This document shows positions 1-64,000 of a DNA stretch of 64,000 nucleotides, in pieces. The DNA lies in NCBI GenBank assembly GCA_964016885.1, contig OZ024747.1, positions 73,966,001-74,030,000 of the forward strand, read 5' to 3'. The position numbers and the translations under genes were made by a program. The first letter of the stretch is position 1; each line of letters begins with the position of its first letter. The notes under the pieces were generated by a model, which was given only the letters and a program-made list of their open reading frames with translations, ran no database searches and was not told the DNA's origin. The DNA is from Eledone cirrhosa (taxonomy: Eukaryota).

Positions 1-823
1 GGATCTATTGATATGGTCATGTACAGAGCCTATATGTAAGGATCTATTGCTCTTGTCATGTACAGAGCCTATATGTAAGCATCTATTGCTGTTGTCATGT
101 ACAGAGCCTATATGTAAGGATCTATTGATGTGGTCATGTACAGAGCCTATATGTATGCATTTATTGCTGTTGTCATGTACAGAGCCTATATGTAAGGATC
201 TATTGCTGTTGTCATGTACAGAGCCTATATGTAAGGATCTATTGCTGTGGTCATGTACAGAGCCTATATGTAAGGATCTATTGCTCTTGTCATGTACAGA
301 GCCTATATGTAAGGATCTATTGATGTGGTCATGTACAGAGACTATATGTAAGGATCTATTGATGTGGTCATGTACAGAGCCTATATGTAGGGATCTATTG
401 CTGTTGTCATGTACAGAGCCTATATGTAAGGATCTATTGATGTGGTCATGTACAGAGACTAAATGTAAGGATCTATTGCTGTGGTCATGTACAGAGCCTA
501 TATGTAAGGATCTATTTCTGTGGTCATGTACAGAGCCTATATGTAAGGATCTATTGATTTTGTCATGTACAGAGTCTATATGTAAGGATCTATTGATGTG
601 GTCATGTACAGAGCCTATATGTAAGGATCTATTGCTGTTGTCATGTACAGAGTCTATATGTAAGGATCTATTGATGTTGTCATGCACAGAGCCTATATGT
701 AAGGATCTATTGATGTGATCATGTACAGTGCCTATATGTAAGGATCTATTGATGTGGTCATGTGCAGAGCCTATATGTAAGGATCTATTGATGTGGTCAT
801 GTAGAGAGTCTATATGTAAGGAT
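1..823. repeat. 39-bp minisatellite (~21 copies, runs off the left edge)
   Basis: The unit GGATCTATTGATGTGGTCATGTACAGAGCCTATATGTAA repeats head-to-tail with small variants. ORF 8..718 (WSCTEPICKDLLM)n is a by-product of the 13-codon period. Confidence 0.97.
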
Positions 824-1027
824 AGTCTAATCCCAAAGCAAGGAAGGCCCCATTGAAGATTTAATGAAAAAATATAAGTGTGGAAAATGCGCTCAACTGA
901 TTGTTAAAAATTATAATTGACAACGAGCTTCTAGAGAGAAATAGGACGAAAACTGAAGATCTTATCTGAATTTATTTCCGTATACATACATATGCATGTA
1001 GTCTCGGGAATAGGCTTCCTCACTGAA

Positions 1028-1217
1028 AATAATTGTTTCTACTTTTTTGGTACAAGGCCAGCAATCAACCAGTGCATTACTGGTACTTTGTTTCATCGAC
1101 CCCGTAAGGACGAAAGGCAAAGTTAACCTCGGTGGGATTTGAACTCAGAATAGCAAGGGCCGTAACTCTATGCATCAAAGCATGGTGTCCGACCCTCTAC
1201 CGGTACTGCCAATCAAC
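1028..1217 (-). mobile_element. tRNA-derived SINE, family A
   Basis: The minus strand has an A-box-like TGGCAGTACCGG and a B-box GAGTTCAAATCCC. The body ACCCCGTAAGGA(T/C)GAAAGGCAAAGTTAACCTCGG recurs more than 10 times in the window. Confidence 0.85.
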
Positions 1218-1855
1218 ATTATTCGGGCAAGAGTTCACATTTCAGCATCATTCCTTCATAGTGAACTTTTCAGCCGATCCTACTATATTATACACTGATT
1301 CTACAATGCTAATAAAACACTTTTCTATTATTTACTTCTTCCTTTAACATTATTTCGTAACGATAAAATCTATTATTTTATATCAAACTTTTCTGTCGCC
1401 GAACAACAACTTGTTGGTCACTGACCTTATTATTCAATATCTGTTAAAACCAATTACTGGCAATCTCTCATAGTGTACTGATTAACAGAATTGTCGATTA
1501 ATGATTTTTTTCATCTTTGTTTTCTGTTTCTTTATGTCTATTTCCATCTCATTCTTGTCCGACTGTTTTTTTCCCATGTTCATGTCTTTTATTTTCAAAG
1601 TGAACTTTCATGCCAACAAATACTTTCGTCCTACTCCCAGTCTTATTTCACGCCTTATTCAGAAGCTGCTGTGCTGGTAGTGCTGGGCGGGGTCGATATA
1701 ATATATGGATTTGTCATGTATTGAACACCTTTTTTTCATGTTTTCTTGTTGTTTTTTTTCTTTTAGAAAAGGGACGTAACTGTGCTGCAAAGAATGCCGT
1801 CCGACCCTCTACCAATACTGCCAATCCACCGCGCATGATATATATAGTAATAATA

Positions 1856-1927
<72 letters not shown>

Positions 1928-2225
1928 ATATATATATATATATACCATAAATCATGTCCTTAGAATTATTAGATAAAATATATACATTTCCTCTACTAAT
2001 TAGCATAATTAACCATATAAAAAATCAATTAGACCAGGCTATAAGAATAAAGGCTCCTATGAAGAAATATTTGATAAATAACCGAAAGCGGCCTCTTCGC
2101 GGTGACGCCAATAGAGTATTTATCCAACATTTCAACAGCATGTAGAAACTGACCAAATATACCGTCAACCATATACAATTAGGTGTAAATTTAAACTTAG
2201 AAGAAACGTGTACATACCGTAATTA

Positions 2226-2306
2226 CATCTTTACCATGGTTTCGTCCGTATTTTTATATATCCTATTGTTAGGATAAACCTAGAGTAACAGACTCTTCAG
2301 GAGACA
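2226..2306 (-). ncRNA. Type I hammerhead ribozyme motif with palindromic stem III
   Basis: The minus strand reads TGTCTC-CTGAAGA-GTCTGT...ACGGAC-GAAA-CCATGG-TA-AAGATG. The core is intact, stem II has 6 bp and stem I is imperfect. Confidence 0.7.
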
Positions 2307-2480
2307 AATTCAAGATTGGACAGTTAATTTTCCAAGGCGGTCGCGCCAAAAATAGATTCAAAAATGGCTAAGAATCGTGACGTGGCAGCGGTCAATTTAG
2401 AAAGAATGTGATTAGTTGCTTACGGCGGGTAGGCTGGTTGCTAGAAAGCTATAACCTCCTCCTATATATATATATATATA

Positions 2481-2861
<381 letters not shown>

Positions 2862-2929
2862 CTATTATTACTATATATATATATATATATATATATTATT
2901 ACTATATATATATATATATTTATTATTAT

Positions 2930-3020
<91 letters not shown>

Positions 3021-3170
3021 TATATATATGTGTGTGTGTGTGTTTACCTATTGATGTTTATGCATATATAATTGTATATCCATAAACGGATATATGTATA
3101 TATGTATATACTTATGCATCTATGAATGTATGTACGGATGTATGTATGCATGTATGTATTTATGCATATA

Positions 3171-3246
<76 letters not shown>

Positions 3247-3248
<2 letters not shown>

Positions 3249-3410
3249 AAATAAAGTTAAATAAAAAGTCAAATGATTAAAATTTAGCTTTGTTTATTAC
3301 TGCTATATATATTTCAGTGACAGCCAAAGATGGCTGTCACTGAAATATATATAGCAGAAATAAACGAAGCTAAATTTTAATCATTTGACTTTTTATTTAA
3401 CTTTATTTTA
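3247..3410. repeat. Fold-back inverted repeat (~79-bp arms, 6-nt loop) of an HHR-bearing element end
   Basis: The centre reads CAGTGACAGCC-AAAGAT-GGCTGTCACTG. Each arm continues GAAATATATATAGCAG, like the 3' half of the HHR at 52685-52740. Confidence 0.9.
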
Positions 3411-3515
3411 CACTACTCCGGAGTAACCAAACCAACCTGCGCACTTCCTCGAGTGCTCCAGCCTGCATACTGAGGTGTTGGTATACAACCAACATAAACT
3501 CAAAATCTCTCTCTA

Positions 3516-3629
<114 letters not shown>

Positions 3630-4349
3630 TGGATGCCTGAATATATATGTATGTAATGATTGTTTGAATATTCTCTCATTGTAAAATATAATGTATTGTC
3701 AGTTAATGGAAGAGCGCACTTGGAAACATAAATCCGATGAAAAGCTTAGTCTTCTTTCTTTTCTGAAACGTAATCCCACATTATCTCCTGACGTCTGGTT
3801 GTCACTGAAATACTGCAATGTCTCCTGGGGAGATGTGCTACAATATGATACAGATACTCGTAGCTTTAAACTGTCAAATGTTTTAAGAACTTGGGGATGT
3901 TTAGCAATGTCCATTCTGCGGACACAATTGGGGATAGAGGATGATAAATCCGGTTTAGCAGTTCCTTTCTTCGGTCATTTGGTGTCAGTCGCCCTGGAAC
4001 CTTCATAACGGTTTTTGTGGAATTTTTCTTATCTATACAGTATACTAATGTTATACGGCCATTTACTCCCACACACGCACACACACACATACACACACAC
4101 ACGCACACACACACATACACACATACACACATATATATATATATTTATATCTATATATATATTTATATATATATATATATATATGTGTGTGTGATAGATA
4201 ATCTTCTATATTTATATATGTATATACATATATTTACACATACACAGACACATACACACACACACATAAACACACACATATACATATATTTATATATATA
4301 TATGTGAGTCTGTGTGTCTGTGTGTCTGTGTGTGGTTATGTGTAAATAA

Positions 4350-4407
<58 letters not shown>

Positions 4408-5468
4408 GTATACATATACATAGAAGGTTATCCATGACGTTGCTGTTCAAGTGAACGAAGTATTACCCTATTCTAATAAAACATATATACGTGCGTCCGT
4501 GTGTGCGTGTGTGCGTGCGCCTGTGTTTGTGTGTGTGCCTGTGTCTGTGTGTGCCTCTGTGTGTATGTGTGTGTTTGTATCCCACAGATATCCAGAACAT
4601 ATAATAAATGACATATTCAGAGTAACAACACTGAACGTGTAGCTCTTTGTTAGTAAATAAAATTACTAAACGTTGAATAAGGATTCACTTCTTTAGGCAC
4701 CCTAACGTTTCTACTCGCAGCATAGAATTGATATCAAAGGTATACACTTTTCCTGCCATTCCAAAATCCTGTCCTTAGGAAGATTTATTAAGACTTTTGA
4801 AACCCACGATTATTCGGATAATTTATGTAGCTCGATATGTGGTAGAGGACAATATAGCATACTCATTTATCACAATCCCTTGCCAATACTCTCGCCATTC
4901 ATTATTTATCAACATTTAATCTTCATCTCTGACGGGGTTAAAATTATGCAGAAATACAGAGAAACACACACTCGCATATACATATGTTTACACTCACACA
5001 TACACACATACAGACACCAAGATACACAGACACCGACACACAGACACACGCGCATGTACTTATATGATTGTCTGTTGAAATATGCACACATATAATTGTA
5101 TATATATATTTATATATATATATATATACACACACACGCAACCAACAACACTCACTCATCGAGACACACACAAACACAGACGCACACGCACATATACTTA
5201 TGTGACTGTCTATTTAAATATGCATAGTTATAATTGTATATGCACACAATAACGCACACTCAGCGACTCACGCACACACACACACGAAGGCACACATACA
5301 AAAAGACACACACTCAATGACACACAGGCACAGACACACACCCATAAGCTTATGTGATTGTCTATTTAAATATGCACCGATATAATTGTATGCATGTGAA
5401 TGGTCGGAAATATGTGTGCATGGAAGCTCTATATTTTGTAGAATTCCTAAAACACGGATTTGGAATAC

Positions 5469-5548
<80 letters not shown>

Positions 5549-8083
5549 ATATATATGTGTGTGTCTGTATATCTTTGAATTTGATGTTATTATGCGCGTA
5601 TATTTATGAATCTGTATACAAATATGGATGCACATACATTCATACATTTCTATATAAATACAAACGGAATAAAGCACTCCTTCCTGACTGTAGTGGTGGT
5701 GTAGAAACATATCGTTATCTCTGTGCAGATGTGCGTAAATATCTATATAAATACAGCAGTGGAGATATTGACACATGCTGAGAAAGATATATTTCTATAA
5801 CGATATATTCTTCTGAAGAATACTTTCCATACGTATATTTATGAATACAGAGTACGACATAGATATATATATACCCATTGAGCCATTTCGATATCGCTAA
5901 TTCACTTAAAACAGGCACAGAGAAACACATAAATTATACATGATAATGTAAATATCACATATTGAACACGTGATAGCTCTCTCACTCTCCCTCTCTCTCC
6001 CTTTCTTTCTTTCTCACATTATACTCCTCTCTTTATTCTTTCTTTTCTCTTTTTTCTCCCTTTTTTCTCTCCCTGACTCTCTCTCTCTCACTCTATCACT
6101 CTTTCTCCCTCTCGCTTTATACATATATGTGCGTTTATGTATATATGTATGTGTATCTAAGTATATTAGTGTGTGTAAATTACAATATTGTATTGTAATT
6201 TATGTCCAAGGCCAGCAAATTAGAAAACGACAATTAGAAAACAGCAATGTTGATAAAATCAACGCCAGCTCTTGATTGATAACTTATTCCATCGACTCAG
6301 GAAGGATGAAAGACAAATTCCACTCAGGCGAGTTTAAATATGAAAGCCAGATCATATGCATCAATTATATTTTATCCGAAACTCAGCTAGTTCCGAGATC
6401 TATCTAAACTCTTTGTCTCTCCTTTTGGCATAAAACCAGCAATTTGTAGGGTAGGGGAAAGTCGAGTAAATGGACCCAAAAGCGTAACTGGTACTTTATT
6501 TTATTGAATTCTTAAGAAGAAACGATGGAGCTAACAAAGCAGTTCTGATACACCTACATTTTTGAGAAATACACATTTCATCAAACGAGAAAAAACGAAG
6601 GACAACTTTGAGCGTGGAACCGAAAGGTATGTTAACAAGGCTCACGTGACATTTTGGTAAACACGCTATAGATTCAGGGATACATGGCCATTCAATAAAA
6701 GAGTAAAGAGGATAAAATACATTCAATAGTAATGCTTTAGGTTTATTAACCAAGCAGATATGTTAAAGAGTTCCAAGCATGACTACTACGCCTATTTTCA
6801 GTCAGTGTGTCACGAATATCACGTTAATCAAATTCGTCTTTCCTTTCTATAAGTAAGATGTTAGGAAGAGATATAATGGAGATTGGCTGCCATTTATAGC
6901 AAGTGGATTTATCAACTAGATTCACGCTCAGGAATTTCTAATAATATTACTAGGAATCCGACATTAGACCATGCTCGCACATTTTAGAGGATGGAAAATT
7001 AATTTGCAGACTAAGGATAGATAAATGGCAACGCTGACCTCGGCCTGGTGATACCAATGGATAAATGTATTTCGAAAGGTAATTCCTCAAAGAGTGCTAA
7101 GTCCTAGCAACAACTGAAGGTATATCTAATTATTTACCAATGCCATGCTGTAACAGTGTTTATATCATTCTTCAAAGTTTCTACAATGTAATGCTCCTTG
7201 TAAAATTTCAACCAACATTTTATAAATAAATTGCACACGTCTAACCATGTAATACTTAACGATATATTATTCCTAACGGACTGTATTGTTAAGCGTATAT
7301 ATATATATACATTTACATATGAATGTGTATACATTCATATTTATATATATATATATATATATACATAGAAAGACAGACACACACGCATACATACATACAC
7401 ACACACACACAGACACATATATATATATATATATATATATGAATGTGTCAGTGTGAGAGAGTGTATAAAGGAATCTTTTCCTATGTATATTCTTCTTGTT
7501 GTTTGGAAAATATCGCAAGAAAAATATGAAGCATTAAGATAAGATATATCTGCAAATACTATTTATCAGCTATCAGTGGTGTGTCATCTGGGAAATATAG
7601 GACTTTAATTAGAAAAACACATATTTGCCATGTCCTCTAGAGTGCATAACTATTGGTGCTTCAACTTTTCATCATAACTATTTTTCTTGTTCAAATTTAC
7701 ATTGATATCAATATCTCGTTTGGCTTATATTATCAGGCAGTTCGATCAATATTATTCAAAGTGATATAGTCGTTTTATTTCATAGAAAACCTATACATAA
7801 TCACCATCTAAACAATCTCAGTTCTAAAACACATTTAGTAATTTCCTTCTTAAAAAAGGTCTTCGAAATCTATGGAATTTTTCATATATAAAGCCTAAAT
7901 GATGTTGAGTGTATTGACTCAACTTATAAATTCATTAATTATTAAATTAGCTTTTGATTATTTGAAGATATTTATTCATAAATTATCGTGATTTCAATTT
8001 TCCTTTGTATATATATATATATATATTGTTATATTTGGGGAGGGTCATATTGTTGTAATATTATTGCCAGAAAATCATCGCCG

Positions 8084-8139
<56 letters not shown>

Positions 8140-8145
<6 letters not shown>

Positions 8146-8396
8146 GTTTGTATATGTATAATAAAGCCAAAACAATGCAGGTATGGACATAGAATAAAGA
8201 ATGCAAATGCAAAAGATATTGTTGACAATTAGTCTTTTACCTTAAATAAATCTAAGGTAAAAGACTAATTGGCAACAATACCTTTTGCATTTGCATTCTT
8301 TATTCTATGTCCATACCTGCATTGTTTTGGCTTTATTATACATATACAAACGTTTATACCTCATTACACAATGCTTCAAGTGAACTATAACTTCCT

Positions 8397-8398
<2 letters not shown>
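8140..8398. repeat. Fold-back inverted repeat (~105-bp arms, 8140-8357) in an element between (TA)n tracts
   Basis: Arms TAAACGTTTG...CCTTA / TAAGG...CAAACGTTTA with loop AATAAATC. Same family as 2481-2754. Confidence 0.9.
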
Positions 8399-8459
<61 letters not shown>

Positions 8460-9399
8460 TATATACACACACATACATACATGCATTCATACATTCATTC
8501 ATACATAAGCACATACATATATATATATATATATGAGTGTGTATGTGTGTGAGTATGTGAGTGTGTGAGTGTGTGTGTGTGTTAGTTAGGTGTGTAACTT
8601 CAGTTAGAGATGGCTCGATGTTCGAAGCACTAAATACTGTTACGACATCCTTCTGCTGTTGGGTTGTATAGATATCCAAACAATTGTAATATGACAATAT
8701 GAATTGGTCGGTCTATTCAACTATAGCCATTCTTGTGATCAGAGAATACATTTAAATTATTAATCTTGATTAACGTGGTTGTTTATTGACTGTAACATAA
8801 TCGCAAATCTTATTTACATACCACGTAAATTAACTCATTTTTTAATTGCCTTCTCTTTAACTTGAATGTTTCTCACAATTTCCAGTAATTAAGGTTGACA
8901 AAGATGGTCAGTTAGAATTATGGAAGTAAAAACAACACAGAGTAAGTGATGCGCAGAGATAAAAGTTTGGGTTCGTATTAGCTATAACGAGACGAACGAA
9001 AGATATTGTCACAGATTGTTCAGCTCAAATGCTGGGCATTTAATTTTATGCCTATTTTGGCCTTGGAATGTAATTTTCCGTAATTTCTGTTTAGTGTTCG
9101 TCTTTTAAAATACTTCAGGACAGTTTTTAACAACCGTGTTTGACACCGTGACTCCATATGGACCAGCAATACCATAGTGAGGGGTAAAGAATGTGTACAT
9201 CTATTTCGAGGCCCGTAGATCCCGTAGAATGTATACCTGTTGCCAGTGTTTTAATATAACATGTGACTCATGAATCTACCCCTTCTCTCTTTTGTTATGT
9301 TGGTCCGTATTTTAGTAAAACAATTCTACTACAAGACTCTGTCCTCTCATTCCTTCTTATCAGCGTTTGTCACACCATCCTCTTGTGACTAATAACAAG

Positions 9400-9602
9400 A
9401 CTCCCCGGAGAGAGGACGCCAGTCCTCCATAGCATTATACCCCCTAGCAATAGCTGGTACTCATTTTCAACTGACTATAATGGACTAACGTGAAATGAAG
9501 TGTTTTCTTCAAGAACACAATAGCCAATCCATCCAAAAAATCAGACATACGACATTATGATCGAAAGTCCATCACATTTACCATTAGAGACCGCACCTTC
9601 AC
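9400..9602 (-). mobile_element. tRNA-derived SINE, family B (diverged)
   Basis: Shares GCTGGTACTCATTTTCA...CGTGAAATGAAGTGTTTT...CAAGAACACAA with 57050-57295 and 45675-45950. Confidence 0.7.
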
Positions 9603-10468
9603 TTCATTATTTACTTGCCATTTTTAGTAAGTTTAATATGTTTTCTATCACAACGTCACTCAATTCGGGAAGGTTTCTTGTGAAAAGAAATCGACATTTA
9701 CGATATTATTGTTACACAATTATTTGAACTCACAATAATTGAAAGAAGTACTAACGTTTCAATTCTATTAAGAAATGAAAAGAAAGACAAATACTTTTTG
9801 TAAGTATATTGTTCATCACTCACCATCTTTATACATATAAATCCCGTGTAAAACACTCTGTCTTATAATCCTTTTGATAAACCCAGTTTAGACCCGATGG
9901 CTGGTTTAAACTTTACAAGTTATTAGAAGTTATTAGTGGCCTTAATCCTACGGCACTTAAATGCAAGTCATTATTTAGCAGATATATCTATATAACATCA
10001 GCTATTTCTAACCGCATCCGCCATGTTAATTATCTATCAGGAAAACAATGTTATGTTGCCGACTTAAGTAAATGTCTATAAACATAATTCTCTTTCAAAG
10101 AGAAGATAATAATACAAAGAATGGAGCCATATCTATTCTAAGAAAACTTCAAGAATCTGTTTACTGTTCTCGTCAAATTTACATATCTCATTTGGTGTAG
10201 TATTGCACTTCGAGTAGTCTACTCGTTTCCAATAGATAAATTCATTTCATTATGTATTGATTTACATATGAAATAATAATTCTCTTGAAACTAATTATTT
10301 ATTAGTTAAGCAAGCACTAATCAAACGACGATAAATGCGATGAAATCTATTATGATTCACTGGAACAGAGTATAGTAGAAGTAGACTATCATGTATTTCC
10401 CTACTGTATCAATTATATATATAGATAATATATAGTCACTTATGTAATCGAATGTTATTATTCTTATA

Positions 10469-10547
<79 letters not shown>

Positions 10548-10556
10548 ATATATATT

Positions 10557-10680
10557 TAGGTGCGTGTCTTGCTGAGATTCTCAGTTTGCTGCCGGTTGGT
10601 TTTACCCTTAAAATCTTTCCAGCGATTCTTTCTTGGAGCATTCTAACCACGTGCCCATCCTTTCGGAGCTTCGTATGAAG
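10557..10680 (-). mobile_element. RTE-like LINE C-terminal fragment
   Basis: The minus strand translates GHVVRMLQERIAGKILRVKPTG, resembling the GHVxRM motif of RTE ORF ends. Homologous to 17430-17660. Confidence 0.55.
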
Positions 10681-11327
10681 TATTTGTGATTTCATATTAG
10701 TATTTTTGTAATATATACTAACTATAAGTTTTAGCTAGGATCAAAGCATACTATACTTTGTTTTATGAAATTTTCTGACGTGTTCAGCCATTCAATACAG
10801 GGTGTGCTTTTGGTCCGTGTGGTATGAGAAGTGCTGAACTTACCTATAAACTAGATTAATTATATCGCATAGAGCCACACACACTTGGGTGTCTCATTTA
10901 TAAAAAGTATTTTTTATTGTATCATTAGCTTTTAATTTTTAACACTATATCATCAAAAGGTTAGGGCCTCAAATTTCATATAGCTTAGGGCGTCGACAGG
11001 CGAACCTCTGCACGTGGGTACAAGTCATGTGTGGTTTGTTTATTTTTCTCGGTGTTGATACTGTTGTATCAGCGTGACTAAATGTATTCTTCTATTGATC
11101 TAAGGCGTGGTCTATTAATGTATTTGGATTTCCGTTGGGAACTAATGTTTGTTTAACAGGCGAGACTTCTTTGTTTAAATCATCTTTACTGCATCAGAAA
11201 TTAACCGCTAGAATAACGGGTATTTTCTTGATAGTCATTTTGTATGAAGATTTCGAAACGTCAATATACGAATGTATTTAGAAAAACTAATAACAATATA
11301 GGTAAACAATTTAATGGTCAAACTGGA

Positions 11328-11361
<34 letters not shown>

Positions 11362-11447
11362 GATAAAAAGTTATCGTTATAGGTAATCCAGTTAGAGGTC
11401 CTTAGTACTCTGCGTCGTGGATAGTTTTAACGTACGGTTTTTATTAC

Positions 11448-11479
<32 letters not shown>

Positions 11480-11570
11480 GTAATAATAATAAATTTGAAG
11501 ACTAGAATCCAAAGAGGGCTCGATAAGGATAAATATATATCAAATATGTAGGAAGCGTAGAGCAAATATT

Positions 11571-11689
11571 TATTGAAATATCAGATTAAAGTTTAAGCAA
11601 AGAATCGGTACTTTCACCCATAACGGGATCTTCATAAGATCCCGTTATGGATGAAAGCAGTGATTCTTTGCTTAAACTTTAATCTGTTA

Positions 11690-11697
<8 letters not shown>
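11571..11697. repeat. Fold-back inverted repeat (~62-bp arms) with apex in a hammerhead-like core
   Basis: The centre is GGGATCTT-CAT-AAGATCCC. The left arm on the minus strand reads TGAAGA-TCCC-GTTAT-GGGT-GAAA-GTAC. Same family as 20680-20750. Confidence 0.85.
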
Positions 11698-11738
<41 letters not shown>

Positions 11739-12349
11739 AGTTGAAACAGTGGCATGTGCAAATACTCCAGTTTAACGCCGACTCAATCAGTCTGATAGAT
11801 TGTGATGGTGTACCTCAGAGGAAGATGTATATATATATTATATATATATATATGTGTGTGTGTGCTTGTAGTTCTCTCCCTTTTTTGCGGTAGAAATAAT
11901 TTTCCACGATGAAATAGTAGTACCACTAATATAAAATGAAATTTTTATTTTGAAAATGTGATCAATGATTATTACTGAAATATAAATCTCATTGGAAAAT
12001 TATAAAACTTACTCTATTTTGAAATTATCAACGTGGAACGGCTTAGAATATATTGATGTCTATCACATCATCAGATATTTGAGTTAAGCAGCCAAGTGTA
12101 TCACTGGATAATTTCCACTTGATTCGTTTGTAGGGTACAATGATGCGACAATGATTATAGTGATGAAACCATAAAGTGTAACGGAAAAGTCTTTAAATTA
12201 TCTACACACTATTTGCAATATTATATATTTCAAACATTGCATAGCAATGCGTCGCTGATATCCAAGCAGAGAACACACACAGGTATAAGGCAGGCACACA
12301 CCAACGTGCATACATACATATTATATAACAACCACACATAGACACAGGT

Positions 12350-12452
<103 letters not shown>

Positions 12453-12849
12453 TGTATATATTCAGATATCATTAGAGAAACATATATTATTCTGTACATA
12501 TATATCCTGTTGGATACACTAAGTTTTCAGCGCAATTTCTTGGTGTTGGCGCTACCGAACACTAACTGTGAAACTCAGCTTATCAGTGACGTTGTAAATT
12601 TCAGCTCCGAGGAAATATATGTATTTATTAACAGCATGCACTCTATGTAATCATCTTTCCATTACACAATGTACTAAGGAATTATTATCGTTACCTAACG
12701 ATTTGTCAATTATAAAACAGCAAATCTGTTGATTAACTGGGTCTTTTTCTCACTTGTACTTCTAACCACATATAACCACATCCGCACCCTATTCGTATAT
12801 AAAAATACAAGCACCAACACAAAACTTCAAAGACACACACACACACACA

Positions 12850-12883
<34 letters not shown>

Positions 12884-13979
12884 TGCAAGCATGTGTATGT
12901 ACACATCTGTTTGTGTGTCTGTATGTGTGTATATATGTATTTATTTATGTGTGTATGTTAAAAGATAAGGACTTTTAGAGAATTGATCCATCAGGCATTA
13001 TTGTCATGGAAACTGGGATAGTGTTATCTGTGGTATAAAAGTTTAGCAATTACTTTTGAAAGCTGCTTTCTTTAGAGATTACCGATCATTACTAATATCT
13101 TGTGATTTACACACATTCCTCCCATAACAAAATGTGTTGCTATTTTCTAATGAAGACAAGGCGATGGCGAAAGTCTTGGTAAGATAAACATGCTTGAGCG
13201 AACAGACAATCAAAGCAAACCATACATTTTATTTTATCAAATAAACACAGTTATAATCTTTCTCAAGGGTTGAGATTAAGAACGTGGAATAAATTGAAAA
13301 TATCCATAGGTTTGAATAAAAAAAATATAAATTCAAATATGAAAGAATAAATAAATATTTTCATTGCCTACTATCTTCCAGAGAATTGAATATATCTCAC
13401 AATTACATTAAGTAGTATATTGAAGATATCTGCTCTACATTACGGACAACCCGCTGGAAAACTACCACTCTAAGTTGCTGATTGGGCTGAAAAATTGGAC
13501 ACATCTTAATTACCGCTAATTAGGTAAATCCACCTGGAAAATTGATAAAGGTGACAAGCCAGATGTTAAGAATGTGTAAAATGAAATTGAAATTGAATTC
13601 AAAATGGGGATTAGAAGCTTTCTCTTAATTAAAACATTCGTGATATGGGGAAGTACATTGCAAATGAATTCCTGGAAACAACAGATGAGAATCTTAGCTA
13701 GAGGACATGAAAAGTTCGTAGTGTGACCAAGATACTCTTATGGACTGACTAAACGTGGTTTATTTTTCAACAATAATCAATTAATCAATTAATCTCAGGG
13801 TTTGAAAAATGCCCCACCCTCCCGCTATTTAATTTTTCATATTTATCCCCCCCCCCCCCCTCCGGCTTTTATTCCACGATCACCCAACATGTCACACCAC
13901 GATTATTAGATTCCGCTAATCTATCTCCGGCGACATTTTATTGTAAGTGATTCATTTCGATACAACACCTGGAGAAATT

Positions 13980-14100
13980 AATAATTGTTTCTACTATTGG
14001 CACAAGGCCAGCAATAACCCAGTGCATTACTGGTACTTTATTTTATCGACCCCGTAAGGATGAAAGACAAAGTCAACCTCGGCGGGATTTGAACTCAGAA
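13980..14100 (-). mobile_element. SINE family A, head-truncated
   Basis: Matches 1028-1150 up to GGGATTTGAACTCAGAA. Confidence 0.85.
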
Positions 14101-14449
14101 TAATAATTTCATTTTAAATTTCAAAAACAAATATTATATATGACAAAAAAGAACATCAAAATTACCGTCGCTTATAAAAAATTATAGAATTACCGTCGTT
14201 TATAAAAAAAACTTCGATATGAGATAAACATAAGATGTACATAAATTGTAGCACATATACAAACAGATGGGTGTTTTGGTAGAATATGATTACTGCAGGG
14301 GCCCTGCCACCCCCCACCAAGTTCCGCCGACCCTGATATATATATGTGTGTGTGTGTTTGTAGGAGGGGGGGGGGGTTATAGAAGTCATGTCTTTTCTCT
14401 ACTAAAGTATTGTGTATGTGTGTGTTAGAGAAACAGAGAGAGAGAGAGT

Positions 14450-14482
<33 letters not shown>

Positions 14483-15670
14483 AAGAGAGTGGAACGTTTC
14501 CTCTATACTCAAGCCTGATACTATTATTATACCAGTCTGAAAGTAGTATGGTTTATTCATTACCCCTTCATGTACTGCACGCTGGCGGTTCGACAAATTG
14601 AGATCGATAAAATAAGTTCAAGTAAGTAAGTCGATAATATCAACTAAAGCAGTGTATGTGGTGACGCAAAATGGCAGACGTCCAGTAAAAGAATTAAAAT
14701 AGTAGAATCAAATATATAGGTCACAGCAGTGTTGAAATTAAAGTATGGAAATGATGTTTAGTATTGCAATGGATGAAGTCACTTTCTATTCCGTTCCTTG
14801 TCTCAAAGTAATTATGTTTCACTTGTGGTTGAATATGACACACTCGCACAACCTTGGTAGATATATACATATATACATATATACATAAATACGTATATAT
14901 ATTCATACACACATACACACATACGTACATACATACATGAAGACATAAATACATACATATGATGGCTGCAATTCGATTTCGAGTAATGCCATCGCTTGAT
15001 ATTTAAGCTTGACCAGCACGAACGAGGTTTTATCGTCCTGCTAGGGACCTACCTATGACCAGCAATGTCAGGCATCGCAAAATATGTCACATATGAAGCG
15101 ATGCTTGTACTTGAAGCTTTTTTAAGTGAGGAAAAGCTTTGCAAGGGGCCAGTCCCTCTCTCCGAACATCGAATGCATTTACTCAAACAGAAGAACTGGT
15201 CTACATCATTGGATGTAAACGATGTCACATATATATATACCAACATACATACATGCACATTCATATCTACATACATACGTGCATACATACGCACATACAT
15301 ATATATATATATATATATACACAAACACACATACATACATAGATATATACATGCATACATAAATATAGGAACGTAGGTTTACAAATGTGCCGGTTGGGTC
15401 TGAGCCACATAGAAAAAGATATTTACCAATTCTAATTTGTTAAATATACTGTGGCTAGAGAATGTCATTGGAACGTCATATTTCGAAAATTCCCAACGGA
15501 AATACAAAAGAGATATATAATCAATAAAACTGTGATAACAGAGAGGAAGCTATTTAATAACAATGTCCACTGTCCATATTTAAGTGTTGGAGAAAACAAA
15601 ACAACACATGCAACACAATGCTGTATAACTCAACTAATTGAATACACGTATTACAATAGGCAGAGACACC

Positions 15671-15753
<83 letters not shown>

Positions 15754-16208
15754 GTGTGTGTATGTATATATAAACACACACTTACAAACTGACATATACA
15801 GCATATATATGTTATATATGTGTATATACATGCCCGTCTGTCTATAAATTTACTTATGCATACCCCGCTCTCTCTCTCTGTATCCCTCTCCCTCTGTCTC
15901 TCTCTATATATATATATAAATATATATAAATGGAAAAGAATGAAACGAAATTTCATTTGTCACTCTCAGTACAGCTGGCACTTAAATATTATAATAAATG
16001 TTCCCTAAACCCATACGTACATATATACATGTGTGCATGTATGTATATATATATATACATACTACTGTACGTCTGTATACATATGTGTATCTACGTATAC
16101 ATACATACTTACATATAAATATATATATATATATATATAATAATATGGGCGAACAGGAAAATTGAAAGAACACAGAGTCCTATCTCATCAGTCAACCGCT
16201 CTAGATAC

Positions 16209-16324
<116 letters not shown>

Positions 16325-17429
16325 GGGAGATAGAGAGAGAGGGAGAGAGAGGAAGGGAGATATAGAGAGAGAGGGAGAGAGAGAGAAAGAGATAGACAGA
16401 CGGAGAGAAGTTCTATGCAGAATGAAATCCTCGGTCCATCAAGAGTTTCTGTAAATATGTGTTATTCAACAGATGATATGACACCAAGGTACCAATTCAA
16501 TATCTCCTAGAGCTACGTCATTACCCACGAAATTAAAATAAGCCCCATTTCTCAAGCTTAGTCTCTTTTATACCAAAGAGTGATCTGGGTTTTCCCATTT
16601 AAATTACGTATAGTACATTTTCATTGATTTTCTGTATGTGTATATTATATATGTATGACGTATATAAAATACACTTCACTTCTTGGTTCCAGCCGGAGTA
16701 CACATTGTGCTGGATGGCGCCGAGGGAGACGCTCTGGGACAGCCAGTCCTCGTGGTGTATAAATTCACTAACGTCTGTCGGTTTGGTGTAATTATTACAA
16801 TTTTACGACAGCATTCCGATCACATTCTCTCTCATATTATATTATTATTTTGGAATTTCTCTCACAATATTCCGTCTGAGTGAAATACATAGAGTAATCT
16901 GTCCACATCTCTTTCACAACCTTGGTATAATTAGTTTGTTGTCATTCTGTTTTCTTTTGCTTTATAAATCAAATGGCTAGCCTTCGGATTTATGCTGCTT
17001 TTATCTTGCCAGTACCACAGATAGTCATGGTTGTATCTTACCTCCAGTTTGTTTTTAAATTGATCATACCATTTATTGTTATATCTTTGGTTTTGTCTTA
17101 TTTATTCTGGTACTCTTCATTCTGGCAGACAATTATATTTATTATACCATTAACAGTCTCAGCATCAATCATGTATGAATCTTTTATTATATGATTGACT
17201 TGTTAGAAGATTCGTTTTGAATTTTTTTTTTTTATCAAAACAGTCCTGACCATTCTATTTCTCCATTCAAAACATTTCACAAATACAACTTTTTTTATAT
17301 GATATAAATTAAACGATGCAGGTGTTGAGATAGATTGCAAAGCCATTTTCAATAATTTCCTATATGAATAACGGGGAAGAGGGGAACATATTTAATTTTT
17401 CAGTTTCAAGTACAATGTTTCATACTCTC

Positions 17430-17658
17430 GAGAGATCAAAGCTCTGAGACTATGGGCATGTTAGAATGTCTCAGGAAACCATCACTGGACAGATTTTAAG
17501 GGCAAAAATTTAGCTGGATAACAACCACCAGGTTGCCTGGTCTTTCTTTGGGATCCAGCCAGATCAGTTGGAGAAGGCTGCTTCTGAGAGGGTCCTCTGG
17601 AAGGAGTATTTGAGTGACTCTGCCCACACGACATTCCCAGGATTAAGTGAGCGAAGAA

Positions 17659-17660
<2 letters not shown>
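17430..17660 (+). mobile_element. RTE-like LINE 3' end (decayed)
   Basis: Contains TATGGGCATGTTAGAATG (GHVRM-like), then [18 protein letters not shown], ending in GAAGAAGAA before (TA)n. Confidence 0.55.
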
Positions 17661-17703
<43 letters not shown>

Positions 17704-17710
17704 AGTTACT

Positions 17711-17791
<81 letters not shown>

Positions 17792-17884
17792 TACGTATGT
17801 ATATTTATGTGCGTGTGTGACTATGAGTGTATATATATGTGTGTGGTGTGTGTGTATGAATAAATATATTTATATTTTTATATA

Positions 17885-17916
<32 letters not shown>

Positions 17917-17952
17917 AGTCCTTTTGTATCTATGTCTGTAGTCTCCTTAAAC

Positions 17953-18319
<367 letters not shown>

Positions 18320-18605
18320 GCAAAAGTTCTATTTAAATTGTTGGGATACAACAAGCAAATATTTTTATAACTGATATAAAGCCATCAACAAGTATTTGGA
18401 GTAAACAGACGATATTAACAAATGGAAACTATATTTATAAAACCATATTTATTTCATTATACATATTTCAAGGACACAAAGTTAAATTATGGTGTGCTTT
18501 CATAAGACAAAATATAATATACAGTAGATCAGTTTTATAAATAAATATTGACATACTCTTAAAAAATGCAACCATCACTGTTGGAATATGTATAATGAAA
18601 TAAAT

Positions 18606-18672
<67 letters not shown>

Positions 18673-18943
18673 TTAGAGAATTGCATTCGCAATCGTGAGG
18701 TTGTGAGTTCCATTCCTGGACCAGGCGATGTGTTATGTCCTTGAGTAAGACACTTTATTTCACGTTGCTCCTTCTACCTGGAGTTGCGACCGATAGATAG
18801 TATTAGCAATTGGAAAGACCAACGGAAACAATGTTTTCTCGGTCAGATTTGACGAAAGTCGATCGTTCTTAAAAAATATACATATATATATATATATATA
18901 TACCTATATATACATATATATATATATATAATATATATATATA

Positions 18944-19842
18944 TACGAGGTGGGTCAGAGAGGTGCCAGGTCTGATGTACCAAAGGATTTATTTCAAACC
19001 CAAACTTCACACTAAGAGTTTTCTCCTTCAAAGTAATCCCCTGGAGTCTAATGCACTTTTCCATCCTTTTCTGCCACGCTTGCATGCTTCCTGGAAACAT
19101 TCTTCCGGGATCCTCCGCAATTCCGTCGTCACGGCCTTTTTGATGTCGTCCACGTCTTCAAAACGGGTCCTCTCCGGGTCGTACTCGAAGGTCCATGACT
19201 CATCGCCGGTGATGACTCTCCCTAGCAAGTCTGGTTCGGTTTCAAGACACTCGAGGATGTCCTAGCACACTTGCATGCGTCGACCCTCTGGTCATCGCTC
19301 AGCAGTTTTGTGTCACCATCTTCGCGCAGACTTTCCGCATGTCCAAATCTTCAGTGAGAATATTCCACAGGCTGTCCCGATACATGCCGCGCTTATTTGC
19401 CATCAGTCGAACAGTCAGCCAACGATCGCCACGCACCATCTGCCTGACGCACTCAATGTTGACCTTCGTCATGGTTGTTGAGGCCCTTCCGCTCCTGGGG
19501 TCATCTTCCACGTCCTCGCGCTTTTCTTTAAACCTCTTGCACCACTCAAAAACAAGTGAGCGTGACATAGTCTCATCTCCATACACTTGCTGCAGCAATC
19601 CCAGTGCTTCTGACGGAGTTTTCAAGTTTGTTCGTAACTCTCTCCTCATTGCTTGACGACCTGAAACCGAGGACATGTATATAAAATGATGAAGAAAAAG
19701 GTTTGATCGCTGCAGAGAGCTAAGATTACAGTTATATACTCCAGGGGTATTACTTTGAAGGAGAAAACTCTTAGTGTGAAGTTTGGGTTTGAAATAAATC
19801 TTTTGTGACATCAGTCCTGCAATTTTTCTAACCCACCTCGTA
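18944..19842 (-). mobile_element. Mariner (Tc1/mariner) DNA transposon, internally deleted, non-autonomous
   Basis: About 105-bp imperfect TIRs (TACGAGGTGGGT.../...ACCCACCTCGTA) in TA context. Transposase remnants are QQVYGDETMSRSLVFEWCKRFKEKREDVEDDPRSGR (HTH) and VITGDESWTFEYDPE (first catalytic D), joined directly to the C-terminal RFEDVDDIKKAV. The second and third catalytic D regions are missing. Confidence 0.93.
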
Positions 19843-19846
19843 TATA

Positions 19847-19887
<41 letters not shown>

Positions 19888-20744
19888 ATAATAATAATAA
19901 TTACAGCCCCACATTATACCCTAACGTATAGTACGATCTATACGTGGATTTTTTACGTCTTGATGTGGTAGCTAAGTATATGTTTTGTTTATACCATTAC
20001 TTATTTGCATAGGTAAGTATATATTACCTGTCTGTTTTGTGAAGGTACGTATACTTTCTCGTACGTATATTTGATTGTATATGTTATGGCGTATAATTTT
20101 ATATATTCTGGTACATATGGTTTGGTTATATGTATAAGGGAGTTTTGCGTCTGTGTGAGTATGCAGGTTCGTACGTACGTAGGGTGGGTGTATATGTGTG
20201 CTTCATGTTTTGGTTGACTTACGTCTCCGAACATTTGTGTATTTACTTGTAGGTATGTGTGTGCGCTTGTTATATACGTATTTATTTATTTATATACGTT
20301 TATTTAATTATGTATTTGTATACACGCACACACACACATATTTATATGTGCGTGGTTTTGTATACCTATGGTAAGTGTTTTCGCGTATGCTTGTGTATGT
20401 ACGTATTTGTATGCGTGTATGTATTTATTTAATTTATATTACCTCTGTATTGTATTTATTTACTTTATTCTTAACTCTAAAGCGATCTCTTTTATACCAC
20501 AAACGTGGTTCTGTCTTTGCGCGTAATTGTTTTTCACCGCTCCTATTAATGACGTATTATATTCGTTTTTTCCCGTTCTTTGCCAGGGAACGTTTCCACG
20601 AACCAAAGTATCGTCTTCCTGTCTGCCTGCGGTTGCAACGGTTTTTGAAATATCCACTTCTGCGTTTACAGATTGACTTTGTTAGTTTCAGAAGATCCGT
20701 TAAGGGTGAAAGCAGCGATTCTTTGCTTAAACTTTAATCTGTTA

Positions 20745-20855
<111 letters not shown>

Positions 20856-20986
20856 CCATTTCTCCGAGGGTTCTTAACCTCAATATCAGGCTAAATAATT
20901 TCATTAATTTCTTTAGTCAAAATACGGCGACAGCTTACATTTCTAATAATTACAAACCAGCTCGTTGTTTCGATAATATTCTTACT

Positions 20987-21022
<36 letters not shown>

Positions 21023-21142
21023 TTTCTGAATTTGTTTAGCAAGATTCTTTATCTGAAATCGTGTGTTGAAACCGATATTGTTATACTTTACAATATACAC
21101 AAACACACACAGGCAGACACACACACACATATATATACACAT

Positions 21143-21186
<44 letters not shown>

Positions 21187-21338
21187 TGTTATACTTTGGG
21201 AGGGTCATGTTGCCAATAAGAAACACACGCACCAATGGCTTTCACTTCAATTTATTATAATAAATTTATATATTTAGGAATTTATAAATTTCTGGTTGGT
21301 TAGTTGGTTCCACAACCAGATAGTTGTTTATATATATT

Positions 21339-21381
21339 GTCAAAGTTCTTTCGTCACACATTCTGTGACCTCTTCAGTGAC
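21339..21381 (-). ncRNA. Minimal type I hammerhead motif in PLE 3' UTR
   Basis: GTCA-CTGAAGA-GGTCACAGAATGTGTGAC-GAAA-GAAC-TT-TGAC, with stem I GTCA/TGAC and stem II GTCACA/TGTGAC. Confidence 0.75.
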
Positions 21382-21561
21382 TGGGGATTCTTTTCTTTGT
21401 TTGTGTGCCTCTCCTTTGTTCTGTCTACGCCATTTTGTTTCTGTGTGTGTGTTGTGTGCTCAGTCTGCGCATGCGCCACATCCGGGTGTCTGTGTGTTTA
21501 TATTTGTTTTTTATTTGTTTATTTACATTGTTTGTTCTATGTGTGTGTTTTCATTTTGTCC

Positions 21562-22135
21562 TTAATTGTAAGTTGTGATGTTGCTGTTCCACTCATATTT
21601 TCTATTTAATTTTGGTTGTAATTCCTTTATGTTTATTGCCTCTGTGATTTGTCTAAACATTGCATCTTTTCTGTGTGTAGATTCTATTTTTATTTCTATG
21701 TTCTCTAATTTACCCCGATGTTCTATTTTAGCATGTTGGTAGAGTACAGATGATTCTTTACTATCTTGAAGGTCTCGCCAGTGTTCATTTATCCATTCCC
21801 CTACACTACGAGCTGTCTCACCTATGTACACTATATTTTTGTCTCTACATTGTCCTTCAGTACATCTTATGCTATACACTACATTTCTAGTTTTACAGTT
21901 AATGTGGGGGCTTATTTTACAGGTTATACATTTCTTATCTATACAGGGGGTCTTTGGAAAGGGTATGTCTTGCTAATAAGTGTTTTTACGGAGGTACCTG
22001 GTCTTTCTACTATCTTAATATTGAGTTTATGTTTATCTAGGGCCCTTCTAAATTTGTAAGCTAATTCACCTCTAGGGGTTGTATCGATGAACATTACACT
22101 CTGGTATTTATTGCTATCATACCATGAGTTTATTC
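21562..22135 (-). pseudogene. PLE GIY-YIG endonuclease domain plus upstream linker (frameshifted)
   Basis: VYSIRCTEGQCRDKNIVYIGETARSVGEWINEH...QH...RQITEAINIKELQPKLN matches the PLE GIY-YIG pattern. The upstream piece is VMFIDTTPRGELAYKFRRAL...VERPGTSVK. Confidence 0.88.
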
Positions 22136-22722
22136 TATGTGTGACGAAAGAACTTTGACAATATCTATAAACAACTATCTGGTTGTGGAACCAACCAACC
22201 AACCAGAAATTTATAAATTCCTAAATTTATAAATTTATTATAATAAATTGAAGTGAAAGCAACTGGTGCGTGTGTCCCAAAGTATAACAATATATATATA
22301 TATATACTTATTTATTGTGCAAACGTACAAAAGAGACACGTATAAGCATAAATATTATAATGAAATCATAAGGAGATTCAAAAACATTGTCGCAAAACAC
22401 ATATCCCCTAATATAGACACGGAAAATTATTTGTATCATATTTAATATTTGGTTCTGATATATGTCAGTCTCACATGATATCTTCTTTTAACCTGAGGCA
22501 ATCTTTTCTCAACACCTACTTATACATATACTTCAATAATCGGGTAAGTTTCTTTTTTCTCCCCTCTCAAATATTTTTGTACGTTTAGTCTTTTGTTATT
22601 GATATTCTATTTGGCTTATATCTGATTATATTACAAAACTATACCGCATTACTTTAGTATGTGAGTCTATTCAATCATTCCTGGATTACATATATATATA
22701 TAAACATTGATACCTGTTTCCT

Positions 22723-22760
<38 letters not shown>

Positions 22761-22864
22761 TAGATAGATAGATATATATAGATATATATATATATATATA
22801 TAAATATATATATATTAGTATGTATATATGTTTACATACACAACAACAACCAAAGGAATTGGTA

Positions 22865-22865
22865 G

Positions 22866-22921
<56 letters not shown>

Positions 22922-22935
22922 TTACTACGACTACT
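22865..22935. repeat. (CTA)n microsatellite
   Basis: Direct reading of the sequence. It explains the poly-Leu ORF. Confidence 0.95.
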
Positions 22936-23069
22936 CTTTATTTCAGTATTTCAGTCTATTATTTCTTTCTTTCTCAAGCCGTTTCACTATTTCGCATTTC
23001 CTTTTAGGCGAAATGTATTGTAGTCTAACAGTATAGAAGATATGCATAAAATATGTCTACATCTATTTA

Positions 23070-23173
<104 letters not shown>

Positions 23174-23238
23174 CACACACACACACACATATATATATAT
23201 ATTATATATACAATATATGTTATATAATATATATATAC

Positions 23239-23277
<39 letters not shown>

Positions 23278-23281
23278 GTTA

Positions 23282-23320
<39 letters not shown>

Positions 23321-23645
23321 TGAATAAATATATGTATAAATGTATGTATATATAACTGGCTCGAAGTGTATATAAATATGTGAATCATTGTATATACTTG
23401 TGTTTATAGGAATGTGACCAGAGATTGTGTGTATTTGTGTCTTTTAGTGTCATATATTATTGTTATTCATCTTTTTATTTCTCCCAGTAGGTATTCAGTG
23501 AACGGCTATTAAGACTAGTACTAGGAGCGTGCAAAGAAGTCATTAACAAACCAATAGAGCTACTATATGTTACTCTATGTATAGACGTATTTATGTAGCA
23601 TAAATTAAATAAATATATATATTTACACACACACACGCGCACACA

Positions 23646-23709
<64 letters not shown>

Positions 23710-23852
23710 CGTAATATATGTGCATCTATACCTAGCTAATTTTCTCTCTTTGTCTGCCATTACTCCTGCTGGCTTGCCTATTCTCGTCTTCATTTCCGTC
23801 AATGTCTTCCTCTCCCAGTGTTCTCTCTCTGCCTCTCCATTTTATCTCATGT

Positions 23853-23912
<60 letters not shown>

Positions 23913-23967
23913 GTATATATACAGAGAAGGGAGTGGTTAAATATCAAATACTATGGCACATATATAT

Positions 23968-24423
<456 letters not shown>

Positions 24424-24604
24424 GTGTGTGTGTGTGTGTATATATACATATATATTGTTCCTTTCTTACCATTTGATACAGCTCCGTGTGGAGGGAGTCT
24501 GTTTTACTAATATATTAATGGACGAGATGTGGTTGCTGAAATTTCTATGTATACATACATCTTCATTGATAGGAGGAAAAAAAAACAAAGATCACAAGCA
24601 ATTA

Positions 24605-24636
<32 letters not shown>

Positions 24637-25769
24637 CTGTATGTATGTGTGTGTGAATATGTGTTTGTATGTATGTGTGTTTATGATTGTGTATATGTGT
24701 ATGTGTGTGTGGGTTTGTATGTGTTTGCGTGTGTAGAGGAGATATGAAGTTTGCATTTTTGCTTGGCCTTGACAATAATCAGTTGACCTTCACATTCTAA
24801 GATGACGTCATAATAAACAATGTTTTCCAAGGAAATTCACGATGCTATTTATTATGTATTTCCTGTAGTATTTAAGGACAATATTATGCATTGAAATTTT
24901 GCAGTAATAATTCCAATAAAAATGATTTTATCTAATTAAAAGAAAAACTGTCTACCTTTTTTTTTATTTTCACGTCGTGAGAGGTAGGTGCATTTAGATA
25001 GAGGTATTAATTGGAAGCAATCAAACCGAGGGACAGAATTCCAAAGTCAGAGTAAATATCTTTTGTCTGGGTGAATAGAAGACGTTTTATGAATTTCTTC
25101 GTGTAAATATTCACCGGCATTAATCTATTATTTAGGACAAAGGCTAAACAGCTCTGGTGTCATTAATTAATAGTTCAAACCCATTATAGGAATATGTCAA
25201 CACCAGGACCATAATTTTGTAGAAAATAATCATGCCTTCTGTATTTGAGTTTAATCGAGCCTTTTTTATCTCCATGTCTCCCTGACAGTGAAGCTGTATA
25301 CGATGTGGCTGAGGAAGAGAAAAACAAACCACCAGAGAAATGCATTTGTTTCCTGAATATGTCTCGAGTTGTACATTCATATATCAGTAAATATAAAAAA
25401 AAAATTATTAAAGAATATTGTACAAATTACGAAATAAGAAGTTGGTAGGCACGTCGGGAAGGATTGTATTAAAATAACAGGAAAATAAAGTGTTCTTTTG
25501 TAATTTATATAATGTACCATCGTACGTTTATTGTTCAAATGTTGACTAATTCATGTATGACTAAATGTTGACGAATTCATGTACAGTTTTAAAATTAAGC
25601 TGCAAATCAAAAACAAATTAAAAAAAATAAAATACAATTTATTTTACATTTCCTCTTCCCCTTTTCGAAACGAAATATCTCCGGTAATCGTTTTATCTTC
25701 TTTTCATTAATATTCGGCAGAGACGGGTAGTTAATAACCATGATTTGCTCACGTTATTTACTAATAAAA

Positions 25770-25954
25770 GAGCGGTGAAATGGCAGTATCGGCAGAGGGT
25801 TGGACGCCATGCTTTCTAGCATAGTTACGTCCCTTTACAGTCTGAGTTCAAATCCCGCCGAGGTTAACTTTGCCTTTCATCCTTACGGGGTCGATAAAAT
25901 AAAGTACCAGTAATGTACTGGGTAATTGCTGACCTTGTGCCTAAAGTAGAAACA
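25770..25954 (+). mobile_element. SINE family A, full length with 17-bp TSD
   Basis: A-box TGGCAGTATCGG and B-box GAGTTCAAATCCC. The TSD GTTATTTACTAATAAAA is at 25753-25769 and 25955-25971. Confidence 0.92.
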
Positions 25955-26077
25955 GTTATTTACTAATAAAATAAAAATATTTGTTGTATAAAATATCAAT
26001 AATGATTCGGCCATACTCAATGCCTTAATATTATGTGCAAAATTAATGCTTCAAATATTTCATTATATGTTTCATAT

Positions 26078-26365
26078 AGGTTAACTTTGCCTTTCATCCT
26101 TAAGTGGTAGATAAAGTAAAGTACCAGTAACGTACTGGGATAATTACTGGCCTTGTGGCAAAAGTAGAAACAATTATGTTTCATTATATATTGCTCTGCG
26201 GCATACGGCCCTTTGCGTTCTGTGTTCAAATCCTGCTAATGTTAGCTTTCCCTTTCATTCTTACGGGATCGTTAAAATAAAGTACCAATAACACATTTGG
26301 GACGAGTTAATCGACTTTCCCTACCCCAAAATTGTTAGACTTGGGCCTAAATCAGAAACAATTAT
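26078..26365 (+). mobile_element. Two SINE family A fragments
   Basis: GGTTAACTTTGCCTTTCATCC...AAGTAGAAACAATTA, and GTTCAAATCCTGC...ATCAGAAACAATTA. Confidence 0.75.
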
Positions 26366-26479
26366 ATTTGCAAAATTAAACAATTTTATTGTTTCTGTTT
26401 TCGTTTTAAGGAGAAATACTCTGTGATATATTTTTTTTAAAGTTAAATACCTGCAACAACAAAGACATTGAAATTATAA

Positions 26480-26669
26480 TAATTGTTTTTACTTTTGGCA
26501 CACGGCCAGCAATTATTCCAGTGTATTACTGGTACTTTATTTTATCAACCCCGTAAGGATGAAAGGCAAAGTTAACCTCGGCGGGATTTGAACTCAGAAT
26601 GGAAAGGGCTGTAACTCTATGTGTCAAAGCATGGCGTCCGACCCTCTACCGATACTGCCAATCCACCAT
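26480..26669 (-). mobile_element. SINE family A, full length with 13-bp TSD
   Basis: The TSD ATTGAAATTATAA is at 26467-26479 and 26670-26682. A and B boxes are on the minus strand. Confidence 0.92.
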
Positions 26670-27063
26670 ATTGAAATTATAACAATATACAATATGCAGA
26701 ATTATTATTCCTTTTTAATGTACAGTGATCGACTAGAATCTTTCCCGAGCCAGGGAAGATATTACATTTAATATATACACACACGCACACTCACATACTC
26801 ACATAAACACACGAGTAGTACAAGCTATTAACCTTTGCGGCTGAATTCATCTGGGACATTGATAAAATATCAACACGTTTATATTTATATATTCGTCGTC
26901 CGCCTCAAGAAATTAATACTTTTCCGACCTGATCTACACTTGTGATGTATGTGATATTTTGTTATCGTTGTTAACATGGCGTAGTCGTATTTGAAGCCTC
27001 TTGTTTTATCGTTTAGGATTTTTATGCAACACTCAACGAGGTTCCGTGAAATTTACGCTTTTA

Positions 27064-27105
<42 letters not shown>

Positions 27106-27284
27106 TAAAATTTGAGTTACTTTCTGTAAGTTTTTTCTAAACATATATCACACATCATATGAGATAGATATATTTACGTTTTGATATAATTCAAACAATT
27201 AATATACATACTCTCACCTTCGGCAGTTCGTGTTGGTTGCTTGTTTATTTCTTTTGTACCCACAACATATGTATAGGTATTTGT

Positions 27285-27326
<42 letters not shown>

Positions 27327-29034
27327 ATAGATAGATAGAGGGAGGCAGGCAGACACAGATCAGAGAATGATTGCCCTGTTGCTATAATGTAATGAACGAT
27401 GCTATTTTTCACTGTGCTTTGAATATGAAGTAAATAATATATTCATGTTGAACAATTTTGAATATACCGGGTACAAAAACAAGCTACAACGTGATATTAT
27501 TTTCAATGAATCATATTTCTAATTATTTTTAACAAAAACACATCAATTATGATTAGATAAAATTTACTCATTCGCATATAAAGACTTAAGTATCAGAAAT
27601 CTCGAAAGCAAAACATATTTACATACATTCATACATACATACATACATATATATACATACGTTCAAACATAGATACAAATATACATACATACATAAATAC
27701 ATACATACTTACATACAAACAGACACATACGCATATACATATAAATACATATATGCGTTCATACAAACATATATACATATATAAAACAGACGTGTATACA
27801 TACGTACATATATTACATATATGTACCTATTTACATATATGCATGCATACATACATACACACACATATACGTAGATATGTTTTTCTATATATTAAATAAT
27901 ACAAACCTATATAAGTCTGTTAGGTTTAATGGAACTTCAGTCTGTGTGAGTGAATGATAATAATATTTACAATATTTCTAGCATTAGCAAGATTGAAAGT
28001 GTTAATGGTGTAAGCATAATGTATTCTATTTGACAAAAGCAACACAAGAAGATTGGTAATAACATAAATATACTCGATATTAGAATGGTTTCATACTGAC
28101 TGAGATCGATTACGTTTTGTACCTTTGTTAGAAAGCCTTTTAACATGTTACGACTGCTGCTGACATAATCAACATCTAATGAATTGAAGAATTCGCTCTA
28201 CAGTATTCGATTTGGCAATGGTTATTAGCTTATTGAGTTATAGATTTATCATTCGTACCTGAAGAGTTTAAGTATTTCAGTCAGATTGTTTCCATTTAAA
28301 GAGTGTGCGTGCAACCAGAAAAAACCCACTTGATTGAACGTAAGATATGGTAACATTATAAACGAAGAGTAGGGATGATCATGTGGCAAATTCTACAAGT
28401 TCTAAATGAAAAGAAGAAGCATCTTTATCAAAGAAAATCCTCTAATAGTCACGAGAGCAGACATTTTCTATGACAGTGAATAATATCGTTTTATATATTA
28501 CAATATCTTTTTCTGGATCAACGGAAAATGAAAGGTTTTATCGTTCCCAGTAGTTTCTGTAATTTAAATGTTACGGATTTTAAGTGAATATTGCAGAACA
28601 TTTAATCTGATGCTCTATCAATTCTACCAAATCATCATTAACTCCAGTTATTGTGCTGGAATACACACCATGCTAACTACTGAAACCCACTGAAGACACA
28701 ACCACAGTCTAATAACTAACATCAATTAACCTGACAGTGGAACGTTTTGAGATATTCGTTCAAGGAATTATATACTTTACGGAATGTGACCCACAATTTT
28801 CACGAGGAAAAGTTTATAGATTACCAAATTTTAATTCATTTTTAATTAAATCATGCTATGAGCTAGAACGAAACTATTTTGAATTAAATATTTAATCACA
28901 CCAACACATCATGCCAATCCTCGTTTACAAGCGCTGGTTTCGCCGCTTCATTTATACCGACAAGAGATTTGGTGTTACAACATCGCATAAGAGCTAATCT
29001 CTTGCAAGACAAAACCAACCAAAGACTATTAATA

Positions 29035-29242
29035 TTGGTTTTTATTTAGACACAACGCCAATAATTTGGGGGTAGGGGAAAATCGATTAAAAATGCTCTG
29101 TGCGTTGTAAATTATTTTAACGACGTCGTAAGGATGAAAGGTAAAGCTAACCTCGGCGTGATTTCAAATCAGTCCGTAAAGACCGTAACTCCATGCCACG
29201 AAACACAGTGTCCGACACTCTACCGATTACCTCCAATCCATC
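29035..29242 (-). mobile_element. SINE family A (diverged)
   Basis: CGTAAGGATGAAAGGTAAAGCTAACCTCGGCGTGATTTCAAATCAG...CTCTACCGAT. Confidence 0.75.
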
Positions 29243-29776
29243 AATGAAATAATGATATTAATTAATGATTTCTACATAACATATATATGCGTTGTTCCAT
29301 TACTTGCTAGAACCATTTGTATCAATCAATCTCCTTTAGCAAGTCTGTCTGTTATTACCTTACATTAAAATGGTATTTGTATGTCACAGTCGAAGACTAG
29401 TGCTACCTCAATGACAGAATGAAATTATTAGTCATCTTATACAGATATCTTAAGAATTAGTCATATCTAATTTACTCAATATAAATAAGCGCTTCCAAGG
29501 AAATGGAATGCATTCCAAATGTATCTTGATCAAATTATCTTTGAGAGAACTGGAAGAAGACACGTTAACATCCAAGAGCAAAGAATGAAACGAGAAAAAT
29601 AAGTGTTAGCTTAAGTAATAAGGGAATCGCTAATGGAGCTGTCTTATGTAATTATCAGAGATGTTTAGTGTGGTAAGTGTGTAACTACAGCATTTTCTGT
29701 AACTTCTGCGGCTCTACACATTACCCTTTTCAGTTCAGGTAGCGTTAGTTTATAAGAGATGCTTATATATATATAT

Positions 29777-29811
<35 letters not shown>

Positions 29812-29834
29812 CATATATATATACATATATATAT

Positions 29835-29968
<134 letters not shown>

Positions 29969-30044
29969 CGAAGGAATTGTGGTAAGGAACTAGATGGACC
30001 ATAACGCACCAGATTACTCAATACTTAGGGTAGTAGAGTGGGAA

Positions 30045-30170
30045 ATAGGAAAACATATTACTCCGACGGCAGAGCCCAAGCCGTTTCGACGGCTATTTCT
30101 GGACTAAATAGTCCAGAAATAGCCGTCGAAACGGCTTGAGCTCTGCTGTCGGAGTAATATTTTTTCCTAT
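30045..30170. repeat. Fold-back inverted repeat (~62-bp arms, 2-nt loop)
   Basis: The centre is GACGGCTATTTCTGGACTA-AA-TAGTCCAGAAATAGCCGTC, followed by GAAACGGC. It ends in (TA)n. Confidence 0.9.
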
Positions 30171-30259
30171 ATATATATATATATATATATTCCTGTGAAT
30201 CATGGTCGGTGACAATAACCATCAGTAGAAGCTTTAGATGGTTGTTACACACGAATGCT

Positions 30260-30785
30260 AAGAAGAATAAACATCATCAAACCTCTTGATAGTATTGCAA
30301 AAAAATAAGCACCAGACCATTACCAATACCATCCGTGTCATGTGTCTTCTACTTACAAGACATGTCATGAGAGGCAGAATCATGAGAGGCAAGGAACCTG
30401 CTACAAAATATTTGCTATAGGAGCCCACTAATGTGAAAGGTAAACGCGGATGACCTCTCAAGACATTAAACAGAGTCATTGAAGAAGATACAGAACCCTC
30501 CGGTAATCTGAGGCAGTTATGGTTCGATCGTGTGAGATGGACAATTTTTTTATTGTCACCACAAAGAAATGGGTGAATTCAGTAGAAGTAGTGGTAATAA
30601 AACCCTTCCATCATAATTTTATGTAAGAAGCTTTGTTAAGTTATGTTCCAAAAGAGAATCATTAAGAAGATACAGAACTATCCAGAAAACTGAGACAGTT
30701 AATATTGATCGTGTCAGATGGGAAGGTTTTATCTTGTCACCACAAACAAGTTGATAAATTTAGTAGTAGTTAGTAGTGGTTAAGA
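30260..30785 (+). mobile_element. Decayed LINE 3' end with duplicated terminal ~120 bp and (AGT)n tails
   Basis: Contains GKRG*PLKTLNRVIEED (RGRP-like). The block GAAGATACAGAAC...TGTCACCACAAA...AGTAGTGGT occurs at ~30475 and again at ~30655. Confidence 0.5.
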
Positions 30786-31524
30786 GATATTTTTAAAGTT
30801 TTAGGAGATATTTTAGGAGATATTGTATATTAAAAACTAAAGGAATCAAGGCTAGAGACATAAAGAGTATACATAATGAAAAGTAGCAGCTATATTTCGT
30901 AATAGTGAAAATGACAAAGGATTTCATTCATCGAACAAGATTTGCCTACCACAAATGTTATGTTTATATGAAGGAGTGAAGAAGTAATTCTGTAAAAATT
31001 CATAACCGTTTGTATATAATCTAAAGTAACAGCACTTTGATGACAGATTCGCTGATGTTTCATTTCCTCAATTGTAAACAGTCAGATCATTCAAGTCATG
31101 GGAACAAATGAACAAATGAAAGAAATATTTGATATTGAAAGAAAAATAAATACAGTTTATATAGAATATATCGTGAAAGATTAGTCTGTCACGCACTGGT
31201 CTTGATATATACTCTTCTTCAATCTGGTACCTCCTCAGAACCGTATTGGCTCAGCTTGAACAAGAAATAGAATCAAGGTGTTTGCTCCATATAGCTGTAG
31301 ATATATAAGCAAGCGTGTTTTGTATATATAATGATATACTGTATGTTTACGACCATGTGTTAGGTGGTTCCAGTAATAGGTACAAGCCTGGCCTGCCACC
31401 TATATATATTAATGTATAACAATATATATATATTTCGTTTCTGAATTTGTTTAGCAAGATTCTTTATCTGAAAACGTGTGTTGAAACTGATATTGTTATA
31501 CTTTGGGAGGGTCATGTTGCCAAT

Positions 31525-31803
31525 AAGAATATAATGTACATAGGTGAGACAGCTCGTAGTATAGGGGAACGGATAAATGAACACTGGCGAGACCTTCAAG
31601 ATAGTAAAGAATCATCTGTACTCAACCAGCATGCTAAAATAGAACATAAGGGTAAATTAGAGAACATAGAAATAAAAATAGAATCTACACACAGAAAAGA
31701 CGCAATGTTTAGACAAATCACAGAGGCAATAAACATAAATGAATTACAACCAAAATTAAATAGAAAACATGAGTGGAACAGCAACATCACAACTTACAAT
31801 TAA
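31525..31803 (+). pseudogene. PLE GIY-YIG endonuclease C-terminal part
   Basis: YIGETARSIGERINEH...QHAKIEH...RQITEAININELQPKLN. Confidence 0.85.
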
Positions 31804-32005
31804 GGACACAATGAAAACACACATGCACATAGAACAAACAACCAACCAGTAACATGTAAATAGACAAATAAATAAACGAATATAAACACACACAGACACT
31901 CGGATGTAACACATGGGCAAACTAAGCACACAATACACACACAAAAACAAGATGGCGTAGGACAGAACAAAGGAGAGACACAAAAAACAAAGAAAAGAAT
32001 CCCCA

Positions 32006-32047
32006 GTCACTGAAGAGGTCACAGAATGTGTGACGAAAGACTTTGAC
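32006..32047 (+). ncRNA. Minimal type I hammerhead motif in PLE 3' UTR
   Basis: GTCA-CTGAAGA-GGTCACAGAATGTGTGAC-GAAA-GAC-TT-TGAC. Loop III is 1 nt shorter than in the 21.3-kb copy. Confidence 0.7.
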
Positions 32048-32193
32048 AATATATAAACAACCATCTGGTTGTGGAACCAACCAACCAACCGGAAATTTAT
32101 AAATTCCTAAATTTATAAATTTATTATAATAAATTGAAGTGAAAGCCATTGGTGCGTGTGTTTCTTATTGGCAACATGACCCTCCCAAAGTAT

Positions 32194-32259
<66 letters not shown>

Positions 32260-32439
32260 ATGTGTATATATATGTGTGTGTGTGTCTGCCTGTGTGTGTT
32301 TGTGTATATTTGTGAGTAGTTTCCAGAATTATAATTCTGATCGATTCCTTGCTATTTACCATTCGACGTTAATGTGTGAATGATAAATAGCTATGGAAGT
32401 CTAAACAATAATCCACGCTACCTTTGTCTCCCTCTCTAC

Positions 32440-32652
<213 letters not shown>

Positions 32653-32653
32653 T

Positions 32654-34340
32654 CTGTACGTCCTGACTCTCGAGCCACTACTGCGAAATTTGGAGCTATT
32701 GGAGGGCTTCCCTTTGGAACCGGGACTGCGAAAAGCGGCATCGGCCTACGCCGACGACGTCTCAGTAATGGTGTGGAGCACCTCGCACATCGGAGGGGGC
32801 GGGGGCACCTTACTTAAGGAATACGAAAGGTTTACAGGAGCGAAGCTAAACCGGGACAAATCCGTCGGTTTGCAACTAGGAACGTGGAGAGGCAAACCGA
32901 TGCCATCCGATGGCGTCGTCGGACGCTGGACGGCAGGACCGGTAAAGCTGCTCGGGGTCTGGTTTGGTCCGGACCTCCAGGTGGAGAAGAACTGGAACGA
33001 GGTGACGGCCAAGGTGTTTGCGCTCACCCATAAGTGGGCCGAGTGCAAACTATTCTTGAAAGGTCGAGCGGAGGTGGCGTACACTTTTATAGCGTCCGTC
33101 ATCTACTACCGATTGACCGTCGTGCCTTGTCCAGCCAAAACGCTCACCAAAATAGAGCGCGCGCTCTTCCAATTCCTTTGGAAGAAACGGGCTCCTTTGG
33201 TGAGAAGATCCATCTGCTGCCAACACCCTTCAAACGGAGGGCTGGGGATGCCGTGGCTGACGATGCGCAAACACGCGCTCAGGCTGCGGCACCGCCACGT
33301 ATTCCTCACCGGACAACCGGTGTGGGCCCCGTTCGTGAGGCGAGCCTTCCCACGACTCGTCTCACTGACCGAGGTGCAGTCCTGGGTCAAGCAAAGACCG
33401 AGGAAAATAGGCGACTGGCACATCGAATGTGCTCAGGCGCTCACGGTCCTCTGGAAAACGGACCCGGCGATCAGTGGAGACTCCACTTCGACATTCCATA
33501 AAGGGTTGGTCCGCAGCAAGTGCGACGACGCGCTCGGAGAAACTCTAGTCATAGAGGAAGACGAACTGGCCAGTCTGTTGAGTAGGACCTTCAGCCCGGG
33601 ACCAATGGACGACTTCCAAAAGTCCCTGGCCTGGCAGTGCTACCGAGGATCTCTACCAGTTCGAGACAAGCTCTACAGACACGGGCGCTCGGGCAGGGAC
33701 CCTTCGAAAAAGATCTGTCCGAGATGCGTCCGCGACGAGGAAACCGAGCGATACCGACCTGTGGGGCTATGTAGAACGAGTATTGTCGCGGGTGGGACCA
33801 ATCCAGTTGACCACCGAGTCCATTGTCATGATCAAACCGCCACCCTCCTTCAAAAACGAGGGCGAGGGGTTTTCCTATGTGTTATGTCTATGGTGAAAGA
33901 GGTTATATGGTGGGCGAGGTTAAAAGGGCTGAGGTCAAACACCTTTCTCTCCGCCGAGCAACTGATTCGTTTTTTCAAATATCATTTTGGAAGAAGAATC
34001 AAGATGGAGAGAGAGGTGCTGTACCCCAGCAAATTTTATAAAAGGTGGGTGAATGTGGCAAATATGGCCCGAGTGGTTGGGCCTTCTCTCTATATAAGCC
34101 TGTAGGTTGAGGAAAAAGAGGAAGAGAGGAAGGGAGTACTCACTCTTGGTGATCCTGGAGATGAGGGTTGTACATTTTTACGGGGTGTGTACAACCTCTG
34201 TATACGCCCCCCCCCCCCCTATTGGGGATTTCAATTGTTATTTGTTATTTTATTAATAGTTTTATTTTCATATACCTGTATGTAAACTCCTCATTTATAT
34301 TTGTCCTCTTCTTTTGTGCCCTTGTGGCTAATAAAGAAAT
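32654..34340 (+). mobile_element. Tx1/L1-superfamily non-LTR retrotransposon, 5'-truncated ORF2 (RT C-half plus zinc-binding region), inactive
   Basis: GC-rich block with motifs LYVLTLEPLL, AYADD, TGAKLNRDKS, VKLLGVWF, FLW, GGLG, LPVRDKL and CPRC..EET. The 3' UTR ends with AATAAAG. The segment after EET is out of frame (the other frame reads DLWGYVERVLSR). Confidence 0.92.
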
Positions 34341-34430
34341 TTATCTACCACTCTATCTATGTATCTCCATATATATATATATATATAGATTAGATGTATA
34401 TATACCTATCCTCCCCTCTCTCTCTCTCAC

Positions 34431-34476
<46 letters not shown>

Positions 34477-36804
34477 GTAGGCTTTCTCAATATATGGGAA
34501 CACACACAAATAAATATGCGTATTTTTGTGTATCAAAATCTATGCCATAAATTATATAATTAAACATTTAGTATCAATCTGAATAAAATGTTACGCTTTT
34601 ACTTTCAAAATTTGAATTAAATGCCAAAGCTGTAAAGACCTAAACCAGTTTTACAAAAGGATATTAAACATTTATTTAACCTGAAAAAAGATCAGGATCA
34701 CAGATAAAACAAATTATAATTCAACCACCCGTCTTTCAATACATTCAGGAATACAGAATTGTCTGAATCTATAGAGGAATGTTAGGTCAATGTGACCTAC
34801 CAGTGTTGAAAGAGATACTATGACATTTTCCTTTATCCACACAGCTCTTAAACAACACATAAAGCGATGAAGATTATGAGCATGGATTTTTAATATTTCT
34901 ATGTAGAATGTTATTGAACAAAATTTAAATGTAAAATAACTATTTATAAATCAATAAACGAGTTGCGTCATTAGATTAAGAGATTAGAGAAAATAATTCT
35001 GATATGAAGATCTGATATGGCATCCAAGCAAGATAGTGGCTGATTATTGATGTAAATATACATAAAATACAGCTATATACGTTGTGTGGCTTTACATAAT
35101 TCTTTGACTGCCGGTCAAGTTGTTTTGCGGTATTTCTTCCTGCTCATCACTTGTTGAGGTAAACATTGCTTTTATTTTTAAACAGATCAAAGAAGTTACA
35201 CAGATGAAGATGAGTATAGAATAATATAGAATATGTTACATACATTTCTAGGTATTATGGGAATAGAATGGTTGACATAAGGAAGGGCAGAGGAATAAAC
35301 AATATATAATTATATATATATTATTGCCTGTAGCACTAAAGCAGTGTTTAGAGGAGAATATGAAACTTTAGAAACATGTATATACATTTATATATACAAT
35401 AAAGATATGGTAGCCTCGCTGTCAAAGTAAAATTGGATTAATAAACATGACTACAAGCATTTAAGCTCTAGTCTTCACAACTTTCCTTCATATTGACCAT
35501 CAAATATAACATTACCTCACCTGCTCATAATACACTTTTAAGAAAGAGCAAATAGAAAACCATTAGTAAATGTAACATCAATCGTATACGGAATTCCCAA
35601 ACAAAATCTTTTAATTTTGGAATCAATACACATAACACGACTCAATGAGGAAATAAAAAGATAGAAGGAACATTGTTCACATTACAGCAGTAATACCAAT
35701 ACCAATCCTATCGTCTGGCCTATTATAATAGAAAAAATAGGAAGCTCCAAAACCGAATCATACAAATTTATCATGGACTTGAGAATTTTACTGATTTTAT
35801 CAGTCTCAAAGGAGCTTATGTGAAATTATAAATAAAAAGAAAATAAAGAAATTGTTGGAAAAGATAAATTTACAATTATCTTTTACCTTCAATATAACAA
35901 ACTTAAAAGTAAATTGTTCGCTATTTATCCCTTTTCTCTCCTTCTCTACAAGTCTTTCCACTCTCTCTCTCCACCTCTGCATATTGTGTATTTTCTAAAT
36001 ATTAATAAATACTTAGAAATTTCGAAAATAGACTCAACACCTGCACCCCCCACACACACAACACACAGACACATATATACATATGCATGTATGTATATAT
36101 GTATATACAAATATATACAGACATACATGCAGTATATATGCAATTTGTTTAACCTCGATTAATTACTAGTTATTTACAATGACAATAATAATAATACTAA
36201 TATTCTGTATCTGACTCAAACAATTATTAATAGAAAATTTAAATTATAAAATAAATCTCTTACGGCGTGTTAATGTAGATGTTTGTGTGTAGTGTAGGTG
36301 TGTAGTGTAGGTGTGTAGTGTACGTGTGTGTCTGTATTTCTGCTGTTGTAAATATCTTTACATTTAAGACTAAGATTATAATTAAATCTAAGTTTCAGTT
36401 TATCTCAATAAACTACCTCACTGTATTGACTCAATACGAACTAAAATTATACACACGTAGGCGTGAATACTGAAAGTATTTAAGAGTTTATTATTGAAAA
36501 CTCAACAATAGATTCTCAGAAAGATGAGCTTATTTGTTTATTTAGTAGTGCTTAGTTTTCACTAGATGTCTCATTACGCACAGATATGTCTCATCCATAT
36601 TCATCCACTATTACACTTAACATAATAACATCTTCATACTACTAATAACAAATTTGATTTCTATCACTCAATGTACAATTTATTTATATGGTTTTCGAAT
36701 TGTAATTCCGATTAAATTATTTAATGATTTGATATTTGAGAAGTTTAGTGACGAAGTTGTAGGTCTACCACCAATCTTTTTTTATTATTTATGATACTGT
36801 TATT

Positions 36805-36985
36805 TAATTTAGGCACAAGACCAGAAATTATGTTAAAGGGCAAAGGTCATTAAATCAACATAGTACTTGAGTTGTACTTTATTTTATTGACCTCGGCTGG
36901 ATTTGAACTCAAAATACAAAGATCCACAACAAAATTCACAATGGCTGGTTCTCAGATGCTCTATCATCTCTGCCAATACACCAAC
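36805..36985 (-). mobile_element. SINE family A-related (diverged)
   Basis: TAGGCACAAGACCAG...GACCTCGGCTGGATTTGAACTCAA...CTGCCAATACACC. Confidence 0.65.
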
Positions 36986-39900
36986 CTTCCTGATACTTAT
37001 ATTAAATAACACGATATTGAAGTATAATTAAGACGTTCACTTTGCTACAACGTAACATCCTTTGGATGTCAATTCACCAAATTCCAACATGTATCTCCTA
37101 CTCTAGATTTCGGTTATCTTATATGTGTCGTAAACATTTATACGGGTCTGTTATGCTGTGTATTTGTATATACTATTGTAAAACCATTGGTTGGGCTGCA
37201 ACCATTTACATTAAATCTTAAAATAGTCGTTCGTATCGCATAGATCAATGGAGCAATTACAAGAGGCAAAGCCATGAATGGTGTTCGATCATGACGACAA
37301 ACCATTTAGTAGAAATAGTCCAATAATAAATTAGTAAAACAAGGGATAATATTACGGTATGATTCTGTTTAAAATGGATATCAATATTTATAATTTAGTG
37401 ATTATTATTATTGTTATTTTAGTGTGGTTGTTATAGTTCTCAGAAGCTATAATACTGAACCAGATACAATGAGATAAACAATGTGAGATATATAGTAACA
37501 ATATTTGAATGTGATTCTTGCCTTGTATTTAACATTGAGGAGCTATAGTAGGTGTCATATATATTTTGACTGATGTTTATTTTACTAGCTTCGTGAGATA
37601 AAAATAAAACTATTTTTAGCGGTCTTCTAATCAGAGTGTACAGGAAACTAAATATCTCTAGGCATTTTGTCCGATGCTATATGGAAATTTTAACGCCCGT
37701 AGGTGTGATCCACACGATTTGTAATTGCTCTTTCAATACATTGCCCTCGATATCGTAAGGTGTAACACCTTCTTTACAATGTTGGAACCTGAGTTTCATG
37801 AATGGGGCATATGACAACATTTAATCGACTGGGTCACGCTGTTACCGATTATTACTACATGCACTCTATATGTTTACATCTACATGGATATTCGGTTCGC
37901 TAAAAAATGCAGTGAAAACTGATTCGTATCTGCAAAGTATCTACGTCAGACTGAAAAGAACATTCATCGAATGGTGAGAAGAACCATTTACATTGCCTAA
38001 CTATCTGCAGTCAAGACGCTATTGAGTAACATTTTATAATTGCCTTGAAAGTAATTGAAGGTCACTTTCGATAATATGGTCTGTAATAAACTGTTTGAAT
38101 AGCCTGGCGTAACTTTGATCATTGGTCAGTTCTATTTAGGCTGAATATGAGAAGACAGTCAAATATTTTCCTATAGAACAGTTCTAATTGTCCACCCAGT
38201 GTCCGCAGAGGAACAGAAATACCAAATATAATTATTTAGCGATAACACCGGCGTGGAGATCTACTGTTATGGAAAAAAGGGGGGGGGGGTTAACATATAT
38301 AATTCTGGTCGTCATAGTATTTCTGTCAAAATTTATGCACTGCATCTAATTTTACACCCACTATAAAATTGTCTAAGTTTCCAACAGATTCTTTCTCTAT
38401 GTAATTAACCTCAGTTTTTGATTAACAAAATATGCTAATTTTTACCATTAACTGCAATCACCAACTACTGAGAAGTCCATGCATCATTGGAGATGTCTAA
38501 GACAGAAATACTTCGGTTTCCACTGAGCTAATTGGCGAAATAACAATAGTAAAGGATATTGTATGTTTGTAATCTTATCATATCCTGCTTAGGATTATTG
38601 AGATTATTGATGTTCTAAACTACATATGTTCTCTCACTACTTAACTGTCCATATTCTGTGCAGTGGTGACCCTTGCATATAATTCCATTTTGTATCTTAA
38701 GTTTTCAAAATTATTTACTTCTCTAGTCTTGTTAAATATTTCATTTCTATGCTGTCTGACAATATTATCTCGGAATGTGTTTGTGGGCGATATTGTGTAA
38801 TCATATTATTGTAATTTTATGAAATGTACTATCGTATATTTGTTTCTTGAATAGTTAATGTTATATATGCATTCGTTCCTCTTTCATTTCATATTAAGGA
38901 AATGGTTTATGAATATTAATTATATTTATATATTAGTTATTTGAATAATTGTATAGTTATGTGAATATATACATTCAACCAAAATTACAATGAAATTCTC
39001 CGTCTAAATGTGATGACAATACATTGTAATTAAATAAATATCAATGTTCCCAACATACAGAATAAAATATAAACTAATACATTTAAAAGCTTAAGTTTCT
39101 ATTTGCCGTTTAGCGTAACATTTAGGATAATTTACTTGATTCACTATTTAACAAGTTTCATAATATTTTCCTCAAAACTAGAAATATTCATGCGAAACAA
39201 AAATAATTTCTCTAAAAGGTGATTTTCTTTTTATTTGTAACTAGAAATGTACACATACAATGTGGAATGTATTGTTCCATGGTAATGAGGAAACAATGGC
39301 AATGAAAGACAAGGATAAGCAGCTTAATTCAAATCTTATCACAACTTACTAGATGGAAAAATACTGTGATGCTACGATCAGGACTAGATCACATTCTCTC
39401 AAAGGTCTTCTCAGTCAATGTTTATTTGGGCTCAAACGAAACCATTTTATTGCTTATAATCTATATTAATTTCTGGATATTTTATTCGACCATTCTCGTG
39501 TCTAGTAAATAGGGGTGCAGGCATAAATGTGGGTTAACTAGTTCAATTTGCAACCACATAATATGGGATACCATCACATTGCACGGAGGTTTAAACAAAT
39601 GTCTCTGGTAGCATAAATACGATGTGAACGGGATATAGTATACATATGATCTGCGTTCTAACTTAACCTCGATGAAAATAGACGAAACAGATATGCTTTT
39701 ACTGGGTGATATATGTATGTGGATGTGTGACATGTGATATTTATGTGTCTGTATGTGTACCTACATTTAAACATTTATGTTTTTAGTGTTGCATTTTCTT
39801 ATGTCTCACCACTTGGTAATCCGACATATATGCTTCGATAAAATAAATGCCAAACTGAAATAATTAAAGGTATGGATATGAAAGAGTAAAAGAAAATATC

Positions 39901-40177
39901 TCATAGCTGAGGCTTTAAAACGGGCGCAGGTTGATGCTAAATAAATATGAATACAAAATTAGTGTAAACGACCAATGGATTCATAGTTCTTATGAAAACT
40001 GGTGAATGTTTGCTTATTAAATAATAATTTCTACATAAAATCCCAAAAAATTATTTGCCATCGTTATTTGTAATAAGTTAATGGTTGTGATTTATTCTAA
40101 GAAATTTCAAACACAGTAATTTCAGAACAAAAATTGTTATCTCTCGGAGTTCCAACACTACTAAAAAAATGGCTGAA

Positions 40178-40566
40178 AATAATTGTTTCTACTTTAGGCA
40201 CAAGGCCAGCAAATACCCAGTACACTACTGGTACTTTATTTTATCGACCCCGTAAGGATGAAAGGCAAAGTTAACCTCGGCGAGATTTGAACTCAGACTG
40301 TAAAGGGACGTAACTATGCTAGAAAGCATGGTGTCTGACGCTCTACCGATTCTGCCAATCTACCACCCAAAAAGTCTAATAATAATTGTTTCTACTTTTG
40401 GCACAAGGTCAGCAATTACCCAGTGCATTACTGGTACTTTATTTTATCGACCCCGTAAGGATGAAAGGCAAAGTCAACCTCGGCGGGATTTGAACTCAGA
40501 TCGTTAAGGGACGTAACTATCCTGGAAAGCATGGCGTCCGACCCTCTACCAATACTGCCAATCCAT
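40178..40566 (-). mobile_element. Two tandem full-length SINE family A copies
   Basis: Copies at 40178-40366 and 40380-40566, each with the family body and A/B boxes. Confidence 0.9.
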
Positions 40567-43500
40567 AATAATGATGTGAAATATATTGGAGCGAGAGGTG
40601 CGTAAAATATTTCATAAAATTGTAGGGATCTCATAGGCGAAAATAGCTGTGAAACAGCCAGTTGATATTAGGAATAACAAGGAGTCGGGTCAAAATATGA
40701 CCTCTAAAAAGTTTATTAATTTAAACCAACCCCTGGTTGTTATACTGCTGTTTCCGCGTTTGAGATTCCTACAATTTTGTGAAACTTCTAATAATAATTT
40801 CCTCTGCTATACACAATACTCAAACACAACTTGTGTGAGAATCGGTGTTACATAACAGCAATTAAATAGCGTCATAAAACATATCAGCAGTTTGTGTTGT
40901 CTGAAATTGCATTAGAAATAAAACGTTTGAGAGTATCTTCGTTTAAGCATAAACAATAAACTACATCATAAACAATATGATGACTATATGTACAATCTGG
41001 CTGACATATTACATATTCGTCCATTGACAATTTTACTATTCATATTGTGATATGATCATTTTTTTTTTACTTTTTGGATTTCACTTCTTATTCAAGTCAT
41101 GTACTATATTATTACGTTAACATGTTTCAAATACAATATAATGGAACACATAATAGAGAAAGAAAATTATAATTGTAGCAAAACACGCGCACTCATAAAT
41201 AAATATATAAATAGGAATATAATAGATTAAATATCTAAATATTTCGGCAAAATATAAAATATGAATTTGATTCAACTCCATAAAAAATATTAATATCTCT
41301 ATATAAATAAATATCATATATATATTATATATATGTATTATGTATATATGATATTATATATTATATATGCATACACACACACGCACAAACAAACACACGC
41401 GCGCGCACACACACACAGATATATATATATATCTATGAATATATATATAAATAAATAAATATATATTGATAATATAATATAATTGTTATTAGCGCCACTA
41501 GAAATAATCTTTATTCGTTTTTGAGTTCTTGACACCAACGAGTGAAGCAGATAATCCATACTAGATGTAATTACACAAGATCAAAGCCAGGCAGTACATT
41601 AAAAACTTTCTATATAGCAAGCAACTAATACCCTAATAAGCAAACACTGAAATTATTGATCGTTTATAATAATTTAGAAATTATCACACCGATCAAATAA
41701 ACTAAATTTATTAAACAAAAATAAGAAAATATACATACTTTTGAAGTAAATATCGCTTGCGATGTATATGTTTATATTTCATGTAACAATATATAAAATA
41801 ACATAAACTCATGAGGACCCAATATATATATATGTATGATATATTATATATTTTTATAAGGAAAAGGTTCACACACACACATAAACAGTCCCACATACAA
41901 ACACACGCTCGTAGACGAATATATACACATGTTAAATCCATCATTACATGTGTAAGGGAGAATTAACAAGACAAGATATGAGATGTACGTAGTAGCACTT
42001 ACATATGTGTCTCTTCCATTCCATTCTACAGATTTCAACTTTATTGGGTCTAGCACTGGTAGGTTCTTGATATACTCACTAGTTGACTTCCATTAAACTA
42101 AACTTATGTTAGCTTCTTTATGTTCGCTCCCTTCATCTGTTATTAAAGGAATGGATACCTCCTCTTTTCATTCCTTCTTCACATATATCCATTAATTATT
42201 ATTGCCTCCTTAGGAACTGTTTTTTTAAAGAAAAGTTGAAACAATCCAAAAGTGTTTTTTTTAAGATGACTGAACTGACGACATTGAAGAGTATAAAATA
42301 TCTTTCTAGGAAATCGTGCTTTCGGAAAATATACTGTTTGATCTGATAAAACAACTTATATAACAACTTCCTTCACGGATTAAGTGATCTATCACCAGTT
42401 TTTCATATTTATTGCGAAATCCAACAACACTTATACCAGCGCATATTGATACTAAAATATTACAGAAATAACATTATTTATATTCTTTAATACATATGGG
42501 GTAGAAATGTGATCAGAATATAGTATCATTACTTACATTACCTGTACAACTGTTTCGAAACATACAGAAAAATATATTAATTACCGTAATTAAAATAACC
42601 AATGTTTAATGAGCCAATCCAAAGACTTAACATTCTCATCACCAGTTATTTCTGTCTTTGTTTTACTACTACAAAATATAAGCTATCGATTAATAGACCA
42701 GCTGAAGAATCGACTCCTGACTGTTGTTACACCACAAGTTTATACCTTTATAACCCACTTTTTTATCTGTTGACATATTTGAATATTCATAACATTATCA
42801 AACTTTCATATAACATCCCTTAGCATTTCTATTTTACTCTAGGGACAGCACATATGTTGGAATCAAATTCATTCATGTAATATAATGGTAGCACAATCTT
42901 GCCATTTTTGTGAAAACATATAATCTTTCAAGATTGATTTAAACGGAATCTCCACAGTGAATGCTGGCTGTTCGCCAACACTTTACAGTAACAAGCTATT
43001 GTAATATTCATTTATAAAAATAATGAATTTCAACAATTTAAAAATCCCAAATGAAAAGATTAATTATTCCTTATCATTGCTGTTTATATAACCACTCACA
43101 CACACTCACGCACAAATAAATGCATGTGCATACGTGTATACTTACAAACATACGCACACACAGACACATTGAAAGCATAATCTATCGTTGTGGACCTACT
43201 ACCGTGATGTTTACGCATTGATACAACTTTCCAGATTGCGTTATTACGTCAATTCAACCGATCTTTAAGTCAACATTAGGATTTAATTGTGTCCTTTAAT
43301 TGCGTATTCTAATAGCATACAATTTATAGTATTTGCCTGAAAATCTAATGTTATATTGATCTTTGAATTTTCCCCTATATAGGAGGCTGCAGTTGTAATG
43401 AGGTGTGCATGATTGGGAGAGGATGATAATAAGGATGGATTTGTAACGCGCTATTTGTAATACAGTTTGGTACGTGTTCTTATCTAATGATCTCATTACG

Positions 43501-44469
43501 CCTACCTATTCAGGTGAATATAAGTTCAAGGGTAGCTTCAAGTGAAAGTTGTCAGACCTTTATAGGATGTTGTGAAATTGAACCCATTCATATGTTACAA
43601 TGTTAAACATATCTCGCTCTGATGAGATGATATTGATATGTATTGATAAGCAGGAAGAAGGAATGTATGAAATAAAGGAAAAGAATGTATTGAAGATGAT
43701 ACTTAAACAATGAATTGAAAAATACCAGGATTTTAGAAATGTAGATGAATACGAAATTATGTATACACACCCCCAAAACACATCTATGAACAGATTAAAC
43801 ACACATACCCCCCCCCCTCCACATACACACACAGCTTTTATCCTGGCTCTGTTCAATATACAGGCTCTGCCCCTCTTGACGTCTACAGAGACATCATCAT
43901 TCAAAGTTCGTAGTTGTTAAAACATTCTATATAGAAACACATTTGCGCACACACATGATTACACAATCTACAATATGATTACCTCCCTTCTTATGATATT
44001 TTAATATATGAATCCCACTACTACCTGCACTTATCAGAAATAGTTGACTTACCACACACCTCTACCCTGTAGGACACAAACACCGTCACATATCTAACCG
44101 CCACACAGTGAAGATCAGCTATACCTGTGCTAAAAACAAAATCCTACATCATATTTAAACACAAGACCCTTCTACACAGAGAATATTCGTAGATTCAAAA
44201 GTTCTATATACACAAAGTCAGTAAAACCACTTAGAATATTTATAGGTTATATATTAATTGTACAAATGTATGTACACTTAAAGACCCAATTCAATTCAAA
44301 ACATAAAGGATAAATTGCAAATTTCGATCACTGTATGTGTCATATACATGATATAAGGGGCATTTCTGTGCGCCTGGGGCATGTGCGGTGTTTGGTGGTG
44401 TCATTTCTATTGTATTGAAGATACACTTTGTAATATGTGTGCTGTGCCAAGTAGTGCTATGGTTTGTAT

Positions 44470-44571
<102 letters not shown>

Positions 44572-45674
44572 GGGGTTTCGGCTGTGTATCTGTCTATGTG
44601 TTTTTAAAATCATTCCTATGTTTTCATCATTCACATTCGGGTTATTTATTCTTATTATTATTGTTATTGATGTTGTTGTTGTTGATAATATTGTTGATAT
44701 TGCTGTTGTCGTTGTGTTATTCTTGCTGATATTGTAGTTCTCGTCTTAATCTTTTGATCTAAATAACAAATTTATTTGAAGTCTTTTTTACAAAGAGACT
44801 GCAATGAAAAAAGGATTAAATAAAAACAAATCATCAAACAGTCAAAGTTAATTTTGTTGTTTTCATATTTCTGGGAGAATTAGTTTTGAATTAAAAAAAA
44901 AAAATTATTTTGATTGAAGTACGGCTTCAATCAATAAAAATCCAAACTACAGCAATTATTCCGAATTGATATAGGTTAAATGTACGACAAAACATTATTA
45001 AAGTAGAATTTCATTAATATTTGAAGAATTCATTTTTGTTCATATTTTCTCTTGACCTCCTCTCTCTCTCTCTTTCTTTTTTTTTTGTTTCATCAAGCCT
45101 GAACTAAAACACTTTCTGTAATTGTAACAGGGTGTAAGTCATTTTTAGTTTTTAACAAAATTGTCAGCACTAATTTAAAACAAGAAATCTATTGGTAAAT
45201 TTCTATTCTATCTATTTGCCCTTTGACGAACTTATAGAATATCAACTGAATTATTTCACTGCGTTCATACTTGTTCTTCCTTTTTCCCATTTGCTGGCAT
45301 TTCTACTCCTCCGTTCCCGTTTGCTCCCCTCCTTCACCAGTATCAACTAGAAGGTGCTCATGCGCCAGCTCCCCTTCTACTTAAAAACCATAGCACACCA
45401 CCGCATGCGCCATACCCACCTAACCCATCTATATTATCTTCTTTAACCTTCCAACATATTCTTAACCCTATCATTACTCCTCAAACATTCATCAATTAAA
45501 AATAAGGAATTTCGTTCAAGAATATTTCTTGTCCAACTAGAGGGGAATATTATTTTATTACGAAACGTTAAATATCTACTAAATAAGATAGATTTGTCAT
45601 AATATTATATAAAGCATTCTTATACAGTTTTTATCCGCTGGGAAAATTAACAAAAAACAAAAGAAGCATTATAT

Positions 45675-45950
45675 AGAGACACGTGGCAATGTGGTAAGGG
45701 TGTTGGACTTACCATCATCAAGTCGTGGGTTTGATTCCTCGACTGGGTTGTGTGATATCATCAGCAAAACACTTCATTTCACGTTGCTCCAGTATAGGCA
45801 GCTGAAAATGAGTACAAACAACAGCTTGGGGTTTAAACCTGCAATGAACTGGCGTCCTCTCCAAGGAGGGCATTTCACTCTCAGTCGCTTCACACCACAT
45901 AAACTGGATAAACACCTGACTTTTGAGCCTTTGGGTTCGAGACAACCTTT
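45675..45950 (+). mobile_element. tRNA-derived SINE, family B
   Basis: A-box TGGCAATGTGG, B-box GGTTTGATTCC, body ACACTTCATTTCACGTTGCTCCAGT. Confidence 0.8.
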
Positions 45951-46559
45951 AGTTTTTAAACTTAATCGAATATTTGAAACCAGAATATTTAATCAATTAG
46001 AAACTTGCTAGATCTACGATGCTCATAATAACAGCCATCCAAACATTAAGTCAACAATCAGAACAATATAAACGTTATAACTATTGAAGAAAATTAATAA
46101 TTTTTTGTAGGGGATGAAAATATTTCTGAAACATAAACACCATTTTGAATATAATATCTTTAACAAATCAATATAAGGATTAAGATAAATATGCTATTCG
46201 TTATTGGATTCATTGAAAAATACACAATAACGGTAGGTAACAGAGGAATGAATGAAATTCCGCTGCGAAATTTAACAATTTCTTGAAAGAAAAACATTAT
46301 GTAAAATAGAAAGAGAAAGAAAGAGTGTCTTGGATATTTAGCAGAAGAAGAGCAGCGGTTATTGGAAGTTTTGCGAAGACAACCTTGCAGGAAATGGGGG
46401 AGGAGAGGAATAAATGACATCATAAAATACAAGAAAGTATTTAAAAAGCAAAAGAAGATAATGCAAATTACTAAAACATAATAATCTTCAAGTTATTCCA
46501 GAAAATAGACGGGAAAATTAGATAGGAAGTGAAGAAGACACACAAGCTAACACATACAC

Positions 46560-46644
<85 letters not shown>

Positions 46645-46646
<2 letters not shown>

Positions 46647-46895
46647 GACTGTACACTTTCTTGTTGACAACTGTTTTTAGGCCTAATATCATGTTACCTT
46701 ATCTTATCTGATTAGAACACAATTTTTGTCCCAGGATGATGTTGTTTTCGAAATGCGCATAATAAAATATATGGAACTTTTTTAACCATCTTTTAATTTC
46801 TTCTTTAATATTTACTCCAGTTCTACCAACTGTTGAGTGCTACTTATCTGACATATGCATAGTTTTATTGTTCTACAATATTACTCACCTTCTAC
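46645..46895 (+). mobile_element. PLE-like 3' fragment with degenerate HHR (family of 53550-53980)
   Basis: TTAT-CTGATTA-GAACAC...GTTTTC-GAAA-TGCGCA-TA-ATAA. Flanked by (TA)n, and the downstream sequence is homologous to 53850-53980. Confidence 0.7.
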
Positions 46896-47216
46896 ATATA
46901 TATATATATATATATGTATATGTATATATATTTATATATTTGTGTGTGTATGTGTGTGTGTGTGTGTGCGTGTGTGTGTGTGTGTGTTGGAGGAACGCAT
47001 TCGTCATATACGGCACAATATACCTCCTGAGAACCTGATGAAGTCAGTCGAGGATATATCCAGACGATTACAAACACTGGTGGACTGCGCTGGTGCGTAT
47101 CTGCAATTTTAACACTGTACCTCTAATACTATATGCAAAGGAATATATGCTGGAGCATAGGTACGTGTGTTGGTGTGCATTTGTAACCAAAAACACCACA
47201 TATAGTCCCATATCTA

Positions 47217-47295
<79 letters not shown>

Positions 47296-47458
47296 AAATT
47301 TCGCTCTACATGGCTGAATACAATGAATGTAATCTCAGATTTTCGAATATTATTAATAACATTCGATTCGTTTGAAATTTAGAAAACAAGCCTCAATTTT
47401 ATAGCCATGTCAGGAGAAAGAACACCTCCTTCTTGCTCTTGTGTTGGCATGCGAACAG

Positions 47459-47506
47459 AACTGCAGACACTACTGTTTCTGGGTATCACCCTTTATCAGT
47501 ACAGCT
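47459..47506 (-). ncRNA. Hammerhead copy with core mutation (CTGATAA)
   Basis: AGCTGTA-CTGATAA-AGGGTGATACCCA-GAAA-CAGTAGTG-TC-TGCAGTT. G8 is changed to A. Confidence 0.7.
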
Positions 47507-48265
47507 CACTGTTCACCTGCCAAACTGTCAGAGCTGGTGAAAATATATGCTATTTTCAAAAATACACAGTGACTGATCGGCCTGATTTGCATATTAGCAG
47601 ACTGGCTGATCAGTCAGATCAGTCAGATCAGCATATTAGCAGATCCACTGATCAGCCAGATTTGCATATCAGCAGACTGGCCAGTCAGTTTCCTGTATAC
47701 GAGCGATAAGTGGTCGGCTTTGCCAAATTCAAATAAAAAAGAAAATTTCGCTCTACATGGCTGAATACAATAAATGTAATCTGAGTTGTTCGATTATTAA
47801 TAACATTCGATTCTTTGCAATTTTGCAAACGAGCCTCAATTTTATAGCCATGTCAGTAGAATGAACACTTCATTCTTGCTCTTATGTTGGCATGCGAACA
47901 GAACAGAACTCCTGACATGGCTATAAAATTGAGGCTTGTTTGCAAAATTGTAAACGAATCGAATGTTATTATTAATATTCGAAAACCTCAGATTACATTT
48001 ATTGTATTCAGCCATGTAGAACGAAATTTTCTTTTTTATTTGAATTTGGCAAAGCCGGCCACTTATCGCTCGTATACAGGAAACTGACTGGCCAGTCTGT
48101 TGATATGCAAATCTGGCTGATCAGTGGATCTGCTAATATGCTGATCTGACTGATCTGACTGATCAGCCAGTCTGCTAATATGCAAATCAGGCCGATCAGT
48201 CACTGTGTATTTTTGAAAATACCATATATTTTCACTAGCTCTGACAGTTTGGCAGGTGAACAGTG

Positions 48266-48313
48266 AGATGTACTGATGAAGGGTGATATCCTGAAACATT
48301 AGTGTCTGCAGTT
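48266..48313 (+). ncRNA. Canonical type I hammerhead ribozyme motif, predicted cleavage after GUC at 48306
   Basis: TGTA-CTGATGA-AGGGT(GAT)ATCCT-GAAA-CA(TTAG)TG-TC-TGCA. All core residues are present and stems I-III pair, with some G-U. Confidence 0.85.
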
Positions 48314-48723
48314 CTGTTCGCAGGCCAACATAAGAGCAAGAAGGAAGTGTTCATTCTACTGAGATGGCTATAAAATTGAGGCTTGTTTGCAAAATTGCAA
48401 ACGAATCAAATGTTATTATTAATATTCGAAAAACTCAGATTACATTTATATATATATATATATATTATATGTACATGCGGTTTCCCTTTGACACGAACAC
48501 GCATCAGAGAGTACGTCGAAAAAAACGATCCCACATATAAATGAGAATAACGCAGTTTACCGTCACGCAAGTGTAACAAAGTTAACACATCTCTAACATA
48601 GATGTGTATTTAGCACTTTGTGTTTTTACACTAAAATACAAACATATAAATAGTACATATACTTTTTCTTCACCTTAGGAATCTTAGAAAAACCAACTGA
48701 AGAAATTTCGTTTTTTTTCTATG

Positions 48724-48769
<46 letters not shown>

Positions 48770-50029
48770 TGAGTGTATGTATATATGTATGCATGCATGA
48801 ATGTATGTATGAATGAATGTATATACGTATATATATATTATATATTTATATATGTATATATATACATATATAATATATATATATGTGTGGGTGGGTGTAT
48901 GTGTGAGTGTGTGCATATAATATATATATGTGTGGGTGGGTGTATGTATGTGTGTGCATGTAACGAAATAGTCTAAAAGAAATATCTAAATTGCAGTGAA
49001 ACAGGAGAGAAGCAAAAATTATTTCTGTATTCTGAAGCAGAAAACCAGATAAACATACACCACACACTAAAAACGAGCACGTAAACGAAACAGTACCCCC
49101 CCCCCCCCCCCCGAAATATCCTACCATATGTGAGATTGTGAAATAGAGTGGAGGAGAGAGGGAACCAGAGTGAGTGTGAAGAAATTGGAAGATAAAAACT
49201 TGGTGTGTATCATATTTATACATACATGTGTGTAGGAGAAATTGTATAGTGCGGGATAGGAAGAAGTGAAACTGGAAGAGAGTAATGAGAGAGATCTGAA
49301 TGATTGAATCAGAAACATGGATAGAGACGATGATTGCGGGGGTGAAAAGGATAAATGTTAAATGGTGAGAGAGTGCGTGAGAGAGAGAAAGATAGAGGGG
49401 GAGAGAGAAAGGTAGAGGGTAGAGTGAGAGAGAGAAAGGTGGAGGTGAAGAGAAAGAGAGGGGAAAACAAAGATATATAGTAAAAATCGTCCGAAAGAAT
49501 CAATATACTCGAAAAAAAAGTTGAAATGTGGTGAAACACAACATTCCGATGAAAATAAAATCTTTAAACGTATAAAGAAAAATAACAATACCAAAAATTA
49601 TCAAAAAGAGGGGAAATAACTCAGTAAATATATAACTATAAATAATGAAATAGGAAAATAACGTATAAATAAATAGTGCGAAGTGAAGACAAACTGAGCA
49701 GGAAAATGTATGAAACAATGAAGGAGGTATAAGTGTGAATAAAATAAATAATCTGATCAACTGCTCATCATAGGGCTGAAGAAGTAAAACATAATAATTG
49801 TAATAATAAAATTGTAATAATAATAAAATTACCAGCAGAAACAATAATATATAGTATAGAATCCTCTAAATATTACTATAACATCTTATGGGTGTGAGTA
49901 TCTGAAAGTGATCATCAAGATTCTCCCAGTCTCACCTTAATAAAAGGTATGATCACATGATATTTGCGATAGTTTTGTTTGAGAGGTGGTGATTTTGGAT
50001 TGTATGTACTTCATCATCTTCCTCCTTGC

Positions 50030-50276
50030 CACCCATTAAGGATGACAGTCAAAGCACTTCTACGGGATTTGAACTTAGAACGGAACTATATGCCGCTAAA
50101 CATGTTGTCCGACACTTATAATAATCCATCCACCGTCCTAACACAATTAATCATAATAATAATTGTTTCTACTTTTGTCACAAGGTCTGCAATTATCCCA
50201 GTGCATTACTGGAGCTTTATTTTATCGACCCCATAAGGATGAAAGGCAAAGTTACCCTCGGCGGGATTTGAACTGA
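50030..50276 (-). mobile_element. SINE family A fragments
   Basis: AATAATTGTTTCTACTTTTG...CTCGGCGGGATTTGAACT at 50158-50275, plus a diverged piece upstream. Confidence 0.75.
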
Positions 50277-51412
50277 AACGGTGAGGCACATTGTCATAAT
50301 GTTTTGCATCGTACGTGTCCGGAAACGATGTTTTCACCTCAGAAGATTTAGAATCAAGTTTTCAATGGCATACATATGTATCTATCTTTGATAAATAATA
50401 TAGCGAGTGAGAGTTGATGATGTAATATATATAGATCACATGTCCATTTTAGCGAAGGTAACTTCGTTAATTTCACCACGTGATCTGATTCGCACTTGCA
50501 ATCAGACAATGTGAACATCTTTCAACGTATGTATAGTTATAAAATATACATAACTTGAATATCAGATTTCTATATTAAACACAGCTTTGCTGACACCTAA
50601 GATACATTGATTTTTTTTCTGGTCCGGATAATTCCGCTTCAAAATCAATAGAAGACGTGTAGGCTATATTGTTTCCATGAGGCAATTGATCGTGAAAGAT
50701 TTGCAGGCTTTATCTTATTCTCTCGATTACATAATCTACAGTTTCCATTTCTCGATTTAACACGCTAAAACCATTTAGAATTGGAATTTTCCTTGGAGTT
50801 ACTTCTCTTCATATGTTTTTATTACCAATGCTGAGTATATTTATAGAGAGAAAGTTATTAGATTTGTGAGGCGTATTGCCATAATAACGACAGATAGCTC
50901 TTGATCTTATTGTCATGCGATTCACGAGAGAATTCAACAACATCGCTTCTATTTCCAATAACTCCATCTTCTATTCATAGAGCAAAAAATTTATATCTGC
51001 ATGTGTATAAATGTTTGTATGTGTGTATGAATGTATGTATGTATGCATGCATGTATGTATTTATATATGTGTGGATATATATATGTGTGGATATATATGA
51101 AGTATGTAAGTCCGTCTGTCTTTATAGATATATGCGTGTGTTTTTGTGTATGTATGTGTGTATGCGTATTCGTATGTAATGAGATGTGTTCAAATATATA
51201 TATGTATGTGTGTGTGTGTGTGCAGAAGGTTCAGTAAGTCCAAAGTAAACTGGTGAGAGAATCAAGGTCAACACTCCAGGCAGAGCAGAGTGTATATAAT
51301 AAGAACAAAGTGGAGATGAAACATAGGAGATTTATTGCTCAATCCTGGTTTCAAATGTTTCTCAAGCAGCTGGCTCGTGATCTGGGTTGGCATTCCAGAC
51401 TCCAATGCCAAC

Positions 51413-51472
<60 letters not shown>

Positions 51473-52085
51473 TGAAGCTGTACCCCGGGTGAACTAGCAG
51501 CACCATTGTTAGAGGTCGAAACTACCAAGGACCATCTCGACGACCAATGAACCTGCAGTTCCGTATCCTTCGTTTGTATTTTTGTTTTCAAAAAATGATT
51601 TTTTTTAAGTTTCCCCCTAAAAAATGTTTTTCGTTTTGCCATGTTCCCGTCTGTTGTCTTGTCCCCCCTCTGTTAATTTTCTACAGTTTATCAATATTAA
51701 TAAGACGAACGTGTTATCTCTTCTCATACCATTTACATATCTTAACACGTCTTAATTTCTTCTTCATGTTTTTTTCTTCATTTCTGATTTCTTCTCTTTT
51801 TTCCTTTCTTTCATGAGCCTTCTCTTTGTTGTCCTCATTCTCAGTCATTTCTATATTTCATCTGCCTGTCACCCACCTTATGGATTGTCTCTCTGTGTTG
51901 ACCACTGGCCGTTGGTTTTAGTGGACCTGTCTTTGACAGCATGTTGCTGTTTTAACGGCTGTTCTAACGATGAGTTTTCTCATTTTTATATGTATTCAAA
52001 TATACTCTCGCTTCTATTACCGACGGAATGACTAGTTATATCCAGTGGTGAACCACTAAACATAAAAGATATACACACTCACACA

Positions 52086-52192
<107 letters not shown>

Positions 52193-52545
52193 TATTCATT
52201 GTTTCAGCTTCAATAATTTCAGCAGAGACTAGAGATTAGATGCATTATCTGCCGCTCTTCGATATTGAAAAAAACCCCCAAAAATATGAATTCTTAAGCT
52301 GCATAGCATTCTAAACTTTTCTTCATATTAAATTTGACAGCTTGTCAAATTAGCAGTTTTCAAAGACACGCGTAAATTTACAAAGTCTTTTTTTCCTTTT
52401 GCTTTTCTCTACTTTTTCGCTTTCATTCTACCCCCAAGTAAATAAACAGTGAAATATCACAGGCCCGTACACACAAACACAGGTACACAGACACATATAT
52501 ACATACATATTTTTATATATATATATGTAAATACACACACAAACA

Positions 52546-52637
<92 letters not shown>

Positions 52638-52640
<3 letters not shown>

Positions 52641-53135
52641 TGACGAAACATAAGTCAATTGCATGAACTTACAATCCTTTATTTACTGCTATATATATTT
52701 CGATGATAGCCATTGAATGGCTATGACCTCATCAGGCAGTTAGTCAGTTCTTAGATATGCCAGCTCTGTGTTTATAGTGTTGATGGTATCAGGGCCTTGG
52801 GTCATATGAGCTTGTTAGGAATAATTTAATGTTGTCAGCAGGAATAATCTTAATTCTCATTGGACAGTTTGTAGACGCTAGTAAGGTTGGTATTTGACCT
52901 CAAAGAGGCAGGTGGTGTTGTAAAGTTCAAACCATCAGGCAAGATGACAATAGTTCCATATGACTGATTTTCACAAAAAGCATTCCTGGTCAGATATATA
53001 TTCAATTGGGGTTTATAGTATGAAATTCGATACTACAGGTCAATCTTAAATTGAGGAAAGTATGTAGGGTGGTACTAATGAAAATTATGGTTAGAATAGA
53101 ATACTAGAAAATTTACATATAAAAAGACTAATGTC
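52638..53135 (-). mobile_element. PLE 3' fragment (decayed endonuclease C-terminus plus 3' UTR with HHR)
   Basis: The minus strand encodes ...SYGTIVILPDGLN (PxGLN-type ending of PLE GIY-YIG domains), followed by an HHR and AATAAA. Confidence 0.6.
52685..52740 (-). ncRNA. Type I hammerhead motif with palindromic stem III
   Basis: ACTGC-CTGATGA-GGTCATAGCC(ATTCAAT)GGCTATCATC-GAAA-TATATA-TA-GCAGT. Stem I ACTGC/GCAGT is perfect. Confidence 0.8.
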
Positions 53136-53319
53136 TTATATATATATATCGTAGGCCCTCTTCGATCACGAATGACCTTGGTTTTGCACCTAGAAAGGTC
53201 CCCTACGAGGCACAACCTGGGCAAGGTATCCTTATGAAGGCCAGAAGTCACTCATGAATGCCAGTCTCCCCACTCTATGGAACAGATTTTTAAACACCTC
53301 TGCACCAGTAACGTCGCCG

Positions 53320-53430
53320 CACATTCAGTCAACTGGAGCAACGTAAAATGAGTTCTCTGACCAAGAACACAACGCACCGCGGCGTCGTGGATTCGAACCC
53401 AGACCCTTACGATTATGTACTCAACGCTCA
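53320..53430 (-). mobile_element. SINE family B 5' part
   Basis: CTGGAGCAACGTAAAATGAG...CAAGAACACAACGCACC...GGATTCGAACCC (B-box on the minus strand). Confidence 0.7.
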
Positions 53431-53439
53431 TAATAATAT

Positions 53440-53547
<108 letters not shown>

Positions 53548-53549
53548 TA

Positions 53550-53980
53550 ATATATAAGAACAAAAGATGGTTAAAGGAGTTCCATGTATTTTATTATGCG
53601 CATTTCAAAAACAAATATCATCATGCAATAATATTTGTGTTTTCATCAGGTAAAACAGGAGGACATGATATGAAGGCTAAAAAACACTTGTGGATAGTTC
53701 AGTTTTAAATCAACATATCAAGATATGTTGATTTAAAACTGAACTATCCACAAGTGTTTTTTAGCCTTCATATCATGTACTCCTGTTTTACCTGATGAAA
53801 ACACAAATATTATTGCATGATGATATTTGTTTTTGAAATGCGCATAATAAAATACATGGAACTCCTTTAACCATCTTTTGTTCTTATATATTATGTATAC
53901 TCCAGTCCTACAAACTGTAGAGTGCTTCTTATCCGATATCTGCATTGCTTTATTGTACTACAATAAAACTCACCTCTTAC
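53550..53980. mobile_element. PLE-like end as a near-perfect palindrome (~170-bp arms, 2-nt loop) with an HHR in each arm
   Basis: The apex is CAACATATC-AA-GATATGTTG at 53720-53721. The same peptide appears in the + and - ORFs. Flanked by (TA)n. Confidence 0.9.
53786..53852 (+). ncRNA. Type I hammerhead motif (mirror copy at ~53589-53655 on the minus strand)
   Basis: TTTTAC-CTGATGA-AAACACAAATATTATT(GCAT)GATGATATTTGTTTTT-GAAA-TGCGCA-TA-ATAAAA. Confidence 0.75.
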
Positions 53981-54662
53981 ATATACATATATATATATAT
54001 ATATCCCATGATAAGTGCTTTGTGATAGATTTGTTTCGATCTAATTTATTTACCTCAATCACATACAGTGCACTCAATTCCATGTGCTATGTAAGTAGAA
54101 TTGATACAACATAGTAACTGCTGAGTATAGAGGAGATAAAACTGCATGTTTTCAATTGACGTTGGGTACAGGCTTTCACACACAAAATGGTTTAATGAAG
54201 AGTTAAAATTTACAGTATCAGAATATGTACGTAATAGAACTTTCAGCATAGAACTTTCAACAGCGCCATTCTCAAATATACAACAAAGTATGACAAAATA
54301 CGTGATATTAATTAATTTGAATTGTGGAAAACATATTACATTCATCCATAAGATACTACGGAATTTAGAATGAGAATAAATATCAGTTCCTTTGTTCAGT
54401 TGAATAATTTAATCTCGGTGAGAACGTCGAATAGAGTACTTTGAGGCATTCGTCCCCACTTTCTGCGCTCTGGGTTCAAATGGAGTTCAAATTTTGTCTT
54501 TCGTGTATAAAGGTCGAGAAAATAAGTTACAGTTCTGTACTGAGGTCGATTTCAACTCTCTATATATCATTCTAAATTTCACTATATATCTTTCTAACTT
54601 CCTCTCTATCTCATTCTAATTCCTCTACAATTCATTCTAACTTCCTCTATATCTTTAACTTA

Positions 54663-54730
<68 letters not shown>

Positions 54731-55550
54731 CTCACGTCTATCTCTCATTTCTCTCACTCTCTCTATCTTTCCGTAAGGAACGGGCTATCTTCACGCGTAA
54801 AGAGTAATGGCCTCGATTGGGAGTTTACGGTTTCAAACATAGATACAAAATGAAAGAAATCAAATGAAAATATATAATTTAATGTCACCTAACATATGAC
54901 ATGGTTAAAAACAGAACATGAAGCCGTGTTACAGATTTACTTTTACACTACAGTACTTACTACTTACTAGTTCAGGGTAACAAAAATACCGCTAAAAACA
55001 CTCTGCCAACAAAAATTGAAACGATGCATTGCTTTGTGTTGAAGTATAGGAAGGAAAGACACGAATGACATAATTTTCATATAGTCTGAATTCTGTATTG
55101 ATAAAGAACACAATGAGTTAAAAGAACAATGGAAAATACCAAATTTGAATAAAAAGCAGTAAGCTGTGATATGTGAGAAATCATATAAACTGATTTTTAG
55201 AGTATTGGAATACATTCCATTGCTGATTACATTAAGTGCTACGCCAGAAGTTATAGAATCATATTCAACATATTTCCTCTGACAGAGAATATATTTCGAA
55301 TCATTTACCACAGATTATCATCCAATACAGAATGGTAAAAAAAAAAGTATCTCTAGCTTAGCAGACATCGATTGAAAATTGGCTCAGCCAATAGGTATCC
55401 TTGCCTATTGTATCTGGCTATATTTTATACAGGAGCGATCGAAATTTGTATCGAATATTTATTTAAATATAGAATCATTTATTTCTTCGACTGAGGAAAT
55501 AAATCTATCTATCTATTTAACTCTTTCTCTCACTCCCCTAACTTTTTCCA

Positions 55551-55588
<38 letters not shown>

Positions 55589-55630
55589 TTTAGGAATAAC
55601 CAAAGAGTGCTTAGAAATACATTGTTTTAT

Positions 55631-55680
55631 TAGCTAACGGTGTTTCATCCGTACCCTAAGTCAGGAATCATCAGAGCCTA
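55631..55680 (-). ncRNA. Minimal type I hammerhead motif
   Basis: GGCT-CTGATGA-TTCC...GGAT-GAAA-CACCG-TT-AGCT, followed by AATAAA. It sits in a ~150-bp island between (TA)n tracts. Confidence 0.65.
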
Positions 55681-55745
55681 TAAACAAGTATATATCAATA
55701 GTTGCATGCTCCATCAACGAAACTATAAATATAAATATATATATG

Positions 55746-55838
<93 letters not shown>

Positions 55839-57049
55839 ATCCTACCTGTATACACACACGCGCACATTTATATATATATATATACATAATTCCACACATC
55901 TACTTTTTTTTTCAGTGTATTATACGTACGCACCTATAAGATTTTGAAGTAAAATCAACCCATTACAACTCATACCTTTGTGCTGGTTACCATTGACCTC
56001 AGTAAATATTATCGAATCTCAAATCTTATATGATTCGTAGCTCCTCTTTCTATATGAAATCCAAGTCGAGAAAATAAAGACTCTATGCAAATAATCCTCC
56101 GTCATTTAGCATCTAGATTTGATTCATTCAATAAACAATATAAAACGTCACTTTTTTAACCTGTTCAACTAATGTTCTTATGTTTAAATTTATTTTTAAT
56201 GAAATCACTTAGAGTAATTTTCTTCCTTTCCACAAGTATGCTAGCAAGAAATAAGAGAATTACTTCACATAAAGAATCCATTAGTGCGTTTAACATGCTC
56301 ACATGCTATAATCTCGATCAATAAATATCAAAATGCATCGTTGACTATAGTGCAGATACATCGATCAGTGTTCTTAAATAAATTGTTCTTTTTTTGGTTT
56401 TATATTTTTTAATTCTTCTAGTAAGACATATGTCGTCTACATTGGTTGGACTGCTTATTGTTAGCTATCAAATGACTCTATTGATATGTTTCTATTTTCT
56501 AATGTTTAAATTATGCTTAATGCATTTGTTGAGCACATTCTTTAGTCAGTTACTGTTCGGTATTTAGTTGTCATCGTTTACAGAAACTTAAAAGAAAAAG
56601 AAAAAAAATTAAAGAACACTTTCAATGGTTTTCTGGTTGCTATTATATTTTCCTTGGAATGTTGAATTTAAATGCTTATTTGATGAAGTGTATCAACGGT
56701 AACGTACGTTTGCGTTGCATTTATAAGGTCTACCTTTCAACTATAACTACATACAGTCTTCTAGTTCAATATCACTATTTCTTTTCCTGTTTCTTATATA
56801 CACTCGTACTGACTTCAGAGGAAGCGTGAACGTTGCAACCCACCTCTCTCTCTGTAGATATATTTATATATATAATGTCTTTCATTAAACTATATATATA
56901 TATATATATATAGTTTAACGAATGACATTTTTTATAAACTGTTTAATAATAACACAATAATCTCCTGTTTTAGTTCCACATCAGGATTATCTGTATTTAG
57001 TTAAGATGTTCAAGTCTGTCTCTATCAGAGACACTCATCAGACCGTGGT

Positions 57050-57295
57050 TATCTCGTTTTCCGTGATTTGAAACGACTGAGAGTACAAGTCTTTCTCCTG
57101 CAGAGAATGCTAGTCAACCACAGGGTTAAACCCACAGCTATAGCTGGTACTCATTTTCAGCTGAGTATTTTGGAGCAGCATGAAATGAAGTGTTTTTTTC
57201 TCAAGAACACAACACACAACCCAATCCTGGAATCGAACCCACGACATTATGATCGTAAGTCAAACACCCTTAACATTAAGCCACATGCCTCCACT
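57050..57295 (-). mobile_element. tRNA-derived SINE, family B
   Basis: The minus-strand head is GGAGGCATGTGGCTTAATGTTAAGGG...GGGTTCGATTCC, followed by the family body. Confidence 0.8.
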
Positions 57296-58323
57296 GCATT
57301 TAGTTAGCTGTACTGATAAAAAGTTAATATCGCTTCAAATTAAAACAGTGATTTTTGAAATATTTACATACTTAGGGCCTGTAAAAGCCCATATTTAAGG
57401 CGTTGAAAAGTTGCTTAATATAGAAAGGAACTTTTAACGGTTTAGACGCTAATTCTTCATCAGAAAATAGAATGAGAAACATAAATAGAAAGCAGGGACA
57501 TAAACGAAAGAAATGTATTTGAGAAAAACTAGGTCTGTTCATTTCGCCATCTCTTGTGTATGTGCGTGTTTGTAGGCTACATATATATATGTGTGTATAT
57601 ATCTACATACATATGGATGGGTGCAATACGCAAGTTAGGTATTTTCCACGATTCTTGTTATAGTTTTTTTATATTCTTCCCTACTCCTGTAATGTAAATA
57701 CATTTCATTTTTCGATCATTGAATAGAAAACCTATTATTTCAGAATCCAAATAATTTATTTTCTAACCAACAGAATGATATAATACCGTGATATTTAGTA
57801 TGTATACTGGAAAAGAACATGGCGGCTACAGTAAATGTCTCCTCTAGTAAGTCTCCTCCGAAGCTGAATTGTAAATGTAGTAATCTATTGTTGTTATTTT
57901 TTAAGGTATTGACTGTTGGTTGAGTTCCTGTTTTTATTGCAGCTAATATTCAGTTTGGTAACTAAGCTGACAATGACGATTGTGCTACTGCTTATCAAAA
58001 TTGTTGAAAAAAGAAAACAAAAATGTAATAAGTAACTAAATATTTAAGGACAACCAATCAATATATAAGAATCATTATACGTACGCCAGTATTGCCTGGA
58101 GCTATAAATCATGAGATCTAGAGTGGAAACCGATATAAAACAGTGAAAATAATCCTAATTCATATTCAACACATACGAAGACTGTCAGTTGTATTACAAG
58201 CTGCACATTTTAATCCAGAGTTTGGTAAATAGACTGCGTTCATTTCAAATAAATGACAAAATCAGCAGTAAATCAACTAAAATTACTGAATATAGAAATC
58301 TCCAGTTATGTATCAGCTTTAAC

Positions 58324-58463
<140 letters not shown>

Positions 58464-58499
58464 TGTATATATATATAAATATATACATACATATATTTA

Positions 58500-59045
58500 A
58501 TACATTAACAGAGATGGCCTTAAGTGATACACTGACCAACTCCATCTCACTCAACAAACATTAGGATAATCCTAAGTATTTTCCCAATTTAGTGTTTGGG
58601 GTGCTAACTAATCAGTATTTCGTGGATAGCTGGTTGTATTATTTTATGAGACATAAATAAATATCTCTTTCCTTCCAGACGGCCGTTTCGTTATAAGATT
58701 TCTACAATTTAGGATAAATAATTTCCAGGTTATGTAGAAATTTGTATATAATCCATAGTTTTATACACAAGCGGGCTCTTATAATCTCATCAGTGGATGC
58801 CCGTATAATATCGATATAAGAATTACATCGACATTAATAGATTAGTGATGGTCTCCTTCGGCGCTAGAAATAGACTGCTAGATTCGAAAATCCAGCAGTC
58901 CTCTCAAAGATAAAATACACGCTGCCACCAAGAGGGTAAGGGGAGGTCATCTTAAAATCTAAAACAATATACACGCTGGTCATTTAAACCTGTTAGGTAT
59001 TATAACCACGTGTTTAAGAACTCAATTGGATATTAAAAGAATAAC
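58500..59045 (-). mobile_element. PLE 3' fragment with HHR
   Basis: The minus strand has CCTAACAGGTTTAAAT (a frameshifted PxGLN-like end), then an HHR. Flanked by TA-rich microsatellites. Confidence 0.55.
58674..58797 (-). ncRNA. Type I hammerhead motif with greatly expanded stem II
   Basis: TCCA-CTGATGA-GATTATAAGA...TCTTATAAC-GAAA-CGGCCG-TC-TGGA, with a GUC triplet and palindromic stem III ACGGCCGT. Confidence 0.8.
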
Positions 59046-59089
59046 CTTATATATATATGTATATACATATATACATATATATATATATT

Positions 59090-59274
59090 ATTCGAAAGTG
59101 CTTTTTTTACAAAATGAAAAATAACCGAGGTGTCCTACACGAGTGAAAGTATAAAGAAAAAAAGATGAAATCGAAAATGCAACTGGAGTCTTAACTCTAC
59201 TTTTGAAAAGCAGAAGAACTGCGAAACCGGTAAAGGAACCAAATAAATATATATATATTTTTTTAAATAAGACT

Positions 59275-59275
<1 letters not shown>
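59090..59275. mobile_element. Second copy of the 24-kb element family, internally inverted
   Basis: CGAGGTGTCCTACACGAGTGAAAGTATAA is joined to CTTTTGAAAAGCAGAAGAACTGCGAAACCGGTAAAGG in the opposite element orientation. Confidence 0.75.
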
Positions 59276-59332
<57 letters not shown>

Positions 59333-59374
59333 TGTGTGTGTGTGTGAGAGAGAGTGAGTGTGTGTGTGTGTAGA

Positions 59375-59443
<69 letters not shown>

Positions 59444-60551
59444 AGTCAAGAGATTATCATTCACTTCGTTTATTCGTAATCGCTGTATGTATATGTGTGC
59501 GTGTCCGTGTCCATGTGTGTGTGTGTGTGTGTGTGTGTGATACCTCTGAGGTAACAAACTGAAAGAATTTTAGTATTTCCTGTAATGTACATAGAACAAA
59601 TACGATCTTAATGTGTTTCTGCGATTATATAGACTGACCTATTAACACAAATAGACTTAGAGAAAACACACGCTGTTTGAAATCAATATTACGTGTATGA
59701 TTTACCTATGTAATGAACAGAGTCTGAATGAGTCAGACAAAAGAAATATGCAATGAAATTCAAGTGTGGTATATATCGTGGAAACCAAAGTATAACTACT
59801 GTACAATAAAATACTGGCTTTCCAGATTGCTATATGTTTGATAGTCACACGTACAGAAATAAGAACATAAATATATGCAAAGATTTTTTGTATATATACA
59901 TGTACGTGTGGTTGGGTATGGACCGCTATACATATACGCTAATTTTACACACTCACACAAGCACACAAAAAACATAGAGACATATATACGTAGAAGATGT
60001 AGAATAGCAGAATCGAAGCAATTCAAATAATATATATCTTACCGAGATATGTATTTCTCCTGTACAATTTTATACTACCTGAATTTATCCGCCGGACAAT
60101 TACTTAAATTATATAGACGCGTCACAACAATACTAGTTTCTCCTGCAAACTACTTAATTCTTGTGTTAAGGAGAATTGCTGATATGCTATGAAGAATTAT
60201 ATATAAAATAACTGTTGACTAAATCCAAACGAAGTGACTCTAAACTAACACTTTCCAACATATTATTTTGTCAATAATTTACCAGGTACTTACCACATAT
60301 GACAAATTAAATGAACTATTTCCTTCATACCGATACCCTAGATTCTCCCAGGATAATAACAACCATAACGATACTAGTTACCTGTGCAGGGGCGTATACT
60401 TTATATTAAATGGTTTCTATACATATCAACAGTAGCCACTATATTCACATTCACCTCTTTACTCTCTCAGTCTCTCCCTTTATCTATCTTTTCATCCATC
60501 GACACACACACACACACATATATACTTCCACACACAGACACACACACGCGC

Positions 60552-60718
<167 letters not shown>

Positions 60719-60789
60719 CCACCGAACCTCAAACGTTAAGGTTGTCTTTATGCGGGTATGTCAATATTTATTTATAAAACAAATTTGTA

Positions 60790-60852
60790 TTTTATCTGAT
60801 GAAAGCGCACCATAATTTGCCTTGGTTGCCCTTGAAATATATATAATAAAAT
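60790..60852 (+). ncRNA. Type I hammerhead motif
   Basis: TTTTAT-CTGATGA-AAGCGCA...TGCCCTT-GAAA-TATATA-TA-ATAAAA. Confidence 0.68.
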
Positions 60853-61011
60853 AATTATGGTATTATAAATATAGTTTCCATTTATTAATATATTGAATAT
60901 TTACTCCACTAAATTGTTGAGTGCTTTATATCAGTTATGACATTTTTAAGCTTGTTGAATCTCAACAAATTAAATATAACCTCTGCATATATATGTATAT
61001 ATATATATATT

Positions 61012-61037
<26 letters not shown>

Positions 61038-61042
<5 letters not shown>

Positions 61043-61455
61043 CAGATGAATATGTCGGGTATAATACCAGATTTTTACCAAATGCGAAGAAGCTTGATAT
61101 TCTAACCACCAGGAAAGAATACACAGCATAATTGTTTTGTTTGTTTAATCAATTGACAACCAAAGAGGTTCTCAAATCCTTTTATCAATATCTACACATG
61201 TTTCAACTTCAATATTAGCATATAATACTAAAACTTCGTGAGGGAGGTCGTTGAATGTGACAACTATAAATCACGTGCCTCAATATTTACTCTCTCTGGC
61301 TTTATGGCGGCTAATTTAAATTGCTGCTCATCTGGTTTGTTTGTAGATGGAAACATCTTCATTTTACATTTAATTATCCTGAATAGAATATATTTATAAC
61401 TTCTTCGCATTTGGTAAAAATCTGGTATTATACCCGACATATTCATCTGATATAT
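61038..61455. mobile_element. Element with ~52-bp terminal inverted repeats in (TA)n (MITE-like or inverted retro-fragment)
   Basis: TCAGATGAATATGTCGGGTATAATACCAGATTTTTACCAAATGCGAAGAAG at 61042, with its exact reverse complement ending at 61450. Confidence 0.75.
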
Positions 61456-62566
61456 ATATATAAAAGTTGCGATAAGATTGCTGAATCGGCTGCTCTTTGA
61501 TATGTCTTTGGTAGAGGATGTAGAAGTGGAGACTTCCAGCATTCTTGGCCCCAGGGACCACATCCCTGCTCATTGTTATCGGAAAACAATTGGTTGCCTG
61601 TATGTGCGAGCCCCGCCAGGTGGTGTGGTTGTTCCATCGCATCTCCCTCGTTGTTCTCCTGTGCAATATATTTTCTATCCAGCCCGGCCGGGACCAAGAG
61701 TCGAAAGATAAGTTAGTTGTAGTCTGCAGATACTGGTGCGCATGTCACACATATTCAATCACAACTGTATAAATCTGTATTACTGAAATTGTTGAAGTAA
61801 AAATAATGCCGAGAATAGAAGTAATGATGAGATATACATGGGAGCTGAAGCATAATGGATGCAAAGGGAAAATATAAACATAACTGATCATAAGTTACGT
61901 GGGCCGTAATTCTAACGGTACCTACACATACATACATACCCGTACAAGAAAGCCTAGAAAAATTAGATGGATTCCTGGCTGAGTCATCTCCGTGAGATAC
62001 ACAAACACAAAGACACAAACGTACACATATACACATATGCATACACATACACACGCATACACAGATCTAACACATACAGAGACTTGTAAACCCATAAATT
62101 ACTGTACATATATGTAGACATATATACGCCTGGAAAGCGTTAGATGTGAGTATATTCATTGTATATTAGGATAAAGTGAATATATTCATAGAATTAGAGG
62201 CGTACAATTGCCCTGTAGGAAATTTACGAACGAGAATAGAGAATGCAGAACTTTAAAAAGCTACTATGCCTTTGATAAATGGAATTCAAGGACCATACTG
62301 ACCAGTGATATGTGAGATTAATATCCGGTGTCGCTGAAATCAATATTTCACACAACCGTACATCAAAGCTGTCCACACTTTGGCTTACTTTCCACATACT
62401 GTCTTCTACTTACAAGAATATTTTATATTCGGCTGTATGTTACGTTGCTTGTTGCTTACATACACACACATAAGAATATATACACATACACTCAAATATA
62501 TACACTCACACACATATATATACAGACATACACATATATATATATACCTATATACGTACACATACA

Positions 62567-62616
<50 letters not shown>

Positions 62617-62639
62617 TACAGAGATATATACATACATAA

Positions 62640-62672
<33 letters not shown>

Positions 62673-62685
62673 CATAAATATATAC

Positions 62686-62716
<31 letters not shown>

Positions 62717-62912
62717 CATACGCACACCAAACACCATCTAGTCATGTTTGAGTGCTATGTGATTGTGTAAGCGAGCAAATGTATGTATATCTCTTTGTGT
62801 TAGAACAAAAGCACTTAAAATCTCAAAATACATCTCGATAAAGTGCCTACGGCTATGTCAGATCAGGTATACGAATACATGTGATTATATCTATATGTAT
62901 GTAATTTATGTA

Positions 62913-62985
<73 letters not shown>

Positions 62986-63065
62986 ATGTGTGTATACACA
63001 CAAACACACACATAGAAAGAAAGGGAGATAAAGAAGGAGAGAGAGAGTGAAAGAGACAGAGAGAG

Positions 63066-63096
<31 letters not shown>

Positions 63097-63097
63097 G

Positions 63098-63174
<77 letters not shown>

Positions 63175-63904
63175 TATGGGGTCAGGCGAATATATATATA
63201 TATTCATATTTCTCTATCAGCATGACGTTTTGTCATATAGTCTGAACTTATAGCATGATAAAAGATAAGAAAATAATTTCATAAAGGAGTAATTTACTTT
63301 TTAAATCCTAGATAGAACTGTCCCCAGTCTGCGCTGAGGTCAATTTTCCATTAGTAGTTGCTAGGCATAGGTGGCTGCATTTCACGGAAGGAAGTTGGTG
63401 GAGGACTTTGTAACTTTGGCCTGATACGAACAAGAAGATATAACAATTCGTCTTGGAATGTTGTATAGCAACGTTTTCTGGTTCAGAGGTAGTTGATCGT
63501 TTGACAGACAAAATAATCCGCACATAATTTAAGTCAGTGGCTGTAACGAACTGTATATGAAGCATAGCATCAAATTATTTGGCTGTCTACATTTTAGGAC
63601 GCTCGTACAAAGCTAATAGATATTTGGTATAATATAATATGTGGTACAGCTGAGATATTAGATGGTCAGACTCTGACCTTTTATGAACAGTAAACAGGTT
63701 CCTTGTAAAGGAAATTCGAAATAGTTATATATATTTCCTGCCAGTGGTTGCGACCGGTAGATAGTATAAGCAATTACAAAGACCAATGGAAACATTGTTT
63801 CCATTGTTTCCGATTAGACAAGTTCGATCAAGTTGGTAAGCGAATAAAGTTTGGGATCTTGTCGATTCAAAATGCCCGGAGCCAGCTGGAACGAACAGCA
63901 GTAG

Positions 63905-64000
63905 GACATTGTAATTAAGGAAGCGGACAAGGGAAGTACTGTTGTCATTATGGAGGCTGAAAAATATAAAAATTCTATGTTCTCTCTCTTACAAAATGCT
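63905..64000 (+). pseudogene. PLE reverse transcriptase N-terminal DKG motif region (continues beyond the window)
   Basis: Translates DIVIKEADKGSTVVIMEAEKYKNSMFSLLQNA, matching the IxxADKGxxxVIM..Y motif of PLEs. An in-frame stop lies just upstream. Confidence 0.8.

What the first reader, a model, noticed from the sequence alone, without database searches (positions are those of the whole stretch)
3247..3410. Genomic palindrome whose apex is the hammerhead stem II loop
Seen: the palindrome centre TGACAGCC-AAAGAT-GGCTGTCA-CT-GAAA-TATATATAGCAG aligns with stem II, GAAA, stem III and stem I' of the HHR at 52685 (TCATAGCC-ATTCAAT-GGCTATCA-TC-GAAA-TATATATAGCAG). The CUGAUGA half is replaced by the mirror arm. 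Inference: cDNA stalled in stem II, snapped back on the natural hairpin and self-primed second-strand synthesis. The ribozyme fold would then dictate the geometry of the insertion.
Basis: partly seen in the sequence, partly recalled or inferred. Interest (0 to 1): 0.75.

Follow-up and report, generated by a model that had tools for sequence, protein, structure and literature searches.

The report
Penelope stub joined at ribozyme stem
This DNA palindrome is a short back-to-back insertion of an abundant Penelope-like jumping gene, one of at least 21 that meet exactly in the stem II loop of its hammerhead ribozyme motif; it likely forms when two separately started DNA copies of one RNA are joined by a brief fold-back at that stem, a minor route (about 1 in 100 such insertions) rather than the rule.

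Summary
The palindrome is real (80-bp arms, 2 mismatches, 4-nt loop) and is a head-to-head stub of a Hydra-type Penelope-like element; the insert runs on 97 nt (tail) to 3507. About 5,950 intact copies carry CUGAAGA upstream of this hairpin. The in-register stem II apex recurs: 17 of 81 short junctions genome-wide, 21 copies held. But it is about 1% of inverted insertions; most arms stop about 135 nt further upstream, likely the RNA start. Pure snap-back second-strand synthesis fails: 65 of 66 junctions pair a long arm with a short one, and in 12 of 21 the mirror arm is longer than the arm it would have been copied from. Best model: two target-primed cDNAs from one RNA, joined through stem II. 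Brief fold-back there is supported by two partial snap-backs and by a stem-perfecting C>G that is 48:14 biased to the strand a cDNA would alter. Symmetric junctions also cluster at the predicted ribozyme cut (11 of 19), though overall breakpoints there are not enriched (14 vs 12). This scan found twin priming before in this and other genomes. No long reads were available.

The parts
3247..3326 (-). Short (mirror) arm: pLTR 3' part from family position -11 to +67 (G of GAAA = 0), ending at the fixed short 3' end; no CUGAAGA
3320..3507 (+). Long (loop-carrying) arm: family position -22 to +164
3320..3337 (+). Native hammerhead stem II hairpin (7 bp, AAGA loop at 3327-3330); 3320-3326 is the 7-nt overlap shared by both arms, i.e. 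the junction
   Evidence: reads of ordinary copies diverge at 3320
3342..3357 (+). 3' half of a minimal type I hammerhead (GAAA, palindromic stem III, stem I 3' strand); predicted cut between 3353 and 3354; predicted inactive here because the CUGAAGA half is missing
   Evidence: sequence; fold of an intact copy; cut position from established hammerhead numbering (own knowledge)
3411..3507 (+). 97-nt tail present on one arm only; in partial tandems it runs straight on towards the ORF, so its end is an internal site of the RNA
2754..3246 (.). (TA)n-rich target, left flank; no target-site duplication can be read
3508..3625 (.). (TC)n then (TA)n right flank; (TC)n begins at the tail end, as in several other copies
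52640..52760 (-).

Best explanation
This is a head-to-head stub of a Penelope-like retrotransposon whose two arms meet in the stem II loop of its hammerhead motif; it was likely made by two cDNAs primed from the two nicked target strands at the element's two fixed start points (+164 and +67) on the same RNA, and likely joined when one cDNA passed the stem II loop, folded back on its own 7-bp hairpin and thereby gained a 3' end complementary to the other cDNA. Shown: family identity, the long+short arm rule, shared alleles between arms, the stem II spike, both loop orientations, partial fold-backs and the C>G bias. Inferred: two priming events, one RNA, intramolecular (rather than between-cDNA) pairing, and repair of the joined intermediate. 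Stem II acts here as the longest local inverted repeat, not as a catalyst, and accounts for about 1% of inverted insertions; most cDNAs likely run off the RNA 5' end at -155.
For: Family: RT-like and GIY-YIG-like ORF between pLTRs in L102. Long+short: 65 of 66 held short junctions, 32 of 34 unbiased insertions. Neither arm contains the other in 16 of 32; in 4 of 34 the long arm lies wholly in the tail (L052, L061, L116, L140). Stem II class: loop on the short arm 12, on the long arm 9 of 21. Same source: 252 of 264 diagnostic site comparisons agree within insertions against 60% between insertions (24 insertions). Spike: 17 of 81, next class 5 of 81 at a 4-bp hairpin (crude uniform null p 7e-9). 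Fold-back traces: L009 and L014 copy only about 11 nt of mirror sequence and then jump to the partner arm's end; stem-perfecting C>G at -23 is 48 vs C>A 9 of 100 listed (102 total), at the mirror site -4 it is 14 vs 8 of 54, background C>G:C>A 24:48; -23G sits on one arm only in 13 of 16 two-armed insertions and on several haplotypes. A cDNA ending at -22 folds its last 18 nt into this hairpin. In vitro, an Anolis PLE protein cuts and extends both target strands and starts at two internal sites that bound the tail (PMC11167929, parts 1-2 of 4 read).
Against: Sequence products cannot separate fold-back on the own strand from pairing with the partner cDNA. The mirror site -4 also shows a smaller C>G excess over background (p 0.014), so some correction may occur later in DNA replication. 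Deletion of the centre of a longer palindrome between the 7-nt repeats would give the same product in both orientations. 3 of 16 insertions carry -23G on both arms. Two of 34 unbiased insertions are long+long. No raw read or contig bridges this apex.
Confidence: 0.6

Rival explanations
1. Twin priming as above, but the two cDNA 3' ends pair with each other through the 7-nt stem II complementarity (ordinary microhomology joining); no fold-back on the own strand.
For: Gives both loop orientations (12:9); other junction classes sit on 2-4-nt overlaps, so stem II may simply be the longest overlap available.
Against: Stem-perfecting C>G with return to the RNA also occurs in copies with no adjacent partner arm (8 listed with partner None) and partial fold-backs copy 11 nt and leave; both are simpler on one strand, but not exclusive to it.
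Confidence: 0.2
2. Post-insertion collapse: a longer palindrome (apex near -155) lost its centre by slippage or repair between the 7-nt repeats that the stem II strands form across the two arms.
For: Would reproduce long+short arms, shared alleles and both orientations; long palindromes are known to suffer central deletions (own knowledge).
Against: Stem II palindromes are not older: arm differences 18 of 1,086 vs 17 of 1,223 sites in longer palindromes (p 0.61; my stem II set is biased to young copies by exact-match searches). Does not explain L009/L014 or the -23 bias. The product keeps a 4-nt loop and would be no more stable.
Confidence: 0.1
3. One reading: one cDNA stalls in stem II, snaps back and self-primes the whole mirror arm.
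For: Formally possible for this locus and the 9 of 21 copies whose loop is on the long arm; snap-back 5' junctions are described for R2 (PMC11371274, passages); self-priming was proposed for Penelope palindromic junctions (PMC3846280, passages).
Against: 12 of 21 mirror arms carry 97 nt that the loop-carrying arm lacks. Here the mirror arm stops at the family-wide +67 end rather than at the end of its supposed template. Non-overlapping arm pairs exist. Rescue by later flipping of the loop is needed for more than half of the copies, many with identical arms.
Confidence: 0.08
4. Assembly or library fold-back artefact.
For: No read bridges this apex in the runs available.
Against: 21 loci with different flanks and subfamily alleles, ends at the two fixed family sites, and two private arm differences here; an opposite-strand joint at the main -155 apex is seen in raw short reads (8 reads, 6 starts).
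Confidence: 0.02

Closest known systems
Endonuclease-bearing Penelope-like elements with an inverted 5'-truncated copy and a one-sided tail (PMC8557442, passages and section 11; PMC3846280, passages)
   Same: Head-to-head inverted pLTR, tail on one arm only, partial tandems, palindromes at the inverted junction, microsatellite targets.
   Different: Tail is 97 nt, not 30-40 nt; here junction positions were counted and one class lies in register with hammerhead stem II.
Hydra clade of PLEs (PMC8557442, section 11 read)
   Same: RWK, DKT, CxCX5C linker, CxxC before E and CxH after N, C-terminal GIY-YIG, hammerhead, (TA)n insertion.
   Different: Unit about 4.1 kb in L102 against generally under 3 kb; no tree was built.
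Minimal type I hammerheads of metazoan PLEs (PMC4209133, part 1 of 4 and passages)
   Same: 7-8-bp helix II, short helix I, small palindromic helix III; pairs on opposite strands 100-700 bp apart already noted there.
   Different: This locus keeps only two 3' halves and is predicted inactive.
Anolis PAc/Poseidon in vitro mechanism (PMC11167929, parts 1-2 of 4 read)
   Same: Two internal start sites bounding the tail; both target strands cut and extended.
   Different: The parts read do not model the inverted junction; they found no RNA reads ending at the ribozyme cut.
R2 snap-back 5' junctions (PMC11371274, passages) and L1 twin priming (recalled, Ostertag and Kazazian 2001, not read)
   Same: cDNA 3' end primes on itself before joining (R2); second target strand primes on the same RNA and gives an inversion (L1).
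   Different: R2 has one primer and no second arm; L1 inversions mostly do not duplicate the same RNA stretch, whereas these arms overlap.

Membership tests
EN+ Penelope-like element | ORF with RT followed by C-terminal GIY-YIG endonuclease | tested here: met
   L102 broken ORF: YRDD and YIG motifs; ESM Atlas look-alikes RT/HTH_animal 0.92-0.95 and GIY-YIG 0.95-0.97. Pfam and PDB scans gave no RT or GIY-YIG hit.
EN+ Penelope-like element | pLTRs in partial tandem or inverted arrangement with one-sided tail | tested here: met
   L102 layout; 32 of 34 long+short.
EN+ Penelope-like element | RT groups with PLE RTs in a tree | not tested
   No reference PLE proteins fetched.
Hydra clade | RWK, DKT, CxCX5C linker, CxxC/CxH around E and N | tested here: met
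   All found in L102 against PMC8557442 section 11.
Hydra clade | Insertion into (TA)n; hammerhead in pLTR | tested here: met
   Flanks; 5,948 exact motif copies.
Hydra clade | Absence of CCHH; generally under 3 kb; clade placement | tested here: inconclusive
   CCHH not aligned; unit about 4.1 kb; no tree.
Minimal type I hammerhead (intact family copies) | CUGANGA, stem II, GAAA, palindromic helix III, UH, stem I | tested here: met
   Rfam did not detect the related 52685 motif and listed no hammerhead among the 150 of 182 window matches shown.
Minimal type I hammerhead (this locus) | Complete catalytic core | tested here: not met
   CUGAAGA half absent on both strands.
Minimal type I hammerhead | Self-cleavage | not testable with these tools
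   Only indirect: 11 of 19 symmetric junctions end at +11/+12, no overall breakpoint excess.
Snap-back self-primed palindrome | Mirror arm never longer than the arm that carries the loop | tested here: not met
   12 of 21 longer.
Non-LTR retrozyme | Tandem head-to-tail units each with a complete hammerhead (bioRxiv 10.64898/2026.07.22.740005, part 1 of 5 read) | tested here: not met
   Single head-to-head stub without a full core.

The most novel reading that the evidence does not exclude
Penelope integration runs through two same-polarity cDNAs made on one RNA, at least one displaced and single-stranded; the genome records three RNA features as junction classes: the capped start (-155), the in vivo hammerhead cut (+12) and fold-back on stem II, whose abortive form rewrites the ribozyme's own stem (C>G) during reverse transcription and so drives stem-perfecting evolution of the ribozyme.
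Probability: 0.35. Interest if true: 0.7.

Novelty: new variant of a known kind. Interest (0 to 1): 0.42.

Why it matters
How Penelope-like elements build their inverted ends is called undefined in PMC8557442 (passages read). This family separates the likely RNA start (-155) from stem II (-22..-5) and the predicted cut (+12), so the three can be counted apart. It shows that stem II fold-back exists but is a minor joining route inside a two-primer mechanism, and it gives a cheap mutational read-out (-23 versus -4 conversion) that an in vitro PLE system could test. The structure itself is a known kind, and this scan has proposed twin priming many times before.

Tried and rejected
Rfam: no hammerhead hit at 52640-52860; window scan dominated by microsatellite matches to miRNA models. 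Pfam and PDB did not recognise the ORF. Sequencing runs: no RNA holder listed and no long reads; Hi-C run X11 laid 0 reads; X15 showed opposite-strand joints at the -155 apex and three other places but none at stem II; no contig piece bridges the apex; all inconclusive. Two different RNAs per insertion: not favoured, arms agree at 252 of 264 diagnostic comparisons, though two RNAs of one locus are not excluded. A perfect-stem subfamily as parent: rejected, -23G is scattered over haplotypes and mostly one-armed. Predicted cut site as a general truncation hotspot: not supported, 14 hits at +12 vs 12 at control -2; by my reading of contexts 9 vs 8 true junction events, partner ending nearby in 5 of 7 vs 1 of 7 (p 0.10). 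Cap-templated G at -155: 9 of 16 junctions with a non-native base show G (after setting aside 53 continuing, 14 in-phase (AT)n, 12 palindromic and 10 native-C cases); weak, several ambiguous. TSDs unreadable in microsatellite. Literature: 'twin priming'+'Penelope' gave 3 papers, none on this by listing; quasi-palindrome search gave none with that term among 15 listed; some searches gave the papers cited. Subscription papers and all supplements were not seen (supplements of PMC8557442 and PMC11167929 may bear on clade placement and junctions).

Full report
Observation. Window 3247-3410 pairs over 80 positions with two mismatches and an AAGA loop. It sits between (TA)n and, after a further 97 nt, (TC)n(TA)n. 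The centre resembles the hammerhead-like motif at 52675-52735, but that motif belongs to another family (77% over 97 nt). Positions below are counted from the G of GAAA (window 3342 = 0).

The family. A search with the right arm returned 52 matches among the 40 of 183 candidates scored; a 22-nt pLTR word occurs 5,959 times and the intact CUGAAGA plus stem II 32-mer 5,948 times. L102 holds pLTR, broken ORF and pLTR; the ORF has RT-like and GIY-YIG-like look-alikes and the RWK, DKT, CxCX5C, CxxC and CxH motifs of the Hydra clade (PMC8557442 section 11). Pfam and PDB did not recognise it. Intact copies fold as a minimal type I hammerhead with a 7-bp stem II, a C.C mismatch and 3 further pairs.

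Is stem II a hotspot? Four gap searches between a 16-nt anchor and its reverse complement counted every exact-anchored head-to-head junction with 0-106 nt between anchors: 9, 20, 27 and 25, total 81. Seventeen are the in-register stem II junction (14 at gap 60, 2 at 59, 1 at 62; one off-register junction at 62 not counted); the next class, 5, sits on a 4-bp hairpin. I held 66 of the 81 as loci. The spike is far above a crude uniform null (p 7e-9). It is nevertheless minor: 25 close pairs among the first 100 hits imply roughly 1,500 inverted pairs, so about 1% (2 of 34 in the sample). In that sample 37 of 100 arms end at -161..-150 and 14 of 34 insertions have at least one arm ending at -160..-152; raw short reads also show an opposite-strand joint there. 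I infer that -155 is the RNA start; the evidence is indirect (weak extra-G signal).

How the arms are made. Arms end at +67 or at +164; 65 of 66 short junctions and 32 of 34 unbiased insertions have one of each. The tail continues into the ORF region in partial tandems, so both ends are internal RNA sites, as for the Anolis element, which also cuts and extends both target strands (PMC11167929, parts 1-2 of 4). In 16 of 32 insertions the short arm reaches further upstream, so neither arm contains the other; in 4 the long arm lies wholly within the tail. Among 21 full stem II palindromes the loop is on the short arm in 12 and on the long arm in 9; the 12 cannot be self-copies. This locus is one of the 9, but its mirror arm stops at +67, not at the end of its supposed template. 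Arms share subfamily alleles (252 of 264 comparisons in 24 insertions, against 60% between insertions), so both derive from one RNA or one source locus. Inference: twin priming.

What stem II does. Two loci show about 11 nt of mirror copy followed by a jump to the partner arm's end (L009, L014). A fold-back that returns to the RNA would convert -23 C to G and, because cDNA copies the 3' strand first, would leave the mirror site -4 alone. Observed: at -23, G 48, A 9, T 43 of 100 listed (102 total; counted by hand from the listing); at -4, G 14, A 8, T 32 of 54; both sites share the same 5-nt context; background C>G:C>A is 24:48 in 116 sampled arms. 48 vs 14 gives p 2e-5, but G against A alone between the sites only p 0.07, and -4 is itself above background (p 0.014). 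The G allele lies on several haplotypes and on one arm only in 13 of 16 two-armed insertions (6 long, 7 short), on both in 3 (these loci were the subset fetched, not all 48). This supports brief pairing at stem II during cDNA synthesis, but cannot prove it is on the own strand.

The predicted cut. After noticing it, I found that 11 of 19 symmetric junctions have their inner end at +11/+12, the predicted cleavage site, mostly with no overlap and with fillers. Against this, breakpoints at +12 are no more frequent overall than at a control position (14 vs 12 hits; about 9 vs 8 true events). The pattern fits a rare cleaved template on which both cDNAs stop, and is suggestive only.

Rivals. Pairing between the two cDNA ends gives the same product (0.2). 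Central deletion of a longer palindrome also would, but stem II copies are not older (1.7% vs 1.4% arm difference) and it does not explain the partial fold-backs (0.1). Pure snap-back is contradicted by the 12 short-loop copies (0.08). Artefact is unlikely given 21 loci with distinct flanks, though no read bridges this apex and no long reads were offered.

Known and new. Inverted pLTRs with a one-sided tail, palindromic junctions read as self-priming, minimal hammerheads on opposite strands and R2 snap-back junctions are in print (PMC8557442, PMC3846280, PMC4209133, PMC11371274; passages or parts read as listed). My searches listed no paper on twin priming in PLEs or on stem II junctions; subscription papers and supplements were not seen. 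Earlier notes of this scan already propose twin priming, run-off at the RNA start and junctions at the cut; several say apices mark RNA starts rather than stem II. This family agrees for the bulk and adds that an in-register stem II class exists apart from the start, with a strand-biased mutational trace. Verdict: real, a new variant of a known kind, interest 0.42.

Noticed in passing
window 53543-53898: 356-bp palindrome (98%) beside (TA)n with a CUGAUGA-containing motif on each strand (53649 minus, 53792 plus) and a one-sided continuation; probably a head-to-head stub of another Penelope-like family.
   Followed up: no
window 21187-21840 and 31525-32197: Inverted pair 9.7 kb apart, 90% alike, each with a hammerhead-like motif (21377 minus, 32010 plus); looks like an inverted Penelope-like insertion with other DNA between the arms.
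   Followed up: no
window 47326-48446: 1.1-kb imperfect palindrome (481-nt arms, 94%) with an internal partial repeat and a CUGAUGA...GAAA motif at 48273.
   Followed up: no
window 8143-8354, 24036-24317, 30048-30167, 11576-11692, 2692-2753: Further short palindromes next to microsatellites; 2481-2637 matches one arm of 8143-8354.
   Followed up: no
window 52640-52790 and L139:2626-2776: The 52685 hammerhead family has a 98% copy in L139, so it is a separate young repeat family.
   Followed up: partly
window 1-823 and 40178-40563: 39-bp tandem array (21 copies) and a 203-bp SINE-like dimer.
   Followed up: no
L121, L123, L125, L131, L139, L116: Recurrent internal rearrangements near family position -235 (an AC-like microsatellite or a 150-nt duplication) and near-identical compound insertions L121/L123; subfamilies of rearranged copies seem to propagate.
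   Followed up: no
L065:1617-1635 (family +133..+151): An AC-rich stem-loop just before the +164 end, reminiscent of the stem-loop at the Anolis initiation sites (PMC11167929).
   Followed up: partly
L055, L074, L104, L110: Both arms stop at the same arbitrary position (-97, -147, -274, -170), often with a templated filler, as if both cDNAs ran off one broken RNA.
   Followed up: partly
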